Shown: positions 1-64,000 of the stretch, one piece after another
Position numbering within the stretch: position 1 is the stretch's first letter
How the letters are laid out: each line of letters opens with the position of its first letter
Assembly (NCBI GenBank): GCA_002189035.1
Contig: NEEC01000020.1
Coordinates: forward strand, 806,001 to 870,000
Length of the DNA: 64,000 nt
Reading direction: 5' to 3'
DNA from: Utricularia gibba
Taxonomy: Eukaryota; Plantae; Magnoliophyta
Made by a program: the position numbers and the translations under genes
Notes under the pieces: generated by a model
What the model saw: only the letters and a program-made list of their open reading frames with translations
Databases searched by the model: none
What the model was told of the DNA's origin: nothing

Positions 1-2498
1 ATTATAATTTGTATAATTACTTTAATTTAAATATATTGATATTAAAATTATGATTTAAAATTAAAATAACTAAATAATTTATAAAAATATTCATGAATAG
101 ATATATTTGTAATTTCAATCTTAAAATCAATTTTCAAAAATTAAATCTTTTAAAGAAATTTTCATTTCATGGTTATTTTCAAAAATTAATTCACATAAAA
201 TAGAATTTGATATACATTTGAAAGATAAAAACTGATTTTATGAACTACCAAACATTGTTTCATGCATCCATTTCCACTCCTATTTTTATTTCTATTTTTG
301 GTCAAAATTTGACTCTATATTAGAAGTGCTTTTAATATAACCACTCTAAAATACTTAAAACCTTCACTTTTTTTTGACTCAAGGTCTCCTACCTTACAAA
401 AGATGCTTGAAAAAAAATTATTAAAAAGAAAAAAAAAGGAAATTTGAAAATGGAATCTGGTAGCTTCTTCGCAAGTCAAAAAATGAGCACATTAGTAATG
501 ACTTTTGCAGGCCGAGGGTACAATAAAAGCACGGTTTTCAACCTCTTTCAAATAAAACGGCGGCGTTTTGACGTGCCTGCCTCTTCCCCAAGGGTGGTCA
601 CCTTTTCATTGTTCCGCATATTTTCATTATTATTTTTTATTATCAGAAGAATAAATTAATAATTTCATAGAATACAGTTACTTTTTTATATTTAAAATTA
701 AAAAAATATTATTATTTTAAAAATAATACTTAAATATAAAATAAACCGTTTACTTGATTCTGATTTCTAAGTCTCATTATTTATTCGATATGCTTATATT
801 CTTTTTTTAATTCTTTTTTCTCTAAGTTTCTTGCGTTATTATGTAACCTTTTTTGTTAATTTTTTATTTCATTTTATTATATATTTTATTGCTATTGATT
901 ATTCTTGATTCAGAAAATTTATTATCATTTCAAGAATGATAATTACTATTTTTTGCATAATATATTAATTTCCATAATGAGAGTCTTTTATAGGAAAATT
1001 ATTTTTAAAAATGTAAAAAATGGATCTAAAAAATAATGAATAATTTATTTTTGGCCTAATTCCTACCTAAGTAGTATTCCAAAATACTTATAATTTTATT
1101 TTTACTTTTATAAAAATAAAATTAGCTGCAAATGTTTTTCTAAAGAGTACTACTAATACAAATTACAAAATATTTATGATTAAATCGAAGAATTAAAAAT
1201 AATTTGTTTTCTACTAAAAAAATTATACATTTTTAAAAATAAAACTATATTTCAAAAATTTCCTGCAAGACTACTCCAATCCTCATTGTCTATGAGTATG
1301 TTTGGTTTGAGAAAATTTGCATTTCTAGAAATGTCTCTTATACAGGAATATTAGATGAAAAAAGAATAATTTAAATAAAAAATTATTTTAAATATCATGT
1401 TTGATTTTACAAATAAAATAGTAGGATAATAAATCTATTGGGAGATTATATACTTTTAAACAAATCATGTTTGAAAATACATAACCTTTCAAAAGATTTA
1501 AAAGTGGGATAGAAATAATCGAAAATATAATAAAAAAGATCATAACAACAAAATCATCTTAATATAGTATTAAAAATAATAAAGTAGTATTAATATAATA
1601 TTACAAATAATAAAATTGTCTTATACCGTTTTCAAATATTCAAATCACATCTCCATTCCTTTCATTTTATTTATTAGATTTTAAATATTTCAAATTTTTA
1701 ATTTTTATTTTTTAAATTCATAAAATAAACAGTGAAATATGACGTCGTTGATAATTATATCCCATCAAATTTTAACTAACAAACACGTCCTATTATTATT
1801 CTTAGGAATGCGATTGTTGAAGTGCCGTTTTGAATGGGTGGAATTTGTTGGTGACCACCACAACTTATAATCAATATAAATTATTTAATTTTTAATTTCT
1901 AAAATTATGTTATAAATCGTTCAATTTGATTCTTTTTGTAAACAGTTTGTTTTCAAATTTATAAAATTACATAATTAATTACTCATATTATCAAAACTAA
2001 TCAATTTTGATCTTAACATAATTATAGTGATACATTATACGAGATATAATATCATTATTATCATTTTGAATAATACGAAATACAAACATGATATGATTTT
2101 TAATAGAGGTATAATCCAATTTGCCGAACTTTGAACACATATGTAAAAAGTCCTAATATATAATTTTGTTAGGTTTGAATTCAGAATTAATTTTATGATG
2201 TCGTGAATCAATTCAATTTTTTAAAAATTTTAAAAATTGTTTAGATCTTAATTATATAATTTTGATAATTTGAATATGTCTTTTTTATAAATTTTTTTTT
2301 TGAAATCTAGGCATTAAAATTTTTATAGTGAATGAAAATAGAGATGTTGTTCTTACAATTTTTTTCATTTTGAACGAAAACCCTATTACACAAATACGAG
2401 AACGATGACGAATATCGCCCTGGTGAAAGAATAGTCGCTCATGATGAGGATGCTACAGAAGAAGGATCGAAGCTCTCCGCCACAGAGCTGACTTTCTA

Positions 2499-4285
2499 TC
2501 AGGAGCTCAAAGTGCTCTTCACCCGCCCCACAATCACTGTAATGTCGTCCACCTTGCCACCTGCCAGCAGCTCACACATTTCAGCAAGAATCTGAATCAG
2601 GAGGGGAATCAGTCAGAAGGTGTACCCGTGAGTTTCATCCCGAGAATCTTCTTCCACCATGGGACATCCCTCCCCTGCGATACAAACACGTCTCAGACAC
2701 AGACTTCCCATATGGTTAACTTGGCTGGGGGTAACTTGAGAGGCTGTTGTGTAACCTGGGATCTGGCTTCTTGGGAGTAGGGTGAGTCGAAGGCGGGGTC
2801 TTTGGAATGGTCATATGCCAGGATAGCCAATGCCTTTGCTACCATCGGAAGAAGAACCCAAGCGTGATTAGGAGCAACTGGGAAGCAGAAAAATGGGTAT
2901 AGTGTGTGCTCATATGTACCAGCTTCTGTGGTGGAAGGGTGTGCGCCTGTTACTGAGATGATTTCTTGATCGAAAACATTGTCGAAGAGTCCGTCTGATC
3001 CCATAACCACGACATCTTCTTCCATTAGCTCGACTGAAGTTACCTGCGTTTGTAGAGACAGAGATGATGAGCCCCTTTCTGTATCTGAATACAAGGTAGG
3101 ATTTCGAGATATGATCACCGTGGCGTCGATGAATGTCTGTCCATTAGACTCTGAACTCAACTGGTAGGGGCAATCAAAGTAGTGTTCTTGGGGAGATGTG
3201 GTGTACACTATTCGATCTGAGATATCAGAAGGGAGTCACTGCTTATCATGTCTCAGGAAGGTGAGTTAAAGAAAAAGGAAAGCATTTGTGAGCTGAGTTA
3301 CCCCTGCGAATCACCCTTACACCGCAGTCCCCTACGTTGGCGATTTTCAGAGTCCCGTTCTTCTCCAGCATAGCAACAACTCTAAAAGAGGGAGGGAAGT
3401 TTAAAAGGATAAATTGCAAGGGAGGATGGATTTTGTTGGGAGACATACACTGTAGCTGAACCAGCTGAGGAAGTGGCTGCGTGTGCTTTCCTTATCAGAC
3501 TTCGTGGATCATAGTTAACCTAAAGCTCAAGCATGAGAAGTTACAGTCAATCACTAGAATGTGATTGAGATAAGGAAGCCTGTGGAGGAAGGAGACCTCT
3601 TCATCTTCAACCATTTTGAGGGCATGAGAGATGAGCTCGCGTGAAAACAGTGCAGGATTCACATCTCTTTCAGCCCAACTGCAAGCGGAAGACGGTGTTT
3701 ATACTACAGCACATAAAGAAAAGAAAACAGAGAGCTCTAAAAGTCAAGTAATTGGTTTGGAGTAAACAGACGCCCCTTCTTCTAGTTTATCAGAACCAGA
3801 ATTCGTAAGACCGGAAATGTGGTGGTACACAGTAGGCAAAGAGAAGTACCCAGAGACTCCATCAGCAACCGCAATCACTCCGCCTCCGTAGCTGCACGTT
3901 AAGAAGGCATCTTCACCACCTTTCTCAACCTGGAAAAAGAGGGAATGCAACCAGATGTCCTAAAAACACTAGGAAAACCAGAAGATTGTACCTTATCAGG
4001 ATGCGGTATCACATGGGCACCCACAGTTAAGCAGACTCCTTCCGTTGAACTACAAAACCGGTGAAGAGTACATTCAGCCAAAACAAAAACAAAATTTGAG
4101 AACCCGAAGCCGAAGTAGGAGCTCTTGATTGATTGATTGGCTGGTTACCTGACAACAACATTGGGAAGTGCAGGTGCAGAGCAAAAGAGGAGACTATTGG
4201 GTTTGTGGGGAAGGGAGAAAACCCCTGCTCTGGGTGTCTCTGGAAGAAGAAGATGCGTGAGTGTCCTCAACCCCAGAATCGCCAT
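2499..4285 (-). CDS. PBCP: PP2C/PTC7-family phosphatase, photosystem II core phosphatase-like (about 10 exons, N-terminal transit-peptide-like leader)
   Basis: Spliced translation: MAILGLRTLTHLL...; HVIPHPDK|VEKGGEDAF...AVADGVSG|W; ANVGDCG; QEHYFDCPYQLSSE; MGSDGLFDN; DSPYSQEARSQ|GRDVPWWKKILGMKLT|GGKVDDITVIVG...SS*. GT-AG boundaries keep the frame. ATG at 4285, TGA at 2499-2501. The WWKKILGMKLTGGK-DD-TV tail matches PBCP (At2g30170) as recalled. Confidence 0.9.
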
Positions 4286-5042
4286 CCACCTTGATCCTCA
4301 CAAAAAAATGTCACCTGGATACCATATTATTCTTGCACAAAGTGAAATTCGTAAAAAGGAAACAACAGTTCCATGTTATGCCCTTTTTCCAATTTCAAGT
4401 TGGATAAGAGTCAATAGAATTCTAAGTAACATGGTGAAATAAGTTGAATCGAATACTATTCTATTCGAAATAGTATTAGTGTTCGAATCTAATCAATATG
4501 TTTTTTAATTTAAAATAAGATTAGTTGAATTTTTTAATTATCTAAATCTAATTTTTAGGTTTAAGTGAAAAAAAAAATGATCTTATATAATATTGATTAT
4601 TGATTATTAAATAGTCTTTATTACAAATAAAAGGTTAATTGTTAAAATCAATTTAGTTAATGAATTTGTAAAATCCGGAATCTACGTCGTCCGATGGCCA
4701 AATCGCCGGCGATTTGTTGATGATCTGTAACCTAAAGAAACGCTCCAACTCCAGGCCACCGTCGCAGGAGAAGAAACCGCCATGGTGGCACCGGAATCGG
4801 AGGAGAAGCGCATCTCGTAAGCGTTTGAGAAGGCTATGTACGTTTTCTTACTTTCCCCTGTTCTTTGTGGTGATTTCGGATTAAAAATTCTGTAGCTGCT
4901 ATGAAAAGCTCTGCTTGTGTACTTTACATGATGCATACTAGAAATACAACAGCTCCTATGGGCTATGAATTACAGAAAATCAACCGATCAACAAATAAAA
5001 AGAAGGTCTGGTGAATTGGAGCGCTGAGACTGGGATTTTGAT

Positions 5043-6885
5043 TTAGCAAAGCAGGGAATCCATGAAGTCATCTCTGGGCTCAGATTTGGGTCTACTCCGG
5101 ATCATCTCCATAGTGTAGGGTGATTGAACTTTTGAATGATCGAACATTGAAGCACTGGTTCCCTTTCCCAGCTGACCCAAGTTTGCATTGTTGGGATTGT
5201 ACGGCAGAGGTCTAGTAACCGAATGGCTGCCGCGGGCTGCTGGAACATCGTGATTGTGCTTCCCTTCATATGTTGTGATCACCGCACGGCGATCCTGGGA
5301 TGATCGCTCGACGTGCTTTCTGACTGGGCATCCGTTCGTTGTGCATTTGTAGTAGCTCCTGAAATCCGTGAGGATGAAGGGTTATAGGAATTGACTCCGA
5401 AGAGAACTGAGCATCTAAGGTGTGAGGATAACAAACCTTGGGTTAGGATTCCCCTTGACTACTTTTTGTCCGTACTTTCTCCATCTGAAACCATCATCTA
5501 GAATATCAATGTCACTTGTAGTTTGTACAACGACTCTGGGTTCTCTTACAGCAGCACTGCTGCTGCTGCCACCTCCACCCACTGAAGAGTTCCCTTCAGT
5601 TTCGACTTCACTTTTCCTAGTACATGATGATACTGGTAAGTACTTGAATTAAAGCTCATGGATTTTTTATGTTAAATCGAAGTAATTTAATTACTCACCA
5701 TCTCTTAGGATTGGGCTCTTCATTATTCAGTTCATCTCCTCCGGAACGGCTCTGCTCGAAATCATCGTCTGGTAAGATGGTAGAAGTGTTATCAAAAGTG
5801 ATCACTGAGGACAGTGAATCCATTTTAGGGATGCTGACTGAGGCAGAGGTTTGTGTCTCTGAGATATCAGCAAAGTGTGACTGACTTGAAGAAGAAAGTG
5901 ATGATCTTCTAGTGGATTGTGGCTTGGGATGATTATGAGTCCCCTTGTAAACAATCTCAGTGATGGGTCCATCTGCAGACCTTTCCACTTTCTTCTTAGT
6001 TGGGCAATTGGGGTATGTGCATTTGTAGTAGCTTCTTGGATTTTCACTCCCTTTCACCTGTTTCTGTCCGTATTTTCTCCAGTTATACCCATCATCCAGC
6101 TTCCTGTTGGATGCGTTGTTGTTGTTGTCGTATTCACCATTGAAGCCACTGTTTTTGACTTGGATAGTAGCAATCTCTGGTGAAAAGCCCTGATCTGACG
6201 AGGAATTGAAATCATGTATCTGCTCTGATGATTGCTCCTCTGCCTTGTTGTTGTTATTGTTGGAAGCTTGTATTTGGTGGTAGTCCCATGGCTGCAGGTC
6301 CAGAAAAATGGAATCAGCAAAACAGGGAACCAGGTAGAATCAGCATAAAAAACAGAATGACTCACCATGCTGCTGCCATAACTGGTTCGAAGCTCCTGCT
6401 GGTGCTGCTGCTTTTTCTGAGCAGGAAAACTGAATTCGAAGAAGCTGTTAGTATAATCCTCATTCTGTTCATCACTCTGCTGCTGTTCTTGTCGTATCTC
6501 TTGCTTCAGTCTGTCAGAGCTGCTCCTCCAATCAAAAGACCCCACAGGGAAACTCCCGGTCGTCGGAGACGGCAACACCTGACAAAAACACAACAACAGG
6601 TTTAAAAAACTCGATGATGCTATGCTTTCCAAGGGTGATTTTGAATGAACTAACATTAGACCCGGATAGCAGCACAGGCGAATCGAGGAGCTCGGCGGGG
6701 CTGAGCCCCGGAGGAATCGGAAACCAGGAAGAAGAAGGAGCCGGAGATATGGGAAGCGACGGCGGGGGAAGAGACTTGAACTTGGGAACTCCGGTGCCGG
6801 GCCTTAAACCCGCCATCGGACGGGTAGCTTCCGATGACTTGGGATGAGAGGTGATGGAGAAATCCAAACCAGAGGAAGCCGCCAT
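5043..6885 (-). CDS. WRKY33: Group I WRKY transcription factor (WRKY33/25/26 clade), two WRKY domains
   Basis: N-terminal [16 protein letters not shown]...[14 protein letters not shown] (docking/SP cluster). Domain 1: [31 protein letters not shown]...HNH. Domain 2: [21 protein letters not shown]|[10 protein letters not shown]...HNH. C-terminus [15 protein letters not shown]. The exact paralog within the clade is uncertain. Confidence 0.92.
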
Positions 6886-7799
6886 GGATGGAAAATTGTG
6901 GTGATAGCGAGTGGAAAGGGAAGCAGAAACGCACACGTAAACGTTTTGAGGGTGAGCATCTTCTTCTTCTACTCGTTTAAAAGAGTTGCCGCATTTGACC
7001 AGGAAAAAAAAAATCTCACCCTTCCAAATAATTAAGGTTTTGTTTGTTTTTATTCATTTAAAAACAAATAATTAAGATTTTGATGTCATCCATTTTAAAT
7101 TTAATTCGAATATACATGATTTTACGTTTTCTTTTCAAAAAAAAATCTCATTCAAGAACATATGCTCGTTTTTGAGCGTTCATCCAAGCATTGATTAATG
7201 ATTTAGATTAGTTTCTAATATCAAATATCACAAACTTTATTCTTCTTATAATATACTATTCATTTAGATCAAACCCTAACTCTTATGATTTTTCGCTTTT
7301 TTGAAAAATAATATCAATGCATCATCGGGTTTCAAAAAATAGTAAATATCATAAACTTTTAAAAGAAAAAAAGGGTCGTACTACTTTTGATTTTTTTAAG
7401 GATTCGGCCTATGTAAAAATGTAAGAATATTGTTAGATGAATTTCATATTGATTAGAAATAAAATTAAGAGTCAATTTATATAGAGAATTTTTTTTAATT
7501 TTATATAAGATTTTTTCTTTGAAATTAAAAAACATAAAACTATAAGAATTATATATAAAAAATGAATAATATCGTATAATGAAATGATGTATTGTTACAT
7601 CGCAACTTGAATCTATGTGTACTTTGAAAATTGCTTACAACATGAATTAATTTTTTTTTTACCAAAGTGTAGTAGAAATAAAATAACTTTTAAAAAATAC
7701 TTGCTATTTTATTTCTTATTTTGGAAGGATTAGGCAACCGGGCTTAAGCCTTTTGTTTTTTTTTTTCCGTAATTTTTTTTTAAAAAATGGGAGTAGAAA

Positions 7800-7919
7800 A
7801 GTCAATGCAGCGTTTGTGTGAACACTGAAGTAGATTATCCACACCCACACGGGTTCCGTTGACTTTTCCCCCTCTCCGTTCACATTGCCAGCTCACCATA
7901 CGCCACGTCGGATTTGACT
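7800..7919. promoter_or_regulatory. W-box cluster upstream of the WRKY33-like gene
   Basis: AGTCAA at 7800-7805, TTGACT at 7859-7864 and TTGACT at 7914-7919 lie in a GC-richer island within AT-rich DNA. A fourth box, TTGACC, is at 6995-7000 near the presumed TSS. Confidence 0.55.
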
Positions 7920-9589
7920 GCAACATTCCGCCCTATTGAGCTACCTACTGGATGGAAAGTGTGTAAATTAGATTAATAATAATCTTATTTTTTTAAAAAT
8001 ATATATTTTTTTGTCCTCTTTTTTGGAGGGTAGTAAATGAATGATGAGATACAATTAGAGATTATAGAATTTCTAGTAATTTGAAAGTGGGTGTTTAGTT
8101 GGTGTTCAAGAGGTAATTTGGTAAATAAATAGGATGATTTCATGGTAAATCATGTATTAAAACAATTGGATTAAATTTAAATTATTTTTAAATAACAAAT
8201 AAATAATGATTCAATCACAATTCAATTATATCTTTTTAAAAAAGTATTAATTTTTTTAAAGATAACGAGTGATGTAATCATAAATCATAATATAAACCAT
8301 AGTTGAACCTTTCAATTGTAAATCATTTGTGCAATTGGTTTTCTTTTTTTTATTTAAAATATTATTCTTTACCAAATATTCCAAATAATCATTTACTTGC
8401 AGAATACTCTAAATTCACTTTCTTCTAGAAACTATCATACTCTATCCCCATTGCCAAATGATGAGTTGAGACCAAATAGAAAAGATTGGAACAGTTTAGT
8501 GTCTGATAATGACAACTAAACTCAAATCTTAATTAAGTTTAGACTTAAATTCATGAAGCTTCTATAAAAGTTTTTGAATATCAATATTCTCAATTTTTAA
8601 GATAGTTAACTATAAATATTTCATGAAATATAAAATAAAATAAATGTAAGGTAAGTGTATATAAATAAATGATTATTCGAATTATCTTTAACAATTAATA
8701 AAAAACATATATATATTATTTAAAAATTAATAAAAAAATTTAAAATTTGGCATTGAAAAAACTATATCATTATTTTAATGACGATTTTTTTTTGATCCGA
8801 TAGCCATCTGATTTGAAATCATTGCCCTACACTACTACTGTTATTATAATGGAATGCGTACACGTCAAAATCATTTTTATTTTTTAAAAATATTTAAATC
8901 GAACTAATTCAGGGCTTGAGTTGACTCTACTGATTAGTGGGCCCCTAGGTTAACCCAATTGAGATTTATATTAGTTTTTAAATTATTAAATTAATTAAAT
9001 TATACTTTTTGTGATATAAAAAATCATATGTATCAATTATCTTTTTTGGAAAAAATAAATTAATTAAATAATATAATTTGTAAAACTTAATTTAAAATAA
9101 TGACTCACGCTTTCTTTTTATAATATTATCTATTTCATACATTTAATATTTATGGTTTAATATTTTTTATTTTGGAAAAAAATATTAATATAAGATAAGA
9201 AAAATAATTTTATTTAATCACATACTCTCTCAAATCTGTAATCAATATAGGATACATTAGTCTAACATTATCCTCATCTTGTATATTTATCGTCCTTGTT
9301 TAGCACTTCATTGTTCTATGATTGGTATGTGTCCAGATTTTAAATTTTTAAAATTAGAAATATTACATTATTGATAATAAAATAAAAATATATTACCGAA
9401 TATTATATAGAATTGTTAAAAATTAGAATTTATAACTATGAATTGATAGAATCAAGTATATGATCAATCCGTATTGGTATTATTACGTATTGAATAATTT
9501 TTTATTTGGATATTGAAAATTAATATTCATAGTTTTGGAATACGAATAATAATTTTAATTGTGGGTGTGGGTTGAATAGAAATTACTCT

Positions 9590-10508
9590 CTTGTCCCTGA
9601 TGTTCCACCGCGGAATCTTTCAACTCCCGCGTCGTCTTCACGCTACGCTCCACATTCTCCATCACGATCTACGGGACTCCTCCACTGCCATCGTCTCCAA
9701 GATGCGGCGACCGTCGTTGTGGACACCGGAGATGTTTAGTGCCGAGGAGAAGGAGATTATTTTCATTTTACGTGGAGTCTGGTCTCCTCGTAGGCTTCTC
9801 TGAACCATGGATCGTTTTTGATTTCTTTGATTGTGATTCGGAGGCGAGAGATGAGGGTTTTTAGATCCGTTTTGGGCGGCGGTATTCGCATTTCTGTACC
9901 TTCCGGCATATGTTTACCAAATTGGAGCTGTGGAAGGGCAGATAATCGGCGACGAGGACGATCAGGATGACACCGCAGGGGTGGATGTCGATTGTGGCGC
10001 CGTTGTAGCCTTTTTTCGCGAGAATCTCCGGGGTGATGTACGCTAGAGGTGCCGCAAAGGGTGTGAAACAATCTATCGGCCCGAATCTGATGCTTTAAAG
10101 CGCTGAGACCGGAATCGGAGACTTTGAGATGCTCATTTTTTTATAGAGAAGCAAAATCCTCCGTTTTCAGATCCCGATGGTAACTCCCCTGCGAATGAAA
10201 GTGACTCACGGCGGCTTCGCTATCTCCTGGAACAGCTCTCCGCCCTTGACGAACATCATAACAAAAAAGAACGTCGTCTTCGCGCTGCGAACTTCGCAGA
10301 CCTTGACGGCGTACAGGCGGCGCAACCGCCTCATCATCGATATCCCCGTGGCGATTCCGGCCATGAGTTGAGGGTGCTCTTCTGTATCACCTTAATCGCA
10401 TCCCTCTTTCCGGTTTCGATTTCTCTAGCCTGGTACACAATCAAGAAGGCGCCGCATCCTAACCTTCTACATGATGAGCAATGTTTTCCGAGGGGGAGAA
10501 TCCGCCAT
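9590..10508 (-). pseudogene. CIPK11: CBL-interacting protein kinase (CIPK11-like, intronless clade) pseudogene
   Basis: Fragments in shifting frames: LGCGAF-IVYQAREIETGK-DAIKVI; ISMMRRL...FVMMFVKGGELF; YHRDLK; LKVSDSGLSAL (DFG to DSG); FHTLCGT; AYITPEILAKKGYNGA; RITIKEIKNDPWF; IISFSSALNISG (NAF/FISL remnant). Several frameshifts, in-frame stops (e.g. TAG at 10467-10469) and a roughly 20-codon deletion before the catalytic loop. Confidence 0.88.
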
Positions 10509-10707
10509 CTGATCTCCGGCGGAATTTAACAGGGGATCCCAAAACCAGTTGCAGAGGAGTAAGGAATGAATCACAGGCGCTTGGTGTACGGATGGGAGGG
10601 AATCGTAACCTCCCGTAAATGGAAATACGGAGAAGCAATGAATGGACAATAATAATTAAAATATTATTATCTTTCAAAATAAAAAATAAAAAAAATCGGT
10701 TTTCCAA

Positions 10708-11269
10708 CTAAGGGACGTATAATTTATTGCCACACTTGCACCTCCACGCTTCTGGGTAGTACTCTGCAGTGACCGGAGTCCCCGGCGGCACAGCTACGTG
10801 TACCGGCCGGCACGGCGAACATCTCCCGCATTTGGAATTGCAACGCGGCGGCCATGAGCCCGGCCGGGAAAGTAGCTTCCTAGCGCCGCCGTCACCGTTG
10901 ATTCGCTCCTCCGTATCCTGACAAACTAATATCCATCAGTTCAGGATCTAAGTGACTAATGATGATTGCTGAGAGAGAAGAAGCAGTCACCTGGAGGTAG
11001 CTCATGTATTCATGACTCGACAAGCAAGCTTTCTCTGCATACTCCAATGGAGATCCTCCTACACACATACATACTGTTTGATGACATTTATGCTGTGCAG
11101 TTGTCAGACTGAAAAAACTGGATGGAAATGGAGAAAGAGAGGTGGGTTCACCTGATTGAGGATCAAGATGGCTGCTTTGGACCAAGAAGAAGAAGAAGAA
11201 AGAGCACCAGAAGAAGGTGAGTAAGCAGAGCTTCAGGCATCTCCAGTCTCCAAAGCCAGGTATTGGCAT
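10708..11269 (-). CDS. EPFL6: EPIDERMAL PATTERNING FACTOR-like secreted peptide (EPFL4/5/6 clade, CHALLAH-like)
   Basis: Exons 11269-11152, 11058-10991 and 10917-10708 give 131 aa with a hydrophobic signal-like N-terminus. The mature 6-Cys domain is GSWPPRCNSKCGRCSPCRPVHVAVPPGTPVTAEYYPEAWRCKCGNKLYVP*. The last exon is missing from the ORF track because it has no ATG. The start codon is uncertain (alternative in-frame ATG at 11293). Confidence 0.92.
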
Positions 11270-11742
11270 GCGTAAATCCCAGCACCAACTCATTGTTGGC
11301 TCCCCATGCAGGTGATTTCTGCAACACAAGTAATCCCAGGTATGACAGGATCAATGGGATCTGGTATGGCTATGTGCATCTGTGCTGCACTCTCTTCTAG
11401 TGGAAAGCAAGGGTGCAAAGCAAAGAAAGGGGAAATCAAGGAAATGAAAAGGGTTTTGGTGTGAGTGGATATTTGCTACGTTTGAGGGGTGGTTTCTGCA
11501 GCTTTTCCAAGGCTGTCTCTCTTGTCTTTCATACAATTGTTTCACATCAGCTGCTGCAAGGCTGGGGCTCCCACCTTAACTGCACAGCACAGACCCCCGA
11601 TGGAAAAAAATTTTCATCTGCTTCTGTTTGTTTTTTGTATGGTATGATGATGGGTACCTATCAAATCCTCGAAATATTCTATTTCTTCACATTCAATCAC
11701 CCCTGAGAATTGAAGAAATGCTGTGAAGACCTGTGAAGACAA

Positions 11743-14700
11743 TCACAAGGGAACAAGAATATGATAGGAAAAAGGGACATGTTCCACTGACGTTTCAATG
11801 GAAAGCAAGATGATGGGGGTCTGTAATGAAGCACATGGCGCGCATAAAAGGTCACCTTGATGGTGAGTGATGGATAACTCACAGGCTACTGTCCATCTCA
11901 ATGCAACTAAGAATTTCAAAAAGGAGGGGAGAAAAACCAAAGCTACAACAGCTTCTTTTACTCTTGTCCAAATCTTGGGGCTTATGCACAGTGTTACTGC
12001 ACAAGCCTTGTCTGAGCCTGAACAACAATGGGGGGAATTTCCCTGACCAAGAATGTACATTTCATCCCTTGACATAGGATTTGGGTAAGCACAGAGGGGG
12101 AAGTCGAGCTCGTTCTCAATCTCGATCCCTCCTTTTGAAGATCTGGGATTTTAACCAAGGTTAAATCTGTTACACAGCAAAAGTTATGTTGACAACCCAA
12201 GGGTGAGTTGGGTACCTTTCTTTATTGAACACAGCTTCCTTTAGCTGTGCTTTGGGCGACAGGCAACTGTATGAATCGTTAATTGCAGGAGAAGTGGAAG
12301 AGAGGTGGTCTTGAGCCAATCTGCTACTAGATTCAAGAGCAATTCTATGTGATCCAATGAAGCACCAGCCATTCTGATGGGATGGACCTTGGTATCTGTC
12401 TACTAGAGGTGTATACTGGAGAACGCCCTTCTCTGGATCCCCAGAATCAGGGTGAAATGTGCACCTGAATGGACGTCCGTAAAACCTTCTCCAGCAACAC
12501 ACTGCTGCCTTATTTCTGTGACTGCCTTGTGAAATCTTTTCCCTGTAAAAACCATTCTACATGATGCGTCAATAGTAAGGTTCTAAATGGGCAAGTGATG
12601 ATCTGGGAAAGATGAACAGGAGAAGATCTTACCACCAGGGGAAGATAAGTGCCTGTTCCCCTTGTCCTTGGTGCCCTATTGGAATTTTCAGAAGAAACAC
12701 GCAGAGCAGAATTGGAAGATGCATCCATGGTTGGTTCCGTAGATACTGAATATGGACTCAATTCGGGTAACTGAATTGAGCTGTGTGGCATTCTTTGGAG
12801 AACACCATACGGATAAGGCAGAAAGGGGAATGGTGCTAGATGAGTTGCAGATGAAGATAGCAGAAAAGAATGGAACAGTTGACCATTTAGAAGACTCCGT
12901 ATATGACTGTCATAATCTCCATTGAGGTCAGCCAATTGATTGGTAGCTTCCAACTCTCCACAACCTGCTAGTTCTGACTCCCTGTGATCGTGAGATGCAG
13001 TCCCGGGGGATCCAACCCCAGACATTCAGTCAAGAACTCATGGTGAAGGCCACTTCTACGGTTTTTGTTGTGCCATGAGAGTGTGTTTCTGAAAAATTCA
13101 CCGAGCTCATCACTAGCCTTTTCACTTGGCTGTGACAAAATTTGACTGAGACTGGAAGCACCATACTTGAACGCATTTTGTATACGGTAAAAACTACCTG
13201 CAAACATGTATTTTTAACACATACAGGACTGGGAGAAAAGTCAAGAATTACTTCAGTAGACCAAATAATCACTTCACCTTGCTGTACACTTCGCCCCAGA
13301 TTGTTTGATGGCCTCAGAGGGTCAATGATATTGAGATGCTTAACCTGAAACACCCTCTGGTTTCCCTCAGACATCCTTGTGGAAACAGAGAACATCTCTA
13401 TACAGTTGTCAAGAAATTTTTCACTAAGCAATGGATCACTGCATGAACATTCAGGTGTCTTCACTGCAGAGAAAAGAATGAAGCCTATGATCATGGCATT
13501 CAACTAAGGAGGGGATTCAACGCTGACAGTTAAGTGAAGCTGATCCCTAACCTACGATGTCCGGCAGGGAAGATTTACAGACCGGCCCTCTCAAGCTAAT
13601 ACAAAAATTCTCCCAATCAAACTGGCTGTAGTAACTCAAGAACTGATAAAGGACCTGCATAAAACTACACATTGCTGAGTAGTAAAGCAACCATCCGGCA
13701 AGGGATTGAGAATGATTAGTTAGCTCTAGAAGGTTACCGATAGAGGGCCATTCAACAAAGAATGGAAATGGTGTATGATGTAGAGTATGAGTATTTCCAG
13801 AGCATATGTTGAAATTAAACCACGGCTTGATCCAAGAATACGGCTCTCGTAATGGCACCAGGCTTTAATAAGGATGATGCTGCGTTTGAACAGATGATCC
13901 CTGGCAACAATGCGATCCACCTGAAATTAGAAGGATGCTGAGGATACAACTAAAATCAGCAATGCAACTAAGAACTCTTTACAGGAGCAGCTTGAACACA
14001 TTTGAGCTGAATCTTTTTAAGATAGTATACGATGATAAGCAACGAGGAATGACAAGCACGACAACTACCAGGGGGTAATGCAACACAAGATTGTATTCCC
14101 TTTAAGCCTAGCTCGAGAAAACATGAACAAGAAAAGTAGTCCTTCGAGCAGGATTAACACGTACCAACTCAAGGAAACAGAGAGTCGATAGACCACCTAG
14201 CTGATTGAATGATATGTCAATCACAACGTCCTGTACTATGCACTTCACAAGTTTAACCTGTGGCATCAATATAACTGTCAGTGTCAAAACGACTGTCTGA
14301 CCCAAGTTCATTAGTCAGAAGCAACATCTGAAACTAAACACTTGCACCAGGCCTGATATGTAAGAAAGGATTCATTTGCCTCTACCATCTAATTTTGTAA
14401 TACACCACATACGCCCATCACTACTACAAGAATAAGAGTATCCAAAATCACATCACTCAAGGAAGGTGTCTACAAGCTCATTGCTGCATAAGGAATTAGA
14501 AAAACAATCATCCTTGAATTCACCACAAAGACATATCAGTTCACCTCAGCTGCGTTAATAAATTGAGTATCTATGATTTTGTATCCAGCATCCTCATTTT
14601 GTTGCTCCCTTTGTATAAGAGCAAAAACATCACGGGCAATTGACTCCTCAGGTGCAAGTCCCGTAAAAACCGTAAAATCGATATCCCCGTCTGCTAAGTA

Positions 14701-15052
14701 AGTCTTGAGAGGTAATGAACCGTAGGGGATTGCCTGCAGGATCAAAAGTATGCAATCAGAAAGCAACCAAACTGAAAAACTTCCAGAGTGGGAAAACAGC
14801 CATCACCTCACAGTTACAGTTACATTTGATGAATTCCTGAACATAATCAACGATTTCTCTTCTCCTTTTCTCCGAAACCGATGTGGGTTGTACGCAAGCC
14901 AGCACCTTGTGCGCCGATTCCTCAGCCGCCAACAAGTACTCTTCATTAACCGCTGAAAGATCAGGTAAAACACACGATCTCCACCACCCCGGACCAGAAC
15001 ATCGACGCTGCTCAAAGCCGGCGACAAAATCCACCAGCCCAAGTGCACCCAT
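11743..15052 (-). CDS. Nucleotidyltransferase with PAP/OAS1 substrate-binding domain (plant non-canonical poly(A) polymerase-like); two apparent frameshifts
   Basis: Exons encode YGSLPLKTYLADGDIDFT (GS/DxD motif), KLVKCIVQDVVIDISFNQLGGLSTLCFLE, HLFKRSIILIKAWCHYESRILG, LNIIDPLRPSNNLGRSV, LADLNGDYDSH, RGTGTYLP and ENELDFP. The frame breaks near 13005-13009 and probably 12096-12100. If both are corrected, the stop falls at 12062-12064. Confidence 0.85.
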
Positions 15053-16371
15053 GTTCTCTACCTTACAATACCAACAAAATGGAAGACGATAACATCAAGC
15101 AGTGGCAAGAAACCCAAAGATCCTTCAGCACAATCGCTGCAGCAGCGAATCACGGAGTCATAAAGAATGCATGAACCAGAAAAAACGCTTCCCCAAAAGC
15201 GAAGGGATCTCGGCAGTGGGAGTGGAACCAGAATTCAATGATTGCACGGATATCCCCACACTGTACAGTGTTACACAACCGCATATTGCTCTTTTAGTAT
15301 ATGATTTTCCATTTTAGCCATCTATTTTCTTTATTCGATTATACGGAATATTTTTAATATTTTTTCCCATAATATAATAATAATTATTATTTTTTCATAT
15401 CATATATAGATAAAGACCTGTTTAAAAACTTCGATCGTTAAAAACCAACTCAAATTCGAAGGTCGAAATTCGACAATTCTTTTGTGATATGAAAAAAATC
15501 CAATCTATCATGGCACCATAGGCAAAATTCAAGAAATAATTATTGATGAAGGTTGGAAATTGATCTAAAAAATCATATTTTTTATTAGCTTACTAATTCA
15601 AAATTCAAGAAATACCAAGTTTCAAGGATGTATCTAGAGTCACATTTGAAAAAATCATTTTAAAATTAATTTTAACATAATTGAAAATATTATGATAGAA
15701 TAAAAATTCATATATGTTTAAAAGTATTTTTTTAAAAATAGTTATTACAAAATTGATTAATGTTTGAAGTATAAAAAACAAGAATTAATTTTTATGAATA
15801 AATGAAATATTTATTAATACTAATTAATAATTATATTTTATATAAATTATCAATAAGTAAATTATTACTTCATTTATGGTTATTATATTATCAATTAAAA
15901 ATTTATAAATTCCTATCTCAAATAAGTATAATGAAATTTTGATTAAAAAAATAAATTAATATTTATTTTGGAATGGTATCAATTATAATTTTTTATTAAA
16001 AAATAAAAATTCAATAGTATAATATATTAAACTATTATATATTTAATATTATAATATAAATATATTTTTTAAAAAATAAAAATGTAATATTATAATTTGT
16101 TAATTAAGATCTTATTTAATCACTAAAATATATATTCAAAAAATCAATAATTAATTGTGTTAATCATTAAATCTGAATTGATGATATTACTATTGAATAG
16201 TTAAAAATTAGAATTTTTAAAAATTACTAATCACTTTAAAAAAATTATGAAAACAGAATAGGTTATTAACATTTTGATAAAATTAATTTTTATTTTTGAA
16301 TATAAATTAAAATACCATGAAAAGATTCAATCCGGACCGTTCATTTGGAGATCTGTTAATCGAATCCCATT

Positions 16372-16527
16372 TGGGCCGATGCCCAGAAATTTAGTTATTA
16401 TTGGGCCGGGCCGACGAAAGAAGGGTTCTTCTTCCATTTCATCTCCCAAATTCACAATGACAAGAGGCGAAGGTTTGGATCAAGGGCAAGGATACTGTTC
16501 GAGAAAGGGCAGAGCGGAATAGGGTTT
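16372..16527. promoter_or_regulatory. Site II (TGGGCY) motifs and telo-box upstream of MAT1
   Basis: TGGGCC at 16372-16377 and 16402-16407; TAGGGTTT at 16520-16527. Confidence 0.55.
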
Positions 16528-16624
16528 AGCGGAGAGGTGAGGAAGCTTTTCGTTACCGATGATTGGGTGTGGTTTAGTTAGGATCTTGACATGATGCGCA
16601 TGTGTTGTGGTTGAGTAGAGGGAA

Positions 16625-17188
16625 ATGGCGGCGTCGGGTAAGACTTCATTCGCCAAGGAAATGGCGGCGAGGAAGCGAATTGGGAGCATATACAATAAGA
16701 GAGAGGAAGATTTTGCGTCGTTAAGGGAATACAATGACTACTTGGAGGAAGTGGAGGAAATGATTGTTGATTTAGTGGAGGGTATCAATGTGCCTGCAAT
16801 TGAGGCTAGAATTGCTCAGTACCAGAAGGAAAATGCTGAGCAGATCATAATTGCTCAAGCTCGTAAGGCCGAGGAATATGCAGCTGCATTGGCTGCAAGC
16901 AGGGGAGAAGCTCCACAAACAGGTCTTGAACTTGAGGCTCCAGCGAGCAATGCTGCTGTTGTTGCTACTCAAGGAGGGCAGTACGCCCCTGCTATCGCAC
17001 AACAGCCACGTCCCATGGGGATGGGCCCTCAACCGATACCGCTGGGATCTGGCCCTGGAAATGAATATGAAGACGAGGAAACGATGAAGCTTCGGTCTGA
17101 AAAAGCTGCTAGAGCCGGTGGGTGGAGTATAGAGATATCAAAGAAAAGGGCACTCGAAGAAGCCTTTTGTAGCATTTGGATCCAGTAA
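16625..17188 (+). CDS. MAT1: CDK-activating kinase assembly factor MAT1-like (short plant form without RING), intronless CDS, 187 aa
   Basis: KEMAARKRIGSIYNKREEDFASLREYNDYLEEVEEMIVDLVEGI...IAQYQKEN is the MAT1 central region; the C-terminus RAGGWSIEISKKRALEEAF is plant-type. Confidence 0.9.
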   Translation: MAASGKTSFAKEMAARKRIGSIYNKREEDFASLREYNDYLEEVEEMIVDLVEGINVPAIEARIAQYQKENAEQIIIAQARKAEEYAAALAASRGEAPQTGLELEAPASNAAVVATQGGQYAPAIAQQPRPMGMGPQPIPLGSGPGNEYEDEETMKLRSEKAARAGGWSIEISKKRALEEAFCSIWIQ

Positions 17189-18269
17189 GTGGGAACAGCT
17201 TTCCCGGTGTTGTTGCTGCAGAATGCAGAACAGGGGGTTTTTACAAGCTGCCTCTTGTAAAAACCTGCTCGTTGGAGGCGTTTTTAGGTGCAGAAACTTA
17301 GTTTCACTTCTCTATATATTTCAGAAACATAGCAACACAAGAAATAGTCCACCGGAGAAGAGTTTCTGCTTTCTGCTGGCTACCCTAATTCAAGAACACC
17401 CCTTTCTTCTCCTGGAGGTCTAGTGCCAGTGTAGCAGGAGCACCTCTTCAACCTTTCTCCACTGCCACGTCCAGATGAGAGCGTCGTCAATCTACTAGAA
17501 AACCCAAGTCCCCAATCAAACTAAGAACTACAGGCGGCCGGAACTAAAAAGCCACAGGCATCCATTGGTGACTCCTGCAGGCGGGGCAGTGCTTTTCCTA
17601 CAGGATCCCACCAGTCAAATTGATTCAGGCACAGAGAAAGGTGCTCATATCCTTATCCCATATGTGTAAATGAATCTCAAGTTTAACTTGTGTAGTTTTA
17701 GAGGTGTTGTGTTAAAATAATGGTATTTCATGCTATCTATATAGTATTTTCCCTTATAAGATTATCAAACATTAATTGAAGGTCATTTCTGTAGAATGTG
17801 ATGATCCAATCAAGGATACTCTCAATCCACTGAAGGCATCTCTGACTGAAAATAAACAGAATTACCAAGACAGGCCCATTAAAAAGAAGAAGAACAACAA
17901 TTATCTCAAAAGTCAAAAGTCTGGACTTAATAGTCTTGGATTCAAACCAATTGCAGTGCACTCAAACGTAGAAGTCATGTCTCACAAGTCCTATCACATA
18001 GGGAAGTCAAGCATATGAAGACAAAGTTAACACATACATTTTCTTGTATAAATTGATGGTGTAACTAGTTCATGAAATATGACAACTCTCAAGTTTGTTC
18101 TACAAAATCTTATCATACCAGTTCTTTCTTTTTCAAAGTCTTTTATGGTGAATCCGACGCGAAGTTCAATTTATACACAAAAGATTTCTTCAAATTTACT
18201 CTCACAAACTCCATGAATAATGTATTCTGTCAACCACCCCTAACCTTCACATAAGTTCTATGAAATATA

Positions 18270-18680
18270 TCAATTAGTCAAATAAAATGGCAAATTACTT
18301 TTGGGCATGCAGACTCTGAGATGTTTTTGACCCCATCCAACAAGAACCACCCACTATAGATAAAGAAGAGAAATTTGGTACAACAAACTTAATAAAGTAT
18401 AGTCTCTACTTTTCCAAATAGTGGTGGAGGATGACTATTATCTAATCAACAGCTGCTCCTCACCATTATAAGCATGGAAAATTCTAGCAAAAGCTTATGG
18501 AAAAAACCAACAAACTTTAGTCTTGGAAAAATACCATAAAGTAGCAACTATTTGAGAATATCAAAATACTACTTGGTCAAATTATTGTTGGGCGAAATGG
18601 TTGATGACAACCGGATTTGCATGAGCATCATTAACATAGTTCTCCTCAATATGCTTTTACCATCAACGCCTCCATCTTCG
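18270..18680 (+). mobile_element. Degenerate Ty1/Copia gag-like remnant
   Basis: Interrupted frames read ...CSSPL*AWKILAKAYG... and GEMVDDNRICMSII...SPQYAF, which resemble the Copia gag patterns TSxxAWxxLxxxY and GxxVxDxDLxxxILxGLxxxY. Confidence 0.4.
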
Positions 18681-19194
18681 ACTACACTATCCATACTATA
18701 TTTTTTGTTATAGGAAAAATATAATGATGATACTTATCATGTGCTTCTAGAGTATTTGGTACATGATATAGGATATAGTGAAATATCTTAAATTGGTATT
18801 TGAATTATTGGATTCATGGAGCTTAGGTATACCATATTTCTCTTGAAATATGAAGATAAAGTAACTTAGAGATTGTTATATTCTTTGCATATATAATTAT
18901 ACATCAAATATATATATATATATGTTCTATCCTTTTCCTTTTTTTTACAGCCAAATTGTTCAATACAATTAAATCCTAATTAAAAAATTAAACTCCATAC
19001 CACTTCTAAATCTTAATTAAAATAAATGCAATTATATTCCATTTCCGAAACCAAACACAGTCTCTGCGACTTACCCTCATCCACGTGTTCTTATTCGTAT
19101 ACACAAGTGACATAACCGCCTGCCTTCACCTACCACGCAACGACGAGACACACACCGACTGTGAACTGCCGCCGGGTGCATCACCGGAATCTGG

Positions 19195-20872
19195 TCAGGG
19201 GGTTTCTGCAACAGCCTTCAGCACAATCGTGGAGTGCTTCAGTATGTGCATACTGAACTGCCCTCCCTTCTCGGTGGTATCAACCTTGGTCTGTCCCGGG
19301 GGCGGCAGGAGCTCGAAGTTCTGAACTAGCCGCCCCAGGGTGATGCCCAGAATCGGCAGCGCCAGTACGATTCCGGGGCAGCTCCGGCGCCCCACTCCGA
19401 AGGGGACGTACTTGAAGTCGTTTCCATTGGCTTCCACTTGAGCCTCCTCTTCTAGGAACCTCTCCGGGCGGAACTCCTCTGGCTTCTTCCAGCTCTCCGG
19501 GTTGTTCGCTAGCCACCAGGCGTTGACGAGGATCTTGCTCTCGGCGGGGATGTCGAACCCGCCCAGCTTCGCATCGTGAAGGTTCATGTGGGGGACTAAC
19601 AGAGGGATAGCCATGCGGAGGCGCAGGGTCTCCTTGATCACCGCCTGGAGGTAGGGGAGCTTGTGAGTGTCCGGCTCTGTTATCGGCACGCCTTTGCCGA
19701 CAACTCTGTTGATTTCTTCTCGGAGCTTGCTCTGGATATCGGGATGGTTCACTAGCTCCGCGATGCCCCATTCCACTGACCACAGCGTTGTCTCAATTGC
19801 TGCACATAGAACACGATGCAGAGCATGAAGAAAGTATCATATCAAATCTGGATGTGAATTCACTCGCAGAAGTAGTTCCTTACCTGCAACGTTGATGTTC
19901 TCGACGATGTAGAGCACGTTATCCTCATTGATCTCCCCCTTCTCCTCTGCTTCAAGGATATGGTCGATTGCACACTTGTCATCCTCCCCCTTCGACCTCA
20001 CAGACTTCCTGCAGTACCATTTTGCAAGGTGAAGAGCTAGCTAGTGGATGTTGGGGAAATCGACTAAAGTAAGTAGAGATGGTGGACCTTCTTTCGTCAA
20101 CGAAGAACTCCTTGAAGAGCTGCAGCCTCTGCTGCTTAACCTGCTTGCAGGTGTTGAGATACCCTTTGAGGAAGGGCCTTAAGACGGGGATGAAATCGCC
20201 GTAGTTGTAGTCGAAGCTCTGAGCCAGTCTACTCCTCTCACCGTTCAACGCCTTGAGCTTCAAAAATAGGGGATCATCCTCGCGCTCGAATCTCCGATTG
20301 AACATGATTCTGTACAAATTGTTGTACATCATCATCTGCAATCGCTTCCGGAGAACGATCCCATTCGTGGACGCCTCCGGATTCCTCTTCACATCCTCCA
20401 CCACCGCCTGGATTTCCGATTCCCAACCCTGCCGATTCTGCTGCACCACTTTGTTAGTGAAGAACGGAACCGTCATAATCCGCCGCATCTTCCGCCAGTG
20501 GTCCCCGTACACGGTGAAAACCATATCCTGCCCCTCGCCAGTAAAGATATCGAAAACGACGTTTCGAGTGCGGGATCCAAACTCCACTCCCTGCGTGTGG
20601 AGAACTTCCTTCGCGAGCTTCGGAGACGAAACGACGACGAGATTCCTCTGGCCCATTCGCAGAAGGAAGATGTCGCCAAACTTCCTCGCAAGATCCGTTA
20701 AATTGCGGTGGTTCAAATCATCCCCCACTTGGATCCAGTTCCCGAAAATCGGCACCAGAATCGGACCCGGCGGCAACCTGAATCTCCTCCCACGCAGCCT
20801 GGAGACCACCGCGGCAGCGACGGCGGCGAAGAAGAGACCCAAAAGAGTCTTCTCCAGGAGCAGGAGATCCAT
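19195..20872 (-). CDS. C4H: Cinnamate 4-hydroxylase, CYP73A class I (504 aa)
   Basis: Exons 20872-20088 (785 nt), 20008-19884 (125 nt) and 19799-19195 (605 nt) total 1515 nt in frame. Motifs: [46 protein letters not shown], heme motif [10 protein letters not shown]. Confidence 0.97.
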
Positions 20873-20914
20873 CTGGAACGTGAGAGAGTGAGAATACGGA
20901 GGAGGAACACTGCG

Positions 20915-21028
20915 CCTTATAGCAGGCGAAGCGTGGCGTTAGGTAGCATGTGACTTGTGAGACGCCGCAGTCAACGGCGCCGGGGTAAAATCGGCAATCT
21001 CAGTGTGGCGGTAGGTGCCGTGTTTGGT
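20915..21028 (-). promoter_or_regulatory. C4H core promoter with AC elements (R2R3-MYB sites)
   Basis: On the minus strand: ACCAAAC (21022-21028), ACCTACC (21010-21016) and ACCTAAC (20938-20944), upstream of CTATAAG at about 20915-20921. Confidence 0.65.
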
Positions 21029-21673
21029 GGGAAAACTGGTGGCTGTTGTTTTTAAAATGATGAATTATATTCCGATTATATTTTTTTATGATCTCCAATA
21101 AATTGTATAAAAAATTATAAATTATAAATTTCCTATTAAATAAATTTTATTTCATAATAGATATAATAAAAAATTAATGAATTTGATTTAATTCATTTCC
21201 CTTTATGTTTAATCTATGCAAAAATAATTATTTGCTACGTATTTCAAATCATTAAAAATATTTTAAACAAATGATTGTGTTTAGGTTTTTAAAAAATAAT
21301 TAAAAATAATAGTTTTTATTAAAAATATATATTCATTAAAAAAAATAAAAATACTCTAATACTAATTTACATTTTTTATAAAAATACCATACATTATATA
21401 TGATTTCTCGTATTTCATTGAATACCTTAAAAATATTTATCATATATGTTTAAAATAGTCTGTTTTTGTAAAAAAATCATAATTCTTTAGATTGCAGGTT
21501 TCAAAATTTGAGAATGAAATACATGTTTTGTATTATTATTTAAATGATAAATTTTATAAATACAGCATTTATTAATTTATTAAAAGTATAAAATGTAATT
21601 TAATATTAATTATGATAATGTTCGGTATATGATAAATGTATTTAAAAACTCTGGTATATGATAATGTCATGGG

Positions 21674-21942
21674 CCACGTCTCTTTATGGAGGAATGTATT
21701 TTCTTTCTGATTTATTTAATTTATTATACAGCTGTCCACGTCGTCGTCCCAATCCAATTTATTACCGTACCACAAAAAAAAATATTGCGCATATTAATTT
21801 CCATTTGAATTAAATAGAAACCTAACAAGTAATCGTGACGTGGCAGTCTCGAATTTCAGGAAATGCCAGCTCAGCAGGGACGCCAGGTGTATTCCAGCTC
21901 TGTACGAGGTCAGCGCTGCACCAATGTCAACCGGCCACGTGG
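21674..21942. promoter_or_regulatory. ACGT-core (G-box/ABRE-like) cluster about 0.8-1.1 kb upstream of C4H
   Basis: CCACGTC at 21674-21680 and 21736-21742, TGACGTGGC at 21836-21844 and GCCACGTGG at 21934-21942, in a GC-richer island. Confidence 0.45.
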
Positions 21943-23144
21943 AACACAAGCGTTGAATATTTTTTAAACGATTATTCGTAATATAATCGTTTAAAAAAGA
22001 TATAATTTAAAATTATGAACAATTATTGCTCATCCATGCACCCACAATTTTTAGTCAACCAATGATTGGTATAACTTTTTGTACGGAACTTCTGGACTCT
22101 AGCATGTATATTCCTTGTTTGGGCATTAGATCCAATAAATCCATTTTTAAAATTTGCATGATTAATCAATGTTGAAAAAACAACATAAGTAACCCCCTAT
22201 TTACATATTTATTCAGTGTTCTTAAAAATTTTTAGAGTCTATTTTTATTTTTCAAAAAATAAAAATGATTTTATTTTAAAATACTATCAATTATAAAATT
22301 ATTCTATCAAAAATAATTTTAAAATTATACTACAAAAATTAATTTTGAAAAAGTAACTAATGGTCTAATTTTACATCGATTTCTACTTTTACACTTATTT
22401 CTTTGATTTGAAAAGAAATATATATATATTTTTACAGTTTTTTTAGAACAATTATAATCTTTTATTTTATTTCTATCAACTAGTTTTACTTCTCTAAATT
22501 ATTTTTAAAAAAGGAAAAATATATTCTAAAAATTTTACTGAACGTCTCTTAAAGTTTCTAAATTTTGCCTACCTACCATATTTAACCCCTAAATTTTGAC
22601 ATACCAAACATATTTAATTTTCAATTTTTTTATTTTAATCATTTTTGGTTCGCTGTTTAAATACCATTTATAATTGATCATCATTCTTTAATAATTTGGC
22701 ATAATTAACTCTCATTCTCTCCGACTAACATCCTGCAGCCGCTGACAACCACTGGCCACCACCAACTTCTACTGACAACGGTCGACGGCATTCAATGGCA
22801 ACGAGTCGAAAATAATAAAATTAATTAGAGAAAAAAATTAAGATTTTGTATTGATGATTGATTTTGGCATTAATATAAATAGCAAAAACTATTTTTAATC
22901 GATTTTGAAGAAATGATAACTATTTTAATCCGATTTAAAAAATAGTATAAGATTTAAATGACATTATTGTGGCCGTAGGAAAATCGTCCATGAATGGAAT
23001 ATATGCTAAGCTGTACGACCGATCAAAAGAAAGATTCGGACACGTGTTGGATTATGATACAGTTAGATCAAGGATAAATAAGACCATCTAGAAAATTGTC
23101 CAGCCTCACCTTATCTCATATGCACGTTAAAATTTTAACACTAA

Positions 23145-23355
23145 AGTTATGTTTATTTCCGCTTCATTAAAAGGGTTTCAAAAAAAATGCTTCAAAAACT
23201 GATACAAGCAGATATGAAACTGATTCAAAAAAAATTGAATCACTTTTAAGCATTTCAATATTTATGCTTCAAAGAAAGCAGAAATTATTTTTGTTTTTAA
23301 TAAAAATCACTTAAAAAACACTTAATTTGAAGCATAAATTGAAATAAACAGACCT
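23145..23355. mobile_element. Tourist-like (PIF/Harbinger) MITE A
   Basis: 15-bp TIRs AGTTATGTTTATTTC / GAAATAAACAGACCT (13/15 match), flanked by TAA at 23142-23144 and 23356-23358. Confidence 0.6.
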
Positions 23356-23358
23356 TAA

Positions 23359-23580
23359 AACTTTGTTTGGTTAGTATGTTTAGATGTGGATGTATTTAAA
23401 TTATTTGAATTTAAATAAATTAAAACATGTGAATATAAAAATACTCATATACATATATATATTCATATAATAAGTTATTATATAGATATAATGATAAATA
23501 TACCTACATAATTAGTATAATTATACCTACATATCAAATAATATAATTTTAAATTAATCCCATACCTTTATATAAAAAAC
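23359..23580. mobile_element. Tourist-like MITE B (degenerate copy of MITE C, 3' TIR eroded)
   Basis: Starts AACTTTGTTTGGTT right after a TAA. The body aligns by eye with 23585-23835 (e.g. ATGTGARTATAAAAATA, AGTATAATTATACCTACATA). Confidence 0.5.
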
Positions 23581-23584
23581 TTAA

Positions 23585-23835
23585 GGACTTGTTTGGTTGA
23601 TGTGTTTTAGATAGTAATGGATTAAGATTATTTGGGTTTAGCTAAACCCAAATATGTGAGTATAAAAATATCCATACCCCACCTTGGATATACATATACA
23701 CATATATGAGGATATTATATGAATATAATGATTATTATACCTATATATAAAGTATAATTATACCTACATACCAAACAACATAATTTATTAAATCCACCAT
23801 AAACCACCTTTATACCCTCATATCAAACAAGGGCC
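23585..23835. mobile_element. Tourist-like MITE C
   Basis: Imperfect TIRs GGACTTGTTTGGT / ATCAAACAAGGGCC, with TAA at 23582-23584 and 23836-23838. Confidence 0.65.
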
Positions 23836-23989
23836 TAAGGGTGATACATTTTCTCACACAATAAGATGAGAGTGACCAAATTTAAATAAATACATGAATA
23901 AATACATATGGAATAGTGAAAAACCATAGCTTTTTGCCGTTCAAAAGTTATCTCTTGTTCATGGAATCATTATTATTCACACTTTTCAT

Positions 23990-25450
23990 AATCTCAACAA
24001 TAGCGTCTTCATGCCACACTGCAACTTGGAAGGAAACCAAAGAGCGTACAGTGATGAAGAGTATGTCAATCGATCACATCTGGACAGATGTTGAAATATA
24101 GAAAGAATAAGGAATGTCATCATGCACTTAAACTGGTGAACTAAGCGCTATAGCACGCCGGAACAAGGCCTCAGACAATCATAAGTGTCCTCTTCATGGC
24201 AAAGTCGGACAATGTAGGCAAATTTTGCATCATCATAGGCCAGATATGCAAGGTATATGGATAGAGTGTAGGGGCGGTGTGGGTATTCATTAGCTTGCTT
24301 ATGCTAGTAATGTAGAAGAAAGGGTACGCACCTTTTGGGTTTGGAGAAAGAAGTGGCTGTTCTTGCAGCCATTGGATATCACGTAGTCATCTGCATGCGT
24401 TGAAACAAATATCAGAATAAGTAAAATTTGTTCAGTAAAGGCTGCTGATGCTACGAAACAACCCAAAGAAACCATAGAATCGAAAGGCAGCTATCCATGC
24501 TTCAGGAACTTGTAATGGGGAAAGCGCAGGGCTGTGAATGCAAGCATCTTACTGACGTAATGCTATAGAATTCCCTCGAAATTCTTTGGACAAAACCTCC
24601 CTTTGACAACAAGCTGCTGCTGGCCATCCAAGGAGCCACTGGCTCCCACCTCAGCTAGCAAGTAAGCCATTACATGTCCAGGCTGTCTATGCATTCTGCC
24701 AAAAGGAGAGGCGTCATGAAACTGCTACTTGTGGCAGATGCTTGTTATGCAAATAACACATGAATGAATCATATAGAAAAATGATGAAACAGGAAAAATG
24801 TTCTTCTTAATGCCTTCAAAGAGAACCGGGGAGGCCTCATTACCGTGCAGCATCGATCTCCAGCAAGCGTGGAGTTGTTTTCCGAGGAAAGTCACATACC
24901 CGGCCACGCTTGCTGAAATGGGGTTGCAAAAGAGCTCACATCCCCCATTTCATTCCTGTTGTCCTCGATTACCTTGTCCTATTCTCTTACATGATTCCCT
25001 CAGATCTGAATACAAGCAAGACATTTCTATAAAGATGGTAAATGCTAACCACTATACAGTATTTTAGGCATAAGATACGAAAGGCCTGAACAATCCTCAA
25101 AGAACGCATAACAGGAGAAAACCAAAGGAATGTCAACTGAAAGCACTATACACGACAAAAATCACCATTTGAGGCATTTCAACATGCGCATAAACATTAA
25201 TGGAGAAAACCACAACTACCGCTGAAAGAAAAACTCGAAATGAAGCAGAACAGCCAACAAAACAAAGACGTTACAGAAATTCAGTCAAAAAAAATCAAAG
25301 CTTCAATTATCAACTTCGTTCTCCAAACTTACACGGCCAGTAAGGGAATGATATCGCTGTAGATGCCGGAAAGCAGATGAACCCAAGGCGGCGGCCGGCG
25401 ATAGCTATACTCGGAGAAGTAGTAGCACGATAAGACTTGATAACCGATGC
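23990..25450 (-). pseudogene. Translation initiation factor eIF2-beta pseudogene (intron-retaining duplicate)
   Basis: Remnants: GRV...ENNSTLAGDRCCTVMRPP/VLFEGIKKNIF (two 1-nt frameshifts); [46 protein letters not shown] (TAG at 24563-24565); NDYVISNGCKNSHFFLQTQK|CG (zinc-ribbon Cys lost, roughly 9-codon deletion). The N-terminal Lys boxes were not found. Confidence 0.88.
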
Positions 25451-26099
25451 ATATATAAGCGTCTCAGAAGGGTTTCCTGTGGCATTGGGCCTCCCTAACA
25501 TTGGGCTGGACCAAGCGGTTGGAATTTTTTTTTTAAAAAAATTGTTATTAATCATAAAAAAAAAATTAAAAATTGCTACTAAATTTAAAGTATCAAAACA
25601 ATTATTAATAATTCAAAAACTCGATAAGGTACACTTTTTAATTATTTAATAACATTTCTTAACAATCAGAATATATATCAAATCAATATAAATAATTATT
25701 TTTTACAGGGAAAAATTATTAAGGATAATGCATATCAAGCAACCATCAAATATTAAAAATGTTCAAATTTCCATTATATGTTTGTAAATCAAACAAGGTA
25801 TTCTATAGAATAAAGCGAACATCAAGTGCATGATTTGATCGATTTAGTTTCTTTTTACTATATACCAATTTCTTTTATAGCCTAGTTGATACTTCAATGT
25901 TTCTTGCTTACATGGAAAGTAAGACTCTAATTTACCTTCTTTGCATTGATGATATTATAGTGACAAAAACATCTTACAACACAAACGAATAGTAAAATCT
26001 TCATTACTTCCTTGGAGTTCAAGTAGTGAACACATGTGATGGCATTTATTTCTCACAAACTGACTATGATTTTCTACTCTAGAGGTTTGAAATGCAAGA

Positions 26100-26720
26100 T
26101 TGTAAGCCAACAAGAACACCTCAAATTCCAAAGCTCAAAATTTAAGAATCTACCAAGATCCTTATTGATCCCAATGCCTTTCACTGCACTTGTTACATCA
26201 AGGGTACTTTTCACCTTCCCCTAGCATTCATCAACTTTTCTACATTGTGGCTAAAAGCATATTCAGATGTTGATTGGGTTGATGGATACTGTGTACTCAC
26301 GGGGCAAAATCCAATCGTTTTGAGCTCAAGAAAAACGATGCTCCATGCCACAATCAAGCACAAAAACTGAATATAGAGCCATGGTGAACACAACAATAAA
26401 ATGAACATGCTTAGAATTTCTCCTGAAAGACATTCGAGTATGGCTAAACTCCACACTCATCCTACACTACAATAACATGAGTGCTCTACATCTTATGGTA
26501 AATACTGTTCCTCATGCTCAAAGTAAACATATAGAAATTGATTATCACTTTTTTTTCAAAATTGGTAACTTTGGGCTATTTAGTGAGACAACACATCTCA
26601 ACACAACACTAATTAGCAAACTTGTTCATCAAGGGAATGTAAGCTTACAAGTTGCTATTCTTTAGAAGAAAATTTAGTCTTCATCCACAATTAAGTTTGA
26701 AAGAAGGTGTTGAAGAAAAC
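26100..26720 (+). mobile_element. Degenerate Ty1/Copia RT-RNase H remnant with PPT-like end
   Basis: LKAYSDVDWVD-GYCVLTGQNPI, SSTKTEYRAMVNTT and NNMSALHLMVNTVPHAQSKHIEIDYHF match Copia RNase H motifs. A purine tract followed by TG (GAAAGAAGGTGTTG) occurs at about 26699-26712. Confidence 0.8.
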
Positions 26721-27596
26721 TATCAATGATGTTATAAGGATGATTGAAGAAATAAAAAGGGAAGTTATAAGAAAACTCAGGTTTCTGACAAGGATGGCTA
26801 AGTCATTCAGTAGCTTGATGATCAGGTTCATCAAAGTATCCATCCATTGAAATGTTTTTTGTTCAAAAAAAAGAAATCAACTGAAATGTTTATTTTTGAG
26901 GAAGATTTGCAACTGCAGTTTTGGTAAAAATATCAAGTCAAAGGAGAAGCACTATTCATGGAGGAAGTTGGGTATTTCTAACAAACTTGGTCCTTATTTA
27001 TTCCCTTGTGTTCGGCATCTTGAGAGTTTGAATAAAACCAGCCTTTTTCTTTATCTCTTCACATCAATGCCGTACCTTTATTCCTCCATTCATTCTAGTA
27101 GATGCCATTTTGATTCAACTAAACAAGCATTAGACACACCATACAGATATATACATCTTGAAGGCAATATCATACATATGCCTCATCTCATGAAACAAGA
27201 AGTTCAAACACACCAATAATATTACCAACCTAGAAGGGGAATTCAGCTATATTGTGAACTGCAAAATGCAAAGCACCCAGGAATAACCATTTCGTTGTAT
27301 CATGTTCCACAAAATATGAGATTCAATGCTCGCTACTAAACACCAACCAACTTCAGTACATCCAATTCTTGTGTAGGTGATAACGTTGGACAGTAAGTGA
27401 ATTAATTCTTTCCGATGAATAAATGAATGGTTCAATAAATTCAAACACAATTCAACATCAAAATGAATCACTTGCACAGCTAAAAAAATTAAGCCGAAGA
27501 CATTTCACACAATCGTGAGTAATAAAACAAGAATGACCCTGAAAACCGGGATGCCAAAAGCAAAAAAAAATATTAGGCTACCTGAAATACTGAAAG

Positions 27597-28101
27597 TGTT
27601 AAAATACATAATCCCATATCGGAAAATGAAAGTGTAATAGTCAAGTATATAAAAAATTGTGAATCACTAATAATTGATTGGGCCTAATCTTTTTTAATGC
27701 GATGCACGTTTCTTGTGTATTTGAGCTTTACGTGTGCACTCGCTTGACCCACCAGGATCCAAAATTTCCACATGGTATCAAAGCGTTTGCCTTGCGGCAC
27801 ACGGCTTGGGTGGCCAAGAAGGGTTTCGTATTGGTCTGAGGTTCGGTTAAAAAAATAAGAGATGCATTGGGTTTAGGCGACAAAAGAAAATAGATCGACC
27901 TATGACTTTTCAACTTGAGGGCGGATGTTAGAATACACAATCCCATATCGGAAAATGAAAATGTAATAGTCAAGTATATAAAAAATTGTGGATCACTAAT
28001 AATTGGTTGGGTCTAATCTTTTCTAATATGATGCACGTTTCTTGTGTATTTGGGCTTCACGTGTGTGCTTTTCTGACCCATCAGGATCCAGAATTTCAAC
28101 A
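27597..28101 (+). mobile_element. TRIM (terminal-repeat retrotransposon in miniature), structurally complete, 505 bp
   Basis: Two 176-bp LTRs (27597-27772 and 27926-28101), each TG...CA, with about 20 substitutions by hand count (18 transitions). PBS TGGTATCAAAGC at 27773, PPT TGAGGGCGGA before LTR2, a 153-bp non-coding interior, and a 5-bp TSD GAAAG/CAAAG (one mismatch). Confidence 0.92.
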
Positions 28102-31100
28102 CAAAGCAGATCTGAAATTTGATCCCTAAACTAACCTTGATATGAAAGACGACCGCGAACTGGAGGAAAAAAAGTTAGAAGCTTCCCTCCTCGCTTCTCT
28201 ACAATTCAAACATAGGTTTATCGCATCTCGATAAACTACTCTCTTTTTTTGTAATATTCTTAAATTTTATTTAAATAATTAAAATTGAGAAATAACATAA
28301 AACTAAATGCACATAATGTTGAAAAACAAACACAAAGAAGAAGAAAGATAAAAAAACTCAGGCACGTAAAACAATGTTTTAAAGGATTTCATGATCTCCA
28401 TGATTCAAGAGACTCTTAAAAAACTACTCTTTTCGGAAATGAATATATACATGAACCATAAATCCTTATCCGATCTAACAAATTAAAATCCTGCATGCAC
28501 GCGAGCCCCAACTCACTATCAGGTCCATCATATTTATTGGATTGCCTTCCCATATAAACTAATTGAACATGTGCTCAACTAGTAACGTGGTATAGAGACT
28601 CTCTTATCTAATATACATTATTCCAACACATAATGTCAAAAATAATTTTATTCTCATGATTTAATAAATATAATATCATTTTAAATAAATATATTTACTA
28701 TCATGAGTTTAAATGAATTCAAAATTGAAAACGATTAAATTTTTTATTAAAACTAGATACTTTACCTAATACCAGTTGTTTTATATCAAAACCTTATTCA
28801 AATTTTAATATAAAAAATTGATATTTTACATCATATTTATTGTAACTTATAGTTTAAATCTCTTTTATTCTATTCTTGTCAACTAAATACTTCTAAAAAA
28901 AGAGGAAGACTTCTTTCCTAAGTTATCTGAGCTTCAACAGATTTTTATTCTTTATTCTTAACATTTTCTTAGTGAAATTATTTTCTTGTTTATGAACACC
29001 TCTATTTTTTTTTGTTTTATTGGGTTAACACTTCATTGTATTTTTATTTGTTTTCCATAAACCTCCGCAAACATTTAATATTAAAAATTCTCATAAAATG
29101 GTTTTAAATCTTTAAACTAACAAGTTAGCAAATATCAATCATTACTTGATTTCATGTTATATTCAAATTTAAATAATTTTAGATATGAAGATTTTTATGG
29201 AATTTTTATTGGACTAATTTCTTTTACATGCTAAACTTTTACTTTTTATTTTTTATATGAAATCAAAGTTGCATATTACCAAGTTTTAGATTGGAGAAAT
29301 GAGAATCTAGATTTATATAAAGCTAAACTTTAAGTCTTTACTTATCTTATTAGATAAATATTTGTTTTTTGTAGTAGAAAGGTACTGTTTTAACCTGAAA
29401 AGTTGCTATGAGGTTAACAAGAAGTTGCATTAAAAAATATCAATCTTTAATAATTAGAAAAAAAGTAGTTTTCAAAATTATATATATTTTGATGCCTTTT
29501 GTCTTTAATAAAACGAAGCATAATTAGTTGGGAGCTAATTTAAAGAAAAATAAAACAATTGAGGAATACTAATATCAATTATTTGAAATATTGATAATTA
29601 TTTATGTTAAAATAATTGGGGCCTACTAATACCAATTATTTCAAATATTGACTATCATGTATGCTAAAATAGTAGATACTCATTATTGGAAATTAATTCG
29701 ATCATTATTTCAAAATATTAGAAACTAATTTTTTCAACATTGGGAATAATATTAAGCAATAGAAGCTATTTTGATAACTTTAAAAAATATTAGGAATTAA
29801 TGGTACTCAGTAGATTAAAATTGAATCTTTTATTGAAAAACTATAAACAATATTAAAATTCATTAGAAATTATAATTTATTCACATAATTACTACTAAAA
29901 TTTACCATTTAAAAGGAACAATAAATGTGTGTTATCATTTGAAAGTTTATTTTTTTCCAATTTAATTAAGTGAAATGAGGCAAAAACACATGTATAATTG
30001 ATGGCTTGCCTACTAATAGCCTATTTTATTGATCCTTGTCACATGGACCCCTTCAAATTATTCCCTTGTGCTATGCAATTATTTTGAAGCCAGAGTGCTA
30101 CACTATACCACACTAGTCCCTACATGCCCAAAGACTTGGCACCTGCCCTCAACTTCTTCACCTCCATTTCCTTTTTCTTTCCTTTCTAAAAATGGTTAGA
30201 GAAATTGAAATTCATTGCATCTTCAGCTTGTGAATGGCATTGTGAAAACATGTAGTTGAAAAATAGATGAAACAAAATGATTTCTCACTTAATTGGTTTG
30301 ATATATGAATCTATTGTTAATTTAATTTCAAGTTTATTATCTGTTAAGTAGATTATAGAACGTGTTAATTAACATATCAATAAACATGGAGAAGGATTAA
30401 TCAGATGCCTAATTGGTACCATAGAGTAGTATCTGGTTATTTTGATTTGTGTAGATGTGTTTGAATTTTAATTTTAAATTATGTAGCATCAATTTAAAAT
30501 TAAACTATTTATTTAAGCACATCTATTTTCTTATTTGTAATTAATGTGTAATACCATCTAGATCATTTTTCTTGCATTCTTTCCCATTTAGATTGTCCCA
30601 CCATTGTCAAGCATCTAAATTTGATTCTGATTCTCATATGTTATGATTTTTAATTATGAGAAATCTTCACGATTTTATATTATTTCATTATAAAAAATAT
30701 CTTATAATGTGTTATTTCACGATTTCCTTTAATCAAAATTCTTCTGAGTTTTCTTAATTAATCGAATTTAGATTACATTTTTAGTGATAATGTGTGTATC
30801 GAAATATAAAAAATTCAAAAAAAATCATTAATTAAATAATTAAATGACTAGAGGAGGAGTTGAATGCTAATAGGTTGCTATGGGTTATCTATGAAATTAC
30901 ACTGCGTGGATTTTAAATAAATAAAGTGTTGCATTTAAATATAAATCTTAGTGGCATTGAGTGAGTAGTCATAAAGCGAGGATCCATGAGATCCCCCGCC
31001 CTGACACCGCACACATTTTCGGACAAGGAGGAGAAAATTGCAATAAATTTCGCTGAATAATTGCCTATTTCCCACTGTCTTCGCCATGTGCCTTCTTCTG

Positions 31101-31286
31101 CCATTTTGTGCTTCTTTTTTGCGCTGGGAGTGAGTTGAATCCCTGTTGCGTCACTTTTGCTTGTACTTATTCGGCTCCTGCCTCCAACTCCAAGCCCCAG
31201 ATTTGCTGCCTCCTCCTCCTCCCACACGAAAGAATGGAATGAAATGAAATCAAAGACATGCCACTGTAATAAACGGCGGAGTTCTG

Positions 31287-32192
31287 CTACGGCACGAACT
31301 CCGTTTCGATCGCCGGTCGCGTCCGGGTCTCGGCGGCGACCGGCACCTTCATGTTGCCCACGTTGGCCATTGGCAGAGGGACTCCCCCTTCTGCGGCGGC
31401 TTCCATCCCCTGGATCTTTTTCCGCCGGATGCACCCTATTAACAATGTGATGATGACTGCTAATAGAACCAACAATACTACTCCTCCGGCCACGGAACCG
31501 ATGATGATCCACAGTCTCCGGTTGCTGCCGGGGTGATGCTCTGGTGGAGTGGGGAGGGGAGGGGGAGCGGGAGCGGGAGGGGAGGATTCAGTGATGATGG
31601 AGAAGTGGCCTTGGGTAGTAGTAAAGCAGGTGTTTTGATTTACAACGTCACTGAGCGCAATGGAGCCATTCGGATTGAAGAAGGCACACATAGGGAGGGA
31701 TCCATGGGGGAGAACCAGACCTGAGAATGTGATTGAAATGGGCTGATTCGAAGCTTGAATTTGGAGCAGGGGCAAGTTTACAGCAGACAAATTAGAGGCA
31801 TCATAAGCTAACACGGCAACAACAGGGGCTGAAAATGTGCGGCCAGGGGGCAAATGGTAGTAGTAAGAAGACCAATTACCCAAATTCTGGTACACAAAAG
31901 CGAGCCTCTCGACATAGGGATGAACCGCAACCCCCGCCGGAATGCTGAACTCATGATACCCAGAAAACCCCCTCCGCCACAAGCTGCCGCTCCTCAGCCG
32001 CAGCGCCGCCACCTGAATGCCGGTCAAATTGGAAGGGGGTTGTCCTTGATAAATGCTTCCAGTTCTTGGCCTAACAAATGCCCTAAAGGCGTAATCTTGG
32101 AGCAGAGAATCGAGCTCATCTGTGGAAACTAGATCCCCAGTGTTTTGACCAGAAACCAGATGAAGAAGAACCAGGAGGAGAACCACAAGCAT
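31287..32192 (-). CDS. DUF1191 family single-pass membrane protein, intronless (about 301 aa from the first in-frame ATG)
   Basis: Signal-like MLVVLLLVLLHLVSG; LDSLLQDYAFRAF-RPRTG; LRLRSGSLWRRG; VERLAFVYQNLGNWS; TTTQGHFSI; a Pro-rich linker; TM segment WIIIGSVAGGVVLLVLLAVII; tail VPVAAETRTRPAIETEFVP*. Confidence 0.9.
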   Translation of the reverse strand: MLVVLLLVLLHLVSGQNTGDLVSTDELDSLLQDYAFRAFVRPRTGSIYQGQPPSNLTGIQVAALRLRSGSLWRRGFSGYHEFSIPAGVAVHPYVERLAFVYQNLGNWSSYYYHLPPGRTFSAPVVAVLAYDASNLSAVNLPLLQIQASNQPISITFSGLVLPHGSLPMCAFFNPNGSIALSDVVNQNTCFTTTQGHFSIITESSPPAPAPPPLPTPPEHHPGSNRRLWIIIGSVAGGVVLLVLLAVIITLLIGCIRRKKIQGMEAAAEGGVPLPMANVGNMKVPVAAETRTRPAIETEFVP

Positions 32193-33047
32193 TGATAGAA
32201 AAACTGATGGGGCAAGATTCAGAAGCCTTTTCCACCCCACAGAACGCAAGATTCCAAAAATCCCTCGACACCCATTTGGATTCAGAGCTTCAACTGCAGA
32301 AACGCAAATCAAACAACCTCAGATTCGTCGAAAAAACCCAACAAAACAAGCACTTTTTCTTCGCAGCACACCAAGAAACACGTCTACTGCTGCTCTCCCC
32401 CTCCCCAGTCAAGATTGATAAACAACAATAATGGAAACAAAAAAAAGGCACGGCAACAAATAAATGGGGAAGCAACTAACCTCACAGCTGGCTCCGGGCT
32501 CCCCAGCAGAGGAGATTCTTCGCTGTGGTGCAAGTTAGCTTAGGCTACAAAAACGGACCAATAGGAGCATCACACGTCACCTACAAACGGAAAATGGGAA
32601 AATAATAAATGAGATAATGCTATTCCAATTGGAGTGATGTGACTTCCGGTTTTTATTAATTCATTAATTATTTAATTTATTCACAGCTATTTAGAAATTA
32701 AGTGACGCGTGCTATTTGATTATTAAAGGAGAAGACAACGACGCGGCGCTTTAACTCCTCAGCTATTTTATTTTGTTTTCTTTTGGAAGTAATTGAAAAT
32801 ATTATTAAAAAAAACAAAAATATGCAATAAAAATTTTAAAAAATATTAAATTTTATACACCTGGAAAATAATATAAAAATATTTTATAATTGATATTGTC
32901 GGATAATCAAATATTGACATCAGCCAAATGTATAGATATTTATTTTTATTAAGCTATAAAATAATAAAACATAATGAACTTGATTTAGTCCATTCTAAAA
33001 AAAGCTAGGAGCCTTGTATATTTCTCAAACGTGATGATGATTTACTC

Positions 33048-33390
33048 TGTAAAGTCATAGATCTTATAAGAGTGACAATATCTCACATTGGTTACGAACG
33101 AGGAATGAACATGTTTAAATTGATAAATTCTCTTAATCTTGCATGAGCTCGTTTATCTGAAAGAGAAAAAACGTAAAAAAACATTAAGATTGAGTGCTCA
33201 AAACATACAATATTATGCAAAGTAAGAGTATTTTGTGACATTTGGTATTAGAGTTAAATTTGGGCTTGTAACCAATGATGGTATGAGATGACACTCAATA
33301 TCTAAAAGGGAAATAATGTAAGATTATGAGTCTTGTGATAATGACAATATCTCATATTAATTATAAATATGGAGAGCATGTGATTATCAA
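33048..33390 (+). mobile_element. Older degenerate TRIM-like element (second family)
   Basis: LTR-like 33048-33240 (TG...CA), PBS-like TGGTATTAGAG at 33243-33253, purine tract AAAAGGGAAATAA, then a second LTR start at 33317 with the shared block TGACAATATCTCAYATT. The 3' end is not resolved. Confidence 0.55.
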
Positions 33391-33696
33391 GTCGATAACT
33401 AAGAACCATGAAAGATTGTCCCGTACTAAGAAGCTTCTTCCATACGAAAATTGAGGTCATTTGACTTGTGTACTAAAGTCAAACATAGTTGACTGAACAC
33501 ATGAGTCAATGCAGTGCATTTTAGTGAGTGCCTTAAAATGAATATCTTGATCATATTTCGCTGTATTTATCCAAAAATATTAAATGGATTTTGCATTTTA
33601 TTAGTCAAGACAGTGGATACTGAAATCCAATTGAGAAATGGTCTTGGGGGACACACAATCTCTACATCAAAATGCATGAATGGTTTAATTTCACTG

Positions 33697-34512
33697 AAAT
33701 TTCTGTATTTTGGTTTTCCTGAATTTGATCATTTTAATTGAAATTTCAATATATGTGTCAAATTCAATAAAATTATTTATAAATTTCAATATTAGTATAT
33801 GCTAGAGGAACATAACGGAAATAGTAGTGCAACTTGGCCGTGTGTTAATGCCTTGGCCCAATGATGAGCCCAAACAATCCCTTTCTATTTGGACACGAAT
33901 GATAGCAAAACACTGTCTTTTATAATCAATTGATTAATTAATATTTAAGATGGATTGATTAATTGAAAATAGTCCAATAATTTTTTTAATAAAATATGCA
34001 AATCACCAAAAAAGAATATTAGAAAATAATGATTGAGCCGACATCCCGTTAGTTTGCTTTATAAATGGAAATGGATCCTCACCGTCATTTAAATTTACAA
34101 AAATGATTCCCACTATTAATTTTCAATGTTTTCAATGTTTCAAAGCAAAATAATTTAGTATCTATTATTTTCCGTAAATAATTTTTAATATTTCAAATAA
34201 TTAGCATTACTAATTCCTAATTATTTAAAACTTTTGATAAATTTCAGAAAATTTCTGTGTTTTGGTGTTCCTGAATTTGAACAGTTTCCTTGACATTTCA
34301 ATTTATGGATCAAATTCAAATTATTTCTAAATTTCCAATATTATTATATGCTAGAGGAACATAACCAAAAGAGTGGTGCAACTTTAGGCCGAATGATGCC
34401 AGCCGAAACGATCCTTTTCTATTTGGACACAAATGAGAGCAAAAGACTATGTTTTATAATCAACTGATTAATTAATATTTAAATAGATCTATTAAATGAA
34501 AATAATCCAATA
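33697..34512. repeat. Dispersed direct repeat, two copies of about 270-280 bp (33697-33979 and 34248-34512)
   Basis: Shared blocks AAATTTCTGTRTTTTGG, TATATGCTAGAGGAACATAAC, TTTCTATTTGGACAC and GATTAATTAATATTTAA occur in the same order. Confidence 0.85.
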
Positions 34513-35844
34513 TTTGACTTAAATAATTCTTAATATTTGAAATAATTGGCATTAGTAGTTCCTAAACTAATGCTTATTAAATGCTTACAATATAAAAGTT
34601 TTGGGGACTAGATTTATTGATATATCAAATTTTAGAGATTAATTATACTCAATGCATAAATTTTTGGAGTCCTATTTTACTTGGCCACAGAACCAATTTG
34701 ATCCCTAGCGATTTACATGTCGAGGTAATTTTGTCCCTGTTTTTAGAGTGGTATCAATTTAATTCTTATTGAATGAATGTGGCTTTACAATCATCCTTCG
34801 ACGTTAAGTTCTATTTCACTCTGTTAAATGAAAGTTTAAAATTGTAATTTTGGCACATTTATTTGTGAAAATCATTTTAATTGAGTTTTAGGGTTTTCAT
34901 CCATTATACGATTGCGTCTATAGAGATTGGGAAACACAATGGAGACCTCCGATAGCAACACAGTTGAGCATTCGTTGTCGCTTTTGATCTGAATGCCGCA
35001 CCGCATCGTGATCGACCGTTTGATATTTGCTATTTTTTTGACTGGGATTCATCATGGTGGCAACTTTAACTACATTAGGAATCCTAGAACAAATACTGTT
35101 TTCTAAGTCGGGTTTATTAGAGTGGGACGGGTCAATCTGTTAAAATTAACGAATTTGTAATAGAGAGTATTGAAGTAATACAACAATAAAAGAAAAAGTA
35201 TTCAATTGGTTCCATATTAAAAAGAGGTACTAAATAAAATCCCTTACCAAAAATTGGGGACTAATTTGATGATTTCTCCTATTTTACTTACTGAAACAAA
35301 ATATGTAATTTATACTAAAAACATAGATTAATTTTATCAAAATGCCAAATAATGAAATTTTTTTATCGTATTTTTCTGATTTGTTTAAATAAATTAATAA
35401 TCTTACAAATTGCAAATTCTATAAGATATTTGAGCCTGGCCTTACTATTAAAAAAATTTACTATATCAAACATACTTTGAAAACTAAAGAAAATATTTAC
35501 TGTAATTAAATCCTATTTTACTTACTTCAGTGAATTAAAATGATGGAATCAAATACATAATTAAAAATCTTAAAAAATTGAAATTTTGATAGAATTTCAA
35601 TAAACTTGACACCAAAAAACGTATAAATTTATAATTTCAAAAAAAATTATATTCTCCCATTTAAATTTATTTAAAAGATAGAATATCGTGCGTTTCCCTA
35701 TAGAAATAATTAAAATAAAAATTTGATTATTTAACATAAAAGAAAAGAATTTGGTGAAGTTTGATTTTGAATGCGAAAAAAATTTATTTATTATTTAAAA
35801 AAGAAAGAAAAAGAAAGAAGAATATTATGTAGGGGTTGTGAAGA

Positions 35845-36030
35845 AGAGGAGGGAGCTCCCTTCAGTCCAAGCACAGAGAAGAGGAGTGTGAAAATTCGTC
35901 TCCCGCATCATTCAGTCAGCGACACCAGGAGGCGGCACTCCGCCGTCTGGCGCCTTTGTCTGAATGAGCCGGCAGCGAGTTCATCTCCCCGCCCTCCCCC
36001 GTAACTGGACCCAAGGAAGCTCTCTCCCTC
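35845..36030 (-). ncRNA. MIR319: MIR319 precursor (long loop-to-base hairpin)
   Basis: Mature TTGGACTGAAGGGAGCTCCCT (35870-35850) on the 3' arm and star arm AGAGAGCTTCCTTGGGTCCA (about 36025-36006). The inner conserved duplex GCTGCCGGCTCATTCAGACA / TGACTGAATGATGCGGGAGAC and a GC-rich terminal stem are present. Confidence 0.97.
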
Positions 36031-36083
36031 CCCAAACCCTCCAAAACGCCGCCATCCCTTTCTTTACCTGCACAACCCCATCC

Positions 36084-36455
36084 GATATCAAAGCTCTGTT
36101 TGCAGTTCCAGAGCTTAGCGCAGTTGGGAATGGAGATAAATGACATAAAAGAAGAAACTGAAATCACGAATTCCGGTTACGATAGGGGCGGAGGAGGAGG
36201 CAAGATGGTGAAGTTGTGCGTTTTCTGAGGAGACATGAAGGTGGGCTTAAGATCCTGGGCAGGAGGAGAGGATATCAAAGCTCTGTTTGCAGTTCCAGAG
36301 CTTAGTGCAGCTGGGAATGGAGATAAATGACACAAGAGAAGAAACTGAAATCAGGATTTCCGGTCCCGGGAGGCGAGGAAACAAGATGGTGAAGTTGTGC
36401 GTTTTCTGAGGAGACATGAACGAGGGTTAAAGATCCTGGTGCAGGAGGAGAGGAT
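36084..36455. repeat. Tandem duplication, 2 x about 187 bp, in the presumed pri-MIR319 leader
   Basis: GATATCAAAGCTCTGTTTGCAGTTCCAGAGCTTAG starts at 36084 and again at 36271. The copies are highly similar apart from a short divergent core. Confidence 0.92.
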
Positions 36456-36902
36456 AAGAGGGAAGGAACAAAATTGGGCAATAAAATAAGTGTGGGGTTG
36501 CAGCAAAGCGAGGGAGCGAGCAGAAATCACGGGAGCTGGAGGAAGTGAATCATCCAGAATAGACAGAAACAAGCGGCAACCAGCCAACCAAAGGCTCTCA
36601 CATTAGACTGTCAAAATGATGATACGATCGAACACCCGTTGCTTTTTCTATTACACGAGTCAACTTTGGTGGAAAGATGTTACAATATATATTAGAATAA
36701 GTAATCCCATATAATGGAATAAAATTAAAATAATAAATATATAAAAGATTGTATATCAATTGAATTTAATATTTTTTAATGTAATATATGTTATTGTATA
36801 GTTAGATTTTACGTGTGCTAATCTATTCTTCTTAAATCCTTAATTTTAACAATATAAATCATTCAACCAACCTAGGCTGAATACTTACTGCACTAATTTG
36901 AT

Positions 36903-37667
36903 TAGAGTTGGTCATGGATCCGACCTGCAGAGTCAATTGATGGTCAACCTGTGATGGATTCATCTTTAACTCGACCTGGGTACAATCGACCCAAATGCGA
37001 GTCAACTGTAGTAAGTTATTTCAAAAATAAAAAACAACAAATATAATTAAAAAATCATATATCTCACTTTAATGAAAAAACAACAACTTATTCGAAAGAA
37101 AGAACAAATTATGTTAATCCATAATAGTAGCAAAAGAACACGAAAAAGCAATAGCAACCTAATTCATAAAACTCAAAAACACCAGGAAAGATGATAACTT
37201 GAAATAGAGAAGGGAAATTCTTGAGAAAGAATATACATGAATACAAAAACAAAACCTGAAAATTTTGTAGGGAAAACTTACCAACCTAGTTCAAGAGATT
37301 AAATGAACGGTTATAGAGAAAACGATTGTAAAATGTTGTTTGAAGAGCAAAACCTTTAGATCTCTTGAAAAAACAGACAAAGTAAACTAAAAGTATGATG
37401 AAGATGAAATTATTGTAAAAATGAAAATTATGGTAAAAATAGAAGAAAAATATTACATGAATTAAATAAAAAATAGGAAAACGAAGAGGAGAGGACAAAA
37501 ATAAAAACTAGGGTTTTTAAAACACTTAACTCGAAGGGTCAACTCGTATCCATCAAACCATGACCCAACTCATACCTATTATGTACGAGTCACAAGTTGG
37601 GGTCATCAATGGGTCAGCCCATCGGGTTAGTGGGTAGCGGGTTGACCCAAAATCTCACCCACATCTA
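36903..37667. mobile_element. Non-autonomous hAT-superfamily element (765 bp)
   Basis: Perfect 8-bp TSD AATTTGAT (36895-36902 and 37668-37675), ends TAGAGTTG.../...CACATCTA, subterminal GGGTCAAC/GACCC-type repeats at both ends and an AT-rich core. Confidence 0.85.
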
Positions 37668-37979
37668 AATTTGATCATCCAGTGTATTAAAAAAGGTAGA
37701 TTGAATAAGATGTAAACATAACTTCAAACACATATTACCATAACTTAAACAAACCCAAATCACAAATCGTCCAAATCTATACCAACACCATGTTTTATTT
37801 TAATACAAATTGTATACTATATTCAATACATTTTTAATATAAAAAAGCGAGATTTGGTACCTTAGGAAAATATTATAATTAGATTATACGTATTATCATT
37901 TGCAGCGATAATTAAATCATTTTGCTTGATCCGATGAAAAATTAAATATACAAAAGAGAACGGGCCAGATTTATAGGGC

Positions 37980-38079
37980 AGGCCCATTTAATTAAAAAAT
38001 AATAAGCTCAATTAATAATGGGCCTATAGTTTGTGGGCATGGTCCAGGCCGGCCCTTGCCCACTCCTAGAAAAACCCTA
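37980..38079. promoter_or_regulatory. Ribosomal-protein-type promoter: site II motifs and telo-box
   Basis: AGGCCCA at 37980-37986, TGGGCC at 38019-38024, AAACCCTA at 38072-38079. Confidence 0.7.
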
Positions 38080-38133
38080 GCCGCGTCCAAACTGGTTGCT
38101 GTTCTTGAGAAGTTCTCCGCGCCGGCTGTGGCA

Positions 38134-39005
38134 ATGGGTGAGGGATTCGGTCTTCCTGTTCTTCCAATTCATGAGTGTATTCACGTTTGTAATCTGAGTT
38201 TCTTTCTCCGTTTGCTTCATCGTTGTTGCCTCAGGTGCCTACACGTACGTGTCGGAGCTATGGAAGAAGAAGCAATCCGATGTGATGCGTTTTCTTCTCA
38301 GGGTTCGTTGCTGGGAATATCGCCAGCTTCCCTCGATTGTGCGCGTCACTCACCCGACTCGCCCCGACAAGGCGCGTCGACTCGGGTATAAGGCTAAGCA
38401 GGTACACCAGTGAACGCAATTTCCCATCTTTTTTTCCTATTCGTTATAGATTTATATCGTCTTTTGCTTTTCTACAGGGATACGTGATTTATCGTGTTCG
38501 TGTCAGGCGCGGTGGTAGAAAGAGGCCTGTTCCTAAGGGTATTGTTTATGGTAAGCCTACCAATCAGGGAGTTACGCAGCTTAAGTTTCAGAGGAGCAAG
38601 AGGTCTGTTGCGGAGGAGCGCGCTGGTAGGAAGCTGGGTGGCCTTAGGGTTCTGAACTCCTACTGGATCAACGAGGTTTGTGGTTTTAGTAATGTGAACC
38701 TGATTTTTCATATTCTATGTGGGGTGTGGTGCGATTGAGTGATCCATTTCCATTCGCAGGACTCAACCTACAAGTACTTTGAAGTTATACTGATTGACCC
38801 TGCTCATACTGCCGTTCGTAATGATCCCAGAATCAACTGGATTTGCAATCCTGTGCACAAACACAGGGAGCTCCGAGGGCTTACTTCTGCAGGAAAGAAG
38901 TACAGAGGTCTCAGAGGAAAGGGGCATTTGCATCACAAGGCTCGTCCTTCCAGGAGGGCTACCTGGAAAAGAAACCAGACTCTTTCCCTACGCCGTTACC
39001 GTTGA
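38134..39005 (+). CDS. RPL15: 60S ribosomal protein L15 (eL15), 204 aa
   Basis: Exons 38134-38137, 38235-38401, 38478-38675 and 38760-39005 total 615 nt: [32 protein letters not shown]...[14 protein letters not shown]...TLSLRRYR*. Confidence 0.98.
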
Positions 39006-40101
39006 TTTCCCTGAAGTTTTCTCGTGCGTTATTCCCAAGTTCGATCTTGTTTACCGTTGGCTTCATGACTTTTGTTATTCGTTGCTTTGGTTTATCCGGT
39101 AGGATTTTGCTGCTGGATTTAAGAAGGCCATCAGACAATGCTTTTGCTTCAAGTTTAGATTATGTACTTCCTTCATTGAATCTGCCTTGAGTCATATTAT
39201 GCAGCTTGATCACATCACACGTCCATGCGTTAGGAAACTGTTATCCCATCTGAAACATTGCAGGCAACTTTGAACAGATTTAATCACCGAAGGCCGAGAT
39301 GCCTTGGTGCCACTTCTGTTTGATCCTAGGATGACTAAGGGATGCTGTGGTATCAGCAGACTCCACCCACTTTACTAGCTTGGCCTATTGTTTGTGGCCT
39401 CACCTGAGCATACAGCCTTGGATTAGGAAATGCTTAGACAAGAGCGTTTCACACGCTGATTCTTCTACATTTTCTCTCGTTTGACATTGTTATAGAATGT
39501 TTATTAAAGCTTCATGGACGAAGGTTTGTAGTCATAGGGGCTGCCTGTTTTGCCTTCTGGGAGTTGTACAGTGTATGGCCACCATTTCGAGCCTCTTCTT
39601 CCCTCCTGCGATCGGGGCTTCCTTCCCTTGATAAGTCTGCCAATGGTTATAATCTACCCAGCCAATTTGACCATCTGCACTGGAGTAGCAGCTGATGCTT
39701 ACAACAGCTAAAGACCAAAAAGGAAAACATCAGCTGCTGCTTTTGCTTGTGAGTTTATGATGAATGGAGCACTAGAGTACAGACAGACACACTACACTAA
39801 AACCTTAGAATTCTAATGCAGGTAGCTTCCTTCTCAACGACAGCCCATGGATTTTCCACCTGCAACCAGTTCGCATAAAGCGACTAACAATTGTACTTTT
39901 AATCTCAGGAGGGTTGAACCGAATACCTACCAAAAGGTGCAGATGGAGCAAGAAAGGTGAACTCTTGGCACAAAGCACCTAATGCCATCCACGTTTCACT
40001 CAACCAACGTACACGTGAAGCACCCTCCTGGACCTTCTTCACTCACAGGAAGCCAATTTTCATATAAAGCAGGCGTTTTTTTTCATGGGCGTTGAGAAAC
40101 A

Positions 40102-40534
40102 GTGACGATGGGAGCCCCCGGAAGGAAATTTGCTGCAATAGTGTGCATGAGCCTCATCATGGTCATGTTCAATGCCGGCGCTGCGGTGGCCCAGTGCAGA
40201 GGCGACCTTCAAGGGCTCATAAAGCTGTGCGGCAGGTACGTGAAGAAAGATGGGCCGAGGGAGAATCCGTCGACGGCGTGCTGCAGCGTCGTCCGAAACG
40301 TCGACGTCCCCTGCGTCTGCGCGCACATGCCGCTGCAGGCCGATGGAATGATCAGCATGCCCAAGGCAATGTTCGTCGTCACTGCATGCGGCACACACCT
40401 TCCTCCTGGCTACAAATGCGGAAGTAAGTACTGATGTAGGAGACAGAGCTGATGAATGAACAAAACCATCGCCTTTTGTAGGCTAAAGGTGTGCCCTTTT
40501 TGCAGGTTACAGGATTCCAGCAAACCAGGTTTGA
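40102..40534 (+). CDS. Non-specific lipid-transfer protein / prolamin 8-Cys family secreted protein
   Basis: Signal peptide, then QCRGDLQGLIKLC...CC...CVC...CG...KCGS. A phase-1 intron at 40424-40505 gives the GSYRIP ending typical of this subgroup (stop at 40532-40534). The start may be ATG 40108. Confidence 0.88.
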
Positions 40535-40702
40535 TCAAGAAAGAACAACAATGGCTAATGAAATTCTGCTTCTGTATTGAAATGAATCCTTTCAATCCAT
40601 GTGCTATTTATGGCTGCTTACTAAAGAACAACTGAGGCCCAGAGCTTCATTGAATCTATGAAATGCTTTGTATTTACTTAGCATCTGTGATGCTGGGGGA
40701 TA

Positions 40703-42480
40703 CTATTGACTGTGTCTGGCCCTGACTAGTGTTTTCACCATCCCTTTGGCAATTTTGCTGAACCAGAAGATGTTCATCGTTGCTATGACTGGGGCACACA
40801 CATCAGTGTGTAGAAACACACTGGAGAAACCTGTTTCACCTGAAGAAACAAAACTCACATTTTATCAGCACACCATTTGCAACTGCATCTACAATCACCT
40901 CTATTGAGTTCACTAAACCTGATCGAAATTGGTATAAATATGCCACAAGAGGTAGACGAACAGAATGATCCTTGCTGCCTGAAGATCAACAAGTTGGTAT
41001 CAGGCTAAAGTGCGGGAGGCAATGTGATAGATTTTGGTTCATCATCATACCAGCCAGCCTAGGAACAACGCCACACCATTCCATATGTAGATTTTCGAAC
41101 TCTTGAGGCCAGCAACATCAAGGTACCTGCGTTGATTGGAATCTCAATGGCAAGAACGTCACCAGTATTTCTCATTTCTTCAAAAGCTTACTCACCATCT
41201 TAAATTGACAAATGGAGTTGTAGCCTCAGTGAAGAGGACCATGAGTGTGTAAATGTGCGCTTGATGGAGTACAAGCGCCTGAGTTATTGAGAACAATGAA
41301 AGCCCGTGATGTATGAGCTACGAAAACACCCAAGTACGCATGTCAGTATCATGCATACACAACTCTGACTGGAGGAATCAATGTTGTCATGGTGGCTGAG
41401 TTTTGGGTGTGCATACTTACATACTCAGAACCACCTAAAGCAGGATAGCAATAGAGAATCATGGCCAAGTCTGATATGAAGTACCCGATGGAAAACTGTA
41501 TCAACAGAACAGATCAAAATGAAGAGACTGCAGTTAACTGAACTTCGCTTAGCTACTGTATATACACATACCCCGAATACGGTTTCTGACAAAATTGAAG
41601 TTTTAAACACTGCAGGTTCATCTTGTGAGCCGTTAAAGAGACCTGATGCCAGGAGGTACAAACAACCTGCTGCCACAACAATGGAATGGAAAGTGGAGAA
41701 GCCCCTGCACCGTGGACATGGAACAGTATACTGGGTTTTGCAAATAATGACCAGTTATAACAAAGTGCAATTTTCAGGAAGTGAAAAGGAGAATGAGGAT
41801 AGAACAGTACCTGTTATTCCATTCTATTCTCTGTTTAGTGCTAAGTTTTCTGTATCCCTTTACAAATCCTGTGCTGATAGTACTTGTTAAATTATAGACC
41901 TTCAGATACAGAAACAAATATGGTTTTATGAACAAGCATTAAACAGGAGCAACAATACAGAGTCACTCTATTTGCATTCCGGTTCTATCTAATCCGGAAG
42001 AAACCTAAATGCAAATGAGGGGAGGAAAAGCCTAGCACCACACAACAGAAGGGATGAAACTGTGAATTCGATCAGAAATCCTGTAGGCTCAAACCACAAA
42101 TTTACCCAAGTCGGTTACCACTCTGGATCTTTCTCTTCCAAGGCGATATAATTCAACCATAAAGTTTGCTTGATTACAAGGAACATACTTCAAAAACTTG
42201 GATCATAGAGCAGCGAGTGAGAGATATAAAGCAAGAAATCTTAATGATAACAATACCCAATAAAGCACACAAGAAATCAAACTACTACATAGAAAAAAAA
42301 TTACTGAAAGGCTGCATGCGCATCAAAACAAGTTTTTGGCAGTAGACCAAACAAAAATGGAAAAAGAAAAACTGAAAATCGATGCAGGCTCACAATTTTG
42401 CAAATCAACACGCCGGCCAATATCGATGAACCCCACCAGAGTTCCTTGGCTGTGGAATAAATTTCCATGTCCAAGAACAT
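40703..42480 (-). CDS. TLC (TRAM/LAG1/CLN8) lipid-sensing domain membrane protein, TMEM56-like, 8 coding exons
   Basis: Spliced translation: GYRKLSTKQRIEWNNR|GFSTFHS; SIGYFISDLAMI; LIHHGLSLFS; LFTEATTPFVNLRW|YLDVAG; NGVALFLGWL; MNIFWFSKIAKGMVKTL...RHSQ*. All introns are GT-AG; a 5'UTR intron is likely. Confidence 0.92.
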
Positions 42481-44542
42481 GGCCTCCCGTCTCGCTGCAG
42501 AAATAAGTGGGCTAAACAAAACCCACAAAGCGAAATCAATATCAAAGCAAGTTTCATAAAGTCATCAAACTTTCTCACTCGTACCTTCCTTCACAAGAAA
42601 CCCCGAAAAGGGTACCAAAAATGCCGTGTGCGTTTGACGCCCCAGATGCGATGATTATCAAGTACGAACCGGGGATCCCGAACCAGAAAAGACGTGTGAC
42701 TTACAAACACCTGATCCCTTTATCTTGCTTTTGCTTGTTCATGATAGGCAATAAGCTTGCAAAATCATGGAGGAAAGGTATCAGAAATTCGAGGATCATC
42801 CGAGGTGGCGAAGTTTATCTAAAACAGCCAAAGACTTGATGGCAAAAGGCAAAGGGGAATGAGGATGGCGATAGGTCTTCTAACCTATTCAAGCGCCAAG
42901 CCTCAAACTGTGTGCAGTTGTACGAACACCATGGATGCATCCATTCCCAAACTCCCATTAAATATGTATATTTTGTTATTTTTCTAAAATATATACATAT
43001 ATATATATATCAAAGATTCTTCAATTTTTTTAACAATTTATCATATAATTTATAAAATTATATATTTAATTTATTATTGATAGGGTATAAATCAGGTAAA
43101 TATAATTGATTTCTAAAAGTCTATCAAAATGAACTTTGATGGGATAGCGCCAACCAACAGATCGATATATGTCAGAAATTTGACAGCGTCAATTGTATGA
43201 CACAATTTGAAAAGTGATCGAATCATAATAAAATAGATGACGATCATCTTAAAAGTAAGATCACAGTACAAGTACAGAAAGCAACCAACACCTATAGAAC
43301 TCATAATTCGATCAGATCAATCTATTCTATAAGTAGGGGAAATTCCGAAGAGCAGGGGGTTCGACTCCAAGCCTGCCAACTTGTATCTTCCCCCATCAAC
43401 TCCGTTTAGTGAAGAATTTTCCGATGAGTTCCAACAGCTCCATGGTTTTTCCGTTCTTCAACGGTTTTCATGTAAAAAATCTATGCACATCTTTATTTCT
43501 GCTAACCGAATCGAGCAAAACTCCAGAAACTTAACCAGGTGTGGCATATCCGGCTGCACCCATAACTTGAAAATCGGCCTACTCTCGAATAACGATTTTC
43601 ACCCACAACAATTATGTTATTAAAATTAATTGATTTTGATTTTAATGTCATTATAACCTCATTTTAATCCCTCATGTTAATATCAATGTTCAATACGGAT
43701 CAACACATATCATGAGATACGAATGTAATATAATCCTAATATATGTATTATTTGATTCGTCAAATTCTAGATGTAAATGTGAAAAATCTTAATACAAAAT
43801 TTTCTTAAATTGGAAATCAAAATTAGTTCATTTTTTAAAGATTTTGAAAATATTGGATCTTTATTGTATGGTTTTGACAAATTGAAACATGTTTGTTGTA
43901 ATTTTGAAAATTAGAAATTAAAGCTATTTATAATGATCGAAACTTGAAGTATTTTTTTATAATTTTTCTTTTTTAAATTTGTATTCAAATAATCTTTAGA
44001 TTTTGTTGGGAAAATCAATTTTCGAGAAATACTTCTAAAAGATTAAAAGTTAAGATATTTCAATTTTTAAAAAATGAGAAACATTTATTTTTAAAGTAAA
44101 ATTCATTCATATTTGATAATAAAACTATATGCAACACATCTCCAAATACATAAACTGTTTAAATAGAACCTTTGATATCTTCTGCTTCTCAACAAATACA
44201 ACGAAATTAATTTAATTATTAAATATGAAAGATTTATATTTAAAAAATAAAAAAATGAAAAATTTAAGTTTTATTAAAAAATTTTCTGGAAATAACATTT
44301 TGAAATAGAACTAAGGAAAACCTTGGTCTTCAATCCGAGTTTACATGACTTTTTGTGTCCACGAGATGCTGAAAAAATCCATTATTATGTGGAACAATAT
44401 CAAGCTCTGGTCTCCCTGCCAGAAAACCAGGTTCATGCAGGCTTTCCATGTCTTCTTAGAAAAAAAAAAAAACTGAACTTTTTGATTGGATGGTCCTCGA
44501 CGGTTCTGATGAAAACCAATCTTCCAGGCGAGAGACACAACA

Positions 44543-46204
44543 TCATGATGAGCCTTTTCCGTTCTTGACTGTTTCGTGCACAGCAGAAAAGTCCAGTTCT
44601 CCCAATCCCAAGCCTCTAGCTTTCTTGAACGCCTGATTTCAGAGCGTGAGGAACTCAATACATGGGAGGTGAAGGCAAAGTTCGTTTGTGGAAACAACAA
44701 ATGTTCTACCTCATTTGCAGCAGCTGCAACCGGCATTGAAACTGAGTTTTCATCGCCGAGCGCTAGAGCCAACCTCATATCTTTCTGTTGGTGTTTCAAG
44801 GGAAATGCTGGGGTGTAACTGCCCTGGATCATTGAAGGTCCCTTGAGCTTGAACATGGGATTTGCTATGGCTCCAAGATCCTGCCATTTGAGAAAGAGGT
44901 CTCTTTTCAGTTGCTGAATAGAAGTATGGGGTGTCTGATATCTTTCGAAGGTTCAACAACAACCTTACCAATACATCAAGAAGTGTTTGAGGACTCAGTC
45001 CACTCTTGTCAGCAAGAACCAGTCCCTCAGAAAAAGCATTCATCATGCTGCAATACGAGTATTTCGATTTTGGGGAAAAAAAAAATGTATCTATCTGTTT
45101 TCAATAGGTTCTCGTGGTTGGTTACCTGCCCATTATCATGTTGACAACAAGCTTCATTTTTGCTCCATTTCCAACTTCTCCCAAGTAAAAGGCCCTTTTC
45201 CCCAGTATGTCAAAAGCAGGAACTGCTGCTTCATACAGTCCCTGCAGATATTGCAAGGGGTAGAGGTGAAACAACGTCACTAACTACTCACTTCAAATGA
45301 ACCACAGAATGCAAAAACCAAAAAAAAAAAAAAAAAAAACAGGAAAAATGTAAGGATTCTCGCCTTGTCTCCAGCTGCAAGGATAACTAGTTGGCCATCT
45401 TCTGCTGGCTTCTTGCTACCCGAAACCGGAGCTTCAACAAAGCAACCCCCTCGTGACTGAATTGCCTGAATCCGCCATTGAATATATGGGTATTAGTACT
45501 ATATGAGCCATACATACAAAGGACCCCATGCAAGGAAACTCTACCAAGAACCATTTCTTATATGTGACGAAACAAAACTGTATTCAGTGCTTCCTCTGAG
45601 TTCAACGAGTTCAAGTCTGAGTAACCACATAGAAGATATATACCAGCAGAAATGAGAACGATTCCCTTAGAAAGCAGATAAAACTTATCCCGATTCAAAC
45701 CTCACTGATCTTTGAAGAAGTCTCAGCATCAACAGTTGACATATCAATGTATCCCTTCCCCGAACCAATCTTCTCAAGCACACCGTCCTTACCAAAGACA
45801 ACCTGTTTATCAATCAGGCATTCAACTCAAGATTCCTACAAACCGCCGTTAGCAGCAACAATTTTATGTAAATGCATATTGAAAAGCAACCGATAAAGCA
45901 GCAGCAGGATCAGACAACATCGCGATCGTGTACTTGCATCTACTGATTACTGCAGCAGGAGTTTCACCCAATTTAGCTCCTTGTTCTACCAACTCGTCAC
46001 ACTACAAGAAGAGCCACAACAAAATAGCCTGAGCACAAGCTACGTTTCCCACCAATAACAGAAAATACGAAAGCATCAAGAAGCAATCTAGAGTACCCGG
46101 GAGAGAGTGCGGTTCCAAACCGTGAGTTTGAAGCCGTGGCGAAGCAAACGCGTGGCCATGGCTTTTCCCATTATCCCCAACCCTAAAAACCCAATTTCCT
46201 CCAT
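44543..46204 (-). CDS. GLYR1: Glyoxylate/succinic semialdehyde reductase 1 (cytosolic), 8 exons
   Basis: [16 protein letters not shown] (Rossmann motif); AMLSDP; DMSTVD; [16 protein letters not shown]; [16 protein letters not shown]; [20 protein letters not shown]. No transit peptide. One intron needs a GC donor. Confidence 0.95.
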
Positions 46205-46307
46205 GAAATCTCACCAACGAATCCGAAGCAATGGAGACCCAACAAGGAGAAGAACGACCTCTTTCAGCCAGAAGTTGATTCTTATAGCCTTGGAGGAGGA
46301 GATCTTT

Positions 46308-46310
<3 letters not shown>

Positions 46311-46338
<28 letters not shown>
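46311..46338. repeat. Poly(T)28 tract upstream of GLYR1
   Basis: 28 consecutive T counted directly. Confidence 0.9.
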
Positions 46339-48169
46339 GCGTGGTTCCTCGTTCTGGACTGTGATTGGCCCTTTATCCGTTGTTGTGGGAGAGTGGCTAA
46401 GTGGACTGTGGAGATTCCAGTTGGGATTAGTGGGCCCCATGGATGTTTGGATTAAAAAAAGATTCAATTAAATATAAGAATCATGTGATCCATAACCCAT
46501 ATTCGGTCATTTTTGTTTGGATACCCGACCCGAACCCATGGGTTTCGGGACAAAAATTAAACTAATTGTAGATGCTTTATTCATATTATATGATGAACCA
46601 TCCCAAGATGATGAATAATATTTGAAGAATAATAATTATATTGCACAAACAAATACTTTGGATAACAGGATTATTTTACTTGAACTAATTACAATAAGTA
46701 AGAACAATAATATTAAAACTACACTTGAATCTCTACTTAACAATATTGAATTAAAACTTAGACTAAAGTTTTTATGTTCAACTAATTGAAAGTAAATCTA
46801 TCTTAAATCTTGAAATGTGTTTTCATATGTGATATGTGCTATTGGAATTGATGAACATTTCTTTTTATTTAATTTAGATTTAATAATATTATTTTCAAAT
46901 TGTAGAGTATGAATATTTTAAAGATATACTCTTTATAGAACTTTTGGTTTGTTTTATAAATCTTATTAGAAATTCTCTATTTTCTAAATGCTTAGAATAC
47001 TTTTGATTTATGTCTTTCAATTAATAGTATCCAAATATTATTACTCTCAATTTCTTCTCATTTTGAACTATAGTACCTAATTTTCTCATTTCTTTCATAG
47101 TCTATTATTTTGAAGATAAACTTGGATGAGTTCTTTTTTAAATGTTGATTTTTCTTATATTTGTGGGTTGTTAATCTTTTTTAGAATAAAGAATCACATC
47201 ATTTTGTTTTAAAGCTTTGAAATTACTTATATTTATCATTATTTTGTTTTCTTTTGATCTTAATTTTAGTTCTTCTCCTCCTCATTATTAAAAAAAAAGA
47301 TTTCCAATGAAGTAAACAAAAAAAAAAAAAAATAGAGTTATAGCTTTCTCTATATTTTAGGCTTTAATAAAGCAAAAAAAAAAGAGTCGAAATTAAGTTT
47401 ATTCAGGAGGAGTTCTAGATTCACTCTTAGTAGAGTAGCAATAACATCGTGAAGATCAATTGCAAATGTGTAAAAAAAAAAACAGGAGTAAAATTAAACA
47501 TCTATTTTTTTGTTATTTAATATAATTGTCATTTCATTATAAAAATCTCTTTGTTTATTACTTATTTTTCTATTTCATCCATTCCGACAATCTACATATT
47601 TCTTATTGTTTTCTTTTATTTTAATCACTCATTCATTATTATTCACTTGTCACTATTATCTTATTAAAAAAAACTTTTTTTGATATTGTACATTCCTCTA
47701 TTTTATCTTAAAATAAGAAAATATTTCTTCTTCATTTCATTTATTTCAATCACTCATCTTTTATTATTCACTTGTTACTATTACCTCATTTTAAAATTTT
47801 CTTTTTTAATGTCATTCCTCTAATTCATCTTCTCTTTTGTTTATTATTCATCTCTTTTATTCATTTAATTCAACAAACAACCAACTTATTGATCTTATTT
47901 TAATTCAACCTCTCTCTTTTGTTTCTATCTTGACTCAATTATAACTTTTGACTTTATGTAATCTCATCATAACACTATAACCCTTACCAATATGAAAGTG
48001 ATTTAATTATTGGAATATTATGAAATCTAGTACGAAAATATTAAAGTTTGAGAATTGAGTGGTAAAAGCTACATATGATTTCTTTATTATTTCTATTTAT
48101 TTTCTTTTATTTCTTGCTACTTGTTTCTTTTCTTTTGTTTTTTAGAATGTCAAATTCAAAAGGTAACAT

Positions 48170-48730
48170 GAGAAAGATGACTCGTCAAATGAAAAGTTTA
48201 CTTTGAGAATTATGGAACCAGAATTTGCAAGATTGCAACATATTTTAGAAAATATCAATGATAAACTTAATGAACACAAAAATTCTCTTCAAAATTTTGG
48301 AAGAATCCAAGATATGCAAAATAATCATACTGCTAAAAGAGGTCAAAGTGTGTGAATGTCTCAATGCAATTATAGTGAACTTGATTTTAGTAATCAATGA
48401 AATGAAAGTAACATTGGAAGAAGAGATAAAATCCAGAATGATAATGATGATATGTATTTTGAGTAGGGTGAAAATGAGAATATAAATGAAGATAAAAAAT
48501 AATTTCAAGACCAAGTAGTTAGAAGAGAGAGCACAAAAAATGATAGAAATATTAATAATATTAAATTGAAAATTGTTCAATTTAAAACAGAATGATCCAA
48601 ATACTTATCTATAATGAAAAATTCGAATAGAACATGTTTTTTTTATTGTAACAATTACTATGAAGTAAAGAAAATCAAATTAACTTCCATGAAATTTATC
48701 AATTATGCTTTAATTTGGTGGAATCATTTT
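48170..48730 (+). mobile_element. Degenerate Ty3/Gypsy (CRM-like) gag remnant
   Basis: DRNINNIKLKI..F / NDPNTYL**KIRIEHVF.CNNY.EVKKIKL...FINYALIWWN matches the gag pattern IKLKIPxFxGxNDPEAYLEWExKxExVFxCHNYSExKKVKLAxxEFxxYALxWW, with stops and a frameshift. Confidence 0.72.
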
Positions 48731-49739
48731 GCTTTATTCAGATTAGTTTCCATAAAATTCGAGTAAAACATGTTATACTTCCACTTCTATGTTTCACTAT
48801 TTTCATTTTACCGTTTTCAAATAACATAGATTGTAGACTAGGTTTTTAAATATATATTTATAACTCAACTAATGTTTATCAATTAGTACTCACATTCTTT
48901 CTAATAAGTTTATTTACATAGAAGAGAAGTCTCATCCCTTCATACCATTTTTTAAATCATGTTGATGAGATGCATATTATGAATCAATTGTATTGATGTA
49001 AAAATAACATATGCTAAATTGTAAATTGAAAAATTTTAAGCACCCCAATGCTTTATTGATGTGTGGGTAGTTAACAATAGTCATGCAATTTGACAACAAA
49101 TATTGTAGATACTATATTTTTCCTATTTATTTTTTTTATTAATGAGATTAATATTTAAATTGGTCTTTTGAAATAATAAATTGTTAATTTTTAGTTAGAT
49201 ATTTATATCATTTAGACCATGTATATATTCAAACCCAATCATTTTTATAAAAAAAACTTAGGCCTTATTTGGCATGTAGAGTTAGAGGTGATTTATGACA
49301 AGTTTATAAAATTTTGATTGTTAAGTTTATAAAACTTAGCCCCTTGCGAAAAATTGATTATTCAAATAATCCTATTTTATAACTTTTAGCAAATTAACCT
49401 CTTCTAATGACGTAATTTGTTAAATAACCCTACTTTTTATAATATTATAGAATGGGTGTTTGCATGTAAATTTAAAATAATAAAAAATTCTCACTTGTGT
49501 GGATTTGAATATAAAATATCGTTTTAGCAAAGAGGCTTTTATTTTTTATATTTTAAAATGATTAAAGTTTTTTATTAAAGCATATTCACATGTCTGCATT
49601 TAATAATCAATTTAATGCAAAAAATAGTGCTACTAAAGCGAGGTAATTACTAAATTAATTCGCAAACAGCCCACGGCCGTCGTCGTCGTCGTCCTCCCTC
49701 CCTCCCTCTGCTGCAGATCCTCCTTGTTGCCGTACAGAT

Positions 49740-52320
49740 ATGGCGCCTGTTGATCCACATTCTTACACTGATTCGGCTCATCCCTTCACCAATCATATCT
49801 CCTTCTCCTTCTACTTCGATTTCCCTTCATCCACCATTCTCTCAACCGCACTCCTCACTCTCGCGGCTCCGCACTCCGGCCCCTTGTCTCTCGATTCTCG
49901 TTCCCTCCAAATCTCCGCCGTCCTCGATCCGGCGACTCTTAATCCCCTACCTTTTTCCCTCCACCCCACTTCCCCCGACGCGATTCTAGGGCAATCCATC
50001 GTCGCTACGTTGTCTGGGCAGTCGCGGTTACTTATCATCTATAAAACTACTCCTTCCTCTTCTGCCCTTCAGTGGCTTTCCCCTCCTCAGACATCCAACA
50101 AGACGTTTCCCTTCGTGTATACTCAGTGCCAATCCATTCACGCTAGGTCAATTTTCCCTTGCCAAGATACCCCCGCTGCCCGCATCAAGTATTCCGCCAA
50201 ATTGAATATACCCAACTACTTATCTGCCGTTATGGCAGCCAAACATGTCTCCAGAAGGGAGCCTCTTCCTGGTGAGTGCTTTGGTGCGTGTGATGATTCA
50301 ATGTGGTGCAGGGAAGGTAGGGCTGTTGAGGAGTTTGTGATGGAGCAGCCAGTGCCACCTTACTTATTTGCTTTTGCTGTTGGAGAGTTGGTATCTAGGG
50401 AGGTGGGTCCGAGGACCAAGGTTTATTCCGAAGCGGTTCCGAGCTTGTTGGATGCTGTGGCCACGGAGTTTGCTGGTACTGAGCAGATGATCAAAACTGG
50501 GGAAGATCTTTTTGGGCCTTACGAATGGGAAAGATTTGATTTGTTGGTTTTGCCTCCTAGTTTTCCTTATGGAGGAATGGAGAACCCGAGGATGGTGTTT
50601 TTAACTCCAACTGTTATAAAAGGGGATGCAACCGGTGCACAGGTAGTGGCTCATGAGCTTGCTCATAGCTGGACCGGGAATTTGATCACCAACAAAAGCA
50701 ATGACCACTTCTGGTTGAACGAGGTACCACAGTTACTTCTGATCTGGTATATGAGTCTCTAAGGCTCTGGTAGGAATGAAGGAAGCCATTTCCATACTGA
50801 AGTCCATTGTTCTATATGTGTTATGACTTTTTGCTTAAAAGCCAATATGGTCCTTGTGACATCTTGTGTCTAGTTTATTTTGGTATTGCTTTCTTGAATC
50901 GATCACCAAATACTGTTGTTTAGACGAGAGTGCTTCTGTTGTTTATTTGAAGGGTGGTCAGAGAAGTGGGGGAATGATAGAAAAAGGGCCAACAAAACGC
51001 AGAACAGTAGTAAAGTAGACCTTTTTTGAACTCTAGGACCTGGACTGGAGTTGGATTTGAGAATCTATGAATAGGTGTAAAATTTACCTCTTGTTTGAGC
51101 TATAAGTGAAGCAAGAGTCTGTGCTGATGCAATGAAACTACTGATTTATATGTCCCCTGTTAGTTCTTGTGCTGAAATGTCCTAGCTTTGAGACAATCAT
51201 ACTTATAGAAAAGTCAGGGCATATGAAGGTTGATGTATGATGCTCACCTAAAGCTTAAAGCCCATAACTTCATTTCTTTTATGGTGCCGGTTTGATTTTC
51301 CTGTGTCATTGGAACTATAGGGTTTCACAACATATGCTGAGCGGAGAATAGTGGAGGCTGTGCAAGGCAAGGAAAAGGCTGTGCTATCAATTGGCATTGG
51401 CTGGAGAGGACTGATTGAGGAAACAGAGCGTTTCAAGGACAACATGGAGTTCACCAAATTGATAACTGATCAGCAAGGAGTTAATCCAGATGATGTCTAC
51501 TCAGAAGTGCCATACGAGAAGGGATTCCATTTCCTACTACGCATCGAAAGACAGGTGAACTCTTGAAACATTCAGCTTTTTTTTTTTTTTCACAAGATTT
51601 TGATAAGTTTCATGTTGCTTGCTTCACTCAGATTGGCAGACCAGCATTTGATGAATTTCTCAAGAAGTATATCGATGCATTCAAGTTTCAATCCATCGAC
51701 ACATATATGTTCATTGATTTCCTTAAAGCCAATGTTCCCGGCATAGAAGCTCAAATTGACCTCAAAACCTGGACTGAGGGAACTGGCATTCCACCAGATG
51801 CTCTGGAGCCTACTTCCGATGTGTACACAAAGATCATATCCCTCTCAAATGAATTCAAAGACGGCAGGATGCCTAACGAGGACGAAGTTGCCGCATGGGG
51901 AGGTCAGGAATGGGAACTCTACATCGAAAACCTCCCCAAATCCGTTGAGCCTTCTCAGGTAGTCATCTCCACAGCAAGAACTCAGGCATCTACAGAAGTG
52001 TAATTTTGATGATGAAATTGCAGGTATCTGCTCTGGACGAGCGGTACAGGCTCTCGGAATCGAGAAACTACGACGTGAAGGTGGCGTTTCTTCGTCTCGC
52101 CATCTCATCCGGGTGCAGCAACTACTACGCAGAAGTTGAGAGAACTCTGAGAGCAGTGGGGAGGATGAAGTACCTGCGTCCTCTGTACACAGCGCTGGTG
52201 AAACCCAGCAGTGGAGAAGACGGAAAAGTGTTCGCCAGAAGGGTGTTCTCCGATGCCTGTGGCGGCTACCACCCTATCGCTCAAGGCGTCGTGGAGGCCA
52301 TCCTCGCGAAGCATTCGTGA
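49740..52320 (+). CDS. LKHA4: Leukotriene A4 hydrolase-like M1 zinc aminopeptidase (613 aa)
   Basis: Exons 49740-50723, 51321-51554, 51632-51958 and 52024-52320 are in frame. Motifs: MAPVDPHS, QCQSIHARSIFPCQDTP, GGMEN, HELAH...NE|G (HExxH-x18-E), VPYEKG, GRMKYLRPLY. Confidence 0.96.
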
Positions 52321-52849
52321 ACTCGAGTTCCGCTGTTTCATGTGTTGTACTGGATGGATTATGGGTGTCTGAAGGGATGATAATTTTAGTTTTGAGATTT
52401 AGAATTAGATTTTCATTATAAATTATTTAACAATAAGAAATGGAATATTGTCATATGCATGAAATTTTGAAAAATGACTTAACACGTCCTGACCTATAAT
52501 TAGGATAGGGTAAATTTTTTTATTGCATCAAGAACAACTTTAATGTTCTATAATTTAAATCAAAATCATTTTAAAAAATCATAAAACACAATTTATTTTT
52601 TTAAAAAATAAAAATAATAAAAAAGATATAAATTTTATTTATAAACATAAAAAAAGTGAAATAAAATACTAACAAAGATATAGAAAACACAAATATAAAT
52701 AATATAAAATTATTTATCATACATATTTAAATAGTTAATACATGTATTTCTATTTAAAACTTATTATAACTCAAAAATCTAAAAACTATAATGGGACAAA
52801 GTAATTTAAGGATGTTATAAAATGTAATGTGATGTATTTTTATAAAAGG

Positions 52850-52969
52850 AAGATTCAAATCTTTATATATTTCAATTGTAAGATCCAAATTTTCATTTAT
52901 TTCAATGATAAAATTCAAATCTCGGTGTATTTCAATAATAAGATTCAGATCTCCTTATTATATTTATAT
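52850..52969. repeat. 30-bp minisatellite, about 4 units
   Basis: Units of AAGATTCAAATCT....TATTTCAAT.AT start at 52850, 52880, 52910 and 52940. They explain the KIQIFIYFN repeat in ORF 52829-53248. Confidence 0.8.
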
Positions 52970-54215
52970 AATCTGAAAATATTCATATATTTGATTTTTA
53001 AGATTTTTCATATTATTCAAATTTGTACAATTCATAAACTATTGGGTTTGGATTTATCTTCAAATTCAATTAAAAGTATTATAAAAATTTACAAAATATA
53101 TTCTTCCTTACTCTTAAATTACCATAAAATATATAAAATTAATGAGAAAATCATGTATAAAATAGGTAAAAATAATCATATATGGTTACAAAGGACCATA
53201 ATTGAATGTAACAGCACATCACTTCACATATTTAGTAGATGCGTATAAAATAAATTATACAAAAAGCAACAAATTGATTGATTAATAAAATTTTCATGAG
53301 ATGGAGTTTTCAATATAGATTATTCAAATGTTTATGAATCAAATATATATTAAACAATATGTTTATCAAATGTCACAGTCTATATTTGTCTTGTACGATA
53401 TTATTCGATTTAATCATTCAACTCTCACAATTTTATACATAATTAATATAATCCATTTATTTAAGTATGTACTCTTCCCCAGCCTTAACAATAATACACC
53501 CATCCTTGTAAAATTTTTTAACTGAGTATGATTAATTTTTTCACACTTTATTAAGTATAATCAAATTTATAATACACACATTTTTAACTAATATGGAAAT
53601 ATCATCACTAGACTCCTAGCCGAATTTCAAATACACATAGTTTTCAACACATTTGTGTTTGGAGTCGTAAACAACCTTACTAAATACCACTTAAAATGAA
53701 TAAATATAAAAAAGATATTTTAACTCTCTAAATTTTCTTTATTTTGCGTTTAAATAAAAGGAAAAAAGGAATTTAGATAAATTTGCCAAAATAACCGTTC
53801 TTTATCTGGGAGACGGAACCTAATTGGTCACACGTGCTATCAATCTCAGCCCTTGAAGGCGCATGCAATGATCCAAGCCGTTGATCTTCCCTTCCTCCTG
53901 CTATATAATAACCCGTCCCCAGCTTCCCTTTTCTTGACCAGCAGTTCCGTTTTCGCGAGAAACCGAATAGCCCGCCCTTTTGGAACCTGGAGAAATAAAC
54001 CATATACAGACTCTCATCAAACTTGTTCTCCTTTGTATCTAGGGCTTAAAGTACAAATCTCTGAAGAATTTGCCCTCTTTTTCTCCGATTTCGTTAGGTT
54101 TGCGATGGAATTTCTTGATTTGTGTTGATATTGATGGCGTTGTTCTAAAATCATAATAGATTCGTGGTTCTTCAGCGTGTTTCGGAGGCTCGATCTGTTT
54201 TTTTGGTGGGAGATT

Positions 54216-55575
54216 ATGATGAATCAACAGCAGCAGCATCAGCAGCCGCCGCCGCCGCCATTGATGAGCTTGAAGAACCACAATTTGATAAACATGAATC
54301 AAGCTCCAGTGCAGGTAACGTTGTTGTTTATCTTTGTTGAAATTCTTCAGCTTTTTTTTGAATATTTATTTTTTTATTTGTCATCATCTGCAGATGCTTC
54401 CTGTGCGTGTGGGCTATGGTATGTGGCCCCCACCGTCACACTTTCTTTCCTCAAAACCAACTGCTGGGGTTGTTCCTGGTTTTGAGAAATCGTTGGGTCC
54501 AAGGAGTGACTGGAACGCCAGGAAAGTGGCTGGTAGTAACAACCTTAACGATAAATGGAGAATTGAATACCAGAACGTGGCAGCAGTAGTTGGTTCAGGT
54601 GGTAAAATGATGGGGGTTGCTGCTGTGGGGAATTCTTCAACTTTTACGTATCAGCCCCCTAATTTGAATGAATTGCAGCATCGAAATCGATTGAAGATGA
54701 AGAAGTTTATTCCGAAAAGGAGGTTCAACAAAAATGGTGGTTTTAACTTGGATATTGTGGATCATAATGCTTTTTACCATAGTCGTAGTAGTAGGTCTCC
54801 ACCTTATGCTCCAAGAAATACCACTTCTTTTATAATCAGAGCAAAGAAAAGTGGGGGTATAGCATCATTGGTATCTCCTTCACCAGCGACACCTGCGATT
54901 TTGCCCTCTCCTTTTTTCTCTCCATCTAGAGAAATTTTGGTGGATATGGCGAAAGAAGAATGGGGTGTTGATGGATATGGATCAATGAAGGGGTTGATCA
55001 GGTTGAGGCCCCCTGGACATGAGAATGAGGAGGATGAAGGTGGTTCAAGTGACATTGATGCGGAAGAGCATGTTGAATTGGAGCGGAGACTGGACCATGA
55101 TTTGAGTCGGTTTGAGATGATCTACAATCCAAAGAGTAACAATCTTTCTAATAAGGAATATAATAATGTTTTGGAAAATCGCGTTGATGATCAAGATAGT
55201 CATATTGCCCAACTGGAGGAGGAGAATTTGATCCTGAAGGAAAGACTGTTCTTGATGGAGAGTGAGTTAGGAGATTTGAGAAGGAGAATGCAATATTTGG
55301 AGGGAAAACACAGTGGAGGTGAAGAGATGAATGAGGAAGTAATGGAGAATGACTCGGAGAATGAAAATGAGAGTCGTGAAGAAACGAATAGGCCTGAAGA
55401 ATTCAGTGACGAGAAAATTCACCTGGATGCATCTTCCTCAGGTCAAGATGCAGATAACTTCGATGTAGCCACTTTTGTAGATAAAAACATGGTTGCAGCT
55501 ACTGATGAAAGCATGAATCTTGGACCCTCTGAAGGCAATGGAACGATTGAGATGCAATTTGCTGATGATGATTAG
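54216..55575 (+). CDS. PRL1-interacting factor A-like protein (426 aa); candidate HEXIM-like protein
   Basis: Exons 54216-54314 and 54394-55575. Q/P-rich N-terminus; conserved plant block PPYAPRNTTSFIIRAKKSGGIASLVSP...KEEWGVDGYGSMKGLIRLR; coiled coil QDSHIAQLEEENLILKERL; acidic tail. The family name is recalled from At5g19900. Confidence 0.88.
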
Positions 55576-56998
55576 AGTTTTGAATGATCCATCCTCGATC
55601 GTGACTCAGCTGAAATTGAGGGAGTTATTGAAGAGGAAACAGATTTTACTTCTTTGCTCAACATGTGATAAGGGATGATAGTATGGAGTAAAGTGTGCCA
55701 TAAAGTTGTCCCAGCTTATGGAATTGGACTACCGTAGCTTTCACAGTTACAGGGGAGCTAGTTCGTAGATACTGCGTTTTTATGCTGATGTGGTTCATTC
55801 ACTCTTTTGCCTTGTATAGCAAACTGTGAGCTTGAGCTCGTGATTCCATCTTATGTCTGGGTGAAAACTTGCCAGTGGAATACAAGAGGACGTTGTTCCT
55901 TGGTGGGCTGCCTCCTAGACGAGCCAAGAAAAAAGTATATCTACAGGCTGCTCCTCACATCAAAATCAGGGGTGAAGGAGGGATGACAGGGGAGTGATCA
56001 GGGATAGAGGCAAGGAACAAGGGTAAATGGAACGAAAATGAGACTTCTACATGAAAAGGGGAGCCAGCCTACTTCAACTGTGATGAAATCTTCAAAGCTG
56101 GTCCGAAGGGTAAGACTCTTTTCTCATTGGTTTTGTGAATGATTCAAGAGATAGCTGCTATAAACGAGGTGTACCGTCAAGATACTTACTTAAAAGGTAT
56201 CATGGATAAAGATTGACATTTAGGTGTAGTAGTATCGAACTGATTCAAAATATACGATAGTTTATTATCTTATCTTCACTTTTGTTCAATTTTCTCTCTT
56301 CATCTGCTTATTCTTGAGTTGCAGATTATGCCCATTTTGCTCTTTTGATTAAAATTGTTACACAACTCTGTTGAAGTTGTTCAGTTTGGCTCACTAGGAA
56401 CTTCATGAGCACTCTCTTCAGTCTCTCCATTCCTCGATCGAAGCCCCTGGCTCTCCCTTTTCTTCCATCCACGTCCAGCCGGTGCCCTCCCCCGAAAAAC
56501 TTCGAATGTGGCTGGGGCCGATTTAATCGTCTGCTCGACGGGAGGGGTTTGGAAGATGGAGTGTCCATGCAAAGGAGCACGAAGCCTCCACAGAAGGGGA
56601 AGTTCGGAAGAAAGAATCAGACACCGAGAAAAGCTTCCTGAACCGAGAGGCTTCATCTCATGTCTGAAAAATTTTGCTGCTGACTGCAAAAATGTGCCCC
56701 TGAGATCAACACTTGCACCTCACAAAAGGACATTGCTCTACACTACATACGTGTAAAGTGACAGAAATCCTACAGCAAAAAGAAGCAGATTCATGTGTGC
56801 CTTCTGACTCCGAGGAAACTTAATGAAAATATTAATATATAGAGCTGTACAATAAAGGTAGTAAAGGATTTTCGTGTCCTATGAGAGGAGGCGGTTTGAA
56901 ATAATTTTTTTTTTAAAAAATTGTTATGCATACTATTAAAAAATAGTAATTTAGTCTACATCATTAAAAAAGAAAAAGAAAATATCAATATAAGCATA

Positions 56999-57675
56999 GA
57001 ACTATAATTGGTTTGAACTAGAACTACAATTCGAAATATAACTATATGGTTTCGGTTCAAAATATTTGGAATCATGGAACCATCGATTTTGATTTGTACG
57101 GAATCAACTGGACCAATAATTCGAAACTGTGAATATCGGTTCGTATTAAAATATTCATTAAAACATGCAAGGCACTCATAATGAATTTGACAAATACTCA
57201 TAATGATTCTATTAGCGTATTGTGAATTGCGAATCATCTATAGTATATCGTGAACCATGAACTATTGATAATGCATTGTTTCTAATAATGTATTTGCCAA
57301 ACACCCATAACGATTGCTATAGATGTTTAGGATCAATTCTGAACATCCATATTATAGGTATCTAGAAATAGTTTTATAAAATTAAAATTTGTTACACAGA
57401 CACTTATAACGGTTTGCGCGGATGCCTCAAAAACGCATCATTCATTTAAGGAATAACCATCCTATTCCAGTTTCAGTTTGGTTCAACGGTTTCGATTTTG
57501 AATCAAAACCGTTGGTACCTATTCTAGTTTTAGTTTAGTTCAAAGTTTCGGAATCTGATTCCGAACCAAAACCAAAACTTTAGTGTACAACAAACTATGA
57601 TTTACAAACTAACGGTGCGAAAAAAACATTCAGTTCCGACCCGAAACCGAATGGTTGGGACCGATAGCACTACTC
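56999..57675. mobile_element. Probable non-autonomous DNA transposon (hAT-like subterminal repeats)
   Basis: Bounded by the direct repeat TATAAGCATA (56989-56998 and 57676-57685), with many GGTTC/GAACC/AACCG motifs near both ends. The TIRs are weak. Confidence 0.5.
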
Positions 57676-59538
57676 TATAAGCATATTAACGTAATTCTTT
57701 CAGAAATTGAGAAGCTATCAAACGGCGTCGTTCCAATCGAATTTTTCATTTGAAAACCTTTCTGGGTGTCGGTCACATGAACATTTGCCCTTCGGACTGT
57801 TGGCATGTGAATGGCGGATGCCGGATTCACTTGCGACACAAGTAGAAGGAAATTGTTTTCTTGTCTGAAACTGTAGGGGCCCCGCCCCATCCACGACCTC
57901 CAACTTCCAACATGATGCATGCCGGTAGTTAACACAATGTTTGAAATTCAGAAATATTTTGAATTTTTAATTTGGGGAAGATGATATTGAGAGTGATTTC
58001 ACAATTTAGTTTCAAAGATCAATAATAATATTAAGAGAGACGTTGTGATTACTGATGAAAGGGATGGTGAAACTCGAGAGAAAGATTCCTCTAATTGCTT
58101 TGTGTTTAGTTCTTTGTAATTGTGTTATGACTCTTGTTTTTTAGTATTGTAACCTTTTTGTGATCCTTGAGGTGGAATTAGAGAGTTGGGCAGGATGAGC
58201 ATTGCAAACTAGGAATCATGATGATGCAGCATTGCAATGTCATCCCCAAACCGAGCTTCTACCGATTTGTCGAGTTTGAGCTGGGAGAGCTACATGTTGG
58301 AAACCCATGCATTTTTACTTTGAAATTTTCAAAAAAAATATAATTTGAGATAGACTTGAATTGAACATTTAATCTTTAACTTTAAAATCTTTTACTAACT
58401 AAGTTACGAGTGTAGATAATATAATTCATGTCTGTGTAAATATATATACATCAATTACGCCTATGTAACTTCGTAATGCATTTATGGACATGATTTATTC
58501 TTAAACTATGCTCATGTTGCTTCCTGATGCATATATAGACGTAATTTATATATAAGCTATATTCATGTGGTTTCGTGATACATACACGAGCATGATTTAT
58601 ATGCAATTTGTACTCATATTGCTTCATAGTACATACACAGCGTGATTTTTTTAAATTTGTGAATTAAGGATTTAATTTCGATTCATTTTAATTTTTTTAT
58701 TCTTATAAAATTAAAATTAAATAAAAAAGAATATTAAGAAATCGAAATAATTAATTAAAATATTGAAAATTCTATTAATTTTAATTACTTGTAATTTTTC
58801 ATAAAAATAATAATAATAAATTAAAATATCAATTACATATATATATATCTAAGTTTGTATTTCAACTTTTTATAAATAAACATTATTTATTTTTATTATG
58901 TTTATCAATATGATTTTATTGAAATAGAGATTTATTTTTGGATAAATAAAGAATAAGAAATTTAACAATAAATATTAATAGCATTATGATGAATTTTGCA
59001 TAGATTTATTTTTATCATTAAAATTATGAATTCAATAGATAGAATGAATATGCGTGAAGCCTATTTAAAAATAAATATTAAAAAATATTATACTCAAATA
59101 ATATTAATGATTCCTAATTTTTATATATTTAATTATGCTATTTTAAATTTTGGATGTGATATTATTTATTTTAATAATTATATCGCTCACATTTTTTCAT
59201 AAAAAATAGTCAAAACAAATTAATTTCTATCACGGGTAGAAAATAGCTACAAAAACCAATTTTCAACTAAATCAATCTTAATTACAATTAATTGATGTTA
59301 ATCATACCCGTTGACAGTCAGATGGCAGAATCGTAATTTGGGAGGTTTTTTTCGATTTTCTCTTCTCGGAATTGGAATTATTATTATTATTATTTTAAAG
59401 TAAAAGCTAAAACAAAAGCTTTGTCTACAGTTTGCTTGGTCATTCGACTCGTTTTCCTTCTGCATCTTCTTCGCGAACTGCTTTTACCAACAACTTTGCG
59501 TCTAGGGTTTGGGCTCAGCGGATTAGATAAGAGCAGAA

Positions 59539-60810
59539 ATGGGGCAGCAGTCGTTGATCTACAGCTTCGTGGCGCGTGGGACGGTGATCCTTGCGGAGTA
59601 CACTGAGTTCACCGGTAATTTCACCGGCATCGCCGCGCAATGTCTCCAGAAGCTCCCTGCCACCAACAACAAGTTTACCTACAACTGCGACAATCACACC
59701 TTCAATTACCTCGTCGAGGACGGATTCAGTAAGCTCAGGCTCCGATCTCTAGATCAGGGATGCATTTATATCTTGTTCGTGTTGTTTTGCTCTTATTTAT
59801 TGACTCGGGAAATTTCCTAAAATTAAACGGTATTTGAATCTGCATTGATTGGATCGATTTTTGGCTGTGTGATTTCGTCACGATGGCACAATATCTTTCT
59901 ATTGCGAGCTTAAATCTGTTTCTTTTTAACAGCGTATTGTGTGGTGGCTGTCGAATCTGTTGGGAGGCAGATTCCTATTGCATTTCTTGAGCGGACCAAG
60001 GAGGATTTTATTAAGAAATATGGCGGGGGAAAGGCTGCCACTGCTGTTGCTAACAGCTTGAACAAGGAGTTTGGGTAAGTTCTCATTTTGTCATAGTTTT
60101 TGTTTCCATATTGATGACTGGGATAGCCATATAAATCAGACCCAAGCTCAAGGAGCAGATGCAGTACTGCGTAGATCATCCGGAGGAGATCAGTAAGCTT
60201 GCAAAGGTGAAAGCTCAGGTTTCAGAAGTCAAGGGAGTTATGATGGAGAACATTGAGAAGGTGAACTCATAGATAGAATGCTTCTCTATTGCCTTTTTTT
60301 TTTTTTTTTTGTTGAGATGTCTCCTGAATTCATTTAAGTAGTTGAGCTACACTTAGAAATGATTCAAGAATCGGATGCTATCCGCAGGTTCTAGATCGTG
60401 GGGAGAAAATTGAGCTTTTGGTGGATAAAACTGAGAACCTTCGCTCTCAGGTCTGTCAATTCATCTTCAGTCATCAATAGGAAGTTTCAGCTTTCTTGAT
60501 TCTTTCTTGTGAATTCAAAATATTTAATGGGACTACCCAAGTTCATGTCTCTTTAACATGGGTTTCTCATACTCCTATTGTCTGTTTTTCTTCTTGTCAT
60601 TACCATTGGACTCATTTATTATTATTCTAATAATGTGATATGATGTTACCCTTGGGCTGGCAGGCACAAGACTTCAAGATGCAGGGTACGAAGATGAGGA
60701 AAAAGATGTGGCTGCAGAACATGAAGGTAAAGCTTATTGTCCTCGCCATCATCGTTGCCCTGATCCTCATCATCGTCTTATCGGTTTGCCATGGCTTCAA
60801 GTGTCACTAA
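59539..60810 (+). CDS. VAMP72: Vesicle-associated membrane protein VAMP72 (longin R-SNARE), 220 aa
   Basis: Exons 59539-59728, 59933-60074, 60140-60260, 60388-60450 and 60664-60810 total 663 nt. [14 protein letters not shown] longin domain; [18 protein letters not shown] (zero-layer R); C-terminal TM segment and CHGFKCH*. VAMP721/722/726 cannot be resolved. Confidence 0.97.
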
Positions 60811-62779
60811 TACCTTACCCTCATCCATCCTCCCTGGGCATCAGATTCACCTCTGCTCCCCTGATTCTTTTGAGCCTCATCCAGTCTCTGTCCTTCAGTA
60901 TAGTGTGTGCTACTTCCTTCTTCTTTTACATTATCTTGCCGTGATTATTATGATGCTGTGCTGAAATGCTTGGTTTTACAGTACTATGAATATGATACAC
61001 TGCCGTATTGCATCATAATGCAACCAGAGCCATGTCCTCTTAGAGCAAAATGCAACCAGTATCCACTCCTCATAATGTAGGTTTGAGTTAGGAATAACGA
61101 ACGTGTTTGAAACAGAGTGTCAAATATGAGATATTGCAAGAGAAAGCATGGGTCTGCAATAATAAGTCCAAACCTACATTTAGAGAGCAAGCCCAAAACA
61201 AGACTAGCCTCATCATTAGACAACGGTAAACTACAACACTAAGGACGTAAGGTAGTAGTTTTTATTTGCAATTTATAAATTAAAGTAAAATTAAAAGCAA
61301 ATATTTTACAAAATACCTATAATTATTTTAAAACTTAACTTTTACTTTTATTTATTTTTAACTTATTTCAATTTTAATTATTTCATTTATTTATTACATA
61401 AGTTAAGAAATGTGATTTATTCAATAAATAAGTTGCTTAATTTCAAATAAACTGTGTCTACTTATTTTACATCTACTTGTACAAAAAATTTACTTATGAG
61501 TTAAGTAAACATTATTGATTAAAACGTACAAACTATACTCTAAAGATCTGCTTGGTACAATATCAACAAACAACTCTAAAAAAACTAATTTTAGAAGCAC
61601 TTTAATTTTTATTGGAATAGGAGTCCCTCAACTTTTCAAAGAATGAAATACTTTACTATGTCAACTCTATGTAGAGCAAAAATAGTACGCATTTTATCCA
61701 AAAATTATTTTTAAAAATACTTTTATTGAAGTTAAAAGTTATACTAAATAGACTCTAACAAACATCTGAACCTGCAACCAACAATCATGAGACATCTATC
61801 TATAAATGGTAGAAAGACATGTACATGTAACAATGTGAATGCGTTGTAGTTGGAATTACACATGCATTTTTCTATTTATGGGATGCGTCGATATGAACTA
61901 AGACATTTTTTTTTCATATTGGCTCGTTCAAGAACCATGAATTGTGTTTGAAATACTCAACACATTAAACAAGAAGGAAGGAAGAATAAGTAGTGGCATT
62001 TGGCATGAGAAGAAATCACATGTTGTGATTGATTATGAGCCATGTTCCTGACCAGCAAATGCTCCAATAAACTCTCCAAAGGTGCTAATCTGGTGCAAAT
62101 ACTTGTGCAGCAAGAGTGGATGTGGGAAATAGATCAAATAATAAATTAAAAAATTGGTTTGGAAAATATTTTAGGAAGCTTCAACTCTTTATCATGCCAA
62201 AGTTGCACTCGATGTTAATGAAAGAGCAAATGTGACAAGTTCAAAGTAATTTGGTAGCTTGGAATAAATTGATTAAGCAAACTAGAGTAGCAGATTAAAC
62301 ATCCATAATGGAATAAATTGGTTAACTTTATTTTTTGATTAAACATCAATAATCTTTTTAAATTTTAATTCTAGTTATATGTTATGTGTCAATTTTGTTT
62401 GAGTTTTAAGATTTTATATTGATTTTTACGTTTTGTTAATGTTTAGGTTGGAAAAAAAAGAAAACTCTTCACTTTTTTTTTTAAACAAAAAAGAAGTGAA
62501 GATGAGATTGAAGAAGTTTTTATTATAAAATTATTTCTAATCATACTTCAATTGCAATAGAAAATCAAGGTAGGATAATAAAGTCGTTTTCAACAATGTT
62601 GATTTAATGGTTTTCTTTGACTAGAGTATTTAAAAAATAAATAATAGGCATGTTTATTGGTTTCCTTGCTTCTTATTCAACAAGAGTGCACAAAAAGAGG
62701 ACGAACTCATGTTTTCACTATATGTATTTTCTTCAATTGGAAAAACATGAGTAATAATAGGAATTATTCTTTTTTGACT

Positions 62780-63190
62780 CATATAGATTCTGATTCATCA
62801 TCTTAGTACAATAAGATTGTAGATGATTGCCATGTTTTATTGAAACAATCTAGACACGGATTATATTATCAAAGTGCGCAATAAACAAGAAACTAAAGAC
62901 AATCGTTTATGTTTACAAGTTTCAGTGTCAGCAATTAGCTAGCTTGCATTTTAAGGATGTGACTTTCGTGATCATAATATTGAAAATGGAGATAATTTTA
63001 TTGATTTGATTGAACTTCTAGTAAGCTTCAATCCTGATATTGAAAATGTTGTGTTAGAGAAAACTTTACATAATATTAAATCCATATCACCTAACACTCA
63101 AAATCAAATTTTGGGTCTTTATGCAAGTACTATTTGAAAGAACATTTTTGAGAAGATTGAAGATTGAAAGTTTTCTATTAAAGCATCTTT
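62780..63190 (+). mobile_element. hAT transposase remnant (ZMYM1/DUF4371-like region)
   Basis: Broken frames give DNRL.LQVSVSAIS*LAF*GCDFRDH and NGDNFIDLIELLVSFNPDIENVVLE...KSISPNTQNQI, matching RWLAFQGxxFRGH and GNFxELxxLLxxxNxxIxxVVLxNAPxNAKYTSPxIQKEI. Confidence 0.75.
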
Positions 63191-64000
63191 AGTGATTTTC
63201 GAAAATGATGACATGGTTTCCTTTATTAAGTTTTCATGAGGAAATGGAATTTACTAAAAGTGATTTCCAAAATATAGAATTTACTCAAATTAATCATTTC
63301 CGTAAAAATAAAAGTGATTTCCGGAAAGCCATGTCAGCATTTCTGGAAATCACTAAAGATGCTTTTATTGTGTATGAAATTTGTAATATTTCTAAACAAG
63401 AACAAATAACATTGATAAACAAATTTTTTGATCACCCTCAACATTTAAAAAAACTGGCATGTTATTCTTATAGAACTCTTGTTGGAAATGAAATATTGAT
63501 ATGTACATCGTATTGGCGCAGCATGATTTCAAACACCATGATGTTATCGTATGCTACATATTTATCCACAAAACCCAAATTCCATCAGTAACCTTATACG
63601 AAAAAATAAATGTAGCATATTTATCATTTTTAGGAAGGTTTAGGAAATTTTGTAGCGACTCTCCACACATGATCAGGATAACAAAAGCAGTTGTATTTGG
63701 GGAGAGTTTGCGGCATTCTGGTTCTGAAATTCAAGTTCTAATGTTAGTGAAAACTAGACGCAGAATGTTCTGTTAAAACATGTACAAAACATTGTTTTCG
63801 TGTCTTGTTAGAGATTGGATGAATAGGAAGTGGGTAAAAATTATTTGTATCATTTATCTATGACTTTAAAAACTGTTCTTTTATAGATGAAATTACAACA
63901 GCCAGATTCACATTTCTCACGCTTCTAACACTTGTCGAACTTTAGTATCATAAAATAACAAAGACTATGTCTTGTCTTACGCCAATGCTACGCATGATTA

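Follow-up and report, generated by a model that had tools for sequence, protein, structure and literature searches.

Results

A PRLI-interacting factor A gene of Utricularia gibba

The window, i.e. the whole stretch of 64,000 nucleotides of the Utricularia gibba assembly that was analysed, carries on its forward strand, as do all features described below, a two-exon gene at 54216-55575. Exon 1 (54216-54314) begins with the ATG at 54216, encodes a Q/P-rich N-terminus of 33 amino acids starting with MMNQQQQ, in agreement with the Q-rich family consensus MN.Q..MMNQ, and ends directly before GTAACG. The 79-nt GT..AG intron (54315-54393) was delineated by splice signals read directly from the DNA, and its removal joins the exons in frame with the family alignment. 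Exon 2 (54394-55575) comprises 393 amino acids plus the stop codon and contains all the conserved parts of the 426-aa spliced product. Among the words sampled from 54150-55650, a fraction of 0.90-0.91 is present in RNA-type sequencing runs from the same organism, which approximates the expectation for a transcript lacking the 79-nt intron and provides indirect support for the splicing. The locus is an intact, probably expressed gene encoding a divergent member of the PRLI-interacting factor A family. No Rfam family was detected in the interval 48000-64000; a partner RNA could be encoded elsewhere.

Exon 2 matches 831 plant proteins, many of them named “PRLI-interacting factor A”, with the best matches in Lamiales (best E 2e-127, 57-66% identity). 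The conserved core of this family consists of Y-K-P-P, APRNTTSF, YGSM.G.IRLR, RLD..LSRFEM.Y and LEEENL.LKERL, and the window protein shows full-length similarity to the family as well as every conserved core position. An exhaustive profile search yielded 227 cluster representatives, the best 150 of which all belong to the plant family. Members were found in the zygnematophytes Mesotaenium and Closterium, in the liverworts Marchantia and Riccia and in angiosperms, so that its origin lies no later than the common ancestor of zygnematophytes and land plants. Relatives bridging the family to HEXIM, the animal inhibitor of P-TEFb with which it is compared below, were not found among these best 150 of the 227, and the most divergent algal member used as a query retrieved zygnematophytes and a single grass only.

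The Arabidopsis member, AED92763.1 (494 aa), which we take to be At5g19900 because this locus name co-occurs in papers with “PRLI-interacting factor”, belongs to the same family and has the same conserved core; the window copy is shorter. A literature search found no functional study of At5g19900, which appears in the papers retrieved in gene lists only. The family name presumably records the capture of a member with PRL1 in a yeast two-hybrid screen, although no paper on the origin of the name was found. Compared with the rest of the family, the window copy has a weakened basic cluster (N-W-K-G-K-K...) upstream of its Y-Q-P-P block.

Anatomy of the protein

An earlier note on this DNA had proposed that the protein is an unrecognised plant homologue of HEXIM, on the grounds of three sequence blocks arranged in the HEXIM order. 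Translation of the window reproduces these blocks exactly: the basic patch HRNRLKMKKFIPKRRF at 54679-54726, APRNTTSFII at 54808-54837, the Pro of the motif lying 44 residues after the His of the patch, and LDHDLSRFEMIY...HIAQLEEENLILK at 55090-55239. An AF2 model built from an alignment of 87 sequences indicates that the protein is mostly disordered (mean pLDDT 53, with low confidence over most of the monomer), with helices predicted at exon-2 residues 91-102, 185-190, 227-238 and 257-307.

The N-terminal conserved segment (54649-54726) combines the Y-Q-P-P block, the predicted helix 91-102 (pLDDT about 71) and the basic patch. In the 87 aligned family members, the Y of the block is present in 66 and the two prolines in 70 and 75, respectively. 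The part that best supports the HEXIM reading, considering conservation, hhalign and BLASTP together, is the PYNT-like motif PYAPRNTTSFII at 54802-54837. The earlier note had named conservation of APRNTTSF in plant orthologues as a point on which its reading would turn, and the whole motif P-x-A-P-R-N-T-T-S-F-I-I proved to be near-invariant: A and P are each found in 86 of the 87 members, N in all 87, the first T in 81, the second in 70 (replaced by S in 14), and S in 84, with the final aromatic residue being F in 73 and Y in 14. At the variable position R predominates (75 members), the alternatives being Y (5), F (3) and L (2). Written as P-x-A-P-[R/Y/F]-N-T-T-S-F-[IL]-[IM], this is the most conserved linear motif of the protein.

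The motif is followed by a Ser-Pro/Thr-Pro cluster, SPxPxTP..LPxP.FSPS (54874-54927), whose S, P and T positions are invariant among 25 eudicots and which may provide sites for proline-directed kinases, and by the WGVDGYGSMKGLIRLR module (54961-55008), whose Y-G-S-M is invariant family-wide, Y195, G196, S197 and M198 being present in 87 of 87 members. An acidic tract, ENEEDEGGSSDIDAEEHVELE (55021-55083, exon-2 residues 210-230), was read directly and is kept as an E/D run within the plant family. It overlaps the start of a segment (55072-55125) that includes the predicted short helix 227-238 and ERRLDHDLSRFEMIY, in which R is conserved in 79, D in 80, F in 82 and E in 84 of the 87 members. The long C-terminal helix (55162-55314; residues 257-307, pLDDT up to 98), which includes LEEENLILKERL, is modelled with confidence over about 50 residues and is read as a coiled coil. 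The remainder, up to and including the stop codon (55315-55575), encodes an acidic, disordered tail (pLDDT <50) that is not conserved in the alignment. From the N- to the C-terminal side, the family members have Y-x-P-P, the motif, the SP/TP cluster, YGSM, the acidic tract, the element ERRLD..LSRFEM.Y and, within the coiled coil, LEEENL.LKERL.

Similarity of the motif to HEXIM

For profile comparison, metagenome contigs were scanned for codons specifying PYNTTQFLM, which gave 88 loci and 37 non-redundant ORFs. All 37 fetched ORFs match PF15313 (best E 5e-49), and a profile built from them retrieves 2GD7 and 3S9G, structures of the HEXIM1 coiled coil, from the PDB. Selection on the exact PYNTTQFLM string renders the nine motif residues invariant by construction, and the hhalign scores are probably inflated because the motif columns of this set are artificially invariant. 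With this set, hhalign returned 47% for a shallow eudicot alignment of the plant family, 91.5% (P 8.5e-7) for a diverse alignment of 29 members and 94.4% (P 8.7e-8) for 40 representatives at ≤70% identity; the aligned stretch comprised 22-26 columns around the motif every time. The profile-profile check envisaged in the earlier note thus supports a match at the motif, over only 24-26 columns in the two best alignments and with a HEXIM set selected for that motif. The real scores, 52-60, lie more than 10 SD above those of 60 column shuffles (13.2 ± 2.9, maximum 27), and a reversed alignment scores 26.7. These values bear out the proposal that the middle block, APRNTTSFII, is PYNT-like: the likeness to HEXIM at the motif level is genuine, and chance is a very unlikely explanation of the sequence match.

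The Pfam HEXIM model is independent of the PYNTTQFLM-selected set and hence lacks its ascertainment bias. In a scan covering 24,736 Pfam families, HEXIM was the sole recurring family other than coiled-coil ones, with sub-threshold matches in 17 of the 29 divergent members and 22 of the 87 members, always at profile positions about 11-53 and with 11-17 bits (E 0.0076-0.4), the gathering threshold being 29 bits. No family member reaches the 29 bits that define PF15313 membership, and the window protein itself produced only coiled-coil noise, with no match to PF15313 even at E 10. In single-pair BLASTP comparisons, the window protein and a HEXIM2-like ORF share 7 of 12 residues (E 0.02), and a Kalanchoe member with APYNTT matches an invertebrate HEXIM over 38 residues including the linker (E 2e-4). 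The claim of HEXIM homology made in the earlier note accordingly holds in part: the PYNT-like motif and the HEXIM-like order of parts are present, but the Pfam threshold is not reached and the window protein has no PF15313 match. The significant similarity is essentially confined to one short motif, and convergence can yield such motifs.

Of the Cdk9-binding motif, the plant family keeps P, N, T, T and F together with two hydrophobic residues, all near-invariant, and the window protein has Arg where PYNT has its Tyr. The earlier note had counted this replacement against its own reading. The Arg is indeed there, but the objection is weakened by the family members that have Y or F at this position and by HEXIM or candidate HEXIM sequences from outside the vertebrates, with K in Sphaerothecum, H in a colponemid and P in C. 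elegans (PMC11482795, supplement). With K, H and P on record in HEXIM alignments where PYNT has Tyr, an Arg does not disqualify the plant motif.

Regions outside the motif

When global alignment was forced, hhalign returned 93.6% and paired the plant Y-x-P-P with HEXIM K-P-Y and the coils of the two families with each other. The basic patch, which the earlier note had regarded as the counterpart of the RNA-binding arginine-rich motif (ARM) of HEXIM, falls on the linker helix in this alignment, and this equivalence was rejected. Once the motif is excised, a comparison restricted to the N-terminal parts yields P 0.64, only Y-x-P pairing with W-K-P, so that Y-K-P-P and W-K-P-Y, although co-placed by hhalign, were not accepted as an additional shared block. 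No equivalent of the bipartite arginine-rich region that precedes W-K-P-Y in HEXIM could be aligned in the plant protein, and because of this, RNA gating is not supported by the sequence of the window copy. The predicted helix 91-102, of modest confidence, lies between Y-Q-P-P and the motif, as the linker helix does in HEXIM. An acidic region follows the motif as in HEXIM, the likeness being compositional only.

The C-terminal parts, again compared with the motif cut out, give P 0.0018; however, the real score of 26.4 is hardly distinct from that of the reversed sequence (25.4) and is attained by 4 of 60 heptad-block shuffles. We conclude that the likeness of the coiled coils is generic, and the match was rejected as evidence; the long helix also has sub-threshold matches to many coiled-coil Pfam families. 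The pattern LxxD[FL]SxxxxxY, which the earlier note had seen as shared with HEXIM, is not aligned with the HEXIM FSETYE by hhalign, locally or globally, and the same is true of the CycT-binding F267/Y271 pattern in the global alignment. In the PDB, where HEXIM1 is represented by its coiled coil alone, no HEXIM1 chain was retrieved with the plant protein, nor with the family profile at E 10.

Protein language-model neighbours

In embedding searches of 7.7 million clusters, where scores below 0.9 count as leads only, the plant family and HEXIM are reciprocal nearest non-self neighbours, a reciprocity that is nevertheless notable. With the plant core as the query, no named family lies closer than the HEXIM clusters, which score 0.77 and make up 16 of the top 100 hits, and HEXIM is again the nearest named family when the query is restricted to residues 156-310, which exclude the motif. 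Conversely, an invertebrate HEXIM query, after removal of the PF15313 clusters, places the three plant PRLI-interacting factor A clusters in the top three positions (0.77, 0.76 and 0.74). Since Chibby and Geminin come next in each list, some of the signal reflects a general protein type, the small acidic coiled-coil nuclear protein.

Comparison with known systems

Human HEXIM1 consists of a basic region, P-Y-Y-K, a linker helix (171-194), the motif 202-PYNTTQFLM-210, an acidic region and a coiled coil, and the motif, which binds and inactivates Cdk9, is unmasked when 7SK binds to the basic region (PMC12901311). With HEXIM1 and HEXIM2 (PF15313, IPR024872) the plant family shares the motif A-P-x-N-T-T-x-F-[IL]-[IM], conserved in both, disorder outside the shared parts and a similar size. 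In both, K/Q-P-[Y/P] and a short helix precede the motif, and the acidic tract, a further short helix and the long C-terminal coiled coil come after it. The differences are the following: the window protein has Arg for Tyr and no alignable bipartite ARM, the FSETYE/CycT-binding pattern is not recovered in the plant family, which scores below the Pfam threshold, and the plant proteins have about 45 extra conserved residues, the SP/TP cluster and YGSM, between the motif and the acidic tract, neither of which has a counterpart in the HEXIM alignment. No plant 7SK partner is known.

Control of P-TEFb by HEXIM and 7SK is at present ascribed to animals and the unicellular lineages nearest to them; HEXIM orthologues have been placed in Holozoa, with patchy HEXIM-like sequences elsewhere, and Streptophyta entries are absent from the HEXIM supplementary files of this BLASTP-plus-HMM survey (Chivu et al., bioRxiv 10.1101/2023.02.19.529146). 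According to Chivu et al., plants have the CDKC/CYCT1 kinase but neither NELF nor a known brake on the kinase. The HEXIM-like sequences from outside animals (choanoflagellates, ichthyosporeans, a colponemid and a glaucophyte; Chivu et al.) are likewise divergent and have K or H in place of the Tyr, as in APKNTTQFLL and TPHNTTQFII, and their Pfam matches are partial, extending over no more than the initial third to half of the model. Those included in the Pfam output of the authors, however, pass the threshold (30-41 bits) and keep W-K-P-Y, whereas the plant family does neither.

Small, largely disordered inhibitors of CDK-cyclin complexes that employ short conserved motifs exist in plants as the KRP/ICK and SIAMESE/SMR families. 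These are absent from every search result, and they differ from the family described here in having cell-cycle CDKA/CDKB targets, unrelated motifs and no C-terminal coiled coil.

Discussion

The sequence comparisons support a HEXIM-like motif and architecture in the PRLI-interacting factor A family, and they make the window gene a credible candidate for a plant version of the P-TEFb brake. Because the order of parts is the same and the two families are reciprocal embedding neighbours, a distant relationship or a HEXIM-like mechanism is plausible. We put the probability that the plant family is remotely related to HEXIM, or at least functionally analogous to it, at about 0.5. A literature search found no publication of the plant HEXIM idea and no CDKC or CYCT interaction data for PRLI-interacting factor A, including no entry in a CDKC/CYCT1 interactome.

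Under this reading, the plant protein would dimerise via its coiled coil, and the dimer would dock on the cyclin-T-type CDKC complex, the plant counterpart of P-TEFb. The PRNTTSF motif would then enter the kinase cleft as a pseudosubstrate-like inhibitor, and the plant-specific YGSM module, together with the adjacent SP/TP cluster, might mediate docking or phospho-regulation in place of the 7SK switch of HEXIM. The broadest version of the proposal, in which a HEXIM-type inhibitor of CDKC/CYCT is ancient in streptophytes, being present from zygnematophytes to flowering plants, with a YGSM/SP-TP switch and possibly an unknown RNA substituting for 7SK, is tentative, and we consider it somewhat doubtful.

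The family might instead comprise plant-specific, disordered coiled-coil adaptors unrelated to HEXIM, in which the likeness of PRNTTSF is a matter of chance or composition and which act through YGSM and the coiled coil elsewhere, for instance on PRL1 of the Prp19/MAC complex. Such a role would sit well with a family name that presumably derives from a two-hybrid catch with PRL1, with the significance of one short motif alone amid sub-threshold Pfam matches, background-level coiled-coil and N-terminal comparisons and a BLASTP E of only 0.02 for the window protein, and with the fact that HEXIM has nothing corresponding to YGSM, the most invariant element beside the motif Asn, or to the SP/TP cluster. 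We nevertheless regard it as unlikely, given that both families have the motif as their conserved core, that its hhalign score so far exceeds those of column shuffles, that an unbiased Pfam scan singles out HEXIM at one position in 22 members, and that the embedding neighbourhood is reciprocal and the part order common. The motif could also be a functional short linear motif acquired by convergence, with no HEXIM ancestry and with another proline-directed enzyme as its partner (MAPK, CDKA/CDKD or a CTD phosphatase). The shortness of the match, homology that is undetectable outside it, the invariant SP/TP cluster directly after it and the predominance of Arg in place of a Tyr that is important in human HEXIM1 all fit this explanation; yet it demands convergence at 7-8 of 11 positions together with a matching architecture on either side, some members do have Y or F where most have Arg, and the language-model similarity remains without the motif. 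This explanation seems to us less likely still.

If the family does inhibit CDKC/CYCT, either HEXIM-like control of elongation would predate the split between plants and animals or the convergence would be striking, and the evolutionary story of pausing control would change. Ser2 phosphorylation of Pol II and elongation would then have a regulator of their own in plants, and the long-standing question of whether and how early elongation is regulated there would become directly testable in At5g19900 mutants. If it does not, this is still an unstudied family conserved from zygnematophytes to angiosperms, with two invariant motifs worth a function.

Conserved elements of the plant family and variation at the motif

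The Y-G-S-M module, which lies within WGVDGYGSMKGLIRLR (window 54961-55008), is retained in all 87 of the 87 aligned PRLI-interacting factor A members, from algae to angiosperms, and is equaled in invariance within this family only by the Asn of the PRNTTSF motif; HEXIM has no counterpart of this module. The PRNTTSF motif is immediately followed by clustered, invariant Ser-Pro and Thr-Pro sites (window 54874-54927) that look like candidate targets of proline-directed kinases and are worth attention if the partner of the plant protein is a CDK. At the variable position of the motif, the short Kalanchoe fedtschenkoi paralogue P0222 (UniRef100_A0A7N0UEN0) contains Tyr, as in animal HEXIM, within F-A-P-Y-N-T-T-S-Y-I-M (residues about 108-120), and further short paralogues of the plant family carry the motif as APFND.SF or APYND.SF.

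Variant HEXIM sequences from metagenomes

Among the HEXIM ORFs collected from metagenome contigs, five that are positive for PF15313 (L005, L024, L034, L050 and L088) lack the W-K-P-Y element, which is replaced by K-W-E-G-E-(R/K)-T-P before the linker. Another set, originating from marine metatranscriptome contigs (L007, L015, L018, L036, L041, L058 and similar ORFs), has F/Y-R-P-Y-Y-Q-L in place of W-K-P-Y and a Ser-rich tail with a conserved E-D-T-G-Y-E-S-T-Q-S-K at the end, and resembles the Calanus (copepod) sequences in the supplement of Chivu et al.

Divergence of the Utricularia gibba copy and its upstream neighbor

The product of the gene at window 54216-55575 is short (426 aa vs about 450-560 aa in database relatives) and shares only 57-66% identity with the nearest proteins from Lamiales, with no identical protein among the database relatives returned. 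This copy is either a divergent paralogue or comes from a species that is poorly represented in the database. Upstream of this gene, a 340-aa ORF (window 49740-50762, + strand) matches Peptidase_M1_N (E 2e-11) and Peptidase_M1 (E 3.5e-21) and probably represents one large exon in a gene for an M1 aminopeptidase.
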